From positions 128,001 through 192,000 of the forward strand of contig OZ245015.1 of the NCBI GenBank assembly GCA_965223705.1: a DNA stretch of 64,000 nt, read 5' to 3'. Origin of the DNA: Myxococcota bacterium (lineage in GTDB: Bacteria; Myxococcota_A; UBA9160; UBA6930). The notes below the pieces were generated by a model. That model searched no databases. It was not told the DNA's origin and saw only the letters and a list, made by a program, of their open reading frames with translations. The position numbers and the translations under genes are program-made. Positions 1 to 64,000 of the stretch are shown in pieces. How positions within the stretch are numbered: the first letter of the stretch is position 1; each line of letters starts with the position of its first letter.

Positions 1-413
1 CGAAATTCAGCGCCGTCGAGTTGAATCTCGACGAGGGTCCCGGTGAAAGACGGCGCAGTGGGTCGGAGGCGCTGAAACACCTCTCGGCGAAGCTCGGGGT
101 CATCTTCGACCGCGCGAGCGTGACCCATCAGTTCTTCGCCCTGCACGAGGAGCGTTACCCGACCGCCGCCTTCCCGAAGCTCGCGCCACCAAGGGAAATC
201 CGCTCCCGCGTAAACCGTCGCTTCGTCGCGCAAGTAGTTGACGGGGAGTGTCTTCCCCGAAGGCAGCGTCAGGAGCATGACTTTCTTCGCCCGTTCGCCG
301 GTGGGATCCTCGCGCAACTCTCTCATGACGCCGGTGTTGCCCATGCGCATGACCACGACCCCGCCCACCACGAGTACCGCGACAACCACCAAGGCCCATC
401 CGAGGAATCTCAT
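1..413 (-). CDS. Membrane-anchored protein, nitroreductase/split-barrel-like (partial, runs off window)
   Basis: Manual translation from ATG 413: MRFLGWALVVVAVLVVGG...PVNYLRD...WWRELR; open to the window edge; not in the ORF track. Confidence 0.5.
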   Translation of the reverse strand, partial: MRFLGWALVVVAVLVVGGVVVMRMGNTGVMRELREDPTGERAKKVMLLTLPSGKTLPVNYLRDEATVYAGADFPWWRELREGGGRVTLLVQGEELMGHARAVEDDPELRREVFQRLRPTAPSFTGTLVEIQLDGAEF

Positions 414-459
414 ACACCGATCATAGCGAGCCCCTCGCCGTCGCTATTCTCACGCGCGA

Positions 460-918
460 ATGATCGAGATCTTTGTCGACGCCGACGCGTGCCCCGTGAA
501 GGACGAGATCTACGTCGTTGCTACGCGCTACGGGCTCCCCGTATCCCTCGTCGCAAACGCGCGCATGCACGTCCCGGATGGCTTCGGAGTGGAGATGGTC
601 GTTGTCGACCAAGGCCCCGACGCCGCGGACGACTGGATCGTCGAGAATGTCCGGCGGGGCGACATCGTCGTGACCGCGGACATTCCATTGGCGGCGCGCT
701 GTATCGAAGTCGGTGCTCACGCGCTCGGAAGCAATGGTCGGGTGTTCGACGAAGACTCCATCGGCGGACTCGTGGCGACGCGGAACCTGAAGGAACACCT
801 GCGCGAAACGGGTGTCTCCGCGGGTGGGCCCGCGCCGCTGTCAAGCCGCGATCGATCTCGATTCGCGTCGAAGCTCGACGAAATCGCTCAACGGGCCCTG
901 CGCGAACAGGGAGCCTAA
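460..918 (+). CDS. yaiI: YaiI/YqxD (UPF0178) family protein
   Basis: IFVDADACPVK, DAADDWI and VVTADIPLAA motifs. Confidence 0.9.
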   Translation: MIEIFVDADACPVKDEIYVVATRYGLPVSLVANARMHVPDGFGVEMVVVDQGPDAADDWIVENVRRGDIVVTADIPLAARCIEVGAHALGSNGRVFDEDSIGGLVATRNLKEHLRETGVSAGGPAPLSSRDRSRFASKLDEIAQRALREQGA

Positions 919-926
919 GCTCCTTC

Positions 927-1244
927 TCAGGAGCCCTGCTTCTCTCGCTTTTGCTTCCAGCGTTCACGCATGCGTTCGTGCGCTGCGGTCCACTCCTCTT
1001 GCGAAATGGCGCCGCTTCCGTCGCTGTCGATACCGGCGAATCGCTCTTCGGATGCCGCCATCCATTCTTCCTTGCTGACGTTCCCGTCGCCGTTGGCATC
1101 TCGTTTTTCGAACATGTGCTTGCCGTGCTTTTTGTGGTGATGGCCTTCGCCTTTTTCGTGGTGCCCGGCCCAACCCGGCGATACGGCGAACGCAAGCGCA
1201 ACGAGACCTCCGGCGAACACCCATGCAAATCGACTGCGTGACAT
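927..1244 (-). CDS. Secreted EF-hand protein
   Basis: Signal peptide, His-rich linker, two EF-hand loops (DANGDGNVSKEE, DSDGSGAISQEE). Confidence 0.8.
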   Translation of the reverse strand: MSRSRFAWVFAGGLVALAFAVSPGWAGHHEKGEGHHHKKHGKHMFEKRDANGDGNVSKEEWMAASEERFAGIDSDGSGAISQEEWTAAHERMRERWKQKREKQGS

Positions 1245-1326
1245 CCGATACCTCTCTTAAAGTGGGAATGCGGCTCCCCAGGTAACGCTTGAGACGTCGC
1301 CCGAAGCGACAATGTTCAACCTTTTC

Positions 1327-2412
1327 CTAGCGACCGCCGGCGGCGATGATCTCGCAATCTTCGCGGCGACAACGCTCGAGAGCGCCTCGCTTCGCCTCTT
1401 TCGCACTGCGCCGGGCCGAACGCCACCCGAAGTGACCGCTCTTCCGCGACAGCGCGAAAGCCTTGTGGCCGGGGGCTTCGTGATACCGGCGCCAGTGCAG
1501 GCGTCCGTTCGCGGACAAGCGACCGGGAGGGGAGGGCCATGTCGATCGGCGTTCGGGAGGCGTCGACCAGGTCGGCAGACCGACTTCTCGAAGAAAGACA
1601 TCGACGCCGACGCGCCACAAGTCGATCCCGGCCCGACTCGTGAGCCGATGTCCGTCCGGGTGAAGCTCGGGAAGTCGGAGCATCTGCGCTTCCCCGCCCG
1701 ACGCGGTAAACGCTTGAAAAAACCGCGTGGCCAGGCGGGGCCCGAACAGCGCGTCATTGCGCGCGTACGCCCACAGTGTGGGGATTCGACTCGACGCTCC
1801 GTAGTCGGAGAAAGCGGCGACCAGGCGATCTTCCGAACAAACCGATCCGTCAGCGAGAGAACCCCGACCTCCGGCCAGATTGATGACGGCGCGAACGCCG
1901 GCTGGGCGCGTTGCCGCAAGAGCCAATCCTCCGAAACCTCCCGCGGATTGGCCGACGACGATCACGCGATCGCGATCGACGCGAGGATCGGCGGCGAGCG
2001 CATCGAGTGCGGCACGCATATCGGCCGCCGTGGCGTCGCCGCCGCGCTTGTAGTTCCCGACGCTGCAGCCCCCGTAACCCTCGGACCAGCGCCCGGTCGA
2101 TTCGCCGTAGCCCCGACGCATCACGATCGCCGCGAAGTAGCCACGTTCCGCGAATTCTCGAGCCACGTGCTCGAGCTGCATCGGCGTCATCGCGCGCCGG
2201 CGCGCTGCGCGTCGCGGCGAGCCGTGCATGACGAGTGCCAGTGGGAAAGGGCCTGCTCCCTCGGGCGAAACCGTCTGAGTTTCCAAGGAATTCGCTCGAC
2301 CGTCGATCGAGACGGAAAGCATTCGGAAGCCCGTCTGCAGTGCGGGTGCCGGAACGCCTGGGATCGCGATCCCGGCGCTCAACGCGAGGATCGCCAACTT
2401 CCGTGACGCCAT
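1327..2412 (-). CDS. Dienelactone hydrolase-like alpha/beta hydrolase
   Basis: GQSAGG nucleophile motif, signal peptide. Confidence 0.8.
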   Translation of the reverse strand: MASRKLAILALSAGIAIPGVPAPALQTGFRMLSVSIDGRANSLETQTVSPEGAGPFPLALVMHGSPRRAARRRAMTPMQLEHVAREFAERGYFAAIVMRRGYGESTGRWSEGYGGCSVGNYKRGGDATAADMRAALDALAADPRVDRDRVIVVGQSAGGFGGLALAATRPAGVRAVINLAGGRGSLADGSVCSEDRLVAAFSDYGASSRIPTLWAYARNDALFGPRLATRFFQAFTASGGEAQMLRLPELHPDGHRLTSRAGIDLWRVGVDVFLREVGLPTWSTPPERRSTWPSPPGRLSANGRLHWRRYHEAPGHKAFALSRKSGHFGWRSARRSAKEAKRGALERCRREDCEIIAAGGR

Positions 2413-2466
2413 AGAGGTGACAGGCTAGCGTCGAGACTCGCTCCTTCACATCGTCGGGAGTACGCC

Positions 2467-3336
2467 ATGAAGTTCGGGCTCCGCTACTGCAACACCGGTC
2501 CCTTCGTCGATCCGAAACGCGCGGTCGAACTGCTCCAAGCAGCGGAAGAGGCGGGCTTCGATTCGGCGTGGACTGTCGAGCACACGGTGGTGCCCGCGGG
2601 CTATGCGTCGGCGTACCCCTATTCCGAAGACGGTAAGATGGCCGGCGGGCGGCTCGACATTCCGTTGCCCGACCCCATCGTCTGGATGTCCTACGTCGCT
2701 GCCCACACTGAGCGCATTCGGCTGGCGACCGGGATTTTGATCCTTCCTCAGCACAACCCGGTCATCGTCGCGAAACAAGTCGCCACCCTCGACGCGATGT
2801 CGAACGGACGTGTCATTTTGGGAATTGGTGTCGGCTGGCTGCGTGAGGAATTTGAAGCGATTGGAACCGACTTCGAAAGCCGTGCGGCACGAACCGATGA
2901 ATACATCGAAGCGATGCGGGCTCTGTGGCGACAAGATGCCCCTTCTTACAAGGGGAAGTTCGTCCAGTTCGACGGGGCGTACTGCCGCCCGCAACCGGTC
3001 CGAGGTTCGGTACCGATCGTGATCGGCGGGCACAGCCGGGCGGCAGCGCGACGCGCGGGGCGCTTGGGCGACGGCTTCTTTCCCGCTCGCGGTCTCAAGG
3101 CGGAGCTTCTCGATCTTGTGAAGCAGACTGCGGAAGCCTCCGGTCGCGACCCGGCCGGTGTCGAAATCACGGCGAGCCTTCCGGAAGATCTCGACGATCT
3201 GCCGAAGCTCGCAGCTCTCGGCGTGTCGCGCATCGTCGTTCCAGTGACGCCCGTCACCGGGCTGAAAGCCCCGGTGAGTGGCCCTGAAGACGCCCTCGCC
3301 TGGCGGGGCCGAATCGAGTCCTTCCGCGAAACCTAA
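2467..3336 (+). CDS. LLM class (F420-type) oxidoreductase
   Basis: AEEAGFDSAW, IRLATGILILP, GIGVGW, GRLGDGF. Confidence 0.9.
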   Translation: MKFGLRYCNTGPFVDPKRAVELLQAAEEAGFDSAWTVEHTVVPAGYASAYPYSEDGKMAGGRLDIPLPDPIVWMSYVAAHTERIRLATGILILPQHNPVIVAKQVATLDAMSNGRVILGIGVGWLREEFEAIGTDFESRAARTDEYIEAMRALWRQDAPSYKGKFVQFDGAYCRPQPVRGSVPIVIGGHSRAAARRAGRLGDGFFPARGLKAELLDLVKQTAEASGRDPAGVEITASLPEDLDDLPKLAALGVSRIVVPVTPVTGLKAPVSGPEDALAWRGRIESFRET

Positions 3337-3358
3337 GCCTTGAGCACGGTGGACCGCT

Positions 3359-3757
3359 CTACGCGGTGTGCTTCTTCGCGCTCTGCTCTTGCAGGTGGAA
3401 CCAGAGCATCAAACCCGGATAGATCAACAAAACCCAGGCCCCGGGCACGTCGACGGAAAGCTTGGCCACACCGACGCGCCCGAGCACAAGGACAGCGGCC
3501 GCAGCGGCGACGCCGCAGACCGCGACGAGCATCTGAATCGCCGGATAAGGCGCCAACGTCTCGCGGCGATGCCAGAGCCACCAGCCGATGACGTTCGGCG
3601 CGAGCCCGAGCCCTAAGACGGCGAGACCGCTGGGCACGGAATGGCGGGCCGCGACGAGCCCGCCCATGAGAACGAGCCAGAGGGTGGCGCCGATCTGTGC
3701 GCCAAACCAACCACCTAGATTCCACTGGAATGCGCCCGGGCCGATTTTCGGTTCCAT
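3359..3757 (-). CDS. Hypothetical membrane protein
   Basis: Four hydrophobic segments. Confidence 0.65.
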   Translation of the reverse strand: MEPKIGPGAFQWNLGGWFGAQIGATLWLVLMGGLVAARHSVPSGLAVLGLGLAPNVIGWWLWHRRETLAPYPAIQMLVAVCGVAAAAAVLVLGRVGVAKLSVDVPGAWVLLIYPGLMLWFHLQEQSAKKHTA

Positions 3758-3806
3758 ACCCAGCGGATCGGGGGGCCGGCGCGGGAGCTTGACCCCGAAG
3801 AGAGGC

Positions 3807-4328
3807 CTAGCTCTTGACCTGCATCTGACCCAGGAAATCGAGCTTCCCGATCTTCGTGCCCTTCATGCGCAGAATGTCGTATGTGGTCGTTGCGTGAAAG
3901 AAGAAGTTCGGGAGCGAGAACGAGCGAATAAACCCCTCGGCGGTGAAGGGGACCTTGAGCTTCCCCGCCTCGAACATCATGTCTTTCCCTTCGAGCGCGT
4001 TGATCTCTTCCGGCGAGAACTTTCCGAGGGACTCGATCGCTTCCTTGATGAGGCCGTGCAGACCGTCGTAATCGAGCTCTGGGCGAGCGGCAGGCGGGCC
4101 GAAGACGCCGGCTTGAATGCCGCGAATCGCGCCCAGGGAATGGTGAGCGGTCGAAATCATCTGGAAGCGGAGCGGCAACATGTCTTCCGTCAAACGTGTT
4201 TCGACGAGCTCTGCCAAATCGAGTCCGGAGGACAGCGCGTGTTCCTTCCCCTTGTCGAGAACCGCTGACGTCGACGCGAGAATCTGTTGATAGGTGCCGA
4301 CGCTCAAGTCGAACAGGGAAATAGCCAT
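3807..4328 (-). CDS. DUF1993 family protein
   Basis: RLTEDMLPLRFQ and LPNFFFHATTTYDILR motifs. Confidence 0.88.
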   Translation of the reverse strand: MAISLFDLSVGTYQQILASTSAVLDKGKEHALSSGLDLAELVETRLTEDMLPLRFQMISTAHHSLGAIRGIQAGVFGPPAARPELDYDGLHGLIKEAIESLGKFSPEEINALEGKDMMFEAGKLKVPFTAEGFIRSFSLPNFFFHATTTYDILRMKGTKIGKLDFLGQMQVKS

Positions 4329-4434
4329 GATTCCGTTCCTTTCTGTGTGATTCGGTCCGGATTCTATACCAATGCAACCCTGCGGGCGGGCGCTGGGAGT
4401 CGCGGTACCTTAGGAGCCTAAAAGGAGATCCCCG

Positions 4435-5511
4435 ATGAAATTCAGCGTCACCGTTCCCACCAAGATCGACGATTGGTCACTCGCGAAAACGGCCGAAGAC
4501 TTGGGTTTTGATGCGATCTGGGTCCCCGATTCCCAAATGATCTGGTCCGACTGCTACGCGACGATGGCACTCATGGCGCAGGCGACGTCGCGGATCCAGA
4601 TCGGCACCGGCGTGGCGATCCCGGGCACCCGTATCGCTCCGGTGACAGCCCACTCGATCGCCTCGATCAACCGCCTTGCGCCGGGCCGCACCTTTCTCGG
4701 TATCGGGACCGGCCACACGGCGATGCGCGTAATGGGCATGAACCCGATGCCGCTCAAAGAATTCGCCGAGTACCTTCGGGTGGTTCGCACGCTGCTCGCG
4801 GGAGAGGAAGTCGACTACACGTTCCGCGGTGTGACGAAGAGCATCCAGTTCCTCCATCAGGATATGGGCTTCCGCAACACCGACGACTTCATTCCGATCA
4901 TCGTCGCCGCGAACGGACCGAAAGCGCTCCAGATCGCCGGCCGGTACGGGGATGGCTTGATTTCCGCCGGAGCGGAGAACCCCGATCTCGTGTCGTACAA
5001 CATGGGCATGGTGAAGCAGGGAGCCGAGGCTGCCGGACGCAGCCTGAACGGCAACTACCACACGGCGTCGCTGAGTAACGCCGTAGTGCTCCGCCCCGGC
5101 GAGAAGCTGACCGATGACCGCGTGATCGACGCGTGCGGCTCTTTCGTCGTCGCGCTCATTCACTTCGTGTACGAGATCTACGAGTACACGAACAACGAAG
5201 AGATGATCCCGGAGGCGATGCACGGCATCTGGGAGGAATACCGGGACTACGTCGACAAGATGGAGATGCCGAAGGAAAAGCGTTTTCGGCAGATCCACAA
5301 CGGTCACTGCACGTTCCATCCGCCGGCCGAGCGGCGCTTCATCACTCCGGAACTCATCGAGTCGACGAATCTGGTCGGCAGCCCGGCCGAGATCGCCGAA
5401 AAGGTTCGCAAGGCGGAAGCGGCGGGCCTGAAGGAGATCAGCCTGCTGCCGCCGATGGCCGTTTTCCGCGAGTCGATGAACGACTTCACCGAAGTGATGA
5501 AGGTGCTCTAG
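4435..5511 (+). CDS. LLM class flavin-dependent oxidoreductase
   Basis: AEDLGFDAIW, GRTFLGIGTG; RBS AAGGAG upstream. Confidence 0.88.
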   Translation: MKFSVTVPTKIDDWSLAKTAEDLGFDAIWVPDSQMIWSDCYATMALMAQATSRIQIGTGVAIPGTRIAPVTAHSIASINRLAPGRTFLGIGTGHTAMRVMGMNPMPLKEFAEYLRVVRTLLAGEEVDYTFRGVTKSIQFLHQDMGFRNTDDFIPIIVAANGPKALQIAGRYGDGLISAGAENPDLVSYNMGMVKQGAEAAGRSLNGNYHTASLSNAVVLRPGEKLTDDRVIDACGSFVVALIHFVYEIYEYTNNEEMIPEAMHGIWEEYRDYVDKMEMPKEKRFRQIHNGHCTFHPPAERRFITPELIESTNLVGSPAEIAEKVRKAEAAGLKEISLLPPMAVFRESMNDFTEVMKVL

Positions 5512-5604
5512 GTAGACGGCTGATCGCGGCATTCCGGTCCGGGTCACGCCGGCGTAACTTTATCTCGCGGCGCTTCGTAGAGTCGATGTACTCGAAAGGA
5601 GCCC

Positions 5605-6084
5605 GTGATGATTCGACCCGTTTTCGCGATCTGCGCCTTACTCTTCTTCGCCTCGCTTCCGAGTTCTGCCGAGAACCCAGAACCGGCTTCCGCCCGCGGT
5701 CACTACGCCTTGGAAGACGGGTTGGCGATTGAGGGCTACGACCCGGTCGCGTACTTCAGGCAAGGCAAAGCCACGCCGGGCAAGGCGGCCATCGCAACCG
5801 AGTTCGAAGGTGTTACGTACCGCTTCTCCAGCAAGGAGAACCTCGAGGCCTTCGAAGCGGAACCCGATCGATATCGGCCGGCTTACGGGGGATGGTGCGC
5901 CTGGGCGATGGTCGATGGTGGGAAAACGGCGCCGGACCCCGAGAACTTCATTGTCTCGGACGGTCGACTCTTCCTCTTCTTCAAGAACTTCTTTGTCGAC
6001 ACGAAAACCAAATGGGAAGACGGCGATCCCGTTGCGCTCGAGCGGAAAGCGGACACAGCGTGGCGTGCTCTCATCGGCGCCTAA
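5605..6084 (+). CDS. YHS domain protein
   Basis: GYDPVAYF and PAYGGWCAWAM, signal peptide. Confidence 0.88.
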   Translation: MMIRPVFAICALLFFASLPSSAENPEPASARGHYALEDGLAIEGYDPVAYFRQGKATPGKAAIATEFEGVTYRFSSKENLEAFEAEPDRYRPAYGGWCAWAMVDGGKTAPDPENFIVSDGRLFLFFKNFFVDTKTKWEDGDPVALERKADTAWRALIGA

Positions 6085-6093
6085 CACAGACGC

Positions 6094-6414
6094 CTAGAAC
6101 GCGATGAGGTCGATCCCCACGAGTGTCGCCAGAATGAGAACCAGGAGCACGAAATTTACCCACACGAGCGAGAAGAGCAGGAAGCTCGCGAGCGCGATCC
6201 CTCCGAGCAACAACCAGCTGTCGACTTCTCGCTTCGCGGATCGCGCGGCCGCGATACCTCCCAGGAACGGAGCGCCGAACAGAAGGAGCCGAAAGGCTGC
6301 GATCTGAAAACGCCGATGCGCTGCTCCTTCCTCAACCGGAGAGGCGAGCGCGGCCACGACGAGCACGATGCACGCGAACACCCACCAGCCAAACTCCGCT
6401 CTACCCACCGCCAT
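6094..6414 (-). CDS. Small membrane protein
   Basis: Hydrophobic 106-aa ORF overlapping the upstream methyltransferase. Confidence 0.55.
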   Translation of the reverse strand: MAVGRAEFGWWVFACIVLVVAALASPVEEGAAHRRFQIAAFRLLLFGAPFLGGIAAARSAKREVDSWLLLGGIALASFLLFSLVWVNFVLLVLILATLVGIDLIAF

Positions 6415-7294
6415 GGGCGACCGCGTGAACCGTATTGGAGATGTAGAAACGCCCGCCGGTCACCGCAGAGGCGGCACGCGCCACGTGGTAGTAGCCGAGT
6501 TTGAGGCCGAGCCCGAGCCGTGAGCGACCGCCGCCGAGGGTGTACGTCGGCTTCCCCACAAAGAACTCGCAATCCCGGAAGCCCGACGCGGCAGTCGCGG
6601 CTCGCATCGACTCCACCGTGAAGTCATTCACGTGATCGCGCACTTCGAGCAGCGAGACCTCTGCGGGGGCCCTCCCGACGGCACGCATGAGGCGCGCGCG
6701 CAGCAGCTGAAAGTTCGCGTTCGGTGTCTGGATGAAGAGCACACCACCGGGACGCAGCAACGTGCGGCAGTAGCGCAACAAGGGGACTGGCTCGGAAATG
6801 TGCTCGATGACGTCCCAGAGCGTCACGACGTCGAACGAGCCGGGCGAAAACCCGGAGTCTTCGACGCGACCCGCGCAGAGTGTGTCGAGCTCGAGCTCGC
6901 GCTGCCCCCATGCGACCGCTTCCTTGGAGATTTCGTAACCCCAGGCCTGCCAGCCCGCGTCGGCCGCGAAGCGGGGAAAAAACCCGACGCCGCAGCCGAC
7001 ATCGAGGATGCGCCCGCGCCCAGCCCGTGTCGGATCGGAAGCGGCGTCCGTTCGATAAGCGTCGAGTCGGGCGAGAACTTCGCCATAGCTCGGTTCGCGC
7101 GCCGTGCTCCAGTAGAACCGCAGCGCTTCGGCCTCAACTTCGATGTTGCCTTCCCAGTAGCCGTCGTAGTGGCTGGGAGATTCCCAGGTCGAGTAGACAT
7201 GGGTGCAGCGAAGGCATCGAATGAGATCGATCTCGAGCTCGCGAAACACCACGCGGCCCTCGGGAGACTGGCAGATCGGGCAGGCATCGACCAT
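6401..7294 (-). CDS. Class I SAM methyltransferase with N-terminal zinc ribbon
   Basis: CPIC...CLRC, ILDVGCGVG, FDVVTLWDVIEH. Confidence 0.88.
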   Translation of the reverse strand: MVDACPICQSPEGRVVFRELEIDLIRCLRCTHVYSTWESPSHYDGYWEGNIEVEAEALRFYWSTAREPSYGEVLARLDAYRTDAASDPTRAGRGRILDVGCGVGFFPRFAADAGWQAWGYEISKEAVAWGQRELELDTLCAGRVEDSGFSPGSFDVVTLWDVIEHISEPVPLLRYCRTLLRPGGVLFIQTPNANFQLLRARLMRAVGRAPAEVSLLEVRDHVNDFTVESMRAATAASGFRDCEFFVGKPTYTLGGGRSRLGLGLKLGYYHVARAASAVTGGRFYISNTVHAVAHGGG

Positions 7295-7309
7295 CTGTGC
7301 GCTTGCGCT

Positions 7310-8104
7310 CTAGTCGGCAGACGCGACGAGGTGTGCGTCGATCGGCTTCTCGAAAGCGATGAACAACGTGCAGGCATCATCGCTCACGCAGCGACCTTCG
7401 TGCGGCGCCTCGGAGGGGCCGTAGATGTACGTGCCCGTTTCGACGTCGAGGGGCAGCTCGCCGTCGTATGCGAGCTGCATGCGCCCCGTCACGAGAATCA
7501 TGCGCTCCGCCGAGCTGTGCCAATGTTTTGGCAGGTCGTAGCCGCCGGGGACTCGAAAAAACACATCGCTGTTCGGCCGCTGCGGGTCGCCGTGGAGGAT
7601 CGCGATTTCGCAGCCCGCCGGAAAGAAATCGGGGCAGGCGCCCCACGACAGTTCCGGATCGCGGCTCGACCTGGCGAGCGGGGAAAGGCTGGACGCTTCC
7701 GGATCCGACGGGTCCAGTCGCACGAAATAGCGCGGCGGAAAACCCGTCAGGAATCGAAAGAAGAACGGTAGAGGGTGCTCACGGCCGATTCGGCCGTACT
7801 CTTCGCCGGTGACGAACACCGCGTGAAAATTCCCTTTCGCGCCGTCGGTCGATACCTCGACTTCCGGCACTTCGAGCAAGCGGTGATACCACGCCCGGGG
7901 CCAATGGTTGACGGCGACATACATCAGGTCGCCACTGTCGAGACGTGTGAGAACCCGCTCGTGGGACGCCCCCGACCGATCGAACGTGGTGAGAACCAGC
8001 GTCGACGCGTTCGAGGGCTGAAAGAACCCGATCAACGACTCGAACGCCACGACGATTCCCATGTAAACGAGCGCTGCGATGACGAGGATTCTGAACAGTT
8101 TCAC
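7310..8104 (-). CDS. Nitroreductase-like N-terminal domain fused to a cupin domain
   Basis: N-terminal TM and HWPRAWY; C-terminal KHWHSSAE...PHEG cupin motif. Confidence 0.65.
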   Translation of the reverse strand: MKLFRILVIAALVYMGIVVAFESLIGFFQPSNASTLVLTTFDRSGASHERVLTRLDSGDLMYVAVNHWPRAWYHRLLEVPEVEVSTDGAKGNFHAVFVTGEEYGRIGREHPLPFFFRFLTGFPPRYFVRLDPSDPEASSLSPLARSSRDPELSWGACPDFFPAGCEIAILHGDPQRPNSDVFFRVPGGYDLPKHWHSSAERMILVTGRMQLAYDGELPLDVETGTYIYGPSEAPHEGRCVSDDACTLFIAFEKPIDAHLVASAD

Positions 8105-8188
8105 GGTGATCCGACCTTACTTGCAAGGTACGCGGAAGTCGACGTGAAAATGCTCATCGTGCCTCCTTAAAATCGCGGACCGCGGCGA

Positions 8189-8584
8189 CTAGCCGCTCTC
8201 CCGAAGTTCTCGAATTTGAGGAGCGTTCTCGAGGACTTGTTTCACCGCGCAATAGACGCGGCCGAGGGCCTCGTCTCTGCGCTCGCGACCGAGCCATCTG
8301 CGCAACAAGCCCCCTTCCACGAACGCGAATACCCGCCACGCGTGCGGCGCTTCTACTTCGCCGGCGCAGGCGACGTAGCTCTTGTACGGGTCGCAACGAA
8401 CGGGAACACACCAGGCGAAGTCTTCGGCGACGATTTCTCCGACCGCGAGCCCTGCATCGCGGAGTCCGTCCGCGAGCCAGCGCGCCAAGGCGCGGCCGAC
8501 AATGCCCGGGTTCGTTTCTCGGTCTTCGTCAGGCTCGATGGAGAACGCGTCTGAGCGGAACTCGAGCAGCGGTGACTGAGACAT
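8189..8584 (-). CDS. Hypothetical protein
   Basis: Protein-like ORF (NPGIVGRALARWL, AEDFAWC). Confidence 0.6.
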   Translation of the reverse strand: MSQSPLLEFRSDAFSIEPDEDRETNPGIVGRALARWLADGLRDAGLAVGEIVAEDFAWCVPVRCDPYKSYVACAGEVEAPHAWRVFAFVEGGLLRRWLGRERRDEALGRVYCAVKQVLENAPQIRELRESG

Positions 8585-8637
8585 GATCTCAAAGCTAACG
8601 ACCTCAAGGGAAGACGCGAGCGCTAGAATCCCGGACA

Positions 8638-9342
8638 ATGGAGGGCCCCATGATCAAAGGCTTTGCACTCATTCCCCAGAAGGCAGGAATCACCCGCGAG
8701 ACTTTTCACGAGCATTGGGAGAAGGTGCACGCACCCCTGGCTCTGCAAATCCAAGTGCTCCGGCGTTACGTCCAGTCGCACCGGTTGCCTCAAACACTCC
8801 CCGGGTTCGAAGACGTCCCCTACGAGGGCATCGCGGAGATCTGGTTCGATCAACTGAGCGATGTCATGCAACTCGGGGACAATCCCGACTACGTCAATGG
8901 GGCACTCGCCGACGAGCCGAACTTCATCGACCAGAGTGGACTGCGATTCCTCGCGACGCGCGAAGAGATTGTGATTCCCGGCCCGACCATCGAACGCGAT
9001 ACGCCGCTCGTCAAGGCGATATTCTTGCTGAAGCGACGCGCAGATATGACCGTCGCTGAGTTTCAGAAGTACTGGCTTGAGGAACACGCTCCGCAGATTC
9101 CGCGAGATATGGGCGTGATGCGATACGTGCAGTGCCATCAGCTCCCCGAAACCTATGCCGAGGAGACACCCGCTTTCGACGGCGTCGCTGAGCTTTCTTT
9201 TGAAGACATGAGCGCCTTCGAGGCGTACTGGGGAAGCGAGCGGGTGCAGGCGATCTTCGCGGCCGACGCGCCGCGTTTCCTGGGCGAGGGCTGTGTCGCG
9301 CTGCTCAGCGAGGAAAAGCGCATCATCTGGCCAGGTCGCTAG
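8638..9342 (+). CDS. Tandem EthD domain protein
   Basis: Two repeats of F..hW...H.P..RYVQ.H..(E/D)GxAEL/IxF. Confidence 0.88.
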   Translation: MEGPMIKGFALIPQKAGITRETFHEHWEKVHAPLALQIQVLRRYVQSHRLPQTLPGFEDVPYEGIAEIWFDQLSDVMQLGDNPDYVNGALADEPNFIDQSGLRFLATREEIVIPGPTIERDTPLVKAIFLLKRRADMTVAEFQKYWLEEHAPQIPRDMGVMRYVQCHQLPETYAEETPAFDGVAELSFEDMSAFEAYWGSERVQAIFAADAPRFLGEGCVALLSEEKRIIWPGR

Positions 9343-9349
9343 CCCAGCA

Positions 9350-10558
9350 TCAGTTGGGCGAATACGCGTCGAGGCCGAGCGCGACCGCGCCCCAGTTCTC
9401 CGCTGTCCGCTCGAGATCCATGATGTAGTGGGTGCGAATCATCGCGATATCGCGGTAGATGCGCTCCATGTCTTGGCCGATCTGGGTCGCACTTGTACCG
9501 CTCGCCTCAAAGAGGATCTCGATGGCCTCGCTCGAAAGGGCGCACACTTGTTGTGCGTGCATGAAAGCGCGTCGCCGCGCTTGCGGGTCACACGCTACAG
9601 CGCCATCTCCCGCGTCATCTGCCAACTGCTCGAGGCTCGAGACCATGCTGTCCCGAACCGCTGTTGCAGCGTCGGCCTTGGCACGCGAATGCCCGAGGCG
9701 TCGTTGCGTCGAGCGCTCTGCGCGGAGTTCGCCAAACGGCGCGAAGGGGATCTGCTTCGTCATGGCGCGCTCATAGAACGCATCGATCGCGGCCTCCGCC
9801 AGGCCGACACAGATACTGCTCAGCTCGCAGCAGAACACTTCCATCGGCGGACACCGGTAGAACGCGTTGGCGTAGACGCCGTAGCCCGGGGCCTCGCCCT
9901 CGAGCCATGGCGCCTGGTGGATGACGCGTCGCTCCGGCAGGAAGACGTTCTCGACCACGGCCTGCTTCGAGCCGGTCGCTCGCATGCCCATGACGTGCCA
10001 GTTGTCGACGATCTCGTACTCGTCGCGTCGGATGAATCCGAGGATCAGATCGGGAGGCTCTTCCTCTTCCCGCTCTTCTTCGACAACGGCCGAGAGAGCG
10101 ACCCAGTTGGCGTGCTCGCCGCCCGAGTTGTAGTTCCAGCGCCCAGTCAGGCGGTAGCCACCGTCGACGGGCACCGCGACACCCTGCGGCGCGAAGATCA
10201 GAGGTGCGCGGAAATCGCCATCGTCTGCGTACATCTCCACCTGACCTTCCTCGGGAAACGAGGCCATGTGGAAGGTATGAGCGCTGGTCAGACAGAGCAC
10301 CCAACCCGAGGAACCGCAACCGCGCGAAATGTTGGTCATCACCTGACAAAACGTTCGGAGGCCGAACTCGTAGCCGCCGAATCGCCGCGGTTGGAGAAGC
10401 CGGTAGAAACCCGCGTCGAGAAAATCCTGAATCGTTTCCTGCGGCAATTCTCGTGCGCGTTCCGCTTGTTCGGCACGTTTGCGAAGCACGGGAATGAGAT
10501 CGCGCGAACGTGTGACGACCTGCTCCACGGTGAGATTCGGCTCGGGGGGCTTGATCAT
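9350..10558 (-). CDS. Flavin-dependent monooxygenase, acyl-CoA dehydrogenase fold (HsaA-like)
   Basis: QPRRFGG, GCGSSGW, DNWHVMGMRATGS. Confidence 0.85.
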   Translation of the reverse strand: MIKPPEPNLTVEQVVTRSRDLIPVLRKRAEQAERARELPQETIQDFLDAGFYRLLQPRRFGGYEFGLRTFCQVMTNISRGCGSSGWVLCLTSAHTFHMASFPEEGQVEMYADDGDFRAPLIFAPQGVAVPVDGGYRLTGRWNYNSGGEHANWVALSAVVEEEREEEEPPDLILGFIRRDEYEIVDNWHVMGMRATGSKQAVVENVFLPERRVIHQAPWLEGEAPGYGVYANAFYRCPPMEVFCCELSSICVGLAEAAIDAFYERAMTKQIPFAPFGELRAERSTQRRLGHSRAKADAATAVRDSMVSSLEQLADDAGDGAVACDPQARRRAFMHAQQVCALSSEAIEILFEASGTSATQIGQDMERIYRDIAMIRTHYIMDLERTAENWGAVALGLDAYSPN

Positions 10559-10622
10559 GACGTCCTCCGTCTTCCGCCCAGAGCATACGCCGACGCGTTT
10601 CTGCGTTCACCGTCGGCGGGAA

Positions 10623-13600
10623 TCAGCGCTCTGCGCGTGCCTCGCGGACGTCGGCGAACTCGGTGCCTCCTTCGATCTCGCGCAAGCACACCGCAAGATC
10701 GGCGAGATCGCGCTCTCGATCGAAGCCACCCATCGGGGCGCGCAGACGCCGCAAGAGCGCGCGCATTGCGAGTCCGAGCGCACCTTGCTCCCTCGCGATC
10801 GACAGCGACTCCGTGAGCGCTCGTCGCGCGTCGTCCGGCCGACCGAGTTCGATCAAGAACTCCCCGCGCCTCCCGTGAAGTTCGGCGTCCCAGAAGTGCA
10901 TCCCCAGCTGAGAGGCGACCCCCAGGGCGAGGTCGATCGCTCCGACGGCCTCCTCACATTGGCCGGCCCGGTGCGATACATCCGCGAGGATCCCGAGGAT
11001 GTGCGGTGCGGCGGTCTGGTTCTGGGTCCCCGCCGCCGTCTCGACGCCGTGGCGGGTGATTTGCAACGCGCGCGAGGGATCGCTCTCGCACCATCCTTGA
11101 AGAATGGTCGCGGCACCCAGATACAACGGGAATCCGTGACGTTTCGAAAGCGCGGCGGCCTCGTCTGCGAGCCTGCGGGTGCCGTCGCGATCCCGGAGCA
11201 TCTTTGCGATGGCCGCCGCGAAAACGAGGCAGAAGGCGAGTGAAACGGGGTCACTGACGGAGCGCGCCCGTGCGACGGCGAGATCGGCCTGTCGTTTCGC
11301 TTCTCGAAAACGACCGAGGGGCCACAAAGCCCAGCTCGAGTACGCGTGGGTCACGGCCTGGAAATCGTGTCCCCACCGCTCGATCTGCGTCCCGCTGTCG
11401 TCGGGATCGTTTCGAGAGAGCGCGCACTCGTTGTGAAGACACGCGTCTTGAAACCGGCCTTCGAGGAACGCCACATTGCCCAAGGCGTACGCAGCGGCGG
11501 TTGTCGGAGTCGCGTCCGTACCGATGGCCTCGAGCTGCTCCGCGAGCGTTCGCGCCCGTACGAGTTGGCCGGTGGTCACGCAGTACACGACCGACCCCCA
11601 CAGGCCCGACGCTCGCAGCGATGGGTCTCGGACACGTTCGCAGAGCTCCTGGGCCCGGTCGTACGCCACCCGCAGTGACGGGCTCGAAAACCCTTCGACG
11701 GCTTGGAGCGAAACCCCGAGCGCGATCTGGATCGAGAGCTCCCTCGCGTCCCGGTCGGCTTCCGGCCCGGTGTGCGACAGCGCGGTGAGTCCTCGGCGCA
11801 GCTGAGTCAGCGCCTCTCGGTGAGCGGAACGGGCGTTGTAGAATTCGCCCGAACGACGCCAGTATTCCGACGCGAGCGCAAACTCCTCCGCTTCCGCCAG
11901 ATGGTGGCCCACGAGTTCCGGACGGGCTTCGGCCACTTGCGGCATGCGTGCGAGAATGGTCTGCGCGACGTGCAAGTGGTGTCGCTTGCGCTGCGGACGG
12001 ACCAGCGACTGATAAGCCGCATCGCGCAGAAGGGCGTGCTTGAACAGATACGTCGCTTCGGGCGGGTTGCCTCGACGATAGAAGAGTCCCGCGCGTACCG
12101 CGCGATCCAAGGCTTCGAGCAGCTCGTCTTCCTCCATCGCCGAAACTTTGAGAATCAGGTCGTAGGAGAACTCTCGCCCGAGCACCGAAGCGAGTTGGGC
12201 GAGCTCTTTGGTCGGGCCCAACGCGTCGAGCCTCGCCTCGAACAAGTCGTGGAGCGTATCCGGGATCTCGACATCGCAATCCGAGCGACCATCGTCGCCT
12301 CGACGACTCGAGTCGAGAGCCGACAGAACGAGCTCCTCGACAAACAGCGGGACGCCGTCGGCGCGATCGAGGATCTCGTCGACCCACCGCTCGGACAGCG
12401 TCCGGCCACCCGCCACTTTGCGGATCAACTCGCGGACTTCGTTGTTGTCGAGCCGCACGAGATCCATTCGTTGCAGCATGTCGTGGCTCGCGCCGGCGGG
12501 CTCCAGATCCGCCCGGCACGTCGCGATGAGCAGGATCGGAGAGCGCTCCAATCGTTCCATCATGTGTGCCATCGCTTCGAGCGTCGACGGATCCAGCCAG
12601 TGCGCGTCTTCGACGATCATGACGACCGGTTGTCGCTTCGCGAGGCGAGCCAACCATTCGGAGAACAAGTCGAAGAGCTCTTCCCGCGACGCTTCGGGGG
12701 GTCGGTCTTCGTAGCGTTCGTTCGCATCCGCAATTCCGTGGAAGTACTCGAGGAGAGGCAGCGTGTCTTCCACGTCGAAGTCCATTCGGGCGAGCCCGAG
12801 GCGAAGCGCTTCGCGTTGAACGGAAATCGGGTCTCTCGTGCGAAAGCCGAGCCCGTCTCGCTGAAGGGCCAACACCGGATAGAGTGCGCTGTCCTTCGTG
12901 TGCGCCGACCCGCGCACCTCGAGCCAGCTGTGTGGTTTGCCTTCGATCGAGGCGCGGAACTTCTGCAGCAGGCGCGATTTTCCGACTCCCGCCTCACCGG
13001 AAATCAACACGGCGCAGCCGCGGCCCTGGGACAGCTCGGCAAAACCGTTCTCGAGCATCGCGAGCTCTGAACGGCGACCGACGAAAGGCGATAGCTCGTT
13101 CGTCGAGTTCACGTCGAGCCGACTGCGCATACCGGCGACGTGGACCGCTCGGAACGCATGCTCGGGTTCGGAGACGCCGACGAGGTCGACGGTGCCGAGA
13201 TCTTCCGTCACGAAAATGCCCGACGTGAGCCGCGCGGTGCGAGCGCCCATGACCACGCAGTTGCGTGCGGCGTAACTCTGAAGGCGCGCGGCGACGTGGG
13301 TCGTGCGACCGAGCGCAAGGGTTTCCTTGGCCTCGCCCGTTCCGACCTCACCGACCACGACTTGACCGGTGTGGACACCGACGCGGATGGAGAGCTCCTC
13401 TCCGTAGCGACCCAACAACGCGTCGCGCTGCGCTTCCAAGGTATCGACCAGAGAAAGACCCGCGCGCACCGCGCGCTCTGCGTCATCCTCAAAGGCCTGG
13501 GGATAGCCGAAGTACGCGAGGACACCGTCTCCGAGAAACTGTGCGACGTATCCACCGAACCGGCCGATCACGCCCTGTGCGGCTTCTTGGTAGTCGCGGA

Positions 13601-13904
13601 GCAAGTCGCGCCAGTCTTCGGGATCGAGGCGGCTGGCGATCTGGGTCGATCCGACGACATCGCAAAACAACACGCTGAGCTGCCGCCGCTCTCCCTCGTT
13701 CGAAGGTGCGACCGTTCGGTTCCCAGTCCAGACCAGTGAATCCCCCTCGGCTACGGCGACTTTCTGGACGTCGAGGAGTTCTTCGACGAGATCCGAGAAC
13801 GCTTCGTAGTCGAGTTCCACTTCTCGCTTGAGGGCCCGTCGGGAGAGACACCCTTCTTCGCGCAGCACTTCCCGGGCACGACGCATGGCAACGACGAAAC
13901 TCAT
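10623..13904 (-). CDS. Class III adenylate/guanylate cyclase + AAA ATPase + TPR protein
   Basis: VLFCDVVGST, FLGDGVLAYFG, Walker A GEAGVGKS, EDAHW. Confidence 0.9.
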   Translation of the reverse strand: MSFVVAMRRAREVLREEGCLSRRALKREVELDYEAFSDLVEELLDVQKVAVAEGDSLVWTGNRTVAPSNEGERRQLSVLFCDVVGSTQIASRLDPEDWRDLLRDYQEAAQGVIGRFGGYVAQFLGDGVLAYFGYPQAFEDDAERAVRAGLSLVDTLEAQRDALLGRYGEELSIRVGVHTGQVVVGEVGTGEAKETLALGRTTHVAARLQSYAARNCVVMGARTARLTSGIFVTEDLGTVDLVGVSEPEHAFRAVHVAGMRSRLDVNSTNELSPFVGRRSELAMLENGFAELSQGRGCAVLISGEAGVGKSRLLQKFRASIEGKPHSWLEVRGSAHTKDSALYPVLALQRDGLGFRTRDPISVQREALRLGLARMDFDVEDTLPLLEYFHGIADANERYEDRPPEASREELFDLFSEWLARLAKRQPVVMIVEDAHWLDPSTLEAMAHMMERLERSPILLIATCRADLEPAGASHDMLQRMDLVRLDNNEVRELIRKVAGGRTLSERWVDEILDRADGVPLFVEELVLSALDSSRRGDDGRSDCDVEIPDTLHDLFEARLDALGPTKELAQLASVLGREFSYDLILKVSAMEEDELLEALDRAVRAGLFYRRGNPPEATYLFKHALLRDAAYQSLVRPQRKRHHLHVAQTILARMPQVAEARPELVGHHLAEAEEFALASEYWRRSGEFYNARSAHREALTQLRRGLTALSHTGPEADRDARELSIQIALGVSLQAVEGFSSPSLRVAYDRAQELCERVRDPSLRASGLWGSVVYCVTTGQLVRARTLAEQLEAIGTDATPTTAAAYALGNVAFLEGRFQDACLHNECALSRNDPDDSGTQIERWGHDFQAVTHAYSSWALWPLGRFREAKRQADLAVARARSVSDPVSLAFCLVFAAAIAKMLRDRDGTRRLADEAAALSKRHGFPLYLGAATILQGWCESDPSRALQITRHGVETAAGTQNQTAAPHILGILADVSHRAGQCEEAVGAIDLALGVASQLGMHFWDAELHGRRGEFLIELGRPDDARRALTESLSIAREQGALGLAMRALLRRLRAPMGGFDRERDLADLAVCLREIEGGTEFADVREARAER

Positions 13905-14284
13905 GACGACACCTCCAAAGTCGGACGGGGTAGGGGTTCTCGGTCGGGCAGAACGAATTCGCGGCGCGCGCGCTCCGATGCGATGCGCTCGTCCGAGTAG
14001 TAGAGCAATGCGGTCTCCGGGTTCCGAAGCTCGGGGTGGTGAGACAGGAACGCGGCAAAGTCGTGGGCCCTCGTCGGGTCGCCGAGGCGCGCCGCCACGA
14101 GCCGCGTCCAGACGAGAGTCAGCGTTTCGTGGTAGGCGTGCGGATCGCCGGACGCTCCGCCGCCGTTGATCGACTCGCGGATCGCCGCGCGAATCCGCGG
14201 CGTCGCTCGATGAAGCGGAGCGACCCGAAGGTGCTGAAACGCGATTTCCAACCGTGCTTCGTGATCGAGATGGGGCTTTGCCAT
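13901..14284 (-). CDS. Conserved hypothetical protein
   Basis: HEARLEIA, YHETLT, YYS...ARREFVLPD; overlaps the cyclase start. Confidence 0.7.
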   Translation of the reverse strand: MAKPHLDHEARLEIAFQHLRVAPLHRATPRIRAAIRESINGGGASGDPHAYHETLTLVWTRLVAARLGDPTRAHDFAAFLSHHPELRNPETALLYYSDERIASERARREFVLPDREPLPRPTLEVSS

Positions 14285-14422
14285 GGGTCGAGCATCGACG
14301 AAGCCGCGGCGGCGATCTTTTCCGGATCCTTACCGGATTCTTATCATTCCAGCTCTCACGGTTTTTGTAGTAGATTCAAGGGGTTGTGCCTTTGCACGCG
14401 ATCTTCGGAGGGCGCGTTTCCG

Positions 14423-17400
14423 GTGACTTACCGCTTCGGAGACTTCGAGCTCGACGCCGCGAAAGGCGAGCTGCGCAAAGCGGGCCGTCGCGTTGCCCTC
14501 CAGCCGAAGCCCCTCGCGTTGTTGATCCTCCTGGTCGCTGAGCGCCACCGGGTCGTCCCGACGGACGAGCTCCTCGACGCGCTCTGGCCGGGCGAGACCG
14601 TCACGCCGAGCTCTCTGGCCCGGGCGGTGAGCGTCGCGCGCGCCGCGATCGACGACACGGGCCGCGGAGCGCGCCTGCGAAGCTACACCCGCCGCGGTTA
14701 CCGCTTCGTCGACCGCGTGGCGGAATTGCCCGCCGGCAGTGATTCCCCAGACGCCGGGGCCTCCGATGTGGACGCCAGCGGGATCCCGTTGATCGGCCGA
14801 GCGCTGCCACTGGCCACGTTGTCGGCGGCTTGGGATCGCGCCGTGCGCGGACAGGGGGGCGTGGTGCTCATCAGCGGCCGCGCCGGGATCGGAAAGACCC
14901 GCCTCGCGGATTCGTTCGCCCGTCGGGTGGAGCGCGACGAAGGCACGGTGCTGCGGGGGCGCGCGCTCGAAGCGGACGGCGAGCCGCCTTTTTGGGTGTG
15001 GGCGCAGGTCTTGCGGGCGCTTCATCGAGTCGATCCCGAGCGGTTGGAGGAGCCGGGACTGGCCGACAGCGGCGAGCTCGCTGCATTGCTTCCGGAGTTG
15101 CGTCAGAAGACCGCTTCGGTGGCGGCGAACCTTCCCGAGAAGCAGCGCCGCTTCGTGTTTTTTGACGCCGTCGCGCGCACGCTTCAAGCCGCGTCCCAGC
15201 ATCGGCCCGTGCTGGTCGTGTTCGAAGATCTCCACTGGGCGGATCCGGCCTCACTGCGTTTGCTCGAGCACATCGCGTTTGACATCGCTACGAGCTCGCT
15301 GCTCCTCGTCGTGACCGCGCGGGAGGAAGCGGAATCGACGGCAGAAGCGTCCCACGCCCTAGCGGCGCTCCGTCGACAAGACCACTTCGAGAGCGTCGCC
15401 CTGGAAGGCCTGTCCGCCACAGAACTCACCGAGTGGGTGCGACAGTGGACGGGCAAGCCCTCTCAAGACTTGGCGGAGCGCCTCTATGAGCGAACCGGTG
15501 GCGTGCCGCTCTTCGTGCGCGAAGCCGTCCGCAGAATCGATGGGGAACGCGCTCTCTCCGATCCGGGAAATCTCGGCGAGGATTTACCCGCCGTCGAGAT
15601 CGACTGGGTGAAAGAAGCGTTCGCGCAACTCTCGAAGGAGTGCGGCGTGTGTCTCGGAGCGGCCTCGGTCGTCGGGCGAGAGTTTTCCCTTCCGCTCCTT
15701 TCCGATATTTGTGCCACCGCTCGCGGCGATGTGCTCGACGTGCTGGACGAAGCGATCGATCGCGGACTCATCCAAAATGATTCGAGCTCTCCGACCGATT
15801 ACCGGTTCGCGCACGATCTCTTTCGCGAAGCCGCTTACGAAGCGCTGACTCCGGGAGCTCGTGCGCGCTGGCATCAGGGCGTCGCTCTGGTTTTGGAGCG
15901 GCGCCACGCCGGAGAAATCGAACGCGTCGTTTCCGAGCTCGCGTTCCATCGCTACCGCGCGCTCGCACTCGGCGACGCCGAATCTTGTTTCCGTTACGCG
16001 ACTCGGGCGGCGGAGCTCGCGGTCGAGTCGCGTGCCTACGAACAAGCGGTGCGCCACTGGACGTGGGCGCTCGAGGCGTTGGAGCAACTGGAGGAGGGAG
16101 ATCCCAATCGCCGTTTGAGGAGTCTCCTCGGCCTGGGAGACGCCGTGCGTCTGGCAGGTGATCGCGAGAGCCGCCGCGAAATCCTGGGCGAGGCGATGGT
16201 ACTCGCGCGTAAGCTCGATCGGAACGTGGAGTTCGCGACGGCAGCACTCGGCTTGTGTGATTTGACCGAGTGGGCCGTACGCGACGACGTTGCGCGAGAC
16301 GCGCTGCTCGAGGCGGCCGAGCGCATCGATCCTTCCGATACCGAGCTGAAAGCGCGCATTCTCACCCGGCTCGGTTATCTCAACTCGATCTCCAATCGCC
16401 CCGCTGCGGAAGAGCATCTGCGCACCGCGGTCGCCATCGCGCGAGACCTCGGTGCCTCGGACCCTTTGGAAGAAGCGCTCTACGCCCTCCACCTCATGTT
16501 GGGAGGACCCGACGACAAGCCGGAGCGCGTCTCGATTCTCGAAGAGTTGCGCGGTGCGGCGACGGCGGCCCGCGACCCGGTCGCCTCGGTGATCGCGGTG
16601 CTCGATGTCGCGTGCGATTCACTCGAGGTCGGAGACCGCGCGAAAGCCGACGCCCTCCGCCGCGAAGCGGACGAAACCGCGGGGAAACCGGCGCATCCGC
16701 TGACGCTTTGGCATCGCCAGGTCTACGACACGGGTTTGGCGCTCATGGAAGGCCGTTTCTCGGAAGTGAAGGAACGCGCGTCCGTGGCACGAAAGCTCGG
16801 GCAACGAATGCAACATCCCTACGCCCTCGCTTGCTATGCCGGTCAGTTGTCGCAGCTCGGTGTGGAGTGCGGCGCGGCGGATGACGTCCTCGCGCTCCTC
16901 GAGCCGGTTCTCGATCCGCGCGACGGTCCCGGCCACTGGGTCAAGGCGCGGGTCGCTCGGATGCGATTTGCCGTCGGTCGAGAAGAGGAAGCACGCTCAC
17001 TGTTTCGGGACGTGTTCGATGAAGGATTCGAGCAGATTCCGCGCAATCTCCGGTGGATCACGACCATGGTCGAGTTGGTGCACTGCGCGGCAGACCTCGA
17101 AGATGCGGAAGCCGCTCTCGCGCTTCGCGAATTGATCCAGCCCTTCGAGACTCACCACAGCGTGTTGCCCATGGTCATCTGTTACGGAGGTCCGGTCACG
17201 TGGGCACTGGGCAGAATCAGTGAGCTCAACGCAGACCCCGACGAAGCGCTGCGCTACTACCGAGACGCCCTCCGCTCGAGCATCCAACTGAGGGCGCGGC
17301 CCAGCGAGGCGGCGGTACATCTCTCGATCGGGCACCTGCTGAAACGCCGAGGCCCTCCGGCCGAAGCACGCGAGCACCTAGAAATCGGGGGCGCGCTGGC

Positions 17401-17464
17401 TGGTGATCTCGGGATGCGCAGCGTTGCGGCCGCGGCTTCGGACGCCCTTCGCGGGCTCGCCTGA
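14423..17464 (+). CDS. Winged-helix + AAA ATPase + TPR transcriptional regulator
   Basis: YRFGDFELD...RRGYRF wHTH, GRAGIGKT, EDLHWAD; GTG start 14423. Confidence 0.88.
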   Translation: MTYRFGDFELDAAKGELRKAGRRVALQPKPLALLILLVAERHRVVPTDELLDALWPGETVTPSSLARAVSVARAAIDDTGRGARLRSYTRRGYRFVDRVAELPAGSDSPDAGASDVDASGIPLIGRALPLATLSAAWDRAVRGQGGVVLISGRAGIGKTRLADSFARRVERDEGTVLRGRALEADGEPPFWVWAQVLRALHRVDPERLEEPGLADSGELAALLPELRQKTASVAANLPEKQRRFVFFDAVARTLQAASQHRPVLVVFEDLHWADPASLRLLEHIAFDIATSSLLLVVTAREEAESTAEASHALAALRRQDHFESVALEGLSATELTEWVRQWTGKPSQDLAERLYERTGGVPLFVREAVRRIDGERALSDPGNLGEDLPAVEIDWVKEAFAQLSKECGVCLGAASVVGREFSLPLLSDICATARGDVLDVLDEAIDRGLIQNDSSSPTDYRFAHDLFREAAYEALTPGARARWHQGVALVLERRHAGEIERVVSELAFHRYRALALGDAESCFRYATRAAELAVESRAYEQAVRHWTWALEALEQLEEGDPNRRLRSLLGLGDAVRLAGDRESRREILGEAMVLARKLDRNVEFATAALGLCDLTEWAVRDDVARDALLEAAERIDPSDTELKARILTRLGYLNSISNRPAAEEHLRTAVAIARDLGASDPLEEALYALHLMLGGPDDKPERVSILEELRGAATAARDPVASVIAVLDVACDSLEVGDRAKADALRREADETAGKPAHPLTLWHRQVYDTGLALMEGRFSEVKERASVARKLGQRMQHPYALACYAGQLSQLGVECGAADDVLALLEPVLDPRDGPGHWVKARVARMRFAVGREEEARSLFRDVFDEGFEQIPRNLRWITTMVELVHCAADLEDAEAALALRELIQPFETHHSVLPMVICYGGPVTWALGRISELNADPDEALRYYRDALRSSIQLRARPSEAAVHLSIGHLLKRRGPPAEAREHLEIGGALAGDLGMRSVAAAASDALRGLA

Positions 17465-17465
17465 C

Positions 17466-18428
17466 ATGGAAGAACTCATCACCCACGCGTTGGAACTGAT
17501 CGCCGCTCACGGCTACTTGATCGTATTCGTGTGGATGTTCGCAGACCAGGTAGCACTACCTCTTCCTTCCGCACCTGTGCTCATCGCGGCGGGCATCGTG
17601 GCGGCGACCGGTGCGCTCGACGTTTTCGCCGTCGTCGTCGTCGCGTCGGCGGCGACACTGCTGGCGGATATTCTCTGGTATCTCCTCGGTCGACGCGGCG
17701 GTGCGCGGGCGGTCGACCTCATCTGCCGCCTGTCTCTCGAGCCCGACAGTTGTGTCACGACGACGCGAAACGCTTTCGGTCGCTTCGGACCGGCGACGCT
17801 GGTGATCGCGAAGTTCATTCCCGGCGTTCAAACCTTGGCCCCTGCGTCGGCCGGATTCGCACGAGCGCCGTGGCCCGGGTTCCTCTTTCTCGACCTCGTG
17901 GGCACGCTCCTATTCGTCACGCCATTCATCGGAGTGGGCTTCTTCTTCCAGGCGCAAATCGCGGAACTCGCGAATCGACTCGCCGCGATTTCCGGAGCCG
18001 CGACCTTGGGTGTCCTCGCGGTCGCTTCGCTCTACCTGGGGATCAAGGTGCTGCGCTGGGTCGTGTTCTTTCGAGGTCACCGGTTGCGGCGCCTTAGCGC
18101 GGAGCAACTGAACGATCGCCTTCAATCGGGTACGGCCACGACAATCATCGATCTACGTCAACGCTTCGACTACGACCTGCTGCCGCGCGTCATTCCCACG
18201 GCGCGGCGAATCCCGATCGACGAAATACCGCACCGACACCACGAGATTCCGCGAGAGCACGACATCATCCTCGTCTGTACCTGACCGAGCGAAGCTTCGA
18301 GCGCTCGGGTAGCGCTCTTCCTTCAGAAACACGGAGTTCGTCGCGTGTTTCCCTTGGCCGGCGGAATGGGCGCCTGGGTCGGGCACGGTTTCCCAACCGA
18401 GCCGGTCGACCGCGAGGGATCGCCTTAG
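17466..18428 (+). CDS. DedA-rhodanese fusion, predicted selenoprotein (TGA 18282-18284 = Sec)
   Basis: DedA motifs; frame continues past TGA as CT-U-PSEASSARVA...LAGGMGAW to TAG 18428; hairpin downstream of TGA. Confidence 0.8.
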
Positions 18429-19171
18429 CGCTGCGGGGGGACCTGCAGAACGAGGCACACGTACCCGTAGTCGTCTCCGCACGCTTCGTAGGTCTCCCGC
18501 TCGCGCCGTGTGGTGTCGTAGATTTCGAGCTCGCCGTGCTGTCGGATCGCCCTGCGCAGGGGCGCTTCGAGACCGGCGTAGTAAGCGTGCCAGTCGTCGG
18601 CCGGGAGCCGGAACGAGCTCAGCAGGTCGTAGTGCGCGCGCCGGGCATCGTCGATGCGCGTCGCCTCGTCTCGGATGTCGGGGTACTCGTTCGCGAAGAA
18701 GGCGCTCGCGCGCTCGTCGGGATGGGCCACGAACCAGACGAGTTCGGTCAACACCAAGCATCCACCGGGGCGAAGCAGTGGACGCCAAAGCCGCAACGCG
18801 TCCTCGAAGCCAATCGAGTACGCACTGCCCTCGGCCCACAATAAATCGAAGTCGCTGCCGAGCGTGTGAGCTTCGGCCATATCGACGGAAACGGTCGTGA
18901 CGCGATCTAGGAGTCCCCGCTCCGCAGCCTGGGCTCGCAACGTCGCGAGGAACGGCGGGTGGATATCCACCGCCGTGACCTCGGCGCCGGTATCTTCGCA
19001 CAGCACGAGGGTCGAGCCTCCGGTTCCGCAACCCAGGTCGAGTACGCGCTCGATCCGCAGCGACTTGGGCAACAGGTCGAGCGCGCGACGGGTCGTGGCG
19101 GCGCTGCCAGGGGCTTGCCTCGGCGTGTCCTCGAACAACTCGAACAAGCGTGTCAGATCATCGGCTCGCAC
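18425..19171 (-). CDS. Class I SAM methyltransferase
   Basis: PRQAPGS, VLDLGCGTG, DLLWAEGS. Confidence 0.88.
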   Translation of the reverse strand: MRADDLTRLFELFEDTPRQAPGSAATTRRALDLLPKSLRIERVLDLGCGTGGSTLVLCEDTGAEVTAVDIHPPFLATLRAQAAERGLLDRVTTVSVDMAEAHTLGSDFDLLWAEGSAYSIGFEDALRLWRPLLRPGGCLVLTELVWFVAHPDERASAFFANEYPDIRDEATRIDDARRAHYDLLSSFRLPADDWHAYYAGLEAPLRRAIRQHGELEIYDTTRRERETYEACGDDYGYVCLVLQVPPQR

Positions 19172-19192
19172 AGAGGGGCGTTGGAACGCGGC

Positions 19193-20335
19193 TCAGACGT
19201 TCATGTCGAGACGGTGGTAGTCGTGCAACCTCTCGAGCATCGAACTCTTCCAGTTGTGGTGTTCGCCAGCGTCAGCGAACGGTCGGTAGACAAATGCCGT
19301 CTCGTCGGGAAAGCGTTGTCGCCGTGCATCGATGGCGTACCCGATCACCTTCGAGCGTTCGCGGATGTGGTCCTCGGTGTAGACGACTTTCTCGCCGACG
19401 ATCCCTCCGCCTTCCACGCCCAGGACGGACGCGCGCGGAAGGCAGCCGATGTTGACCGTCACCCGCCAGTCGTCGCTGGTATTTGCAAACGAGCCGTGCA
19501 GCAACTGGCGGTTGCTGATCACGGTATCGCCCGGGTTGCACACCATCGGAACCGCCTCGGGCAAGCGCTCCGTCCCTGCGGCCGCCACGCGCGCCTTGAT
19601 GTCGATGCGTCCTTCCTTGTGGGAGCCCGGAACGACCCAAACACCGTTCGCCGGAGTGCAACCGAAGACCTGGCCCATCAGGTTGAAGCCGTGCGAGCCT
19701 TGATTCCAGGTCGGGCTGTTCCAGTGGGTGACGCCGTCCTGGTGCCAGGCGACGGAAGCACCGAGGCCTGGCGCTTTGATGAACAGTGCGTCGGTGTAGG
19801 GAACGAAGTCGTCGCCGTTCACGGCAGCCGAAACGGCAAGCAGATCCGGATGGGCGTACGCGCGCAGGCACGCCTCTGAAAACTGAAGGGCGCCGATGAT
19901 CAGATAGACGATCTCTTTCGGTGCCTCCTCGCTCGGAGCGGGCTCGAACATCTTCACGGGATGGCGCCCCTTGCCAAATGAAGTGCCTCCGAAAGGGTCG
20001 CCCAGCGGCTTTGACCAGAACACGGTTCGCGCCTTACATGTGGCGCCCAGTGCCGGGCGCCCCTTGTGGTCCAACGCGGCACCTTCATGTGTCGGAAGAC
20101 GATCCATGATCGCGTTGAGATCCGCCTCGATGTCCGACAGCTCCTCACCTGAGAACACGTTCTCAAACACGTAGAAGCCGTATCGCCAATACGCGTCGAG
20201 AATGTCGTCCGCGATTCGTCCGTCGACATAGCGAATGGGGCCACGGTTGTTGAGGGCTAGTGCGCGTTCGCGGCCTTCGGCCAGGTAGGTCTGCATCTCA
20301 TCTTCTTGGGCGCCATAGTCTGCGCGGAATCGCAT
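19193..20335 (-). CDS. Phytanoyl-CoA dioxygenase family protein
   Basis: WHQD, NGVWVVPGSH, LHGS; start uncertain. Confidence 0.85.
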   Translation of the reverse strand: MRFRADYGAQEDEMQTYLAEGRERALALNNRGPIRYVDGRIADDILDAYWRYGFYVFENVFSGEELSDIEADLNAIMDRLPTHEGAALDHKGRPALGATCKARTVFWSKPLGDPFGGTSFGKGRHPVKMFEPAPSEEAPKEIVYLIIGALQFSEACLRAYAHPDLLAVSAAVNGDDFVPYTDALFIKAPGLGASVAWHQDGVTHWNSPTWNQGSHGFNLMGQVFGCTPANGVWVVPGSHKEGRIDIKARVAAAGTERLPEAVPMVCNPGDTVISNRQLLHGSFANTSDDWRVTVNIGCLPRASVLGVEGGGIVGEKVVYTEDHIRERSKVIGYAIDARRQRFPDETAFVYRPFADAGEHHNWKSSMLERLHDYHRLDMNV

Positions 20336-20358
20336 CGTCGTGCCCTCCGAACGTGCGG

Positions 20359-20802
20359 CTAGTTCGACGATTCTAGGACCGTCCGCCGCATCAGGACAGC
20401 CGAGAGCGAACACAAGTTCGAGAACTCATCGGAAGAAGCGATCTCCGGCGGTGCTTCAGCTCGAGGGACCGCGGCAAAGTTGCGCTGGGTAAAGAAGCGC
20501 TCTGCCGTCTCCGTGAGCAGATAGAGCTCTCGGATGTCGCTTTCCGCGGCCTCTCGTTCGAGCCGATCGCACATGGCAGCCGCCAATCCGCGGCGCCGGT
20601 ACGCGGGTTTCACAGCGAGCGATCGGAGCAGCGCATGCGGACGGCGAATCTCGAGCCCGCCGACCCCTACAATCGATCCATCCGACTCGGACACGACGAA
20701 AGATCCGAGGTTTTCGGAGACTCCCTCGAGCGGCAAGTCCGCTTCGCTGAGAATCGCGAGCACCTCCGGGAGATCCGCTTGTCTCGCTCTTCGCAACGTC
20801 AT
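20359..20802 (-). CDS. GNAT acetyltransferase (ArsN2-like)
   Basis: ALLRSLAV, LYLLTETAERFF, EFSNLC. Confidence 0.82.
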   Translation of the reverse strand: MTLRRARQADLPEVLAILSEADLPLEGVSENLGSFVVSESDGSIVGVGGLEIRRPHALLRSLAVKPAYRRRGLAAAMCDRLEREAAESDIRELYLLTETAERFFTQRNFAAVPRAEAPPEIASSDEFSNLCSLSAVLMRRTVLESSN

Positions 20803-20949
20803 CTCGAACGCGTTCCCATGTAACCGAAAGCAGACCGTTCGAAGTCTTCGCAAACTTCGCGGCACCGGGAAATGATGCCAGTTTTCCCAGCGAGAGGACA
20901 AAAGTCGCCGCGGACGTTACCCATTACGTCGGCTCAAGTCGGGGGTACC

Positions 20950-21777
20950 ATGGAGTTCGAGGCCATCTACGCGAAACTTGAAGAGGCGCTCATCGCCTGG
21001 GGGCCCAGCGTGGTCGCGGGCCTCGCAATCCTCTTCTTTGGCTGGGTCGGCTCCAAGCTCGCGCGTGCGTTGGCGACACGGCTCATGCGTCGCGGCGGCG
21101 TCAACGAAACCCTGGTGCGCTTCAGCGGAAGCATCTTCTACGGCGCCGCCATGTCCCTCGTGGTCATCGCTGCCCTGGGCAAGTTCGGTGTCAACACCAC
21201 TTCCTTTGCGGCGGTCATCGCGGCCGCGGGCCTGGCCATCGGCCTCGCGTTTCAGGATTCGCTGTCGAACTTCGCTGCGGGGGTGCTGCTGATCGTGTTT
21301 CGCCCCTTTCAAGCCGGCGACTACATCGAAGCGGGCGGCGTCGCGGGCACGGTCCAGGAGATCGAGCTCTTCACCACGGTCTTGAACACGCCCGATAACC
21401 GGCGTGTCATCGTCCCGAACGCGCAAATCGGGAAAGATTCCATCACGAACTACTCCGCGAACGACCTGCGCCGCGTCGATCTCGTCTTCGGCATCAGCTA
21501 CGACGACGACATGCGCGAGGCGAAACGAATTCTCGAAAACCTCATCGCGGGAAACGATCGGGTGCTTTCGGATCCAAAGCCGACCATCGCCGTGTCCGAG
21601 CTAGCGGACAGCAGCGTGAACTTGGTTTGCCGCCCGTGGGTCAAGACGGGGGACTACTGGGCCGTCTTCTTCGAGCTCACCGAAGAGGCGAAACGCGCGT
21701 TCGATGCGGCGGGCCTTTCGATTCCGTTTCCCCAGTCCGATGTCCACCTTCACGCCGTCGGAAGCGATGCCGCCTAG
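20950..21777 (+). CDS. mscS: Small-conductance mechanosensitive channel
   Basis: GLAIGLAFQDSLSNFAAG, RPFQAGD, SIPFPQ. Confidence 0.92.
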   Translation: MEFEAIYAKLEEALIAWGPSVVAGLAILFFGWVGSKLARALATRLMRRGGVNETLVRFSGSIFYGAAMSLVVIAALGKFGVNTTSFAAVIAAAGLAIGLAFQDSLSNFAAGVLLIVFRPFQAGDYIEAGGVAGTVQEIELFTTVLNTPDNRRVIVPNAQIGKDSITNYSANDLRRVDLVFGISYDDDMREAKRILENLIAGNDRVLSDPKPTIAVSELADSSVNLVCRPWVKTGDYWAVFFELTEEAKRAFDAAGLSIPFPQSDVHLHAVGSDAA

Positions 21778-22607
21778 CTCTGCTGCTTTCCCGTCTTCGG
21801 GTCGGGGTCGCTGATCTTGAAGCTCGACTCGAGATCGTAGATCGTCAGGATCTTCTCTCCCCACTCGTGGGGTAGATCTTCGATCGTTCCGGCTTTGGTT
21901 TCCTCTGCAGCAACCTCGAGCGCGCGCAACAAGATCTGACGCTGAAGCGCCCGCTCCCCCGGACGCCCGAAAGGGTTGCCCATCGGATGGTTGACGAATA
22001 GCGAGCGCGGCGGACGCACGCGGGCCGTGATGTCGCGCCCCGTCGAAACGTTTACCGTGACGATTCCATGCTCTTCAACGACTCTCGAAACCAGACCGAC
22101 CGTCTGGTGATCGAGAGGTCACGCAGGAACGAGGACGAAGATATCGACCCCGTCTTTCCGGAGTTCCTGTGCCAGGCGCGGCGCCGCTTCCTCGATGACA
22201 TGGCCGCGCTTGTAGATGCGGCCCATGAAGCCACTCCACAGGCGGTCCGCGACCCGCCCGATCACTCCTTCAGCCGCGAGCTCTCGCAGCCGCTCGATGG
22301 GGAAGATCACGTTCAGGTCTTTCTCGCCGTCACGCGTATCGTAGTAGTCGTCGTTGATCGTGAATTCGCCCGCCCCGGCCTGCGGATCGATCTCGTCGAG
22401 GCGGAAATCGTTCTTCGCGATGGGGTTGAACGGCTCGCGACTCTCGTGCGCGATCCCGCCGCTCGTCAGCAGTGAGACCGTGCACTCAGAAAGGGGTTTG
22501 CGCAGCGGTGTGAGCGGCGCGTCGTCGTACTCCGACCAATCGTAGGGCGGATACCCTTTCGATTGGTAGCGGCCATCAATGAGGTCGATGTAGCGGATGG
22601 GTTTCAT
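21774..22607 (-). CDS. GrdB/PrdB-like reductase selenoprotein B family (TGA 22119-22121 = Sec)
   Basis: LLTSGG, DLNVIFPIERL, SGFMG; track ORFs 22119-22634 and 21774-22019 are in frame across one TGA (VPA-U-PLDHQTVGLV); strong hairpin follows. Confidence 0.85.
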
Positions 22608-22665
22608 CGGGTTCTCCTCGCTGAACGATACCATCCTCGGCCGCCCGCCCGGTAGACTGGAGCGT

Positions 22666-23073
22666 GTGGTGCGCGTACTCGTCCTGCGGCCGGGAGGCCC
22701 GGGCCTTCATGACTTCACCCGAGAGGTGGAGGAGCTCGTTCGGAGCGCCGGCGTGGAAGAGGGCCTGTGCACCCTATTTGTCCGGCATACGTCCGCGAGT
22801 CTGACGATCCAGGAGAACGCGGATTCCGCTGTGCAACGCGACCTCGAGGCGTGGCTGGCACGCCTGGTGCCCGAGAACGACGCCCTCTTCACGCACACGT
22901 CCGAAGGGCCGGACGACATGCCCGCACATATCAAGGCAGCGCTCACGGCGACATCTCTCTCGATCCCCATTTCCGGTGGTCGCCTCGCCCTGGGGACATG
23001 GCAGGGGATCTATCTATGGGAGCACCGCCAGGCGCACGGCAGCCGCGAAGTCGTGGTACACGTCGGCGCGTAG
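22666..23073 (+). CDS. yjbQ: YjbQ (UPF0047) family protein
   Basis: HTSASLTIQENAD, EGPDDMPAHIK, LGTWQGIYLWEHR. Confidence 0.9.
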   Translation: MVRVLVLRPGGPGLHDFTREVEELVRSAGVEEGLCTLFVRHTSASLTIQENADSAVQRDLEAWLARLVPENDALFTHTSEGPDDMPAHIKAALTATSLSIPISGGRLALGTWQGIYLWEHRQAHGSREVVVHVGA

Positions 23074-23085
23074 GGCGGCGGCAGC

Positions 23086-23676
23086 CTAATCGTCCTCGTC
23101 CGTCCGCCGGAACTCTACCCAGAAGAGTCCTCGAAAATCTCCGATGGCGTAGCCCGTGGCCTCGTCCTGGGGATACAGGGCGTGAAGACGATCGCGGACC
23201 CCCGGCGCAACCGCTTCGCCGTGGCACGTGAGGCAAAGAGGCGCCATGTAGATCGGCTCGACGTATCCCATCGAATCCGGCCCGGTGGCTACGACGCGGT
23301 GCTCGATCTCCCCCGGCGAGGCCGCGAGAAACTCATCGAGAAGCGGTGCCATCCACAGCTCGGGGGCGTTCTGCGGGTTGCGAAGTCGTCGGCTGGTGCG
23401 CCCCATGTGAAGGGTCGTGGTTGCAAGAGACGACGCGATCTCGGGTGCTTCTTGCCGACACGCGGTGACAGCTTCCGCCGGACCCTTTTCGAGCCCGGCG
23501 TGGAGCGCTGCCATGAGCTTCTTCTTGAATGGGCCGAGCGCTTCTTGCGCGGCGACAACGACCTCCCCTTCCGCGGCAGGCGCCGCACCTGGCGAGCCCG
23601 CCCCGACGAGAATCGAGACCATCGCGAGTGCGACCAACCACCGACGGCGCTGCGACATCGCTACGTCCAAAGACAA
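23086..23676 (-). CDS. DUF3365 c-type heme protein
   Basis: GRTSRRLRNPQNAP, CLTCHG, YPQDEATGY. Confidence 0.85.
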   Translation of the reverse strand: MSLDVAMSQRRRWLVALAMVSILVGAGSPGAAPAAEGEVVVAAQEALGPFKKKLMAALHAGLEKGPAEAVTACRQEAPEIASSLATTTLHMGRTSRRLRNPQNAPELWMAPLLDEFLAASPGEIEHRVVATGPDSMGYVEPIYMAPLCLTCHGEAVAPGVRDRLHALYPQDEATGYAIGDFRGLFWVEFRRTDEDD

Positions 23677-24068
23677 GCTCGCGCGAGCTCGGTGTCCATG
23701 TACTCAGTGAGCGACGCGATCTGTCCGTCTCGGAATCTCCACACTCGGCAGTATCGATTGTTGTAATCGCGTCCGTCGACGGTTCGAGCTCGACCGTCGG
23801 CCGTTTCGACCACCGTATCGCCTTCGGCGATCATCTGATGGTTCGTCATTTCGATCGCACCGTTTTCGATCTTGGCTCCGAACATCGCCTGGAGCAACTC
23901 AAGGAGCGGCGTCTTTCCGCGAACGGTGTTGCCACCGGGCGGCTGCCCGGCCAGTACGAACTCGAAGTCGTACGTCGCGTCCGCGAGGAATCCGTCGATA
24001 TCGCCGCGCCCGAGCGCAGCCACCGCCTTGCGAACGAGGTCTTTGTTTCCCGCCTCGGGCCTGCTCAA
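23661..24068 (-). CDS. SnoaL/NTF2-like protein
   Basis: IAEGDTVV, YNNRYC, EYMDT. Confidence 0.82.
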   Translation of the reverse strand: MSRPEAGNKDLVRKAVAALGRGDIDGFLADATYDFEFVLAGQPPGGNTVRGKTPLLELLQAMFGAKIENGAIEMTNHQMIAEGDTVVETADGRARTVDGRDYNNRYCRVWRFRDGQIASLTEYMDTELARACLWT

Positions 24069-24526
24069 TTTTTGTCTCCTTTCGCGCGCCTCGATCTCGC
24101 GGTGAGCACGGCGAAGGCCCAACCGGCTTTGCGGTATGGGCCGAGAATTTCGACGACTTTTTGGAGGGGACGCGGGAACGATTTAGGAACCCGAAAGCGT
24201 TTGCCCTCGTGAATCACGAACGCGCGGGCTTCGCGCGCGCGGCCGCCCAACCAAAACCGCACCTTGGGCTCCGCCGCCGCATTGAGAACCCACTTCGATC
24301 GAGCGCCCCGTGCTGTTGCAACCAAGACATACTTTCCGACGCGGGTCGCGACGAGCGGAGTCCGGTACAGGCGCCCCGATTTCCGCCCTTTTGTCTCGAG
24401 CACAATGAGGCCTCCGGGAGCCAACCTCGGCGAACCGATCCCCGCGCGGACCAACGGCTCAATGACGCGATTGAGCGTGCGGAAAAATTCCCGCTCGATT
24501 GAGTTGCGAAGATCCCGTAGCGCCAC
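24065..24526 (-). CDS. Deazaflavin-dependent nitroreductase family protein
   Basis: LETKGRKSG..RTPL, WVLN. Confidence 0.78.
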   Translation of the reverse strand: MALRDLRNSIEREFFRTLNRVIEPLVRAGIGSPRLAPGGLIVLETKGRKSGRLYRTPLVATRVGKYVLVATARGARSKWVLNAAAEPKVRFWLGGRAREARAFVIHEGKRFRVPKSFPRPLQKVVEILGPYRKAGWAFAVLTARSRRAKGDKN

Positions 24527-24838
24527 TCAGCGCTCCATCGGGTCGATGGCGCGGATCCTCGCGACGAAGGCGGCGATCTCACGCTCCGCATAAGACAGGT
24601 ACACGCGCTTGCCCGATGCCGGTCGTTTCGCCAGGGAAAGGCCCGGCCGCCACTCGCTTTTTGGGCGAACAGGGCGGGGCCGGAAGCCGCCGCCGCAGTT
24701 CGGACAAACATTATGCAATTTGTCGTCCACGCACGCCGCGCAGAACGTGCACTCATAGGAGCAGATGCGGGCGTCGCTCGCATCCGGCGGCAGATCCCGA
24801 TCGCAGTATTCGCAATTCGGCCTGAGTTCTAGCGCCAT
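24527..24838 (-). CDS. DUF1272 family protein
   Basis: LELRPNCEYCD...CSYECTFC...CPNCGG. Confidence 0.9.
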   Translation of the reverse strand: MALELRPNCEYCDRDLPPDASDARICSYECTFCAACVDDKLHNVCPNCGGGFRPRPVRPKSEWRPGLSLAKRPASGKRVYLSYAEREIAAFVARIRAIDPMER

Positions 24839-24839
24839 C

Positions 24840-25808
24840 TTACGTGCGCAGACTTGCGAGAAAACGCAGGATCGCTGCGTTGGTTTCGGCGGGTCTCTCC
24901 ATCTGCACCCAGTGGCCGGCCCCTTCGATGATCTCGATGAAGCGCAGATCGTCGAAGAACGGTTCGAAGTGACTGCGCCAATCCGCGTCGATCATGAGAG
25001 CGATGTCCTGCGCGCCCGCGGCAAAGGCGGCGGGGCGCCGAAACCGCTTGCCCTCGAGCTCGGGCGTGCTGGCGTTGTTGGTCGGGATGTTTCGGTACCA
25101 GCTGTTGGGCCCGTGGAAGCCGCTCTTCTCATATTGGGCGACATAGAATTCGAGATCTTTTTGCGTGAGCCAAGGCGGGAGCTTCTCAGGCGGGGGGAAC
25201 ACTTCGCGGAAGCTCGCCGTGGCTGGAGACTCGATCTGCTTCAGGAACGTTCCCGTCGGCGCCTGTGCACCGAGGGCGTAGTAGATCCCCGAGAGTGAGC
25301 CTTCGATATCGGCCTCGAGGTCCGCTTCCGCGAGACCCGGCGTCTGAAACAGCCGCGCGTACCAAAACCCGTCTTCGGGGGGGTCGACGAATGCGGGATT
25401 GAGACGCCAGAAAGGCACGGAGAGCCCCATGATGGCGGTGCAGACATCGTCGTGAAGGAGCGCGGTGTTCCAGGCGGCGATGCAACCCCAGTCGTGCCCG
25501 ATCAGCGTGAACTCGTCGTAGCCGAGCGCCTGCGAGAGCCCGACGACGTCGGCGGCGAGCTCGCGAATGTTGTAGGCCGCGATATCCCGCGGCGCCGTGC
25601 TCCCGCCGTAGCCTCGCTGGTTCGGAACTGCGACACGAAAGCCCGCATTCGCGATGGCATCGATCTGGTGGCGCCAGAGATACCAACACTGTGGCCAGCC
25701 GTGTAGAAGGATGACCAGCGGTCCGTCGCCCTCGACCACCGTTTCGAGGGTGACCCCGTTCGTTTCAATTCGCTGAAGTTCCCGCGGCTTCGCCGACACG
25801 TTGTCCAT
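24840..25808 (-). CDS. Epoxide hydrolase (alpha/beta fold)
   Basis: LLHGWP, GHDWG, GAGHWVQME. Confidence 0.88.
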   Translation of the reverse strand: MDNVSAKPRELQRIETNGVTLETVVEGDGPLVILLHGWPQCWYLWRHQIDAIANAGFRVAVPNQRGYGGSTAPRDIAAYNIRELAADVVGLSQALGYDEFTLIGHDWGCIAAWNTALLHDDVCTAIMGLSVPFWRLNPAFVDPPEDGFWYARLFQTPGLAEADLEADIEGSLSGIYYALGAQAPTGTFLKQIESPATASFREVFPPPEKLPPWLTQKDLEFYVAQYEKSGFHGPNSWYRNIPTNNASTPELEGKRFRRPAAFAAGAQDIALMIDADWRSHFEPFFDDLRFIEIIEGAGHWVQMERPAETNAAILRFLASLRT

Positions 25809-25850
25809 GCCTCCCATGATAGGCTGAATCGCAGAAACGAGGAGCACCGG

Positions 25851-27143
25851 ATGAACCACACGACCGATTTCAACGCGATGCTCCGCGCGATGCGCGGGGT
25901 CGACGGAACGGCTTTCGAGGTGCGCGCAGAAGCGGCGCCCTACGCGGAGTTCGAGGCGTCCGAGTACGCGACGCGCTACGCGCGCGCCGTGCGGTTGATG
26001 GAAGAGCGCGAGATCGACGCCTTGCTCCTCACCCATGAGCTCAACGTTCGGTATTTCTCGGGCTACCTGACGATTCTGTGGGAATCCCGCTTCCGTTCGC
26101 TGATGTTGCTTCTGCCGCGCGATCCGTCCTTGGGGCCGACACTGATCGTCCCCGGGCAGGAGACGGGAAACGCCGTAGGAACGTCTTGGGTTCCGGATCG
26201 CGTGATCTACCCGGATCAGGAGAACCCGATCCCGTTCGCGGTGGGTGCGCTCCGGGACAAGGGGTTGGCCAATGCCCGTGTCGGCATGGAACTCGGCTTC
26301 GGGCAGCGTCTGGGAATGACGCAGGAAGACTTCGATGCGCTGCGCAACGGCCTTCCGGAAGCGACGATTGAGAGCGCCACTGAGTTAATCCAAGCGGTTC
26401 GGATGCTGAAGTCTCCCGCCGAGGTCGAGCGGGTGCGGCGTGCGTGTGAGATCTCCCAAGTTGCGGTTCGCGAGGGGTTCGGTGCACTTCGCGAAGGGAT
26501 GACCGAGAAGGAACTCGGCGCCGTGCTGGGCGCTGCGATGTTTCGCGAAGGGGCGGAGCTGAGCTCGCGCCCGAGCTTTCTCACGGTGTCGAGCTACCCC
26601 GGACGCCCGATGATGGTGAACTCGTTGGCGAGCGACTACGCGATTCAGCGTGGTGACATGGTGATGCTCGACGGAGGAGCGACCCACGGCGGCTACGCCA
26701 CGGATTTCATCCGGCAAGCGTGTCTCGGCGAGCCCACCGACGATCAACGGCGTTGGTTCGACATCTGCATCGAAGCCAACGATGCGTGTATTACCGCGGT
26801 CGGTCCCGGCGCGACCGGCGCCGACGTCTACGAAGCGGGTCTTGCCGTCTTCGAGCGCCACGGGCTGGCAAAGTACAACCTGATCAACATCGTGGGGCAC
26901 GGGACCGGCATGGAAGTGCACGAGCTGCCGTGGCTCGGTGAACGCGATGTGGTCTACAGCTCGGACACGCGTCTCGAACCGGGCATGGTCCTCTGCGTCG
27001 AACCCGTCATCGCCGGGATGGACGGTCCCGAAGCGCGGGCGGGCATCTTTATCGTCGAAGACAAGTTGCTCGTCACAGATACGGGGTGCGAAGTGCTGAC
27101 GCAATCACTCTCAAAGGATCTGTGGGTCCAGCCGACGCACTAG
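25851..27143 (+). CDS. M24 Xaa-Pro peptidase/creatinase family protein
   Basis: RMLKSPAE, GHGTGMEVHE, CVEP, VED. Confidence 0.88.
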   Translation: MNHTTDFNAMLRAMRGVDGTAFEVRAEAAPYAEFEASEYATRYARAVRLMEEREIDALLLTHELNVRYFSGYLTILWESRFRSLMLLLPRDPSLGPTLIVPGQETGNAVGTSWVPDRVIYPDQENPIPFAVGALRDKGLANARVGMELGFGQRLGMTQEDFDALRNGLPEATIESATELIQAVRMLKSPAEVERVRRACEISQVAVREGFGALREGMTEKELGAVLGAAMFREGAELSSRPSFLTVSSYPGRPMMVNSLASDYAIQRGDMVMLDGGATHGGYATDFIRQACLGEPTDDQRRWFDICIEANDACITAVGPGATGADVYEAGLAVFERHGLAKYNLINIVGHGTGMEVHELPWLGERDVVYSSDTRLEPGMVLCVEPVIAGMDGPEARAGIFIVEDKLLVTDTGCEVLTQSLSKDLWVQPTH

Positions 27144-27481
27144 CCGAGCCACACCTTCGCGATCGCACGGTGGGCGAAGAACCCAACCGGCAACGCTGCA
27201 CAGCCAAAAGCATATGCCTGCCAGAAAGATAGGTTCAGCCGATCGGCCAGCAGAAACGGTACGAAAAACATGAGGCTGATCGGAATCGCGACGAAGATGC
27301 TCTGGGCGAGATGAATCGACGCTTCCGCGCTTCCGTGCTCCCGAAACGAGAGCGGAAGAACGAGCATCGTGGCCACCGGCAGCGCGACGAAAAAGCCCGC
27401 AAGGGATGGAAGCCGACCCGAAAGCCACGATGCGAAGCTGATGACCACGGCGGAAACAATCACGTTGAGCACAAAGGTCAC
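27140..27481 (-). CDS. DUF3147-like membrane protein
   Basis: Four TMs, LAGFFVALP. Confidence 0.65.
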   Translation of the reverse strand: MTFVLNVIVSAVVISFASWLSGRLPSLAGFFVALPVATMLVLPLSFREHGSAEASIHLAQSIFVAIPISLMFFVPFLLADRLNLSFWQAYAFGCAALPVGFFAHRAIAKVWLG

Positions 27482-27555
27482 GAAACGGCGCCCCCACGAT
27501 TTCGTAGTAAGGGAAAGATTAACGAACTAAGATCGCGGATCGGAGGGAGCGAACG

Positions 27556-27975
27556 ATGTCCAAGACCATGGAAGCCAACGCCAAAGCCTTCTTCGAAGCG
27601 TGCGAGACGGGGAAAGGTTGGGAGAGCTGCAAGCTCTACTGCCATCCGGACGCCAGCTTTCGTGCTCAGTCCGAGCCGCTACTCGAGGTCAGGTCCCTCG
27701 AGGCTTATGCCGACTGGATGAAGGCGCTCGTGGGCTTCATGCCCGACGCCGGCTACGACCTCAAATCCTGGGCGGTCGACGCCGATCGCCAGAATGTTTC
27801 CGCCTATGCGATCTTCTCCGGAACGCACACCGGAGAAGGGGGACCTTGCCCGCCCACGGGCAAAGAGACAAAGACCGACTACGTGTACGTCATGTTCTTC
27901 GAAGGCGACAAGATCAAGCACATGACGAAGATCTGGCACTCGGGCCTGGCGATGCAGGAGCTCGGCTGGGCCTAG
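27556..27975 (+). CDS. SnoaL-like ester cyclase
   Basis: GTHTGEGGP.PPTGK, KIKHMTKIW. Confidence 0.82.
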   Translation: MSKTMEANAKAFFEACETGKGWESCKLYCHPDASFRAQSEPLLEVRSLEAYADWMKALVGFMPDAGYDLKSWAVDADRQNVSAYAIFSGTHTGEGGPCPPTGKETKTDYVYVMFFEGDKIKHMTKIWHSGLAMQELGWA

Positions 27976-27980
27976 GCAAG

Positions 27981-28820
27981 TCACTCGGCTTCGGGCGACG
28001 GGCGAGCAATTGGCGGCAATAGAATTTGCGCCTGCTGGCAATAAGCGATCTCCACGCCGCCGTCGCCCAAGAACACCGCGTCGCTCGTCGACCACCATTT
28101 CCCCTTGCGTTCAACATTGTCGATCCAATGGCCGGCGAGCGTGATGCTCTCCGGCGCACGCATCGCACGCAGGTGCTGAACGCGACCGGTGGTGTGGATA
28201 CCGGCGGCGAATCGATACGAGTGTCGGATCAGCAACGTCATCTGTCCCGGCACCCACGAGGGATGGACCCAAGGCGTTGCTCCCTCGTGGTAACGAGGAT
28301 GTTCGTCGCCGAGGCGCTCCGAAGCCCAAGCGCGCGCTTCGTCGGCGGATAGCGCGAGCGACATCGGCGGATAGTCGACGTCGACCGGTGCTTGTTCGGG
28401 CATCAGCAACGGCCGGTCCGTCGCAGGGGGAACAGGCTCGCGACGCACGGGCAACTGCCACTCATCATGCCAAGGGCCCTCGCCGAGACCAGCCCGCCCT
28501 TCAGTGGTGACCTTCCCTTGCTCATTGACCTGCGAAAAGGAGCACGCGGCGTCTCCGTCGCGGGTCGCCGTCGTCTCGAGCCGGTCACCGACGAACACGG
28601 GCCGTCGCAACACGAAATCGGCCCACCCTTTGTCGAGCCACCCCTCTCCCAACAAACCGATCAGGGACGCAGCCGCCCACCCGTACGAGGAGAACCCCGC
28701 CACGATCGGTCGCTCGTAACCGTACGCGGCCGAGCCGCCGGGGGCGTGTACCGGGTTCGAGGCCTGGATGTCCGGCGGGTCTTCGATCGCCACCGCTTCA
28801 GTCTTAACGGCTTCGCTCAT
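27981..28820 (-). CDS. Double hotdog-fold (MaoC-like) protein
   Basis: SNPVH...A..YG...VAG, RPVFVGD. Confidence 0.7.
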   Translation of the reverse strand: MSEAVKTEAVAIEDPPDIQASNPVHAPGGSAAYGYERPIVAGFSSYGWAAASLIGLLGEGWLDKGWADFVLRRPVFVGDRLETTATRDGDAACSFSQVNEQGKVTTEGRAGLGEGPWHDEWQLPVRREPVPPATDRPLLMPEQAPVDVDYPPMSLALSADEARAWASERLGDEHPRYHEGATPWVHPSWVPGQMTLLIRHSYRFAAGIHTTGRVQHLRAMRAPESITLAGHWIDNVERKGKWWSTSDAVFLGDGGVEIAYCQQAQILLPPIARPSPEAE

Positions 28821-28890
28821 CGCACTAAGACGCGCACTCGAGTGCCGACATCGGCATGGACTACTCCTCTTTCGCCGCAGCGAGCCCCGA

Positions 28891-29208
28891 CTACGGGTCG
28901 GACGCCCTCTCGGGGCCCTCGTACGGTACAAGCTCCACGCGGGAATTGCCGTGCCAGATGATGAGTGCGAGCAGGACGTAGCTTGCAGCCGCATACGGGA
29001 ACCAGCGGACCCCCTGGAAGTACATGGATACCGTGAAGAAGAGCGAAGCCGCAGCAATCAATAGCGCCCGCAACTGCCGCCTTTTCGTACCCGCATCGAC
29101 CGTGAATGACTTCCCACAACGCGGACACAGCCGGAAAGTCGCGAACATCGAAGGGTGAGGAAGTTTCCTCAGGACGACGGTTTCGCGGCAGTGAGGACAG
29201 CTAAGCAT
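28891..29208 (-). CDS. Zinc-ribbon membrane protein
   Basis: CPHC...CPRC plus two TMs. Confidence 0.6.
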   Translation of the reverse strand: MLSCPHCRETVVLRKLPHPSMFATFRLCPRCGKSFTVDAGTKRRQLRALLIAAASLFFTVSMYFQGVRWFPYAAASYVLLALIIWHGNSRVELVPYEGPERASDP

Positions 29209-29221
29209 TTCCGACGATCAC

Positions 29222-30574
29222 CTAGCGGACATCCCGACGGTTCAAGAAGGCTTCCGTCTCGCGCACCACAACGCCGGCGAGAAGCAGCAAGCCCACGAGG
29301 TTCGGAAGCGCCATCAAGCCGTTCATGAGATCGGAAAAGGTCCAGACGAACTCCAGCGTGTCGATGGCGCCCCAGAACACCGCGCCGACGAACAGCACGC
29401 GGTAGGGGAGCACTGCGCGAGCACCGAACATGTACGCGATACTCCGGCCCCCGTAGTAGCCCCAACCGAGGATGGTCGAGAACGCGAACAAAGGCAGCGC
29501 GAGCGCGATGATCCCCTTCCCGAGTGCGTCGGGGAATGCGCTCGAGAACGCGAGTTGAGTCAGCGCCGCGCCGTTTTCTCCCTCGCTCCAGGCGCCGCTC
29601 GCGATGATCGCCAAACCGGTGAAGGAGCACACGATGATGGTGTCGATGAACGTCTGGGTCATCGACACGAGGCCTTGACTTGCCGGCTCGTGCGTTTGCG
29701 CCGCCGCTGCCGCGATCCCGGCGGAACCCAGACCGGACTCGTTCGAGAAGATCCCACGCGCGACACCGAAGCGAATCGCTTGACTGAGCGCGGCACCGGT
29801 GAAGCCGCCGGTGGCTGCTGTCCCGGTGAAGGCGTCGCTAAAAACGAGCGCAAACGCCGCTGGAATCGCTTCGGCGTGCGCTGCCAACACGACCGTACAC
29901 GCCAGCAAGTAGAACGCGATCATGGCCGGCACGAGGAAGCTGCTGACCTTTCCGATCGATCGAATCCCTCCGAACAGTACAGCCGCTAGCGCGACGACCA
30001 ACGAGAGCCCGGAGACCGCAGGCGGTACGGAGAAGGCGTTCTCGAGCGCCGCTGAGACCGAGTTGGCTTGCACCATATTGCCGATACCGAACGCCGCGAC
30101 CGCGGTGAAGAGCGCGTAGCAAACGGCGAGAGACTTCCCCAGAAAGCGCCAACGCAGACCTCGCTCGAGGAAGTACATCGGGCCGCCCGCTTGATCGCCG
30201 CGTTCATCGACGATGCGGTATTTGACGGACAACACCGCCTCGCTGTACTTCGTCGCCATCCCGACGAGTCCCGTAACCCACATCCAGAACAGCGCTCCCG
30301 GGCCTCCCAACGCGATCGCGGTGGCGACCCCCACGATGTTGCCCGTGCCCACCGTGGCTGCGAGCGCCGTCATCAGCGATTGGAAGTGGCTGACGTCGCC
30401 CTCGGCGCCGGGCTCGCGGCGCGTGATCAAAGCGAGATAGAGCGCCGGACCGAGTTGCGTGAACTGCAAACCGCGGAGCCGTACGGTGAGAACGACGCCC
30501 GTCGCGAGAAGCAAGGGAATGAGAAGCCACGGCCCCCAGACGAAACCGGCAGCGGTCTTCAGAAGCTCTGTCAT
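29222..30574 (-). CDS. Sodium:alanine/glycine symporter (AgcS family)
   Basis: [29 protein letters not shown]. Confidence 0.93.
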
Positions 30575-30648
30575 GTGGGCCCTCCGCCGGGACGGGATCG
30601 AAAGCCTAACGAATGAGCCGCGATCGCTCGGCGAAAGACGGCCACGCG

Positions 30649-31122
30649 CTAGACGCCGACCTCGGACTCGCGAATGGGTGCGCAGCGCGAAGCCAGGGGC
30701 TCGAGCTTCTCACGGAATACCTTCCGTCGGGGGATGCGCGCAATCGCGACGAGGTGTGAACCGCACCGGCAATCCGAGGCTCCGAAGCCGGGAACCTCTT
30801 GCGCCCCAGGGAGCGAGCGTGCGGCTGACGCCCACGCACACTCGAGCCGGCGAGCGTCGGAGGTCGACCAGATGCGGACGAGGGCAGCTGCAAGCCGCAA
30901 GTGGTCGACGTGCCAGTGTGGCCGCCGCAACGGACGGAGGTGATGTCGCAGACGCGCGCGCAAGCCGCCCGGCCCGAAGGCGCTCCCTGTATAGAGATAA
31001 GTCGAAGCCGGAAAGTGGAGGGAGCCGAGGCGCCCGACCCTGACCACTCGGTCGAGCGGAAGCTCCAAGAAGAGAGCGTAGGTTCCCGTGCTCTCGGCGA
31101 CCCGCCGAAGGTCGACACCCAG
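30649..31122 (-). CDS. GIY-YIG nuclease, DUF123 (Uri) family; start uncertain
   Basis: GTY...[34 protein letters not shown]. Confidence 0.8.
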
Positions 31123-31124
31123 AT

Positions 31125-31961
31125 CTAGAGCCTCTCCGCGTGCCAACGCAGGTGATCTTCGATGAACGAAGCGATGAAGTAGTAACTGTGGTCGTGGTCT
31201 GGCTGGCGCCGGAGCTCGAGGGGAACGGCGGCGGCTTTGCACGCGCCCTCGAGGCGTTCGGGCATGAGCTGCTCCACCAAAAAGCCGTCCTCGAGACCCT
31301 GGTCGACGAAGATCGCGGGCACCCGGGCTCCGTCCTCGAGAAGCGCGCACGCATCGTACGCGCGCCACGTCGCGCGGTCGGGGCCCAAATAGTGACCCAA
31401 AGCCTTCTGGCCCCACGGACAGTGGAGCGGCGCGCAGATCGGCGCGAACGCCGAGACCGAGCGAAAGCGATCGGGGTTGCGCAACGCGATCGTCAAGGCG
31501 CCGTGCCCACCCATGGAGTGTCCGCTGATCCCGATGCGCGAGTCATCGACGGGCAATTCGGCTACGACGAGTTCCCGAAGTTCTCGCTCGATGTAGCTGC
31601 GCATTTGATAGTGACGCGACCACGGCGACTCGGTCGCGTCCACGTAGAAACCCGCGCCGAGGCCGAAGTCCCAAGCTCCGTCCGGATCGTCGGGCACCCC
31701 CTCACCCCGCGGTGACGTGTCGGGCGCGAGGATCACCACGCCGAGTTCGCTCGCGACGCGTTGCGCGCCCGCCTTCGCGGTGAAGTTTTCCTCGGTGCAA
31801 GTGAGACCCGAGAGCCAGAGCAACGTTGGCGCCGGGCCTTCGACGCTGTCGGGAACGTAGGCGGCAAATCGCATCCGACAGCCGAGCGTCTTGGAGTCGT
31901 GGGAGTAGGTGTACTGCGTGCCGGCGAAGCAGCGGTTCGCTGACTCGATGGTGATGGACAT
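31125..31961 (-). CDS. fghA: S-formylglutathione hydrolase
   Basis: WLSGLTCTEENF, PDTSPRG, GHSMGGHGAL, HSYYFIASF. Confidence 0.93.
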   Translation of the reverse strand: MSITIESANRCFAGTQYTYSHDSKTLGCRMRFAAYVPDSVEGPAPTLLWLSGLTCTEENFTAKAGAQRVASELGVVILAPDTSPRGEGVPDDPDGAWDFGLGAGFYVDATESPWSRHYQMRSYIERELRELVVAELPVDDSRIGISGHSMGGHGALTIALRNPDRFRSVSAFAPICAPLHCPWGQKALGHYLGPDRATWRAYDACALLEDGARVPAIFVDQGLEDGFLVEQLMPERLEGACKAAAVPLELRRQPDHDHSYYFIASFIEDHLRWHAERL

Positions 31962-32338
31962 TGTTGAGGGACGGCGCTTCACTTGGGGATCAGGTGACAT
32001 TCGGTACGTACGTCGTCTCCGGTCTCGGCCCCCGCGGCCAGACCCGTTTGTCCGAACTCCTGCCCGAGATAGAGAGTTCCCGCTTGGCCCGGACCGGGAG
32101 CCCATCCCGTTTTGATCTCCGAAATAGAATCGAACAAGACATCGGTCACCGGGACCGAAGGCATTTGTGACTGCGCGGCCCCGGAGAAGAAGAGACTCAA
32201 CACCGACACGACAACAACACGCTTCACTACACATTCCCCCCATAAACGGCCGCGGTGGCTCGCCGAGGCCCAGGATGTGGCCGCCAGGATACCACCAAGC
32301 GATTTGAAAGCGGGCGAGCGCATGAGCTTTAGCCCTTG

Positions 32339-32596
32339 TTACGCGGAGGATCTGCGTAGCTCTGCCCGAACTCCGAGTTCGACGAGGCGCTTCTCGATAG
32401 GAGCGAGATCGAGCTCCGCGCCGCGCCGGACAACGCCAGGCAAGGCCTCTGCAAACGCCTCGTACTCGAAGCGTTTGATGCGAAGGAGCTTGCGAACGGC
32501 TTCAAGAAGCTCGGGCGCGGGAAGCTCGAGCACCACGAGCTCCCACGACTGCTGTGCCCTCTCGCGTTGTGCTCGTTGTTCACGCGTTTCTGACAA
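32339..32596 (-). CDS. Hypothetical protein
   Basis: Protein-like 85-aa ORF. Confidence 0.45.
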   Translation of the reverse strand: MSETREQRAQRERAQQSWELVVLELPAPELLEAVRKLLRIKRFEYEAFAEALPGVVRRGAELDLAPIEKRLVELGVRAELRRSSA

Positions 32597-32637
32597 CGAC
32601 GATCTCCGGTGAATCGGCTACCCCGGGGCAGGGCCGC

Positions 32638-33369
32638 CTACGGCTCCGGGTGTGCGAAGCGTCCATGCTTGAGGAACTCGAGAACTTGAAAACCGGCGAC
32701 CTTCGATCGCATGATGAAGGTGTGCGAAGCGGAGATCGCAATAAAGTCGGTCATCCCGGGCAGCTTGGTGCTCTGCACGGACACAGTTCCATCGTTTTCT
32801 CCCGGAACGAAGAGTGATCCCAAGGGATTGATGCTCCTGGTACCCGCGATGACACCGAGTTCGAAGTTCGGTGGGGGCAGCCGATTCGGAAGGCTTTGCT
32901 CTTCGGTGCCGAGCTGACTCGCGGTGGGGCCGAGTGCCCATCGGAAGGCTGCGGAGTCGAGGAGGTCGACCAGTTCGCTGCCGTGGTTAGGCGGCGCCAG
33001 CATGACCACGCGTCCGAGCGTTTGCACCTCGTGCGTAGCGACGTAAGCGCGGACCAAGATCCCTCCGAGCGAGTGCGTCACAAAGTGAAGACGCGGTGCG
33101 GCTTCGCAACACTCGAGCACTCGTTTGTGGAGGTAACCCCCGAGCTCACCGGGGCCGAGATCGGTCGACGGGTAAGAGACGTTGTGAACCGCATAGCCAG
33201 CTTCGGACAACATGGAAGCCAGTGGACGCATCGCGCGGCTCGACCGCCCGAGGCCGTGGAGAAGCACCACCGATTCGGCGCGCGCCTCGGCATCGGAAGC
33301 CTGAGCCTTTGCGCCCAGCACACACGAGATGGCCAAGAACATCCCGAAGATGGAGACGGCTCGTCGCAA
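32638..33369 (-). CDS. Alpha/beta hydrolase (lipase-like)
   Basis: VLLHGL, THSLGG, APPNHGS, NDGTVS. Confidence 0.87.
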   Translation of the reverse strand: MRRAVSIFGMFLAISCVLGAKAQASDAEARAESVVLLHGLGRSSRAMRPLASMLSEAGYAVHNVSYPSTDLGPGELGGYLHKRVLECCEAAPRLHFVTHSLGGILVRAYVATHEVQTLGRVVMLAPPNHGSELVDLLDSAAFRWALGPTASQLGTEEQSLPNRLPPPNFELGVIAGTRSINPLGSLFVPGENDGTVSVQSTKLPGMTDFIAISASHTFIMRSKVAGFQVLEFLKHGRFAHPEP

Positions 33370-33434
33370 ACCGCTACGGATCCTGCAGGTTCGAGTCGCC
33401 CACTGTATCGCGCGAGATCGACGCCGAAGGCACG

Positions 33435-33803
33435 CTAAACCCGAGGGTCATCGTCATTCGAATGCTCGGTGTCTGCGGGCGAGAGATACATCTCTTTGGT
33501 TCTTAAGAGAATATGGTGGCGGTGCCAGAGCCCTTGCGGCACGACGAGGCAGGAGCCTCCCTCGAGTCTGACTCGATCAGATGGCTGCCCCAGAGCACTG
33601 GGCAGGATCTCGATTTCTACACACCCCTCGATGACGTGTAGTAACTCCTCCGAGTTTGGATGCATCTCCCAGGGACCGGGACCGCCAGCCTCAGACCAGA
33701 AGACTCCAATGTGTCCGGTGCCGAAAGAAGCTTGGGTCGCAAACTCCAGCTCGGGAAGTTTGGACACTTCCTTGTCGGGATTGAACACTTGGTATTGGGT
33801 CAT
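33435..33803 (-). CDS. Cupin domain protein
   Basis: WEMHP..EE, VVPQGLWH. Confidence 0.82.
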   Translation of the reverse strand: MTQYQVFNPDKEVSKLPELEFATQASFGTGHIGVFWSEAGGPGPWEMHPNSEELLHVIEGCVEIEILPSALGQPSDRVRLEGGSCLVVPQGLWHRHHILLRTKEMYLSPADTEHSNDDDPRV

Positions 33804-33851
33804 TGCGCGATCCACTGAACCATAGGTTAGGCGGAACCACGTCCATCGAGA

Positions 33852-33873
33852 AAGGCGGGTCCACTGCAGCCGC
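33852..33873 (-). repeat. attC remnant (one arm)
   Basis: AAGGCGGGTCCACTGCAGCCGC is identical to the array attC arm and lies just after the stop of ORF 33885-34292; R'' box lost. Confidence 0.7.
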
Positions 33874-33884
33874 CGGACATAGCC

Positions 33885-34292
33885 CTATCGGGTGTCCGGT
33901 GAGCGCGATACCGGCGCGGGACGCGCCCAAAGCAGAGCGACCGCGGGGATGCCGAATAGCAAAAGCTGCCAAAGACCTGGACCCCACCCACCGCCGGACG
34001 GGCTGGTGAGATTCCAGATGAGGTGGCTGACCGCCACGTAGAAAGCGTAGACGGACGCCCAGGGCCAGACCCAGGGGCGAACGGACCAGAACGCCCACGC
34101 CGCGGCGGCGAAGATCGCCCAGTGAAGAGGCGCGGTGAGCCGCGCGAGTGCTCCGCGAAGCTCGAACCCGAACCACACTTCCGTGTCGCGCACATGGGGG
34201 ACGAACACATCTCGAGCGATGAGGAAGATGAGGGTGACGGTGCAGAAAGCGGAAAGAACCGTCGCCCACCAAGGTCTCTCTACAGCATCCAC
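33885..34292 (-). CDS. Membrane protein, probable former cassette gene
   Basis: Four TMs; followed by the attC remnant. Confidence 0.65.
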   Translation of the reverse strand: MDAVERPWWATVLSAFCTVTLIFLIARDVFVPHVRDTEVWFGFELRGALARLTAPLHWAIFAAAAWAFWSVRPWVWPWASVYAFYVAVSHLIWNLTSPSGGGWGPGLWQLLLFGIPAVALLWARPAPVSRSPDTR

Positions 34293-34380
34293 GCCCGACT
34301 ACCAACTTGTGCGAGCCATCCGTTTCGCAAGTAGAGGTCGTCTCCATCTCGTCCTCCGCACACGCAAATAGCGGCCCGGC

Positions 34381-34878
34381 CTAGCGCGTAGGACGATAGA
34401 GAACTGCGAAGCTGAAGCCGAACGCAGCGACGATCAGCGCAAGAAGCAAACCCAAGACAAAAAATCCCGATCCCGAGGGCATGGGCCAACCGACTGCATT
34501 CGAGAGTTGCAAGGCGATGTTAAGCAACGTCAGAGCAAACACGGTGTGTAACGCCGTGCGGGGCGGGCGAGCGCCCTGACCACGCGACACTTTTTGCACC
34601 CGCAAGAGGAAGAAGACGAAAAAGGCAAGGACCGCCGCGAACAGAACGACGCTGGAATACCGCCAACTCGTGGAGCCCTCAACCCCGAACTGTAACAGCA
34701 GCGACGGTACGAACGCGATCGTCGCAGTGCCCACCCCGAGAAACAGGACACCTGCGAATCGCCAGCGATCGATTGCTACCAGTCCATCGCGTTGAGAGAA
34801 CGCGACAACAACACCGGCGAAGCCAGCCAAGGTCAGAGCCAATTCGGCGATCGTTAGGACTGCGCTCGCTGCGTCCAT
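34381..34878 (-). CDS. Membrane protein
   Basis: IAELALTLAGFAGVVVAF, about five TMs. Confidence 0.65.
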   Translation of the reverse strand: MDAASAVLTIAELALTLAGFAGVVVAFSQRDGLVAIDRWRFAGVLFLGVGTATIAFVPSLLLQFGVEGSTSWRYSSVVLFAAVLAFFVFFLLRVQKVSRGQGARPPRTALHTVFALTLLNIALQLSNAVGWPMPSGSGFFVLGLLLALIVAAFGFSFAVLYRPTR

Positions 34879-35625
34879 CTCTAGTCGACCGTCCGCTTAA
34901 CATCGAAACTCGGCGCCGGGTTGGGCGTCATTGCCTTCAACTCTACTCAACGAATCGACGTAGGCAATAAAATCCAGATGGTAGACGTTGTGTTTGTGAT
35001 CCTCCCAGAACCGTTGGTAGCCTCGAGCGCGCCAAGGCGGCCCTGTTCGACCGCCATAAGGCCAGCGGTCACTGTCCCAATTACCAACGCCACCCAAAGC
35101 GACACGCCCCAGGGATTTTGCGACTCAAACACCGCGAAGAAACCCAGTGCCGTCGCTGCAATTTCCGCGACGAGTCCAAGTTGATCGAGAGCCGCTTCCG
35201 ACATTCCACACTCCGCCGACATCGCTGGTAAGCCGATGAGTACAAGCCACGTACTCATCGTCCCTTCAACGCGGAGTTTATCCAGGCCCCTGCGTTGGAA
35301 TCGATGTCTCGAGCCACACCCTCGATTGGACCCGTAATCCCGAGGCAGCTCTGAAGGTGCCTCTGCGTCGAAAAGACGGAACGCTGTCTTTGCATCCTGC
35401 TCGTGAAATATTCCTACATGATGCCTTCGGCTTGGCGGTCGGCGTGTTGGCGATAGTTGGCCCCGCCTGCGCTGTAGGCGAAGATAACGGGCTGGTCTCT
35501 CCATAGGCAGACGCACTGGACCTGCCGGATCAATGATGTCGTCTGAATCACTCGCGAGCGGCATGACTGGCGCTGCGAAGACTCGGTCGAGGCTCGCGCG
35601 TGCTGTTTGATCAACGGGAAGCCTC

Positions 35626-36246
35626 CTATGGCGCCCTCTGAGCAACGATGAATCGGACCGGGTGCGGACAGAAGGCGGTCTCAAGGATCACGAAGTCAGC
35701 ACTCGTGATGTGGTCTTCGATCTCTGTCGCCTTTAGATAATCGAGAGGGGGCGCAAGTCCGAACAGCTTCATCACCGAGATACCGATGGGCACGAGGCGG
35801 TTCATTTCTCCGACACAGGGTGTCTTCGAGATGAAGAATCCCCCGGGCTTGAGGCGCTCTCGAATCTCGAACAGGCCGCCCGGGATGTCCCCGACCACGT
35901 GCAAGCTGTTGAAGGCTGTGATGACGTCGAAGGGCCCGCGGTCCAAGCCCGCGTCAAATAGCGTTGCCTGCTCGAAGTGGACGTTGTCGACGTTCTCGGC
36001 TGACGCCTTCTCGACGCCGATCTCGACCATGCGAGACGAAATGTCGGTGGCGGTGATCTGTTCAACGCTGGATGCGAGCAGGAGCGCAGTCGTCCCGGTT
36101 CCACAGCCGATCTCCAGAACGTGATCGCCCGCGGACAGGTACTTTCGGGTTCGGTCCAGGCCCTGGTCGTAGCTCGCCTGATCCTTGATCGGCTTCTTCG
36201 AGTAGGCGTCGGCGTGGCGGTCCCAGAAGCGTGCGGCTTTGGTCAT
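35626..36246 (-). CDS. Class I SAM methyltransferase
   Basis: FWDRHA..Y, VLEIGCGTG, LKPGGFFISKT. Confidence 0.88.
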   Translation of the reverse strand: MTKAARFWDRHADAYSKKPIKDQASYDQGLDRTRKYLSAGDHVLEIGCGTGTTALLLASSVEQITATDISSRMVEIGVEKASAENVDNVHFEQATLFDAGLDRGPFDVITAFNSLHVVGDIPGGLFEIRERLKPGGFFISKTPCVGEMNRLVPIGISVMKLFGLAPPLDYLKATEIEDHITSADFVILETAFCPHPVRFIVAQRAP

Positions 36247-36336
36247 GCGACTTTCTCCTGCGCGCTCATACGGGTACTCGTTGGGTGCCACCCATTCGCT
36301 CCTTCACAGTCCGCAAACGCCCGGCGACGACGGGTC

Positions 36337-36466
36337 CGCCAACGGAGTTGCGGCTCAGTGGGTCCGCCGACCTGAGGGCGAGATTCTGCCGATACCGCTG
36401 GTTAAGGCACAAGACTAACGAACTAGAGAAGAGCAAAGGCGGGTCCGCTGTAGCCGCTGGTTAGAC
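36337..36466 (-). repeat. attC of cassette 14 (terminal)
   Basis: R'' GTCTAAC ... R' GTTGGCG, imperfect palindrome. Confidence 0.88.
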
Positions 36467-37003
36467 GGCAAGCTCCAACTCGCCGCCCGCTATCACCTCG
36501 GGCGTCGTCGCGTCTCCGGGTCCAAACTCGAGGGCGCCAGAAGCCAGGTACAAGACAACATTGCCTGGCGAGTAGAGGTGCCAGATTGGATCGCCCGGCC
36601 CAAAGTCGGCATACCTCTGCGTTTAAACCACAAAGCCGAATTCAAACTTGAATATGAATTCACCCCGTGTCGGGGAAGCTCCGACCGTCTCGAGCTTTGC
36701 ACCATCGAGTCTAGATAAGGCCCGGGATATGGTCTCGTTGTCCGATTCAGAGTGCGCGAGTTCCGTAGATTGCTCGCGAAGCGACCAATCACATTGCTCA
36801 ATCCACAGATGGTGATCACCGCGAACTGTGACCAAACGCCTGCGCAGGTACTCGCGACGAGAGTCGGGAACAGGTTCGCGAATTTCTAGATGAGGCTGCC
36901 CGGAGTCGAATGTGATGAAGGAGCTGTAACCCCGTTGCGCGTTCCAGCAAGGGAGCCCAGATAAGCTGCCGAAACTCGCGCTCAGGAGGTCCCTGGCATC
37001 CAA
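36461..37003 (-). pseudogene. Cassette 14 gene with in-frame TAA at 36623-36625
   Basis: Frame continues past the stop to the TAA inside R'' (GTCTAAC). Confidence 0.7.
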
Positions 37004-37021
37004 AGTACGCCCTTGCCTGCC

Positions 37022-37157
37022 GTCTAACGGAGATGGCGCTCAGCTGCGAGCCACAGTGCCTCCGTGGTTCGAGCAAAGCACCAGAGTTACAATGCCAGAG
37101 CGTAAAAGAACCCGGTTTGACAAGCTGTGGCTCCTCAGCTGCAGCGCCTTGTTAGAC
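37022..37157 (-). repeat. attC of cassette 13 (divergent sequence type)
   Basis: GTCTAAC-AAGGC-GCTGCAGC ... GCTGAGC-N9-GTTAGAC. Confidence 0.88.
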
Positions 37158-37184
37158 GGTGTGCTCCCGGGGTCAGAAGGAACG

Positions 37185-37421
37185 ATGGGCAAAGCGGGAC
37201 AGAAGGTGCTGGACGAAGCGCTGCAACTCGAACTCTCAGAACGAGCGGAGCTTGCGGCGGAACTGCTCGCAAGCCTCGACGGCGAACCGGACGAGGAGGC
37301 CGAGGCGGCTTGGGCTGACGAAATCAAGCGCCGGCTCACCCGCGCTCGATCTGGCGCAGATGAGGGAAGGCCCTGGCCAGCCGTTCGAGATGCGGTCAAG
37401 GACGCATTGAACAACAGGTGA
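37185..37421 (+). CDS. Addiction module antitoxin component (cassette 13, inverted)
   Basis: EAL.L...ERAELA..LL.SLD...AW..EI.RR motif. Confidence 0.85.
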   Translation: MGKAGQKVLDEALQLELSERAELAAELLASLDGEPDEEAEAAWADEIKRRLTRARSGADEGRPWPAVRDAVKDALNNR

Positions 37422-37732
37422 CTCCTAGCGTTCGCATCAGTGAAGAGGCTGAAGCCGAGGTGGCTGAGTCGGCTCGCTGGTACGAGACAAACCGAGCGAA
37501 CTTGGGCGCAGAGTTCCTCGAGGCAGTTGACCTGGCAGTAGATCGAGCCGCAACGAACCCCGCGGCGGGTTCACCGGTGCCGGGTGTTGAAGACGCGGCT
37601 GTTCGCCGGTGGCCGGTACGCCGTTTCCCGTATCACGTTGTGTACGTCGAGCTCCCCGACCGTCTTCAGATTCTCGCTGTGGCGCACGATCGCCGACGCC
37701 CCGGATATTGGATCGGTCGGCTGCCAAGCTGA
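37418..37732 (+). CDS. RelE/ParE family toxin (cassette 13)
   Basis: WYE....LG.EF, RRFPY.VVY, ILAVAH.RRRPGYW. Confidence 0.88.
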   Translation: MTPSVRISEEAEAEVAESARWYETNRANLGAEFLEAVDLAVDRAATNPAAGSPVPGVEDAAVRRWPVRRFPYHVVYVELPDRLQILAVAHDRRRPGYWIGRLPS

Positions 37733-37880
37733 CGCCCGAACATCCGTCTAACGGAGTTGCGGCTCAGTGGCCCGCCGACCTAATGGCGAGATTCCGCCGA
37801 CACCGCTGGTAAGGGACCAAGACTAACGAACTAGAACCGAGCTAAGGCGGATCCACTGCAGCCGCTCTTATGATGCGATC

Positions 37881-38080
37881 CGTGATGAAATGAAGCGGCC
37901 GATGAGCACAAGCCACGTGCCCACCGGCCTTCATAGGGAGCGGTAGGCCGAAAGCCAAGAGGTCCCTTGCGAGACCGTTAACAAGCTCGGGTCACCGTTC
38001 CCGTTGCCGCAGCGAAGCTCGAACGATCGCTTGGGCCGCCCGGAGGCGAGCCCGTATTTGAGAGCCCGAGTTCGTTGTAC
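37881..38080 (+). ncRNA. Predicted bridge RNA (copy 1); ends approximate
   Basis: 5' hairpin 37890-37934, target loop 37936-38002, donor loop 38010-38077 with guides matching IS ends and attC. Confidence 0.8.
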
Positions 38081-38093
38081 CGGGAAGTTTATC

Positions 38094-39009
<916 letters not shown>

Positions 39010-39035
39010 GCGTTGACTTCCAACACGATCGCTTG

Positions 39036-39572
39036 TTAGGTGGCAGGTCCGCTTTGCGAGAACGCACAGCCAAAGCGCTCCGCGTTGGCCTCCGAGAAGA
39101 ACACGGTGACCGCGTCGTCTGATACGAGTGTGGCCTCGTCGGAATACTCTCCGAGTGCCAAGAAAACAGGCTCGTGCCCGACGAGACTGAGTCGGATTCC
39201 GCAGGGGTACCAATGATCCGAGCGCTCGCTTGGGTACCAGCGAAGGGCGGTTGAGGCGATGTGTTTGCCAATGATGTCCGGCCACGGAGCCGTGCCCGAG
39301 ACCGGCCACCGCGCGGTCTCCGGGCGCAGCTCCGATGAGAGGTCGCTGGGCAGGACTTTGAGACCAGTGTCTGAAGGAACGTCCCAGATAACGGAGACGA
39401 CAGCGCCGCTTCCGAGGTGGAGCTCGACTCCGTAGTCGACGGAATGTCTATCGGAGCAGACGAACTCTGGCTTGCGGCTTTCGTACGCAATCTCTCGGTA
39501 GGTGACGTCCCGAATCGAGTCGCCGCGCGTCGACTCAAGAAGCTCGAGTGCTGATCTGGCCGGCTCCTTCAC
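39036..39572 (-). CDS. Cassette 12 hypothetical protein
   Basis: AGGAG RBS + GTG; stop inside R''. Confidence 0.75.
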   Translation of the reverse strand: MKEPARSALELLESTRGDSIRDVTYREIAYESRKPEFVCSDRHSVDYGVELHLGSGAVVSVIWDVPSDTGLKVLPSDLSSELRPETARWPVSGTAPWPDIIGKHIASTALRWYPSERSDHWYPCGIRLSLVGHEPVFLALGEYSDEATLVSDDAVTVFFSEANAERFGCAFSQSGPAT

Positions 39573-39583
39573 GGTCTCCTGCC

Positions 39584-39713
39584 GCCTAACGGAGTTGCGG
39601 CTCAGTGGGCCCGCCGACCTAATGGCGAGATTCCGCCGATGCCGCTGGTAAGGGCACAAGACTAACGAACTAGGACTGAGCTAAGGCGGGTCCACTGCAG
39701 CCGCTGGTTAGAC
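39584..39713 (-). repeat. attC of cassette 11
   Basis: 130 bp, identical to 46434-46563. Confidence 0.92.
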
Positions 39714-39720
39714 GGCGCCA

Positions 39721-40113
39721 CTACTCGGGCGGTTGCTCCAGTAGTGCGAGAAGCCCACACGCTACAACAACCAAAACCGCTACAGCAGCTGCAAAACCGT
39801 AGGCGAACCGAATGCCCCCGCCGGCCGATCCTTCTAGCGCCATAGCGATACCGATTACAGCGATAGCAGCGGCAGAGACCCCGGGCAGGAGGCGTCTCGC
39901 GAGACGAGAACGCTTGGATCGCGCGAGCAGCTGGGCCTGCGTCAGGCCTTCTCGGGCGAAGACCAGTGGGGCGATAAAGATAGTTCCGGCTCCAAGAGAC
40001 GCGAGCACGACCAGGAATGGAGCGCCTGTCAGAAGGCCACCGACGGCTAATGCGAACATTAAGCAGCCGACGAAGCCGGCGAACGCGATCGCTGTTCGTA
40101 AGAGTGCGTTCAA
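39721..40113 (-). CDS. Cassette 11 membrane protein (duplicate of cassette 3)
   Basis: Four TMs; same protein as 46571-46963. Confidence 0.75.
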   Translation of the reverse strand: MNALLRTAIAFAGFVGCLMFALAVGGLLTGAPFLVVLASLGAGTIFIAPLVFAREGLTQAQLLARSKRSRLARRLLPGVSAAAIAVIGIAMALEGSAGGGIRFAYGFAAAVAVLVVVACGLLALLEQPPE

Positions 40114-40125
40114 CTCGTTGCGTCC

Positions 40126-40255
40126 GTCTAACGGAGTTGCGGCTCAGCGGTCCCGCCACACTAAGGGCAAGGGTCCGCCGGTACCGCTGGTTAAGCTCAA
40201 AACCTAACGAACTAGAAAAGCGCTGTGGCGGGTCCGCTGCAGCCGCTGGTTAGAC
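40126..40255 (-). repeat. attC of cassette 10
   Basis: GTCTAAC...GTTAGAC, subtype 2. Confidence 0.92.
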
Positions 40256-40717
40256 AGCGTGCTCGTTTAGCCAGGCGAGGAGGGGGCTGTCGGGCGAGGT
40301 ATGGGCGGCGACTACGTCCTTAAATCGCCCGGTGTCTTCCAGAATGAGTGGGACCCATATTGGCGAACCACCCGAAACAGCAAAGACCCGCAGACAGGGG
40401 CACAACGGAATGTTCAAGAGAGAGACGTGGGAAATTTCGGACCACGCGATATCGCGCCGACGGCACCATGTATCGAAACCGCTTAAGGCCGATTCGTCTG
40501 TCTGAGCGAACGGCAACTTTTGAAAGATGAAGCCTATGCAGTAGCAATAGACGAGAACTACCCCAACCGTGACGGAGATTACCAGTACGGTTGCTAGGTC
40601 GGGGCGCCAGGCAATCGCGCTCGCTAAGCCGGCAGCTCCTCCGATTAACCCGAGCGAGAAGCTCCACCACCAGGAGACAGGGTGGTTCTCTGCCGGTAAC
40701 GACGCCATAGCCACCAC
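40250..40717 (-). CDS. Cassette 10 membrane-anchored hypothetical protein
   Basis: Two TMs plus a soluble domain; stop inside R''. Confidence 0.72.
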   Translation of the reverse strand: MVAMASLPAENHPVSWWWSFSLGLIGGAAGLASAIAWRPDLATVLVISVTVGVVLVYCYCIGFIFQKLPFAQTDESALSGFDTWCRRRDIAWSEISHVSLLNIPLCPCLRVFAVSGGSPIWVPLILEDTGRFKDVVAAHTSPDSPLLAWLNEHAV

Positions 40718-40759
40718 CTCGGTAGGTCGGCGAACTTTCTTAAGGGCTCGACAACGTCT

Positions 40760-40890
40760 GTCTAACGGACTTGCGGCTCAGCGGTCCCGCCACACTTAGT
40801 GGCAAGGGTCCGCCGGGCACGCTGGTTAGGCCCAAAACCTAACGAACTAGACGAGCGCTGTGGCGGGTCCGCTGCAGCCGCTTGTTGGGT
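40760..40890 (-). repeat. attC of cassette 9
   Basis: ACCCAAC...GTTAGAC, subtype 2. Confidence 0.92.
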
Positions 40891-40902
40891 GGCGACGCCT
40901 CG

Positions 40903-41256
40903 CTATTTCGTTTGAGGGGCGATGACCTTGTAGGAAGGGCCAAGACCGAAGAATCTCGATGTCTCGAGAACCCGCACTCGAGTACCTGTTGGGTACTCGC
41001 CTATCGCGCCGACGCTAGCTGTGACAACACGGCCGCTCTCGAGAGCGACATTCGCTTTGGACACGTAGCCGGCTTGAGTATCGACGCCTCGGGCGGCCTC
41101 TACGGTTCCCGACAACTCGCGCGTAGATCGGCCGAGACCAAGAACAACCATGAGAAAGAGGACGAAGCCAGCGAACGCGACACCCTTCGCCCAAGAGACG
41201 ACTTGTCGCCTCCGACGAAGACGTGCTTCCTCTTCGAGAACCTCATAGGCCGACAT
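40903..41256 (-). CDS. Cassette 9 single-TM hypothetical protein
   Basis: ORF fills the cassette. Confidence 0.7.
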   Translation of the reverse strand: MSAYEVLEEEARLRRRRQVVSWAKGVAFAGFVLFLMVVLGLGRSTRELSGTVEAARGVDTQAGYVSKANVALESGRVVTASVGAIGEYPTGTRVRVLETSRFFGLGPSYKVIAPQTK

Positions 41257-41268
41257 GTTGCACCGTCC

Positions 41269-41397
41269 GCCCAACGGAGTTGCGGCTCAGTGGCCCGCCG
41301 ACCTAATGGCAAGGTTCCGCCGACACCGCTGGTAAGGCCACAAGACTAACGAACTAGAACCGAGCTAAGGCGGGTCCACTGCAGCCGCTGGTTAGGC
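41269..41397 (-). repeat. attC of cassette 8
   Basis: GCCTAAC...GTTGGGC. Confidence 0.92.
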
Positions 41398-41404
41398 GGA
41401 GGGC

Positions 41405-41656
41405 TCAGGATGACCTGACAAAGAGCGTCTTCACGAGCCGGCACAGGAGGATCAAGACGGCTGTCCAGAACGCGAGGTTCAGTAGGACTGCGATTACGAC
41501 GCCATCTGTTCGATGGCCTGGATCTTCAATGAGGAACGACACGATAAAAAGACCGGGCTCAACTACCCCGGGCCAAAGCCCGAGAAAAGTGAACAGGCAA
41601 GAAGCCAAGAAAGACAGAAGAATTGGCAAGAACCCGATTGGAGCCAACCTCCGCAC
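41405..41656 (-). CDS. Cassette 8 small membrane protein
   Basis: Hydrophobic 83-aa ORF. Confidence 0.62.
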   Translation of the reverse strand: MRRLAPIGFLPILLSFLASCLFTFLGLWPGVVEPGLFIVSFLIEDPGHRTDGVVIAVLLNLAFWTAVLILLCRLVKTLFVRSS

Positions 41657-41847
41657 CCGTTCACCTTCCTAAGCATGGAAGCCTGGCCGCTGCTCCGAGC
41701 GACCGACTTCCGCCTAACGGAGTTGCGGCTCAGTGGGCCCGCCGACCTGAAGGCAGGATTCCGCCGATACCGCTGGTAAGGCCTCAAGACTAACGAACTA
41801 GAACCGAGCTAAGGCGGATCCACTGCAGCCGCTCTTATGATGCGATC

Positions 41848-42984
<1,137 letters not shown>

Positions 42985-43019
42985 GCGTTGACTTCCAACA
43001 CGATCGCTTGTTAGGCCGC

Positions 43020-43277
43020 TCACTGAGAAGCAGACGCCTCGCCCCGGAGAAGACCTGCGATGCTCAGATCTTCGTCGACATCGGGCCAGTGGATTCCCAC
43101 GCCTTCGCCAAGGAGTTCGAAGTTCTGGCGCTGTGCGGGGGTGGCCCTCAGCAACCGAGGGAACCACGCGAGAGGAGCAGAAATGCGACGGCCGTCGGCA
43201 AGCAGAACAACCAGCTCGTCGTCCGTTACGTCAACTTCCTTTGCGCGGGCATCAACGCTCGGCAGCGAAGAACTCAT
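43020..43277 (-). CDS. DUF2442 protein, putative antitoxin (cassette 7)
   Basis: L.DGR.IS.PL.WFPRL..AT..QR, GIHWPD.DEDLSI.GLL. Confidence 0.88.
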   Translation of the reverse strand: MSSSLPSVDARAKEVDVTDDELVVLLADGRRISAPLAWFPRLLRATPAQRQNFELLGEGVGIHWPDVDEDLSIAGLLRGEASASQ

Positions 43278-43494
43278 TCCAGGCCTCCTCGAATTGTTCG
43301 CATCGCTCTTCGACCAACTCTTGAATCCGTCGCAGCTCGTGCGCCGGAAAGCCTGACGAAGAGGCTAGCGCCAATGGCCGCAGCCAGTACTTGGCGAGAG
43401 AACGGTCTCGCTGAACATGGATGTGTACGGGCTCTAACCCTTCGTTTCCAAAGAAGAAGAACCGGTACGGGCCGACCCGCGCAACCGTAGGCAT
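43252..43494 (-). CDS. DUF4160 protein, putative toxin (cassette 7)
   Basis: MPTV.R.GPYRFFF..NE..EP.HIHV, AKYWL, WNEFF. Confidence 0.88.
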   Translation of the reverse strand: MPTVARVGPYRFFFFGNEGLEPVHIHVQRDRSLAKYWLRPLALASSSGFPAHELRRIQELVEERCEQFEEAWNEFFAAER

Positions 43495-43537
43495 TGCTCG
43501 AGTGTAACGAGGTGATCTTACGACCCTAGGTCCGTCG

Positions 43538-43666
43538 GCCTAACGGAGTTGCGGCTCAGTGGTCCCGCCGATCTGAAGGCGAGATTCCGCCGGTACGCTG
43601 GTTAGGCCACAACACTAACGAACTAGGACCGCGCTAAGGCGGGTCCACTGCAGCCGCTTGTTGGGC
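43538..43666 (-). repeat. attC of cassette 6
   Basis: GCCCAAC...GTTAGGC. Confidence 0.92.
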
Positions 43667-43671
43667 CGCAC

Positions 43672-43962
43672 CTAGCTCAACGGTGGCAGCAACTGACTCG
43701 CCCTGAACACGGTGACTACCTCAAGCCGCTCTTCAGTAGAAACGCGGTACACAAGTCGGAAGGGCCTGACGATGATTTCTCGGAGGTCGGGGTCGCCTAC
43801 TTCCGGAACGACTCGACCAACCCGCGGGAAGTCGCGTGCGCGTTCAGCTGCTGCGATGAGACGCTGGACCACAAGCGATGCCCAGCGGGGAGAGTCTTCG
43901 GAGATGCGTGCATGTATCGTCTCAAGGTCTCGGAGCGACCGTGGCGACCATATGGTTCTCAC
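43672..43962 (-). CDS. RelE/ParE family toxin (cassette 6)
   Basis: IWS.....DL..I...I..DSP, FP..GR.VPE, REII...R..YR. Confidence 0.88.
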   Translation of the reverse strand: MRTIWSPRSLRDLETIHARISEDSPRWASLVVQRLIAAAERARDFPRVGRVVPEVGDPDLREIIVRPFRLVYRVSTEERLEVVTVFRASQLLPPLS

Positions 43963-44141
43963 GCGCTAAAGCGCCGTTTGATCTCTTCGTGGGGGATGCC
44001 TTCGCCTGAATCGAGTTCAGCAAGGCCTTCCTCTACGCGGGCTAGAAACACGAGACGCTCAATCGCATCGTCGATGGTGGCGTCCGCGGGAAGATCTTGC
44101 AGCGCGTCGAGAATGCGTTGCTTTGAACTGGACTCGGCCAT
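43959..44141 (-). CDS. Antitoxin (cassette 6)
   Basis: LP.DAT.DD..ERL....VEEGL..LD.G..I.HEE; overlaps the toxin start. Confidence 0.82.
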   Translation of the reverse strand: MAESSSKQRILDALQDLPADATIDDAIERLVFLARVEEGLAELDSGEGIPHEEIKRRFSA

Positions 44142-44314
44142 CGCTCAAAGGTAGCAGACCGCATTTGCTCGATTGTCGGCCCAACGGAGATGCGGCTCAG
44201 CGGTCCCGCCACACTTAATGGCAAGATTCCGCCGGGCCGCTGGCTGAGCCCAAAACCTAACGAACTAGAAAAGCGCTGTGGCGGGTCCGCTGTAGCCGCT
44301 CTTATGATGCGATC

Positions 44315-45962
<1,648 letters not shown>

Positions 45963-45981
45963 GAAACGACCCCGACGGTCT

Positions 45982-46109
45982 GTCTAACGGAGTTGCGGCT
46001 CAGTGGCCCGCCGACCTAGTGGCGAGATTCCGCCGATACCGCTGGTAAGGGCACAGATTAACGAACTGGAACCGAGCTAAGGCGGGTCCACTGCAGCCGC
46101 TGGTTAGGC
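45982..46109 (-). repeat. attC of cassette 4
   Basis: GCCTAAC...GTTAGAC. Confidence 0.92.
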
Positions 46110-46412
46110 AGGAGCCCGTAACGACAGGCCGCAAAAGCTGCAGGTTGGGCGGCCGACCCACGCGCCGAGCCACCTCTTGCCCCTGACCCCGAAGAAGTAC
46201 TTCTCGCACTTAGGACAGCGCGCATTGGATAGGCCGAACTGCTCAACGAACGTAAACAGCCCGCAGCCAAAGCCCACTACGAATACTGGCGCGGCAACTA
46301 TCTCGGGCAGCACAAAGGCCGAGAAAAGGCAGCCAGTGAAAACCCATCCGCACAACCGGTAGCGATTCCATCTTCGCCTGAGAATCTCGAGCGCTTCAGA
46401 TTGGCTGTCCAA
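46104..46412 (-). CDS. Cassette 4 membrane protein with C-terminal zinc ribbon
   Basis: Two TMs, CPKC...CSFC; stop inside R''. Confidence 0.72.
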   Translation of the reverse strand: MDSQSEALEILRRRWNRYRLCGWVFTGCLFSAFVLPEIVAAPVFVVGFGCGLFTFVEQFGLSNARCPKCEKYFFGVRGKRWLGAWVGRPTCSFCGLSLRAPA

Positions 46413-46433
46413 GCTTGGGAACGCCTGCTGTCT

Positions 46434-46563
46434 GCCTAACGGAGTTGCGGCTCAGTGGGCCCGCCGACCTAATGGCGAGATTCCGCCGATGCCGCTGGTA
46501 AGGGCACAAGACTAACGAACTAGGACTGAGCTAAGGCGGGTCCACTGCAGCCGCTGGTTAGAC
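46434..46563 (-). repeat. attC of cassette 3
   Basis: Identical to 39584-39713. Confidence 0.92.
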
Positions 46564-46570
46564 GGCGCCA

Positions 46571-46963
46571 CTACTCGGGCGGTTGCTCCAGTAGTGCGAG
46601 AAGCCCACACGCTACAACAACCAAAACCGCTACAGCAGCTGCAAAACCGTAGGCGAACCGAATGCCCCCGCCGGCCGATCCTTCTAGCGCCATAGCGATA
46701 CCGATTACAGCGATAGCAGCGGCAGAGACCCCGGGCAGGAGGCGTCTCGCGAGACGAGAACGCTTGGATCGCGCGAGCAGCTGGGCCTGCGTCAGGCCTT
46801 CTCGGGCGAAGACCAGTGGGGCGATAAAGATAGTTCCGGCTCCAAGAGACGCGAGCACGACCAGGAATGGAGCGCCTGTCAGAAGGCCACCGACGGCTAA
46901 TGCGAACATTAAGCAGCCGACGAAGCCGGCGAACGCGATCGCTGTTCGTAAGAGTGCGTTCAA
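46571..46963 (-). CDS. Cassette 3 membrane protein
   Basis: Same protein as 39721-40113. Confidence 0.75.
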   Translation of the reverse strand: MNALLRTAIAFAGFVGCLMFALAVGGLLTGAPFLVVLASLGAGTIFIAPLVFAREGLTQAQLLARSKRSRLARRLLPGVSAAAIAVIGIAMALEGSAGGGIRFAYGFAAAVAVLVVVACGLLALLEQPPE

Positions 46964-46975
46964 CTCGTTGCGTCC

Positions 46976-47105
46976 GTCTAACGGAGATGCGGCTCAGTGG
47001 GCCCGCCGACCTAAAGGCGAGGTTCCGCCGACACCGCTGGTAAGGGCACAAGACTAACGAACTAGAACCGAGCTAAGGCGGGTCCACTGCAGCCGCTGGT
47101 TAGGC
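46976..47105 (-). repeat. attC of cassette 2
   Basis: GCCTAAC...GTTAGAC. Confidence 0.92.
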
Positions 47106-47522
47106 GGCATACGACCTCGAAGGACGTAGCGAGCGAAAAGCCAACCGAGGCCAAACTGCTGCGAGGCCTGGGAGAAGTGAATAGAGATAGGGGCTGCCCG
47201 TTTGATAGACGAGCGGAAACGTACAGACAGCTGCGACGACGGCGGGCACAAGGAAGGGCGCAACGCCGGGCTTCTCGAGAGAAACCGATCGTCTGGAAGC
47301 AACCCACCAGACGCTAACAGCTAGGAAGCACCCAACGACGCAGAGCGTGACGCCAAGAAGAGTGAACACGACAAACAGTTCAACAAGCTTGCCTGCTGAC
47401 GCCTCGAACTGCCCGTTCGATAGAAGCCAGAATGCGCGCAGAAGCGCTACTGCAGCTCCGAATACGGCTGGGGTGGCCAGCCCTGACCACAGAAACCACC
47501 GAATGGCTGAGCCGACTGACAT
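47100..47522 (-). CDS. Cassette 2 membrane protein
   Basis: Four TMs; ATG just after R'; stop inside R''. Confidence 0.75.
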   Translation of the reverse strand: MSVGSAIRWFLWSGLATPAVFGAAVALLRAFWLLSNGQFEASAGKLVELFVVFTLLGVTLCVVGCFLAVSVWWVASRRSVSLEKPGVAPFLVPAVVAAVCTFPLVYQTGSPYLYSLLPGLAAVWPRLAFRSLRPSRSYAA

Positions 47523-47526
47523 GTTC

Positions 47527-47652
47527 GCCTAACGGAGTTGCGGCTCAGTGGCTCGACCTGATGGCGAGAGTCCGCCGATACCGCTGGTAAGGGCACAAGA
47601 CTAACGAACTAGAACCGAGCTAAGGCGGGTCCACTGCAGCCGCTTGTTAGGC
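47527..47652 (-). repeat. attC of cassette 1
   Basis: GCCTAAC...GTTAGGC, 126 bp. Confidence 0.92.
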
Positions 47653-48027
47653 GGCTCGAGCCCCTATACCAGGCAACACCATGATCGCTTGGGCCGCCCG
47701 GAGGCCGGAGACCACGACAGCGACAACTCCGAGGCAAGCCAAGACGATTGCGATGGGATTCAGCTTGAAGAGGCCCCAAGAGAAGAACCAGCAGAAGGGC
47801 TGCCACGCCTAAGGGACGAATAGATGATTGGGCAGGTCCGGAGATGCCAAGACGATTGCCGCTCGATAGTCAGTGATTGAGAAGCGGACGATCCACACTA
47901 CGCCCACGAACGCGGGCAACAACGCGGATGCTCGAACAAGAAAAGCGATTACGGGATGGAGCTGTGCGGGGCGAGTGAGCTGCGAGAGCAGCGAATCAGG
48001 TGTGGAGGAGTCCAGTTCTTTCGCCAT
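47647..48027 (-). pseudogene. Cassette 1 membrane-protein gene interrupted by TAG at 47809-47811
   Basis: Frame continues past the stop (hydrophobic) to the TAA inside R''. Confidence 0.55.
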
Positions 48028-48037
48028 CGCCTCTACC

Positions 48038-48070
48038 GCCTAACTACTAATTCGACGGCACCCACTGCCG
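48038..48070 (-). other. attI site (R box GTTAGGC at 48038-48044)
   Basis: GTTRRRY just before the first cassette ATG, complementary to that cassette's R''; no attC body upstream; distal extent uncertain. Confidence 0.75.
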
Positions 48071-48080
48071 CCTGTTCTGC

Positions 48081-48089
48081 AGCATATCA
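48081..48089 (-). promoter_or_regulatory. Candidate cassette promoter Pc (extended -10 TGaTATGCT)
   Basis: AT-rich patch about 40 bp upstream of attI, facing the array; no good -35. Confidence 0.35.
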
Positions 48090-48244
48090 TTCATCTACAC
48101 ACGCAGCGTTTGTTGCGGTTTGTGAGGCGGGACGCGGGTTTTGGGGTCGAGGATAGGCGGTTGTCGTGTTACAACACGGCAGTATCGGCATCCCGGGCCG
48201 GCGCGGAGATAGCTCACCCTTACTGTGGTTCGCTTGCACTACGT

Positions 48245-48260
48245 GTGAACAGATGTTCAC
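48245..48260. promoter_or_regulatory. Putative LexA (SOS) operator GTGAAC-AGAT-GTTCAC
   Basis: Perfect palindrome with GAAC-N4-GTTC core, 18 bp before the intI ATG. Confidence 0.6.
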
Positions 48261-48278
48261 GTGGGGCGGGGGGTGAGA

Positions 48279-49265
48279 ATGTCGTCTTTCGAAGACCGCA
48301 AACCGCGGAAGTTGCTCGATCAGCTGCGGGACAAGGCTCGGGTGCTTCACTACAGCGCTCGCACCGAAGAATCCTACGTGGCGTGGGTGCGGCGCTTCAT
48401 TCTGTTCCACAACAAGCGGCATCCACGCGAGATGGGGGGCGAGGAGATCGCGGCCTTCCTCACGCACCTCGCGGTTCACCGGAGGGTCGCGGCGCCGACG
48501 CAGAACCAGGCGTTGCAGGCGATCCTCTTTCTCTACCGCGAGGTCCTGCGGATGAGCCCGCCGCGTGTGTCCGAAGTGGTGCGGGCGCGGCGGCCGGTGC
48601 GCATGCCGGTCGTGCTGTCGCGGGGCGAAGTGGCGCGGCTGCTCGCAGCGCTCGAGGGGAGCCCGAAGCTCGTCGCGAGCGTACTCTACGGGTCGGGGCT
48701 CCGGTTGATGGAGTGTCTGACGCTGCGCGTTCAAGATCTTGACCTCGAGCGCTGCGAGATCCGGGTTCGCGACGGGAAAGGCGGCGGCGACCGGGTGACG
48801 GTGTTGCCGGAAACCCTGATTGCGCCGCTGCGCGAGCACCTCGCGACAGTCGAGCGCAAGCACGCGAGCGATCTGTCGGATGGCCTCGGCGAGGTCCCGC
48901 TACCGGGCGCTCTGGCCCGGAAATACCGCAATGCATCGCGTGAGTTTCGCTGGCAGTGGGCGTTTCCGGCGGCGAGCCGTTGGAAGAATAAGCGCACGGC
49001 TGAGGAAGGACGGCACCATCTGCACGAATCGGCCGTGCAGCGCCGGATCCGGAGCGCTGCGCGATCTGCTGGAATCGCGAAACGGGCGACGGCGCACACG
49101 CTGCGGCACAGTTTTGCGACGCACCTGCTCGAATCTGGGTCGGACATTCGAACAGTGCAAGAGCTCCTGGGGCACCGGAACGTGCGCACGACGATGATCT
49201 ATACGCATGTGCTCAACCGAGGCGGGCTCGGAGTGACGAGTCCGCTCGACGGGGTCGCGCGATGA
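48279..49265 (+). CDS. intI: Integron integrase
   Basis: HYS.RTE..Y..W, YGSGLR, integron-specific RHHLHES insert, [24 protein letters not shown]. Confidence 0.97.
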
Positions 49266-49897
49266 GCGGTAACGAGGCGTCGCCCGAAATTCCGCCGGCG
49301 TTCCTCGAGCGCCTCGATCCGGCGCCGGACGAGTTCTTCTACGCCGAGCCGCGGTTCGTTGCGCACATCGATCCGGAAACGATCGCGGCGTTGACCGATG
49401 CCTATGCGGAGCTTCTGCCCGCGGGCGGGCGGGTGCTCGACTTGATGTCGTCGTGGATCTCGCATCTCCCGGAAACCGTTGCGTACGCGTCGGTGACGGG
49501 CCTTGGGATGAACGAGCCCGAGCTCGCGGCCAACCCTCGCCTCGACACCCGCGTCGTTCACGATTTGAACGCGGATCCAGCGCTCCCATTTCCGTCGGCG
49601 AGCTTTGACGCAGCAGTCAACGCGGTTTCGATCCAATACCTCACCCGGCCGGTGGAGGTGTTCCGCGAGGTGGGGCGGGTGCTCGCGCCGGGTGGCGTCC
49701 ATATCGTCGCCACGTCGCATCGCATGTTTCCCACTAAGGCGATCCGCGCCTGGCACATGTTGGCGCCGGAGGAGCGCCTCGCGCTGATCGCCCGCTATTT
49801 CGCAGATTCGGGAGCGTTTGAGCCGGCCGAGATGCTGGATCGTTCTCCGGCGGGGGCAGATCCGTTGTGGTTGGTGATGGCCAAGCGGAGGGAGTGA
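49262..49897 (+). CDS. SAM methyltransferase (type 11-like)
   Basis: [33 protein letters not shown]. Confidence 0.87.
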
Positions 49898-49932
49898 TAT
49901 GCTCCGCCGACCTGGTACACGGTGGTCGCTCG

Positions 49933-50889
49933 TTGCTAGCGGATCTGCTTCAACTGATCTTCGGCTTGATGCTTCTCCTGGGAGGCGGCGAGGTGCTCGT
50001 GCGCGGCGCCGCGACGATGGCGCGCTGCCTCGGGGTTTCGCCCCTCGTGGTGGGGCTCACCGTCGTTTCGTTCGGAACGAGCGCGCCGGAGCTCGCCGTC
50101 AATGTCGCGGCGGCGTGGCGTAACGCAGGCGATATCGCGTTCGGCAACATCATGGGCTCGAACATGGCGAACATCGGGCTCATCGTCGCCGCCACGGCCC
50201 TGGTGAAACCGCTCGCCGTGAGTAGCCGCATCGTCGTCCGCGAGATCCCGATGATGATTCTCGTCACGCTGGTCGCCGCGGTCTTTGCATTCGACACGAT
50301 GTTCACAGGCCGTCCGGGTGTCTACGACCGCGGCGAAGGCATCGTTCTGCTCATGCTGCTGGGCGTGTTCCTCTACTACACGGTGGGCGATGCCATCGAA
50401 GATCGCGAGGCGGATGTCGCGACCCCGGCCCTCGATCAGAACATGCGGACGAGCGTGTTTCTGGTCTTGGGGGGGTCCGCCGCACTGGTGCTCGGCGCCG
50501 AGCTCACGGTGAACGGCGGCGTCGGGCTCGCCCGCGCCATGGGTGTTTCGGAAGTGCTGGTCGGGCTGACCGTTGTCGCTGTGGGAACGAGCCTCCCGGA
50601 ACTCGCGGCCTCCGTCATGGCGGCCTACCGCGGTCACCCGGATCTCGCCATCGGCAACGTGGTCGGCTCGAACATCTTCAACTTGGCGCTGGTGTTAGGC
50701 GTCGCGTGCTTCCTGAGCCCGATCCCAGTGCCGGTCGGCGGGTTGGGCGACCTCGCCGCTGTGGTGGTGCTGTCTTTCGTCTTGTGGGCCACGACGTTCG
50801 CGCGCCCGCCGCGCATCGTGCGGCTCGAGGGCATTCTGCTCCTCGCGATCTACCTCGTCTACATCAGCTGGCGCGCGGACCTCTACTAG
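49933..50889 (+). CDS. Calcium/sodium antiporter (YrbG-like)
   Basis: Two alpha repeats GTSAPE/GTSLPE and GN..GSN. Confidence 0.92.
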   Translation: MLADLLQLIFGLMLLLGGGEVLVRGAATMARCLGVSPLVVGLTVVSFGTSAPELAVNVAAAWRNAGDIAFGNIMGSNMANIGLIVAATALVKPLAVSSRIVVREIPMMILVTLVAAVFAFDTMFTGRPGVYDRGEGIVLLMLLGVFLYYTVGDAIEDREADVATPALDQNMRTSVFLVLGGSAALVLGAELTVNGGVGLARAMGVSEVLVGLTVVAVGTSLPELAASVMAAYRGHPDLAIGNVVGSNIFNLALVLGVACFLSPIPVPVGGLGDLAAVVVLSFVLWATTFARPPRIVRLEGILLLAIYLVYISWRADLY

Positions 50890-51544
50890 CGGGTCCCCGC
50901 CGCGCTTCTTCGGCGATGCGTTTCTTTGTCGCGGCCCAGCCGCAAATCTCGCACGCTGCGAGGTCGTGTCCCCGCGCCGGGCAGTATTCGCGACCGAAGT
51001 AGATGATCTGGAGATGCAGCGCGTTCCAGCTCTCTCTCGGAAACAGCGCCTTCAGATCGCGCTCGGTGGTCTCGACGTTCTTGCCGCTCGAAAGGCCCCA
51101 GCGTGCGGCCAGTCGGTGAATGTGCGTGTCGACGGGAAACGCGGGCTCGCCAAACGCCTGCGCCATTACCACGCTCGCAGTCTTGTGACCGACCCCGGGC
51201 AGTGCCTCGAGTGCTTCGAAGCTCTTCGGAACCGCACCACCGTGTTCATCGACCAAGATGCGTGCGAGCCGCGCGATCGCTTTCGACTTCTGCGGTGCGA
51301 GACCGCACGAACGGATGAACGCGAGTACTTCATCGGCGGAGAGCTTCGCCATCTCCGCGGGCGTCGATGCGCGCGCGAAGAGCGCCGGCGTCACTTGGTT
51401 GACCCGCGCGTCGGTGCACTGCGCCGAGAGCAACACGGCGATGAGCAGCGTAAACGCATCCCCGTGATCGAGCGGGATCGGCGGCTCGGGGTAGATCCGA
51501 TCGAGGATCTTCTGGATGCGTTCGGCTTTCTCGGCGCGTTTCAC
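50864..51544 (-). CDS. nth: Endonuclease III
   Basis: LLSAQCTD.RVN, LPGVGHKTA, VDTH, C-terminal Cys cluster. Confidence 0.94.
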   Translation of the reverse strand: MKRAEKAERIQKILDRIYPEPPIPLDHGDAFTLLIAVLLSAQCTDARVNQVTPALFARASTPAEMAKLSADEVLAFIRSCGLAPQKSKAIARLARILVDEHGGAVPKSFEALEALPGVGHKTASVVMAQAFGEPAFPVDTHIHRLAARWGLSSGKNVETTERDLKALFPRESWNALHLQIIYFGREYCPARGHDLAACEICGWAATKKRIAEEARRGPASRGPRAS

Positions 51545-52563
51545 GCCGTGAGTATGACCTTCCCGATATTGCGCCGCTCGTGGAGATAGCGGTGCGCCGC
51601 CGCCGCCTGGTCGAGCGGAAAACGCTCGGCGATGACCGGCTTGATGACGTCTTCATCGTACGCTTCGAGAAGCGCTTGCATCCAGGACGCGACGCGGTCC
51701 GCCTCGCTCCAGAGGCGCCCGAGGTTGACGCCGAACACGCCTTTGTTCGCGCCGATCAGGCGCGTCGCTTTCCACTGTGCCCGGAGGGTTCGCACGAGGG
51801 CTCCACCCATGCGCAGGAAGCTGCGTTCGGTTCCGGTCACCATCGCCGCGTTTCCGAACATGCCGAGGCGGCCGGTTCGGGCGAGGCAGCGGTAGCTCTT
51901 TTCAAATGAGCTCCCACCGACGGCGTCGATCGCGAGCTCCACGCCGCGCCCCCGCGTGATCTCCAAGGTTCGCGCCACGAAATCTTCCCGCGTGTAGTCG
52001 ATGCAGGCGTCGATGCCTGCTTCCTCGAGAAATGCGTGCTTCCCGGCGGAAGCGGTTCCGATGACACGTGCGCCGAGATGCTTGGCGATCTGGAGCGCGG
52101 CGATACCGACGCCCCCGCCGGCGGAATGCACCAAGACCGTGTCCCCTTCGCGCAAGCTCCCCATCACCACGAGCAGTTGATACGCGGTCAAGTAATTGAC
52201 GGGAAGCGCGGCGCCTTCTTCCGCGCTCATTGCGGGCGGCCGCGCGAACACTTGCATTTCCGGGCAACACACCACGTCGGCATGCCCGCCGAAACGGGTC
52301 AACGCGAACACGTCGCGTCCCAGCCAATCGCTTCCCACACCCTCACCGACCGAATCGATTCGACCGGCGACTTCGTAACCCATGACGACGGGGAGCTTCG
52401 GTCGATCGGGGTACAGGCCCATCCGCCCGAGTAGATCTGAGAAGTTCAATCCCGAGGCTTCGACGCGAATCCGAAGCTCGCCGTTTTTCGGAATGGGGTC
52501 GCTGGATTCGCGAAGCTCGAGGACATCCGGATCACCCTCGCGCGGAATCACCACCTGGCGCAA
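51541..52563 (-). CDS. Medium-chain dehydrogenase/quinone reductase (VAT-1-like)
   Basis: GLNFSD, GYEVAG, VHSAGGGVG, NIGKVIL. Confidence 0.88.
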   Translation of the reverse strand: MRQVVIPREGDPDVLELRESSDPIPKNGELRIRVEASGLNFSDLLGRMGLYPDRPKLPVVMGYEVAGRIDSVGEGVGSDWLGRDVFALTRFGGHADVVCCPEMQVFARPPAMSAEEGAALPVNYLTAYQLLVVMGSLREGDTVLVHSAGGGVGIAALQIAKHLGARVIGTASAGKHAFLEEAGIDACIDYTREDFVARTLEITRGRGVELAIDAVGGSSFEKSYRCLARTGRLGMFGNAAMVTGTERSFLRMGGALVRTLRAQWKATRLIGANKGVFGVNLGRLWSEADRVASWMQALLEAYDEDVIKPVIAERFPLDQAAAAHRYLHERRNIGKVILTA

Positions 52564-52572
52564 CGGTGTGCT

Positions 52573-53379
52573 CTACCCGCCCCAGCCCGTCGCCGCGATG
52601 CTGTAGCGCTCGCGAAGTGTCTCGTAGTGCGAGCGCACTTTGTTGACGAAACGCTGAGGGGGCTGATGTCCGCGGTCGAGAAGGCGACCAACGCGTGTCG
52701 GACCCGCGTTGTAGGCGGCAACTGCGTCGTTTGGATTGCCGAAGCGACCGATGAGCTCGCTCAAGAAGATCGTGCCGAGGCGGACGTTCTTCGCGGGGTC
52801 GAACAGCGTGGCGCTCCCGTTGAACGGCAGTCCGTGCCGCCTCGCGATGTCCTTCGCCACGAACGGACGCAGTTGCATCAACCCGAGCGAGCCCGCCGGA
52901 CCGACCGCCCGCGGCTTGAACCGGCTCTCCTGGGTAATGATCGCGAGCACGAAAAGGGGTTCCAAACCGAGATCGCGTTGGGCGCGTACGAGCTCGCTGG
53001 TCACCGCGTCTCGCTGCGCTCCGGTCAATCTGCGATGGGCCTCGCCGTTCAGGACGTCGCGGATCTCGCGCTCGGCCACCACCTCCGGCAACAGAATCGG
53101 CAGGTGAATCGGCGCGGACCGTTCTTCCTCGGCCTTGTCGTCGGGTTCTTCGGAAGAAGCGGGCTCTGCGGTTCCGCGAAGCTTGGGCTCCGCTTCGGGC
53201 AGCTCGGCTTTTCGTTGCGGCAGTTCGAGCGGCGGCGCCGGTCGCGTTACGAAGGGCGTCTGACAGGCGGCGACGAGGAACATCACCGCGAACAGCAACG
53301 TGCTCGCGCCGAGACGTTTGAATCGACACCGTTCGGTGCCGCGCGCTTGGGGGGTGCTCGTCAGCACGGGGAACCTCAC
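52573..53379 (-). CDS. Lytic transglycosylase (SLT) lipoprotein
   Basis: QESRF, GLMQL, AAYNAG; AAC lipobox. Confidence 0.87.
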   Translation of the reverse strand: MRFPVLTSTPQARGTERCRFKRLGASTLLFAVMFLVAACQTPFVTRPAPPLELPQRKAELPEAEPKLRGTAEPASSEEPDDKAEEERSAPIHLPILLPEVVAEREIRDVLNGEAHRRLTGAQRDAVTSELVRAQRDLGLEPLFVLAIITQESRFKPRAVGPAGSLGLMQLRPFVAKDIARRHGLPFNGSATLFDPAKNVRLGTIFLSELIGRFGNPNDAVAAYNAGPTRVGRLLDRGHQPPQRFVNKVRSHYETLRERYSIAATGWGG

Positions 53380-53487
53380 TTTCCGAAATCAAGCGGCAGC
53401 GATCGTAACATCGGTCACCCGTCGATGAAAACGGAGGAAACACCGACTCGCGTTATCATTCGCGACCCACGGGGAGAAAAAACGATT

Positions 53488-54627
53488 ATGGGTCCGCTTC
53501 AAGGAATACGAGTAGTTGAATTCGCTGGCATCGGTCCGGGGCCTTTTGCCGCAATGATGCTTGCGGATATGGGCGCAGAAGTGGTGCGAATCGACCGCAT
53601 CCAAAAAAAATCGATCAACGCCGAAAAACCCTCTGGGGATTTACTCAATCGCGGACGGCGCAGCGTCGGCATCAATTTGAAATCCCGTGAGGGAATTGCC
53701 ACTGCGTTGCGTCTCGTAGCCGAAGCCGACGTATTGCTCGAAGGTTTTCGCCCCGGTGTCATGGAGCGCTTGGGACTCGGCCCGGATGTTTGTCTCGAAA
53801 ACAACCCGCGTCTCGTTTACGGACGCATGACCGGTTGGGGGCAGGAAGGGCCGATCGCACGCGCGGCGGGTCACGATATCAACTACATCGCGTTGTCGGG
53901 CGTTCTTCACTACATCGGCCGGCGCGGAGAGGGCCCGGTGCCCCCGCTCAATTTAGTGGGCGATTTCGGCGGCGGCGGCATGTTGCTGGCGTTCGGCGTC
54001 GTCACGGCGTTGGTCGAACGCGCGACGTCGGGTCGCGGTCAAGTGATCGACGCAGCCATGACGGACGGCTCCGCGATTCTCGCGACGATGCTTCACGCGT
54101 TGCAGCAAGGCGGAAACTGGAGCGACGATCGCGGCACGAACATGCTCGACACCGGCGCACCGTACTACGACACGTACGAAACGAAAGACGGGAAACACGT
54201 CTCGATCGGTTCGATCGAGCCGCAGTTCTATGCGGAGCTACTGGAAAAGACCGGGCTCGATCGCGAAGAGCTCCCGGAACAAAACGACGCGTCGGCGTGG
54301 CCGGCGATGAAGGAACGCGTCGCCGCCGTGTTCCGCACGAAAACGCGCGACGAGTGGTGCACCATCATGGAAGGGAGCGACGTTTGCTTCGCACCGGTGC
54401 TCACGATGGAAGAGGCGTACCAGCATCCGCAGAACACCGAGCGCAACACCTTCGTGTCGCATTACGGGAAGACGCAACCGGCGCCGGCGCCGCGCTTCAG
54501 CCGCACCGAACCCGAGCTGACCTTGCCGCCGCCGCACCCGGGCCAACACACCGATGAAACACTGGCGTCGTGGGGTTTCGGTGCGGACGAGATCCGAGCA
54601 CTGCGAGAAGCAGAAACGGTCGGGTAG
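53488..54627 (+). CDS. CaiB/BaiF family, alpha-methylacyl-CoA racemase-like
   Basis: GIGPGPF, EGFRPGVMERLGLG, GHDINY, GDFGGG. Confidence 0.92.
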   Translation: MGPLQGIRVVEFAGIGPGPFAAMMLADMGAEVVRIDRIQKKSINAEKPSGDLLNRGRRSVGINLKSREGIATALRLVAEADVLLEGFRPGVMERLGLGPDVCLENNPRLVYGRMTGWGQEGPIARAAGHDINYIALSGVLHYIGRRGEGPVPPLNLVGDFGGGGMLLAFGVVTALVERATSGRGQVIDAAMTDGSAILATMLHALQQGGNWSDDRGTNMLDTGAPYYDTYETKDGKHVSIGSIEPQFYAELLEKTGLDREELPEQNDASAWPAMKERVAAVFRTKTRDEWCTIMEGSDVCFAPVLTMEEAYQHPQNTERNTFVSHYGKTQPAPAPRFSRTEPELTLPPPHPGQHTDETLASWGFGADEIRALREAETVG

Positions 54628-54632
54628 CGGAG

Positions 54633-55235
54633 TTACGCCGGCGCGACGTCGTCGCTCGCGTCGCCGCCTTCTAGGTGGCGCGCGCAGTTCACGCGGTGGA
54701 GCGTCCACGGTGGCCCATTGACTTCGGTGACCGACGTGTTCGTCCACGGCCCCTCGAAGCCGGGGCCTTCTCCTACGAGATGCCGCTGCACAAAGGCCCG
54801 ACAGACCAAGCCGTGGGTCACCACCACGACCAAGCCCGGCGCTTCAACGGCGCGGGCCGTCACCGTATCGAACGCACGGGCGGCGCGGTCGAAGAATGCA
54901 GCCCAGGTTTCGCCGCCCGGCGGCGACGCGTCTTCGGCCATGGGGTCGAACCCGAGTTCCGCATAGGGACGCCCACGCCACGCTCCGAAGTTGCGCTCCC
55001 GAAGCAGCGGCTCGATCTCGAGCGACGCGCCGGTCGCGGCCACGACGGCCTCGGCGGTCATTCGCGCGCGTTGGTAATCGCTCGAGATGACGAGATCGAT
55101 CTCGGCGTCTCGAAGGCGTTCGCCGAGCTGCGCCGCTTGCCAGAGCCCTCGTTCGGAGAGCGGTTCTTCGGGGTGCTGCAGAATGCGCGACGCGTTCGCC
55201 GCGGTCTCCCCGTGACGCACGATCCGGAGTTTCAC
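54633..55235 (-). CDS. Histidine phosphatase family protein
   Basis: RHGET, SSD..RA, VTHG. Confidence 0.9.
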   Translation of the reverse strand: MKLRIVRHGETAANASRILQHPEEPLSERGLWQAAQLGERLRDAEIDLVISSDYQRARMTAEAVVAATGASLEIEPLLRERNFGAWRGRPYAELGFDPMAEDASPPGGETWAAFFDRAARAFDTVTARAVEAPGLVVVVTHGLVCRAFVQRHLVGEGPGFEGPWTNTSVTEVNGPPWTLHRVNCARHLEGGDASDDVAPA

Positions 55236-55609
55236 GAAACGTCCCCTATATACAGAAGCCCGGCGCGAGCCCGAATCTCGACGCGGCGCGGGCCGTCCGC
55301 GTCGTCACGCCACTGGAGAACCAGGCGGTCGGGCGCCGTTTCGACGACCCGGTGGAGAGGCTGGCCGAGGAGCTTCCACCAGGGCTCTTCCTCGTCGAGC
55401 GAAGCAAAACTCCCACGGGCGACGTCGGTCGATTGGGTCTCCGCCGTCAACTGGCCGGCCGGGCCCGAAACCTCGATGATTCCCAGGTCGAAGGTCAGCC
55501 GAAGCCCGCGCAGTACAGAAAAGCGCCGCGCGCGATCGACTTCTCCCTCGCTGCGGAGCAGTGTTCCGCGGTTGGACGCCACCTGCTCGAACAGCGCCGC
55601 CGTTGTCAC
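55232..55609 (-). CDS. Hypothetical protein; start approximate
   Basis: Coupled between the esterase and the phosphatase; EEEPWWKLLGQP. Confidence 0.55.
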   Translation of the reverse strand: MTTAALFEQVASNRGTLLRSEGEVDRARRFSVLRGLRLTFDLGIIEVSGPAGQLTAETQSTDVARGSFASLDEEEPWWKLLGQPLHRVVETAPDRLVLQWRDDADGPRRVEIRARAGLLYIGDVS

Positions 55610-57180
55610 TGCGCCTCCTCCGCTTCTCGTTGCCCCTCCCATTGCGCGAGCCGGGCTGCGAGTTCCTCTTGATAGCGCAACGTCTCGGGGTCGGAGTGCG
55701 TCACCATCGCGGGACCTCGCCCAATCGAGAGCGCCATTTCCGAATCTTTCGTGAATGTGGTCCAAGGTACTCCGAGCAATCCCGGATCACCCTCCGTCGC
55801 GAAGCGCGTCCACGCTCGGACGACGGCGCGCGACGTGCCGTGGGCAGCCGCCGCGGGAGCGAAGATCGGTAGAAATGGGCCCCGGCGCAACGCCCCGAAG
55901 ACGAACGGCACGTCGATGCCGTGGCACGCCCCGAGTCGGTCGCGAAGCAGGGGGTGTCGCCAGTCGAAGCGATACAGAAAGGTACGGCCCCCCGTTTCCG
56001 AGTGAGCGCGCGCGAGCTCGAGCGCGGGTTTGGCGAACACCCGATCGCGCTGAAACGCACACCACGCTTCGAGGGGTGCCGCGAGCTTTCCCTCGGTTCG
56101 CGCGAGATAGAGCTTCTCGGCGCGGTCCACCCAGTCGCGTGCGTCATCGAGGGGTTGGAGTACGGCATGCAGGCGATGACGCAAACCGGCGACATCGAGC
56201 TTCAAGAGCTTCCGCTGGCCCAACGTGAAGAGCTTCCACTCGTCGGCGTTCGTGCCGATCACGATCTCTTTGTCGGCGAGGGCGCCGCGGCGCAGCGCAT
56301 CGAGGGGGTGCTCCGCCAACCATTCGCCATCGACGACGGGTTGCCAAGGTAAGCGTCCGGCTTCAAAGCCCATCTTCATCGCTACAGCGCGCTGGGCTTC
56401 GAGCACCCGGCTGGTCCCGAGCTCGCGGAGGCCCCGCGTGTCTGTCGGGGCGAGCGAAGCGGCATCGAACCAAGCGCCGACCATGCGGCGAGCGCGCGCG
56501 GGCGATGACACATGGTGGGCCGCGCCGCTCTGCAACACGGCACGGCGGAACAGCGGCCGTGCCTCGGGAACACCCAAAAGTGCCGCGACGCTCATCGCGC
56601 CGGCAGATTCACCAAAGAGCGTCACCTCAGCGGGATCGCCGCCGAACGCGGCGATATTCCTTTTCACCCACGCAAGGGCCGCGACCTGATCCCGAAGTCC
56701 TAAGTTCGGCGCCCCGAACTCGTCACCCAACCGAAACCCCAGGAAACCCAGAGCGCCGAGCCGGTAGTTCAGCGTGACGACGACGACTCCGCCGTCCCTG
56801 ACGAGTGCGTCACCTCGGTAGAGCGGCGACGAGCCCGCGCCGAACACGAAGGCGCCGCCGTGAAGCCACACCATCACCGGGCGCCTCCCCCCGGTGCAGC
56901 TCGGCGTCGTAACCTGGAGCGACAGGCAATCTTCTCCGGTAGCTCCACGCCCGAGGCCCAACCACGTGGAATTGAGAATCGAGGGCGCTCGTTGGGGTGC
57001 GTACGGCCCCGGCTGATCGGATCGACGCACACCGGTCCACGGTGCGACGGGGCCTGCGGGCGCGAAGCGCCCGACACCGCCGGTGTCGGACGCGTAGGGG
57101 ATCCCGACGAACCGGGTCACGCCGCCGACACGCCGACCGGCGACACGCCCCGTTTCGATTTCCGTTTCCTCCCACGCCAT
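55606..57180 (-). CDS. Carboxylesterase type B
   Basis: EDCL, HGGAF, NYRLG, GESAG, GACHG. Confidence 0.92.
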   Translation of the reverse strand: MAWEETEIETGRVAGRRVGGVTRFVGIPYASDTGGVGRFAPAGPVAPWTGVRRSDQPGPYAPQRAPSILNSTWLGLGRGATGEDCLSLQVTTPSCTGGRRPVMVWLHGGAFVFGAGSSPLYRGDALVRDGGVVVVTLNYRLGALGFLGFRLGDEFGAPNLGLRDQVAALAWVKRNIAAFGGDPAEVTLFGESAGAMSVAALLGVPEARPLFRRAVLQSGAAHHVSSPARARRMVGAWFDAASLAPTDTRGLRELGTSRVLEAQRAVAMKMGFEAGRLPWQPVVDGEWLAEHPLDALRRGALADKEIVIGTNADEWKLFTLGQRKLLKLDVAGLRHRLHAVLQPLDDARDWVDRAEKLYLARTEGKLAAPLEAWCAFQRDRVFAKPALELARAHSETGGRTFLYRFDWRHPLLRDRLGACHGIDVPFVFGALRRGPFLPIFAPAAAAHGTSRAVVRAWTRFATEGDPGLLGVPWTTFTKDSEMALSIGRGPAMVTHSDPETLRYQEELAARLAQWEGQREAEEAQ

Positions 57181-57245
57181 CGCTCCGACTGTAGAGGTCC
57201 GGAGCGATGCGAGCATCTGCGGCGCGCTGCCGCTAAACAGAGAGG

Positions 57246-58334
57246 GTGAGCGAGCGGATTCTCAATTTCAGCGCCGGGCCGGCGATCCTCCCGGAGGAGG
57301 TCCTGGAAGAGGCCCGAGAGGCGATCTGGAACCTCGACGGCACAGGCATCGGTGTTCTCGAACACAGTCACCGCGGCAAGGCGTTTTCCCGGGTGGTGGC
57401 GGACACCGAGGCGTCGTGCCGAGCCCTCGCGGGCATCGGAGAGGACTACGCCGTCGTGTTCTTGCAGGGCGGCGCCTCGCTGCAGTTCGCGATGTTGCCG
57501 GCCAACTTTTTGCCCGACGGCGGTGTCGCCGACTATCTCGACACCGGGAGCTGGTCCAAAAAGGCCATCGCAGAGGTCGCGCACTACGGAACGGCGCATG
57601 TCGCCGCAACGTCGAAAGACGCGAACTACAGCTACATCCCCGGCCCGTCCGAGCGCGCACACAGCGAGTCGCCCGCCTACATCCACTTCACCTCGAACAA
57701 CACCATCTTCGGTACCCAGTGGCACGCGGAGCCGGAAGCCGTGGGTGGCGCGTGGCTCGCGTGCGATACGTCGAGCGACATGTTCTCACGTCCGATCGAC
57801 GTTGCGCGCTACGGCCTGATCTACGCCGGCGCGCAGAAGAACCTCGGTCCCGCAGGCGCCACGCTGGTCATCATTCGGCGCGATCTCCTCGAGCGCGTGG
57901 CGCGCGAGCTTCCGACGATGCTGCGCTACACCACGTACGTCGAAAACGATTCCCTCTACAACACCCCGCCGTCGTTTTCGATCTACGTGATGGGCCGCGT
58001 CTTCGCGTGGATCGAGCGCCAAGGCGGCCTCGCCGCGATGGCCGAACGCAACGAGCGGAAGGCCGCACTCCTCTACAAGGCGCTCGACGCGAACGACTTC
58101 TACACCGCGACCGCACGCCCCGACAGTCGCTCGCAGATGAACATCACGTTCACCACGCCCTCGCCGGAAACCGACCAACTGTTCCTCGCCGAAGCCGCGG
58201 CCGAGGGCTTCGACGGATTGAAGGGCCACCGTTCCGTCGGTGGAATGCGTGCCAGCGTGTACAACGCATTCCCGGAGCGCGGTTGCGAGAGCCTCGCTGC
58301 GTTTATCGCACACTTCGCTGCGCGCCACGGTTAA
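57246..58334 (+). CDS. serC: Phosphoserine aminotransferase
   Basis: NFSAGPA, SHRG, GAQKNLGPAG, YNTPP, GHRSVGGMRAS. Confidence 0.96.
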   Translation: MSERILNFSAGPAILPEEVLEEAREAIWNLDGTGIGVLEHSHRGKAFSRVVADTEASCRALAGIGEDYAVVFLQGGASLQFAMLPANFLPDGGVADYLDTGSWSKKAIAEVAHYGTAHVAATSKDANYSYIPGPSERAHSESPAYIHFTSNNTIFGTQWHAEPEAVGGAWLACDTSSDMFSRPIDVARYGLIYAGAQKNLGPAGATLVIIRRDLLERVARELPTMLRYTTYVENDSLYNTPPSFSIYVMGRVFAWIERQGGLAAMAERNERKAALLYKALDANDFYTATARPDSRSQMNITFTTPSPETDQLFLAEAAAEGFDGLKGHRSVGGMRASVYNAFPERGCESLAAFIAHFAARHG

Positions 58335-60854
58335 GTGAACTCCGATACGGCTCCGCTTTTGCGTCGCGTCCCGTTGGGCGCGGCCCTGAGCGATCCCGGT
58401 GCGATCCTCGACCGATTTCTCGATTGGGTGAACGAGACCGGCATCGCACCCTATCCCGCACAAGAAGAAGCACTCCTCGAGTTGATGGACGGGCATCACG
58501 TCGTGCTCAACACACCCACGGGTTCCGGGAAATCGCTCGTGGCGCTCGGCCTTCACTTCAAGGCGATGTGCGAAGGGCGACGCTCCTTCTACACCGCCCC
58601 CGTAAAGGCGTTGGTGAGCGAGAAGTTCTTCAATCTGTGCGAGCTCTTCGGCGCGAGCCAGGTCGGCATGCTGACGGGCGACGCGAGCATCAACTGGGCG
58701 GCACCCATCATTTGCTGCACCGCCGAAGTCCTCTCGAACATGGCCATCCGCCAAGGCGAGCGCGCCGACGCGCCGTACGTCGTGATGGACGAGTTCCACT
58801 ATTACGGCGATCCGGAACGCGGCGTGGCTTGGCAAGTACCCCTGCTGATCCTCCCCGGTACGACCTTCCTGCTGATGTCCGCGACCCTGGGCAATACCGC
58901 CGCCATCGAAGAGCGCCTTCGCGCGGATACCGGACGCACCGTGAGCCACGTCTTCTCGGACGATCGGCCGGTGCCGCTCGACTATGCCTACCGCGAGACG
59001 AGCCTTCACGAGACCGTGGAAGAGCTCTGCGCGGAAGGACGCTCGCCGGTCTATGTGGTGAGCTTCACGCAGCGCGACTGCGCCGAGTTCGCCCAGGCGC
59101 TGACTTCCGCGAAGCTTCTCGATCGCGACGCCAAGCGCGAGCTCACGGCCGAGCTCTCGGACTTCTCCTTCGACAGTCCTTACGGAAAGAGTATCCGTCG
59201 GTTCTTGTCCCACGGCGTGGGCCTTCATCACGCCGGGCTCTTGCCGAAATATCGACTTCTCGTCGAACAGCTTTCGCAGCGCGGCCTCCTCCGCGTGATT
59301 TGTGGCACCGATACCCTCGGCGTCGGTGTCAACATTCCTATCCGCACCGTTGTGTTCTCGAAGTTGTCGAAGTTCGATGGGGAGAAGCTGCGCCTCTTGA
59401 ACGCCCGGGAGTTCCATCAGATCTCGGGTCGGGCCGGCCGCAAGGGCTTCGACGATCGCGGAAGCGTGGTGTGCCAAGCACCGGAGCACGTCGTCGAGAA
59501 CAAGCGCGCTCGGGGCAAGCCAGGCGCGGCGCGGCGCCCGAAAAAGAGGGCTCCCCGAGACCAAGTCCCCTGGAACGAACAGCAGTTCGAACAGCTGATC
59601 GCGCGACCGCCGGAGACCATGCGCTCCCAGTTTCGCGTGAATCACGGCATCCTGGTGAGTGCGCTGCAGCGCGATCCCGAGATCACCGGACCTCGCGGTG
59701 CCTACGCCGACCTCATCGATCTGATCGGCCGCAGCCATGAAAGCGAAGCGGGTAAGAAGCGGTTGCGGCGCGAAGCCGCGCAGCTCTTCCGCGCGCTCCG
59801 GGGCGCGGAGATCGTTCGGCTCGAACGCAGTGCGCGCGGCGTTCACGTCGTGGTCGACGCCGACTTACAGCGCGAGTTCTCGCTGCACCACACGTTGTCC
59901 CTGTTTCTGGTGGAAGCGCTCGAGATCCTCGATCGCGGCGATTCCGCCTACGCCTTCGATCTTCTGTCGCTCATGGAGTCCATCCTCGAAAACCCCCGCG
60001 CCATCCTCTACGCGCAAGAGCGCAAGGCGAAGTCGGATCTCGTCGCCAAGCTCAAAGCGAAGCGCGTTCCGTACGAAGAGCGGATGCGACGCCTCGAGTC
60101 CGTCACCTACCCGAAGCCCAACGCGAAAGAAATCTACGCGGCGTGGAACCTTTTCGCCGAGCACCATCCGTGGGTTGGGCAGGAGAACATCCGCCCCAAA
60201 TCCATCGCGAGAGAAATGGCGGAGCGGTTCTACCGCTTCGAGGATTACGTCAAGCTCTACCGGATCGAGCGCGTGGAGGGGCTCCTCCTTCGCTACATCT
60301 CCGATGCGTACGGCACCTTGCTGCGCACGGTGCCCGACGCGGCCAAGACCGAAGACGTCCTCGACATTCTGGCGTATCTCCGCGACCTCATCGCACGTGT
60401 CGACTCGAGCCTCCTCGAAGCCTGGGAAAGTCGGCTGACCGGCGCGGTGTCAACCGACGTCAAGGAGACCGAAAGCGCGCGGAAACCCCCGGCGCCACCG
60501 AGTCTTCGGGAAATTCGGGCGCGCGTGCGCGCGGAGCTCCATGCGCTCGTTCGCGCGTTGGCCGAAGAAAACTACGAGGAGGCGGCGACGCTCCTCCGAC
60601 CGGGCGAAGACGCGTGGACCGCTGCCGAGATCGAGGAAGCACTCGACCCGTTCTTCGACCGCTACGAACGGCTCCGCAGCGACGGCGAAGCGCGTCGCGC
60701 CGATCGGACGGTCGTGAAGCCCGTCGACGCGCAGCATTGGAACGTGGTGCAGGTCCTTTGTGACCCCGAGGATGACAACACCTGGTTCCTCGAAGGCGAG
60801 GTCGACCTCACCGTCGACGGGCCGGGCATCACGCTCCGAAGGATCGGCCAGTAG
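58335..60854 (+). CDS. Ski2-like DExH helicase with DUF3516-type C-terminus
   Basis: PTGSGKS, DEFH, SAT, HHAGLLP, GRAGRKG. Confidence 0.9.
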   Translation: MNSDTAPLLRRVPLGAALSDPGAILDRFLDWVNETGIAPYPAQEEALLELMDGHHVVLNTPTGSGKSLVALGLHFKAMCEGRRSFYTAPVKALVSEKFFNLCELFGASQVGMLTGDASINWAAPIICCTAEVLSNMAIRQGERADAPYVVMDEFHYYGDPERGVAWQVPLLILPGTTFLLMSATLGNTAAIEERLRADTGRTVSHVFSDDRPVPLDYAYRETSLHETVEELCAEGRSPVYVVSFTQRDCAEFAQALTSAKLLDRDAKRELTAELSDFSFDSPYGKSIRRFLSHGVGLHHAGLLPKYRLLVEQLSQRGLLRVICGTDTLGVGVNIPIRTVVFSKLSKFDGEKLRLLNAREFHQISGRAGRKGFDDRGSVVCQAPEHVVENKRARGKPGAARRPKKRAPRDQVPWNEQQFEQLIARPPETMRSQFRVNHGILVSALQRDPEITGPRGAYADLIDLIGRSHESEAGKKRLRREAAQLFRALRGAEIVRLERSARGVHVVVDADLQREFSLHHTLSLFLVEALEILDRGDSAYAFDLLSLMESILENPRAILYAQERKAKSDLVAKLKAKRVPYEERMRRLESVTYPKPNAKEIYAAWNLFAEHHPWVGQENIRPKSIAREMAERFYRFEDYVKLYRIERVEGLLLRYISDAYGTLLRTVPDAAKTEDVLDILAYLRDLIARVDSSLLEAWESRLTGAVSTDVKETESARKPPAPPSLREIRARVRAELHALVRALAEENYEEAATLLRPGEDAWTAAEIEEALDPFFDRYERLRSDGEARRADRTVVKPVDAQHWNVVQVLCDPEDDNTWFLEGEVDLTVDGPGITLRRIGQ

Positions 60855-60856
60855 CG

Positions 60857-61429
60857 CTACGCCCGCGCCGCTCCGCGTTGGCGTTGAATGTCGAGCAATC
60901 CGTCACTGCCGATGCGGAGCGGCAGATTGACGAGGTTGTAGTAGTTCTCGAGTGCGTTCATGACGGTCACCTCCGCGATCTCGCGATCATCCAAGTGCTT
61001 CCTCAGCTCTTCGAAGGTCGCGTCCGAGACCTCTCGATGGGCCGCGATTTCGTCGATGTAGCGGAGCACGGCGCGCTCGCGATCCGTAAAGACGGAGGCG
61101 TCCTCCCATTCGAACAGCGCCTCGAACTTCTCCATCCCGAGTTTCGCCATATACGCCTGAGCCATCGCGATGTCTGCACAGAACGTGCAGCCGTTCGCGA
61201 GCGCGACCCGCGTGTGGATCAGCAACGCGAGCTCCTCGGAGATCTTGAGCCCGCGCATCTGCAACATGATCCAGGACCAAGCGACGTTCCACATACCGGG
61301 AATTCGGTTGTAGACGACGCGCGCCGGCTGGATCACGCGTCCGAGTTGTCGCTTCATCATGAAGCTCATGAAGCGTGCACGAAGGGTCGGCGGGGTGTCG
61401 ATCGGTTTCAGTCTCGGGGTGGGTTCCAT
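60857..61429 (-). CDS. Carboxymuconolactone decarboxylase/AhpD family protein
   Basis: NGCTFC, FTDRERAVL. Confidence 0.85.
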   Translation of the reverse strand: MEPTPRLKPIDTPPTLRARFMSFMMKRQLGRVIQPARVVYNRIPGMWNVAWSWIMLQMRGLKISEELALLIHTRVALANGCTFCADIAMAQAYMAKLGMEKFEALFEWEDASVFTDRERAVLRYIDEIAAHREVSDATFEELRKHLDDREIAEVTVMNALENYYNLVNLPLRIGSDGLLDIQRQRGAARA

Positions 61430-61448
61430 ATTGAGTCTCCCGTTGGCG

Positions 61449-62918
61449 TTAGTGGGTGGGTGCGCTTGTTACGAGGGCACCGAGGCGCGCAATCCCGTTC
61501 GCGATCGTTGCCTCGTCGGCGCAAGCGACGGAGAACGACGCCGCGTGGTACGGTGCCGGCCCTCGGAAGAAGAAGCTTCCCGGGGTGTACGCGATGCCGG
61601 CGTCGAACGCGCGGGTATGAAGCTCCACGGGATCGATGGCGTCGGGAAGTTCGACCCAGATCTGGTTTCCGCCGGCGGGCGGCCACGCCCGCGTGCCGGC
61701 CGGGAAGAACTGCGAGACCGCGTCACGGAACACTTCGATCCGTCTCGCGTACACGATTCGCACGCGCCGGACGTGACGGGCCAAGCCCTCGTCGGTGAGC
61801 AAGCTGCAGAGCCCCCGCTGCATCAGCGCTGAAGGCGCAAACTGTGCGAGGAGCTGCATCCCGGAAACCGCCGGCACCAGCGCCTCGGGCACGACGACAT
61901 ACCCGAGCCGCAACGACGGAAAGAGCACTTTCGAAAATGTCCCGACATAGAGGACCGCGGCGTGGGAGGCTTCGGAGGCCAAGGCGGTAACCGGTTCGTC
62001 GCTGTGGCGGAGCTCGTTGTCATAGTCGTCTTCGAGGATCGGCAGCTGGTGTTCGGCGGCGAGTTCGAGCAGAGCGCGCCGCCGGTCGGGGCTCAGTTGC
62101 GCGCCGGTCGGCGATTGCACCGCGGGGGTGACATAGAGGAGCTTCACGCGGCGGCGGCGGAGCAGGCGCGCCAGCGCGTCGACGTCGATGCCTTGGCGAT
62201 CGACGCGGACCCCGACCCACTCGGCCTGTGCCGCCCGGAGCGCCAGGTGCGCGCCGAAGTACCCGGGTTCCTCCATGGCGACGACGTCACCCGGCTCGAG
62301 CAGCACGCGGGAGATGAGATCGAGCCCGGCTTGGCCGCCCGATGTGACCACCACCTGGTCTGCATGGCACCGCAAGCCACGAGCGAGCAGGGAGGCTGCG
62401 ATGTGTTGGCGCAGGGTCGGCCATCCCTGGGGGTCGAGCTCGTTCGCGAATTCCTGGAGCCCTTCGGACGAAAACGCCTGCGCGAAATGTTGGCGCAGGG
62501 TGCGGGCGGGTAGAAGCGACGGGTCGACGCGCCCGCCCCGGAAATCGAACTCGGCGGAGCGGCCGGGCTTTACCGCGCGCCTCAACGACTCGATGCCGAG
62601 CGCTTTGACGCGCGACGCGAGGAGGCCGCCCCAGGCGTAGCTCGCCTCGGAGGCGGTGGGCGGCGGCTCGGAGGCGGCGCGCACGAACGTGCCCTGACCG
62701 ACGTGGGAGGTCACGTGCCCTTCGTCGCGGAGGCACTCGTAGGCCAGGTTCGCCGTGGTCCGAGAGATGCCGAGGCCCTCGGCTACCACCCGAGTGGAGG
62801 GGAGCTTCATTCCCGCGGACCACCGACCGACACGGATCAGCTCGGAGAGATAGTCGGCGAGTTGTCGGTAGAGCGGGCGTGAATCCCCTCGCTGAGGGCG
62901 AAAAGCGAGCTCGTGCAT
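61449..62918 (-). CDS. MocR/GabR family PLP-dependent regulator
   Basis: GntR HTH (LPSTR...SR.T), EDDYD, GTFSK.LFP.LRLG. Confidence 0.92.
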   Translation of the reverse strand: MHELAFRPQRGDSRPLYRQLADYLSELIRVGRWSAGMKLPSTRVVAEGLGISRTTANLAYECLRDEGHVTSHVGQGTFVRAASEPPPTASEASYAWGGLLASRVKALGIESLRRAVKPGRSAEFDFRGGRVDPSLLPARTLRQHFAQAFSSEGLQEFANELDPQGWPTLRQHIAASLLARGLRCHADQVVVTSGGQAGLDLISRVLLEPGDVVAMEEPGYFGAHLALRAAQAEWVGVRVDRQGIDVDALARLLRRRRVKLLYVTPAVQSPTGAQLSPDRRRALLELAAEHQLPILEDDYDNELRHSDEPVTALASEASHAAVLYVGTFSKVLFPSLRLGYVVVPEALVPAVSGMQLLAQFAPSALMQRGLCSLLTDEGLARHVRRVRIVYARRIEVFRDAVSQFFPAGTRAWPPAGGNQIWVELPDAIDPVELHTRAFDAGIAYTPGSFFFRGPAPYHAASFSVACADEATIANGIARLGALVTSAPTH

Positions 62919-63029
62919 GCATATAGAGTTGCCCATACCAATTGTTCTGTATAGATCCAATTGGCATTTTGTCGAAAGGTCCAATCCGCTTGCGGCGAAT
63001 GGCGACCGCTGTGGGTAAGCTGGGCGTCC

Positions 63030-64000
63030 ATGAGATTTCTGGGTGTGCGCAGTGCGTGGATTGTGGCAGCGGTTGCCGGCGTCCTGGCCGTGTCAGTGGC
63101 CGGGCCGGCGCGGGCGGCCCTGGTCGACGGAATCGCGGCCCAGGTCGGCGACGACGTCGTGCTGCTCTCCGAGGTCCTGCGGACCGCCTCCTCCGTGGCG
63201 CAACAGATCGAGGAGCAGGGCGGCTCGCCGGACGACTTGGCGCAGGTCCACCGGGAGGCCCTCGATCGTCTGATCGAGCGCGCGCTGGTTCGTCAAGTCG
63301 TGCGGCGCGCTGAGCTCATCGCGAGCGACTCTGAAGTCGACGACGCGATCGCCGGCATCGCCGACGAGAACAACATCACGATCGACCAGTTGCAACGAAG
63401 CGTCGAATCCCAGGGGCTCCCCTACGACGCGTATCGCGAGAAAATTCGCGACGAGATCGAACAATCGCGGGTGATCTCCGCCATGGTGACGTCCCAGATC
63501 CGCATCGACGACGAAGAAGTCCGGGAGATCTACGAAGCCGAATACGCAGGCCGCGGTGGCCAGGGCGTCGAGGCGCGCATCCGCCAGATCCTGATCCCTC
63601 GAGCCGGCAACCCAGAAGCGTGCGAGCAGGTTCGGGCCGCACGCGATCGCGTCTTGGCGGGCGAGCCCTTCGATCTCGTCGCGTCCCAGACGTCCTACAT
63701 CAATCCCCAGCGCGGTGGCGATCTCGGGTGGACCCCGATCCGCGACCTCGCCCAGTGGATGCGCACCATCGCGGAAGATCTTCCCGCCGGCACCATGAGC
63801 GACGTCGTCGAGCTCGATCACGCGTGCACGGTGCTTCTCGTCGAGGCGCGCCAGGACGCCTCGAAACGCACGCTCGAAGACGTGCGACCGGAAATCGAGG
63901 GGCAGCTCCGCAACCAGCGCTCCGAGGGGAAGTACCGGGAGTTCATCGAAGAGATCCGGGGTCGCACGTACATCGATCGGCGCATCAACTTCGATCCCGA
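63030..64000 (+). CDS. surA: SurA-like periplasmic chaperone/PPIase (partial)
   Basis: Manual translation: signal peptide, VDGIAAQVGDDVVLLSE, later GGDLGW; open to the window edge; not in the ORF track. Confidence 0.8.
   Translation, partial: MRFLGVRSAWIVAAVAGVLAVSVAGPARAALVDGIAAQVGDDVVLLSEVLRTASSVAQQIEEQGGSPDDLAQVHREALDRLIERALVRQVVRRAELIASDSEVDDAIAGIADENNITIDQLQRSVESQGLPYDAYREKIRDEIEQSRVISAMVTSQIRIDDEEVREIYEAEYAGRGGQGVEARIRQILIPRAGNPEACEQVRAARDRVLAGEPFDLVASQTSYINPQRGGDLGWTPIRDLAQWMRTIAEDLPAGTMSDVVELDHACTVLLVEARQDASKRTLEDVRPEIEGQLRNQRSEGKYREFIEEIRGRTYIDRRINFDP

What the first reader, a model, noticed from the sequence alone, without database searches (positions are those of the whole stretch)
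37936..38002. Asymmetric target loop whose right guide predicts which attC sites are occupied
Seen: the right guide pairs 8 nt including the conserved GTTA of R''. The position-equivalent left guide AAAGCCAAG (37951-37959) matches the target GCAGCCGCT only at AGCC and misses the CT core. All 3 occupied sites reconstruct to GCTTGTTA. Of 11 empty attCs, 7 have GCTGGTTA, 2 GCTTGTTG, 1 CCTTGTTA, and only the attI-proximal site (47642-47649) is a perfect match. Known: in IS621 the left guide carries most of the pairing. Inference: recognition has shifted to the invariant R box, possibly on folded single-stranded attC where the core lies in the unpaired spacer.
Basis: partly seen in the sequence, partly recalled or inferred. 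Interest (0 to 1): 0.78.

Follow-up and report, generated by a model that had tools for sequence, protein, structure and literature searches.

The report
Integron-targeting bridge RNA, shortened left guide
This is the targeting loop of a small guide RNA that steers a jumping gene into integron recombination sites; the mechanism is a known one, but the element belongs to an apparently undescribed lineage and has seemingly spread although its left guide matches the target at only four bases.

Summary
The sequence facts hold: three copies of an IS621-type IS110 element sit in attC sites, and the tally of empty sites is right. The interpretation needs three corrections.
(1) The right guide is 7 nt. 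The eighth base is the handshake base that pairs with the donor (C in 58 of 58 homologous sites, whatever the target). So 5 of 14 attCs match perfectly (7 with a wobble), and occupancy alone is weak evidence (p 0.03-0.10).
(2) Recognition has not left the left guide. Across 58 homologous sites it co-varies with the target at positions 3-7 (244 of 290 matches; shuffled 169 ± 7).
(3) Double-stranded DNA fits better than folded attC (23 versus 4 of 34 discriminating positions), and the core C is paired in all 14 folds.
What looks new is a left-end bridge-RNA clade that reached the attC R'' end separately from the IS1111-attC group, and a rule. When target position 7 is G, the left guide is almost never perfect next to the core (2 of 31, versus 20 of 27). 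This element is an extreme case, with 3 mismatches. Earlier unchecked notes of this scan describe attC-targeting IS110s on other DNA.

The parts
37936..38002 (+). Target-binding loop (TBL) of the bridge RNA, copy 1 (identical in copies 2 and 3 at 41903-41969 and 44370-44436)
   Evidence: Fold; alignment with homologues; copies identical here
37951..37959 (+). Left target guide; matches target positions 3-6 only, mismatched at 1-2 and 7-9
   Evidence: this column co-varies with the target in homologues
37961..37976 (+). Inner stem-loop of the TBL
   Evidence: conserved in homologues (it was part of the search pattern)
37979..37985 (+). Right target guide, 7 nt, complementary to core CT plus TGTTA (target positions 8-14)
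   Evidence: 28 perfect and 4 wobble-only of 36 homologous right junctions
37986..37987 (+). TBL handshake dinucleotide; the first base is complementary to donor G7 and is not a target guide
   Evidence: C in 58 of 58 sites although target position 7 is G in only 31; handshake concept from PMC11208158 passages
37890..37934 (+). 5' stem-loop of the bridge RNA
   Evidence: Fold
38023..38031 (+). Left donor guide, 9 of 9 match to the element's right end plus core
   Evidence: Sequence
38056..38066 (+). Right donor guide (9 nt read as pairing to 7 donor bases with a 2-nt bulge) and DBL handshake CC
   Evidence: read by eye against the discontiguous RDG described in PMC11208160 passage; inferred
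37867..39031 (+). IS110 copy 1, between core CT 37865-37866 and 39032-39033; transposase 38094-39009 frameshifted by an 8-bp deletion near 38577
41834..43006 (+). IS110 copy 2, intact; transposase 42061-42984 (307 aa; D8, E52, D94, D97, S232)
   Evidence: Pfam PF01548 and PF02371; ISCro4 and IS621 structures are the only PDB hits; motifs
44301..45473 (+). IS110 copy 3, intact, 100% identical to copy 2
37869..37874 (+). -10 box TATGAT; with the -35 box TTGACT at 39013-39018 it forms a 17-bp-spaced promoter across the circle junction
   Evidence: Junction printed; promoter activity inferred, not shown
37746..37866 (.). Left part of the attC interrupted by copy 1 (its R'' end follows the IS at 39034-39041); one of 14 attC sites between 36338 and 47652
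47527..47652 (.). Integrase-proximal attC, the only intact AGCC-N-CTTGTTA site in the assembly; predicted next target
37022..37157 (.). Empty attC with a perfect 7-nt right-guide match but only 3 left-guide matches
48261..49265 (+). Tyrosine recombinase read as the integron integrase; the cassette array runs on the minus strand away from it
   Evidence: PF00589 and PF13495; IntI identity inferred from context

Best explanation
The stretch is the target-binding loop of an IS621-type bridge RNA, made from a promoter that forms at the junction of the excised circle (inferred). The DEDD recombinase uses it to open double-stranded attC DNA just inside the R'' box. The 7-nt right guide holds the strand reading CTTGTTA. 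The left guide holds the opposite strand, here through a 4-nt seed (AGCC, positions 3-6). Together they read about 11 bases, which picks out T10-type attC sites and, in this assembly, no other intact site. The G10 attCs are probably skipped because of a mismatch beside the cut. The broken 3' end of the left guide is not an adaptation to folded attC. It is an extreme form of a clade-wide pattern: when target position 7 is G, a perfect left guide would be complementary to the right-guide core plus handshake base of the same loop, and lineages carry one to three mismatches there. The most likely reason is to keep the loop open or to balance the extra pairing before strand exchange. Shown by sequence comparison: element anatomy, guide registers, co-variation and the G7 pattern. 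Inferred: expression, activity with this guide, and the reason for the G7 pattern.
For: Anatomy matches IS621: long left end, short right end, CT core, both loops, catalytic residues. The left guide equals the target top strand at positions 3-7 in 244 of 290 cells; shuffled 169 ± 7, maximum 198 of 10000. Outside the target columns themselves, the three top-scoring leader columns are left-guide positions 4-6. Right guide perfect or wobble in 32 of 36 junctions, with matched changes at positions 10, 12 and 14 (L085/L106, L130, L132, L210). Duplex beats hairpin 23 to 4, with 7 ties. G7 targets: positions 7-9 perfect in 2 of 31; others 20 of 27. The G7 label changes 10 times on a tree of 47 of the 58 rows, with at least 7 changes forced by well-supported branches. 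L210, re-aimed at a site without the attC motif but with G7, also has a position-7 mismatch. A fourth right junction, absent from the assembly, also reads TGTTAG (same sample, possibly the source).
Against: In IS621, pairing to both core strands is 'strongly preferred' (PMC11208160 section 8). In ISPpu10, the left-guide position next to the core tolerates no mismatch (bioRxiv 10.64898/2026.03.19.712850). Activity with three mismatches is therefore unexpected and untested. The self-pairing idea has only weak folding support: the mean probability rises from 0.01 to 0.16 over 25 G7 loops, reaches 0.15 in only 7 of them, and moves only from 0.000 to 0.024 for this element. This element's own donor loop has a perfect guide opposite the same complementary triplet. 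Most hairpin-versus-duplex positions are position 9, where U may simply be inherited; this element itself scores for the hairpin there (a G:T wobble). Two loci below the score cut (L132, L152) have a position-7 guide base that fits the hairpin arm. Kin are not independent, and metagenome contigs can join ends of different copies. No RNA data.
Confidence: 0.68

Rival explanations
1. One reading: the target is the folded single-stranded attC bottom strand, the right guide does the recognition, and the left guide is obsolete.
For: 36 of 36 parsed junctions obey the right guide at position 10. Left-guide matching starts at position 3, just past the extrahelical base (positions 1 and 2 match in 4 and 8 of 58, against 9 and 21 of 31 in non-attC relatives). 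T9 and T10 are only partly paired in the folds (0.04-0.81). Four positions favour the hairpin, plus L132 and L152. Near-identical elements occur at sites with several left-guide mismatches (L134, L118).
Against: The left guide co-varies with the target. Duplex is better at 23 of 34 positions. C8 is paired in all 14 folds, and in most folds the GTTA that the right guide must bind is paired too. A clade member is re-aimed at a site without the attC motif (L210). The solved mechanism uses a double-stranded target and a Holliday junction (PMC11208158 passages).
Confidence: 0.07
2. Duplex targeting with structural help, as reported for ISPpu10: guide pairing sets the address, and attC's palindrome captures the displaced strand or pre-melts the site, which lets a 4-nt left seed suffice. 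Not exclusive of the best explanation.
For: ISPpu10 shows a stringent right guide, a tolerant left guide, and a target stem-loop whose removal cuts integration to about 44%. An attC 5' arm was found for 38 of 58 sites at score 11 or more. The targets of the non-attC relatives look palindromic by eye (not tested).
Against: The partner arm lies about 100-130 nt away, not adjacent as in ISPpu10. A full attC hairpin would also sequester the right target. L210 lacks the attC motif.
Confidence: 0.15
3. This left guide is decayed. The copies were moved in trans by the RNA of a sister element with an intact guide, or were homogenised after insertion.
For: A deleted relic of a related element lies at 35210-35332. 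Bridge RNA works in trans (PMC11208160 section 8). A related loop appears among loose ends in the same sample. Three mismatches is rare (2 of 58).
Against: No other member of this clade is in the assembly, and the relic lacks both loops. The three copies are identical but for one 8-bp deletion and have three different right junctions. Mismatches at 7-9 recur in many lineages with different letters.
Confidence: 0.1

Closest known systems
IS621 bridge recombinase and bridge RNA (IS110 group; PMC11208160, PMC11208158, PMC13626964); ISCro4
   Same: Left-end RNA with 5' stem-loop, target loop and donor loop; CT core; junction promoter; DEDD plus serine catalytic set; handshake bases; discontiguous right donor guide. 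ISCro4 and IS621 are the only solved-structure hits (E 2e-37, 2e-33).
   Different: Natural right guide is 7 nt (4 in IS621, though longer ones are reported in orthologues). Left guide uses positions 3-9 at best, here 3-6. The core is not paired by the left guide. Target is attC.
IS1111-attC group (ISKpn4, ISPst6, ISPa21, ISPa25) and their seekRNAs (PMC11187229 passages; Tetu and Holmes 2008 and Post and Hall 2009 seen only as citations)
   Same: [quoted passage not shown]
   Different: Their non-coding region lies downstream of the transposase and their enzymes are 330-350 aa. Here the RNA is upstream and the enzyme is 307 aa, in the size range closer to the IS492/IS621/Piv branch. Convergence is inferred from anatomy; no joint tree was built, and the exact insertion base was not compared.
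ISPpu10 (bioRxiv 10.64898/2026.03.19.712850)
   Same: IS110-group element with a stringent right guide and a mismatch-tolerant left guide, aimed at a palindromic repeat.
   Different: It tolerates distal but not core-proximal left-guide mismatches, the opposite of this clade's G7 members. Its target is a REP with an adjacent short stem-loop. The text has no mention of attC.
Group IIC-attC introns (PMC3001079 passages)
   Same: Insert into the attC bottom strand, opposite to cassette transcription.
   Different: Retroelements with unrelated chemistry; a convergent user of the same landing region.

Membership tests
IS110 group (IS621-like) bridge recombinase | DEDD RuvC-like domain plus Tnp domain with catalytic serine | tested here: met
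   PF01548 and PF02371 above cut-off; D8, E52, D94, D97, S232
IS110 group (IS621-like) bridge recombinase | Long non-coding left end, short right end | tested here: met
   227 nt before the start codon, 22 nt between stop codon and core
IS110 group (IS621-like) bridge recombinase | Two-loop RNA whose guides match target and donor around a CT core | tested here: met
   target-loop co-variation across 58 sites
IS110 group (IS621-like) bridge recombinase | Left target guide pairs the core on the bottom strand | tested here: not met
   0 of 2 core positions match in this element; positions 8 and 9 match in 51 and 42 of 58 clade sites. A reported preference of IS621, not a classifier of the group.
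IS110 group (IS621-like) bridge recombinase | Promoter formed at the circle junction | tested here: met
   TTGACT, 17 bp, TATGAT in the joined ends; sequence only, activity not shown
IS110 group (IS621-like) bridge recombinase | RNA expressed, bound and required for insertion | not testable with these tools
   No RNA holder listed; needs bench work
IS1111-attC group | Non-coding region and guide RNA downstream of the transposase | tested here: not met
   RNA is upstream
IS1111-attC group | Sub-terminal inverted repeats of 7-17 bp | tested here: inconclusive
   An imperfect repeat of about 10-14 bp aligns between the two ends in many clade members; no chance control was run
IS1111-attC group | Insertion at one end of attC, antisense to the array | tested here: met
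   3 of 3 copies; 33 of 36 homologous right junctions continue with GTT
IS1111-attC group | Monophyly with ISKpn4, ISPst6 and ISPa21 transposases | not tested
   Those sequences were not fetched

The most novel reading that the evidence does not exclude
This clade runs a different bridge-RNA logic from IS621. Left-guide pairing over the core is dispensable and is selected against whenever the handshake base can pair with the target. In this element it has shrunk to a 4-nt seed that works only because attC's own palindrome or its weakly paired T9-T10 spot pre-opens the site. That would make it a structure-gated, right-guide-dominant recombinase that reads integron sites.
Probability: 0.15. Interest if true: 0.75.

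Novelty: new variant of a known kind. Interest (0 to 1): 0.45.

Why it matters
Published rules from IS621 and ISPpu10 say that left-guide pairing next to the CT core is needed. Here dozens of natural elements break it in a predictable way, tied to the handshake base, and this one has apparently spread to three or four sites with none of it. If bench tests confirm this, it gives a design rule for programmable bridge recombinases: avoid a left guide complementary to the right-guide core plus handshake base. It also shows integron attC sites being colonised by a second RNA-guided lineage that splits R'' from the rest of the site and so should lock cassettes in place (inferred). The single-stranded-target idea, which would have been the bigger surprise, is not supported.

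Tried and rejected
- Alternative register or second left guide elsewhere in the leader: best 7-mer is 5 of 7, and none lies in the target loop. The column scan ranks the named guide first among leader columns. Resemblance of the 5' hairpin loop to the target in some homologues does not co-vary; rejected.
- 8-nt right guide: rejected.
- Handshake co-variation in the donor loop with target position 7: none seen; it is CC in both G7 and C7 groups (the first attempt failed on a faulty pattern).
- A loose pattern over 401 genomes gave noise, with the reversed control also hitting widely; not used.
- Base rate of T10 among empty attCs in metagenome loci: only 7 sites found, 6 of them T; too few. In related genomes T10 is the common form, so '36 of 36' is less telling than the two G10 cases.
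- Rfam: no family in 33000-48500.
- No RNA holder listed. No circle-junction joint was listed in the contigs laid; contigs cannot show absence. X5 gave no contigs and X6 one.
- Searches had pattern and offset errors, corrected; the motif counts and the probabilities stand.
- A look-up of earlier findings by protein sequence returned nothing.

Full report
Setting. The finding lies in the left end of an insertion sequence present three times in a chromosomal integron array. The assembly G000 (4.56 Mb, 2 contigs) holds only these three copies plus a short relic. The transposase has both IS110 Pfam domains and the residues D8, E52, D94, D97 and S232. Its only solved relatives are ISCro4 and IS621. 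Copies 2 and 3 are identical; copy 1 has an 8-bp frameshifting deletion. The leader folds into a 5' hairpin, a target loop and a donor loop (z = -3.31). The joined ends give TTGACT-17-TATGAT. Each copy sits between core CT and TGTTA, one base before the GTT of R'', antisense to the cassettes.

Observation. The three right junctions join three different cassette genes, so they look like separate insertions. The left halves of sites 1 and 2 are identical over the 48 nt before the core, including a variant seen in no other attC, so left-side evidence may be only two events. Contigs of two runs from one sample, possibly the source, show a fourth right junction that also reads TGTTAG and is not in the assembly.

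Comparative set. A pattern that fixes the inner stem and the AG of the right guide, but leaves the other guide and handshake bases free, found 63 metagenome loci. With five genome loci added, 68 were parsed. Five were dropped (3 without a guide anchor, 1 at a contig end, 1 without a left junction), and 63 collapsed to 58 unique sites with 24 left-guide sequences. For one sub-lineage (4 unique sites) I shifted the guide register by one base after seeing the data. An attC 5' arm was found for 38 of 58 sites, and 33 of 36 parsed right junctions continue with GTT. A DNA search of 225 genomes of the class matched 19, counting G000, and added further members. So this is a clade, not a one-off.

Right guide. 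In IS621 the two bases after the right-guide core are handshake guides that pair with donor position 7 after strand exchange (PMC11208158 and PMC13626964 passages). Here that base is C in 58 of 58 sites, while target position 7 is G in 31, C in 22, T in 3 and A in 2; the donor has G7. In non-attC relatives (46 of 79 loci parsed, 31 unique) it is C in 30 of 31 while the target has C7 in 31 of 31 (the right guide was located there by best match, so its match counts are partly circular, and about five rows are mis-registered). The guide is therefore 7 nt, and the empty attC at 37022 is a perfect right-guide site. Perfect sites are 5 of 14 (p = 0.027), or 7 of 14 with the wobble seen in L084 and L087 (p = 0.096). 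The stronger evidence that position 10 matters is natural re-aiming: guide and site change together in L085/L106 and L210 (position 10), L130 (12) and L132 (14). Against: 4 of 36 junctions have a hard mismatch.

Left guide. Matches per position 1-9 are 4, 8, 55, 48, 54, 51, 36, 51 and 42 of 58. Positions 3-7 give 244 of 290 against 169 ± 7 shuffled. The left guide is thus in use and in the duplex register. In this genome the 7-nt right-guide word occurs 31 times, three of them the guide genes themselves; adding the AGCC seed leaves one intact site, the integrase-proximal attC. Four plus seven bases equals the 11-base address of wild-type IS621.

Hairpin or duplex. Because attC is palindromic, only positions where the far arm is not complementary can tell the two apart. 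In the 30 sites with a confident arm there were 34 such positions: duplex better 23, hairpin better 4, tie 7. Most are position 9, and this element is one of the four (a wobble). L132 and L152, below the cut, lean to the hairpin at position 7. In DNA folds of all 14 attCs, C8 is paired at 0.98-1.0 and T9 and position 10 at 0.04-0.81, so the core is not in an open spacer. L210 is re-aimed at a site without the attC motif. Duplex recognition is favoured; help from structure, as in ISPpu10 (abstract, passages and section 7 read), is not excluded.

Why the left guide is broken. Mismatches at positions 7-9 track the target's position 7: perfect in 2 of 31 G7 sites and 20 of 27 others (Fisher p = 8e-8, overstated by kinship; four G7 rows are off-target insertions of C7-guided elements, leaving 2 of 27). 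The G7 state changes 10 times, at least 7 forced, on a tree of 47 of 58 rows built without the target guides; several branches are long. Lineages use different substitutions. With G7, a perfect guide would be complementary to the right-guide core plus handshake base. Folding supports this only weakly (0.01 to 0.16 on average over 25 loops; 0.000 to 0.024 here). The donor loop shows a similar lean: perfect in 8 of 54 in this clade, where its handshake base is mostly C, and 16 of 45 in relatives, where it is G. No site has both left guides perfect at 7-9 (0 of 54). Position-9 mismatches also occur in about 11 of 31 non-attC relatives with C7, so tolerance there is general. The mechanism behind the G7 pattern is inferred, not shown.

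Comparison with what is known. [quoted passage not shown] Those carry the RNA downstream; this clade carries it upstream like IS621. Six library searches listed no paper whose title or abstract describes a left-end IS110 clade in attC or the G7 pattern. The library lacks most subscription papers. I did not see ISfinder or any supplement; Supplementary Data 2 and Table 5 of PMC11208160 may hold members. For PMC11208160 I read passages and section 8. Tetu and Holmes 2008 and Post and Hall 2009 were seen only as citations. Earlier notes of this scan describe attC-targeting IS110s in other genomes; they are unchecked and were read after my reading was formed.

Verdict. A real, well-defined bridge-RNA target loop. 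The shift to single-stranded, R-box-only recognition is not supported. The lasting points are an apparently undescribed attC-seeking IS110-group clade and a testable rule for core-proximal left-guide mismatches, of which this element is an extreme. Novelty: new variant of a known kind. Interest 0.45.

Noticed in passing
window 35210-35332: Relic of a related IS110: an attC-internal piece, the 5' hairpin and the start of the transposase, with both guide loops deleted.
   Followed up: partly
window 47683-47705: 23 nt identical to the left donor guide and stem of the bridge RNA (E 7e-4 genome-wide), about 30 nt from the integrase-proximal attC, inside a reading frame of the first cassette. Unexplained; could be chance or a scar.
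   Followed up: partly
window 36338-47652, most attC sites: The ~130-nt attCs look like two attC-like units fused, with an inner copy of both end motifs, and have a 9-nt R-L spacer on one arm against 5 on the other; the extrahelical base is mostly C.
   Followed up: no
window 41843-41863 and 42985-43006; homologous loci: Imperfect sub-terminal inverted repeat of about 10-14 bp between the two IS ends across the clade, longer than the 2-3 bp reported for the IS110 group; no chance control.
   Followed up: partly
window 39584-40125 and 46434-46975: One cassette is present twice with identical sequence.
   Followed up: no
window 37173-37732, 43020-43494, 43672-43962: Toxin-antitoxin-type cassettes: addiction-module antitoxin with ParE, DUF4160 with DUF2442, and a second ParE.
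   Followed up: partly
window 47660-48027 (minus strand): The first cassette's reading frame is interrupted by one stop codon at 47809 and runs on to the attC.
   Followed up: no
L002-L080: Alphaproteobacterial relatives (46-52% identity) have natural 7-nt right guides and appear to target REP-like palindromes.
   Followed up: partly
L157, L159 right junctions: Core reads CG instead of CT at the right junction.
   Followed up: no
runs X1, X2 on window 41856-43014: IS contig depth is about five times that of unique flanks, and a fourth right junction is present, hinting at more copies than assembled; depth is not a copy number.
   Followed up: partly
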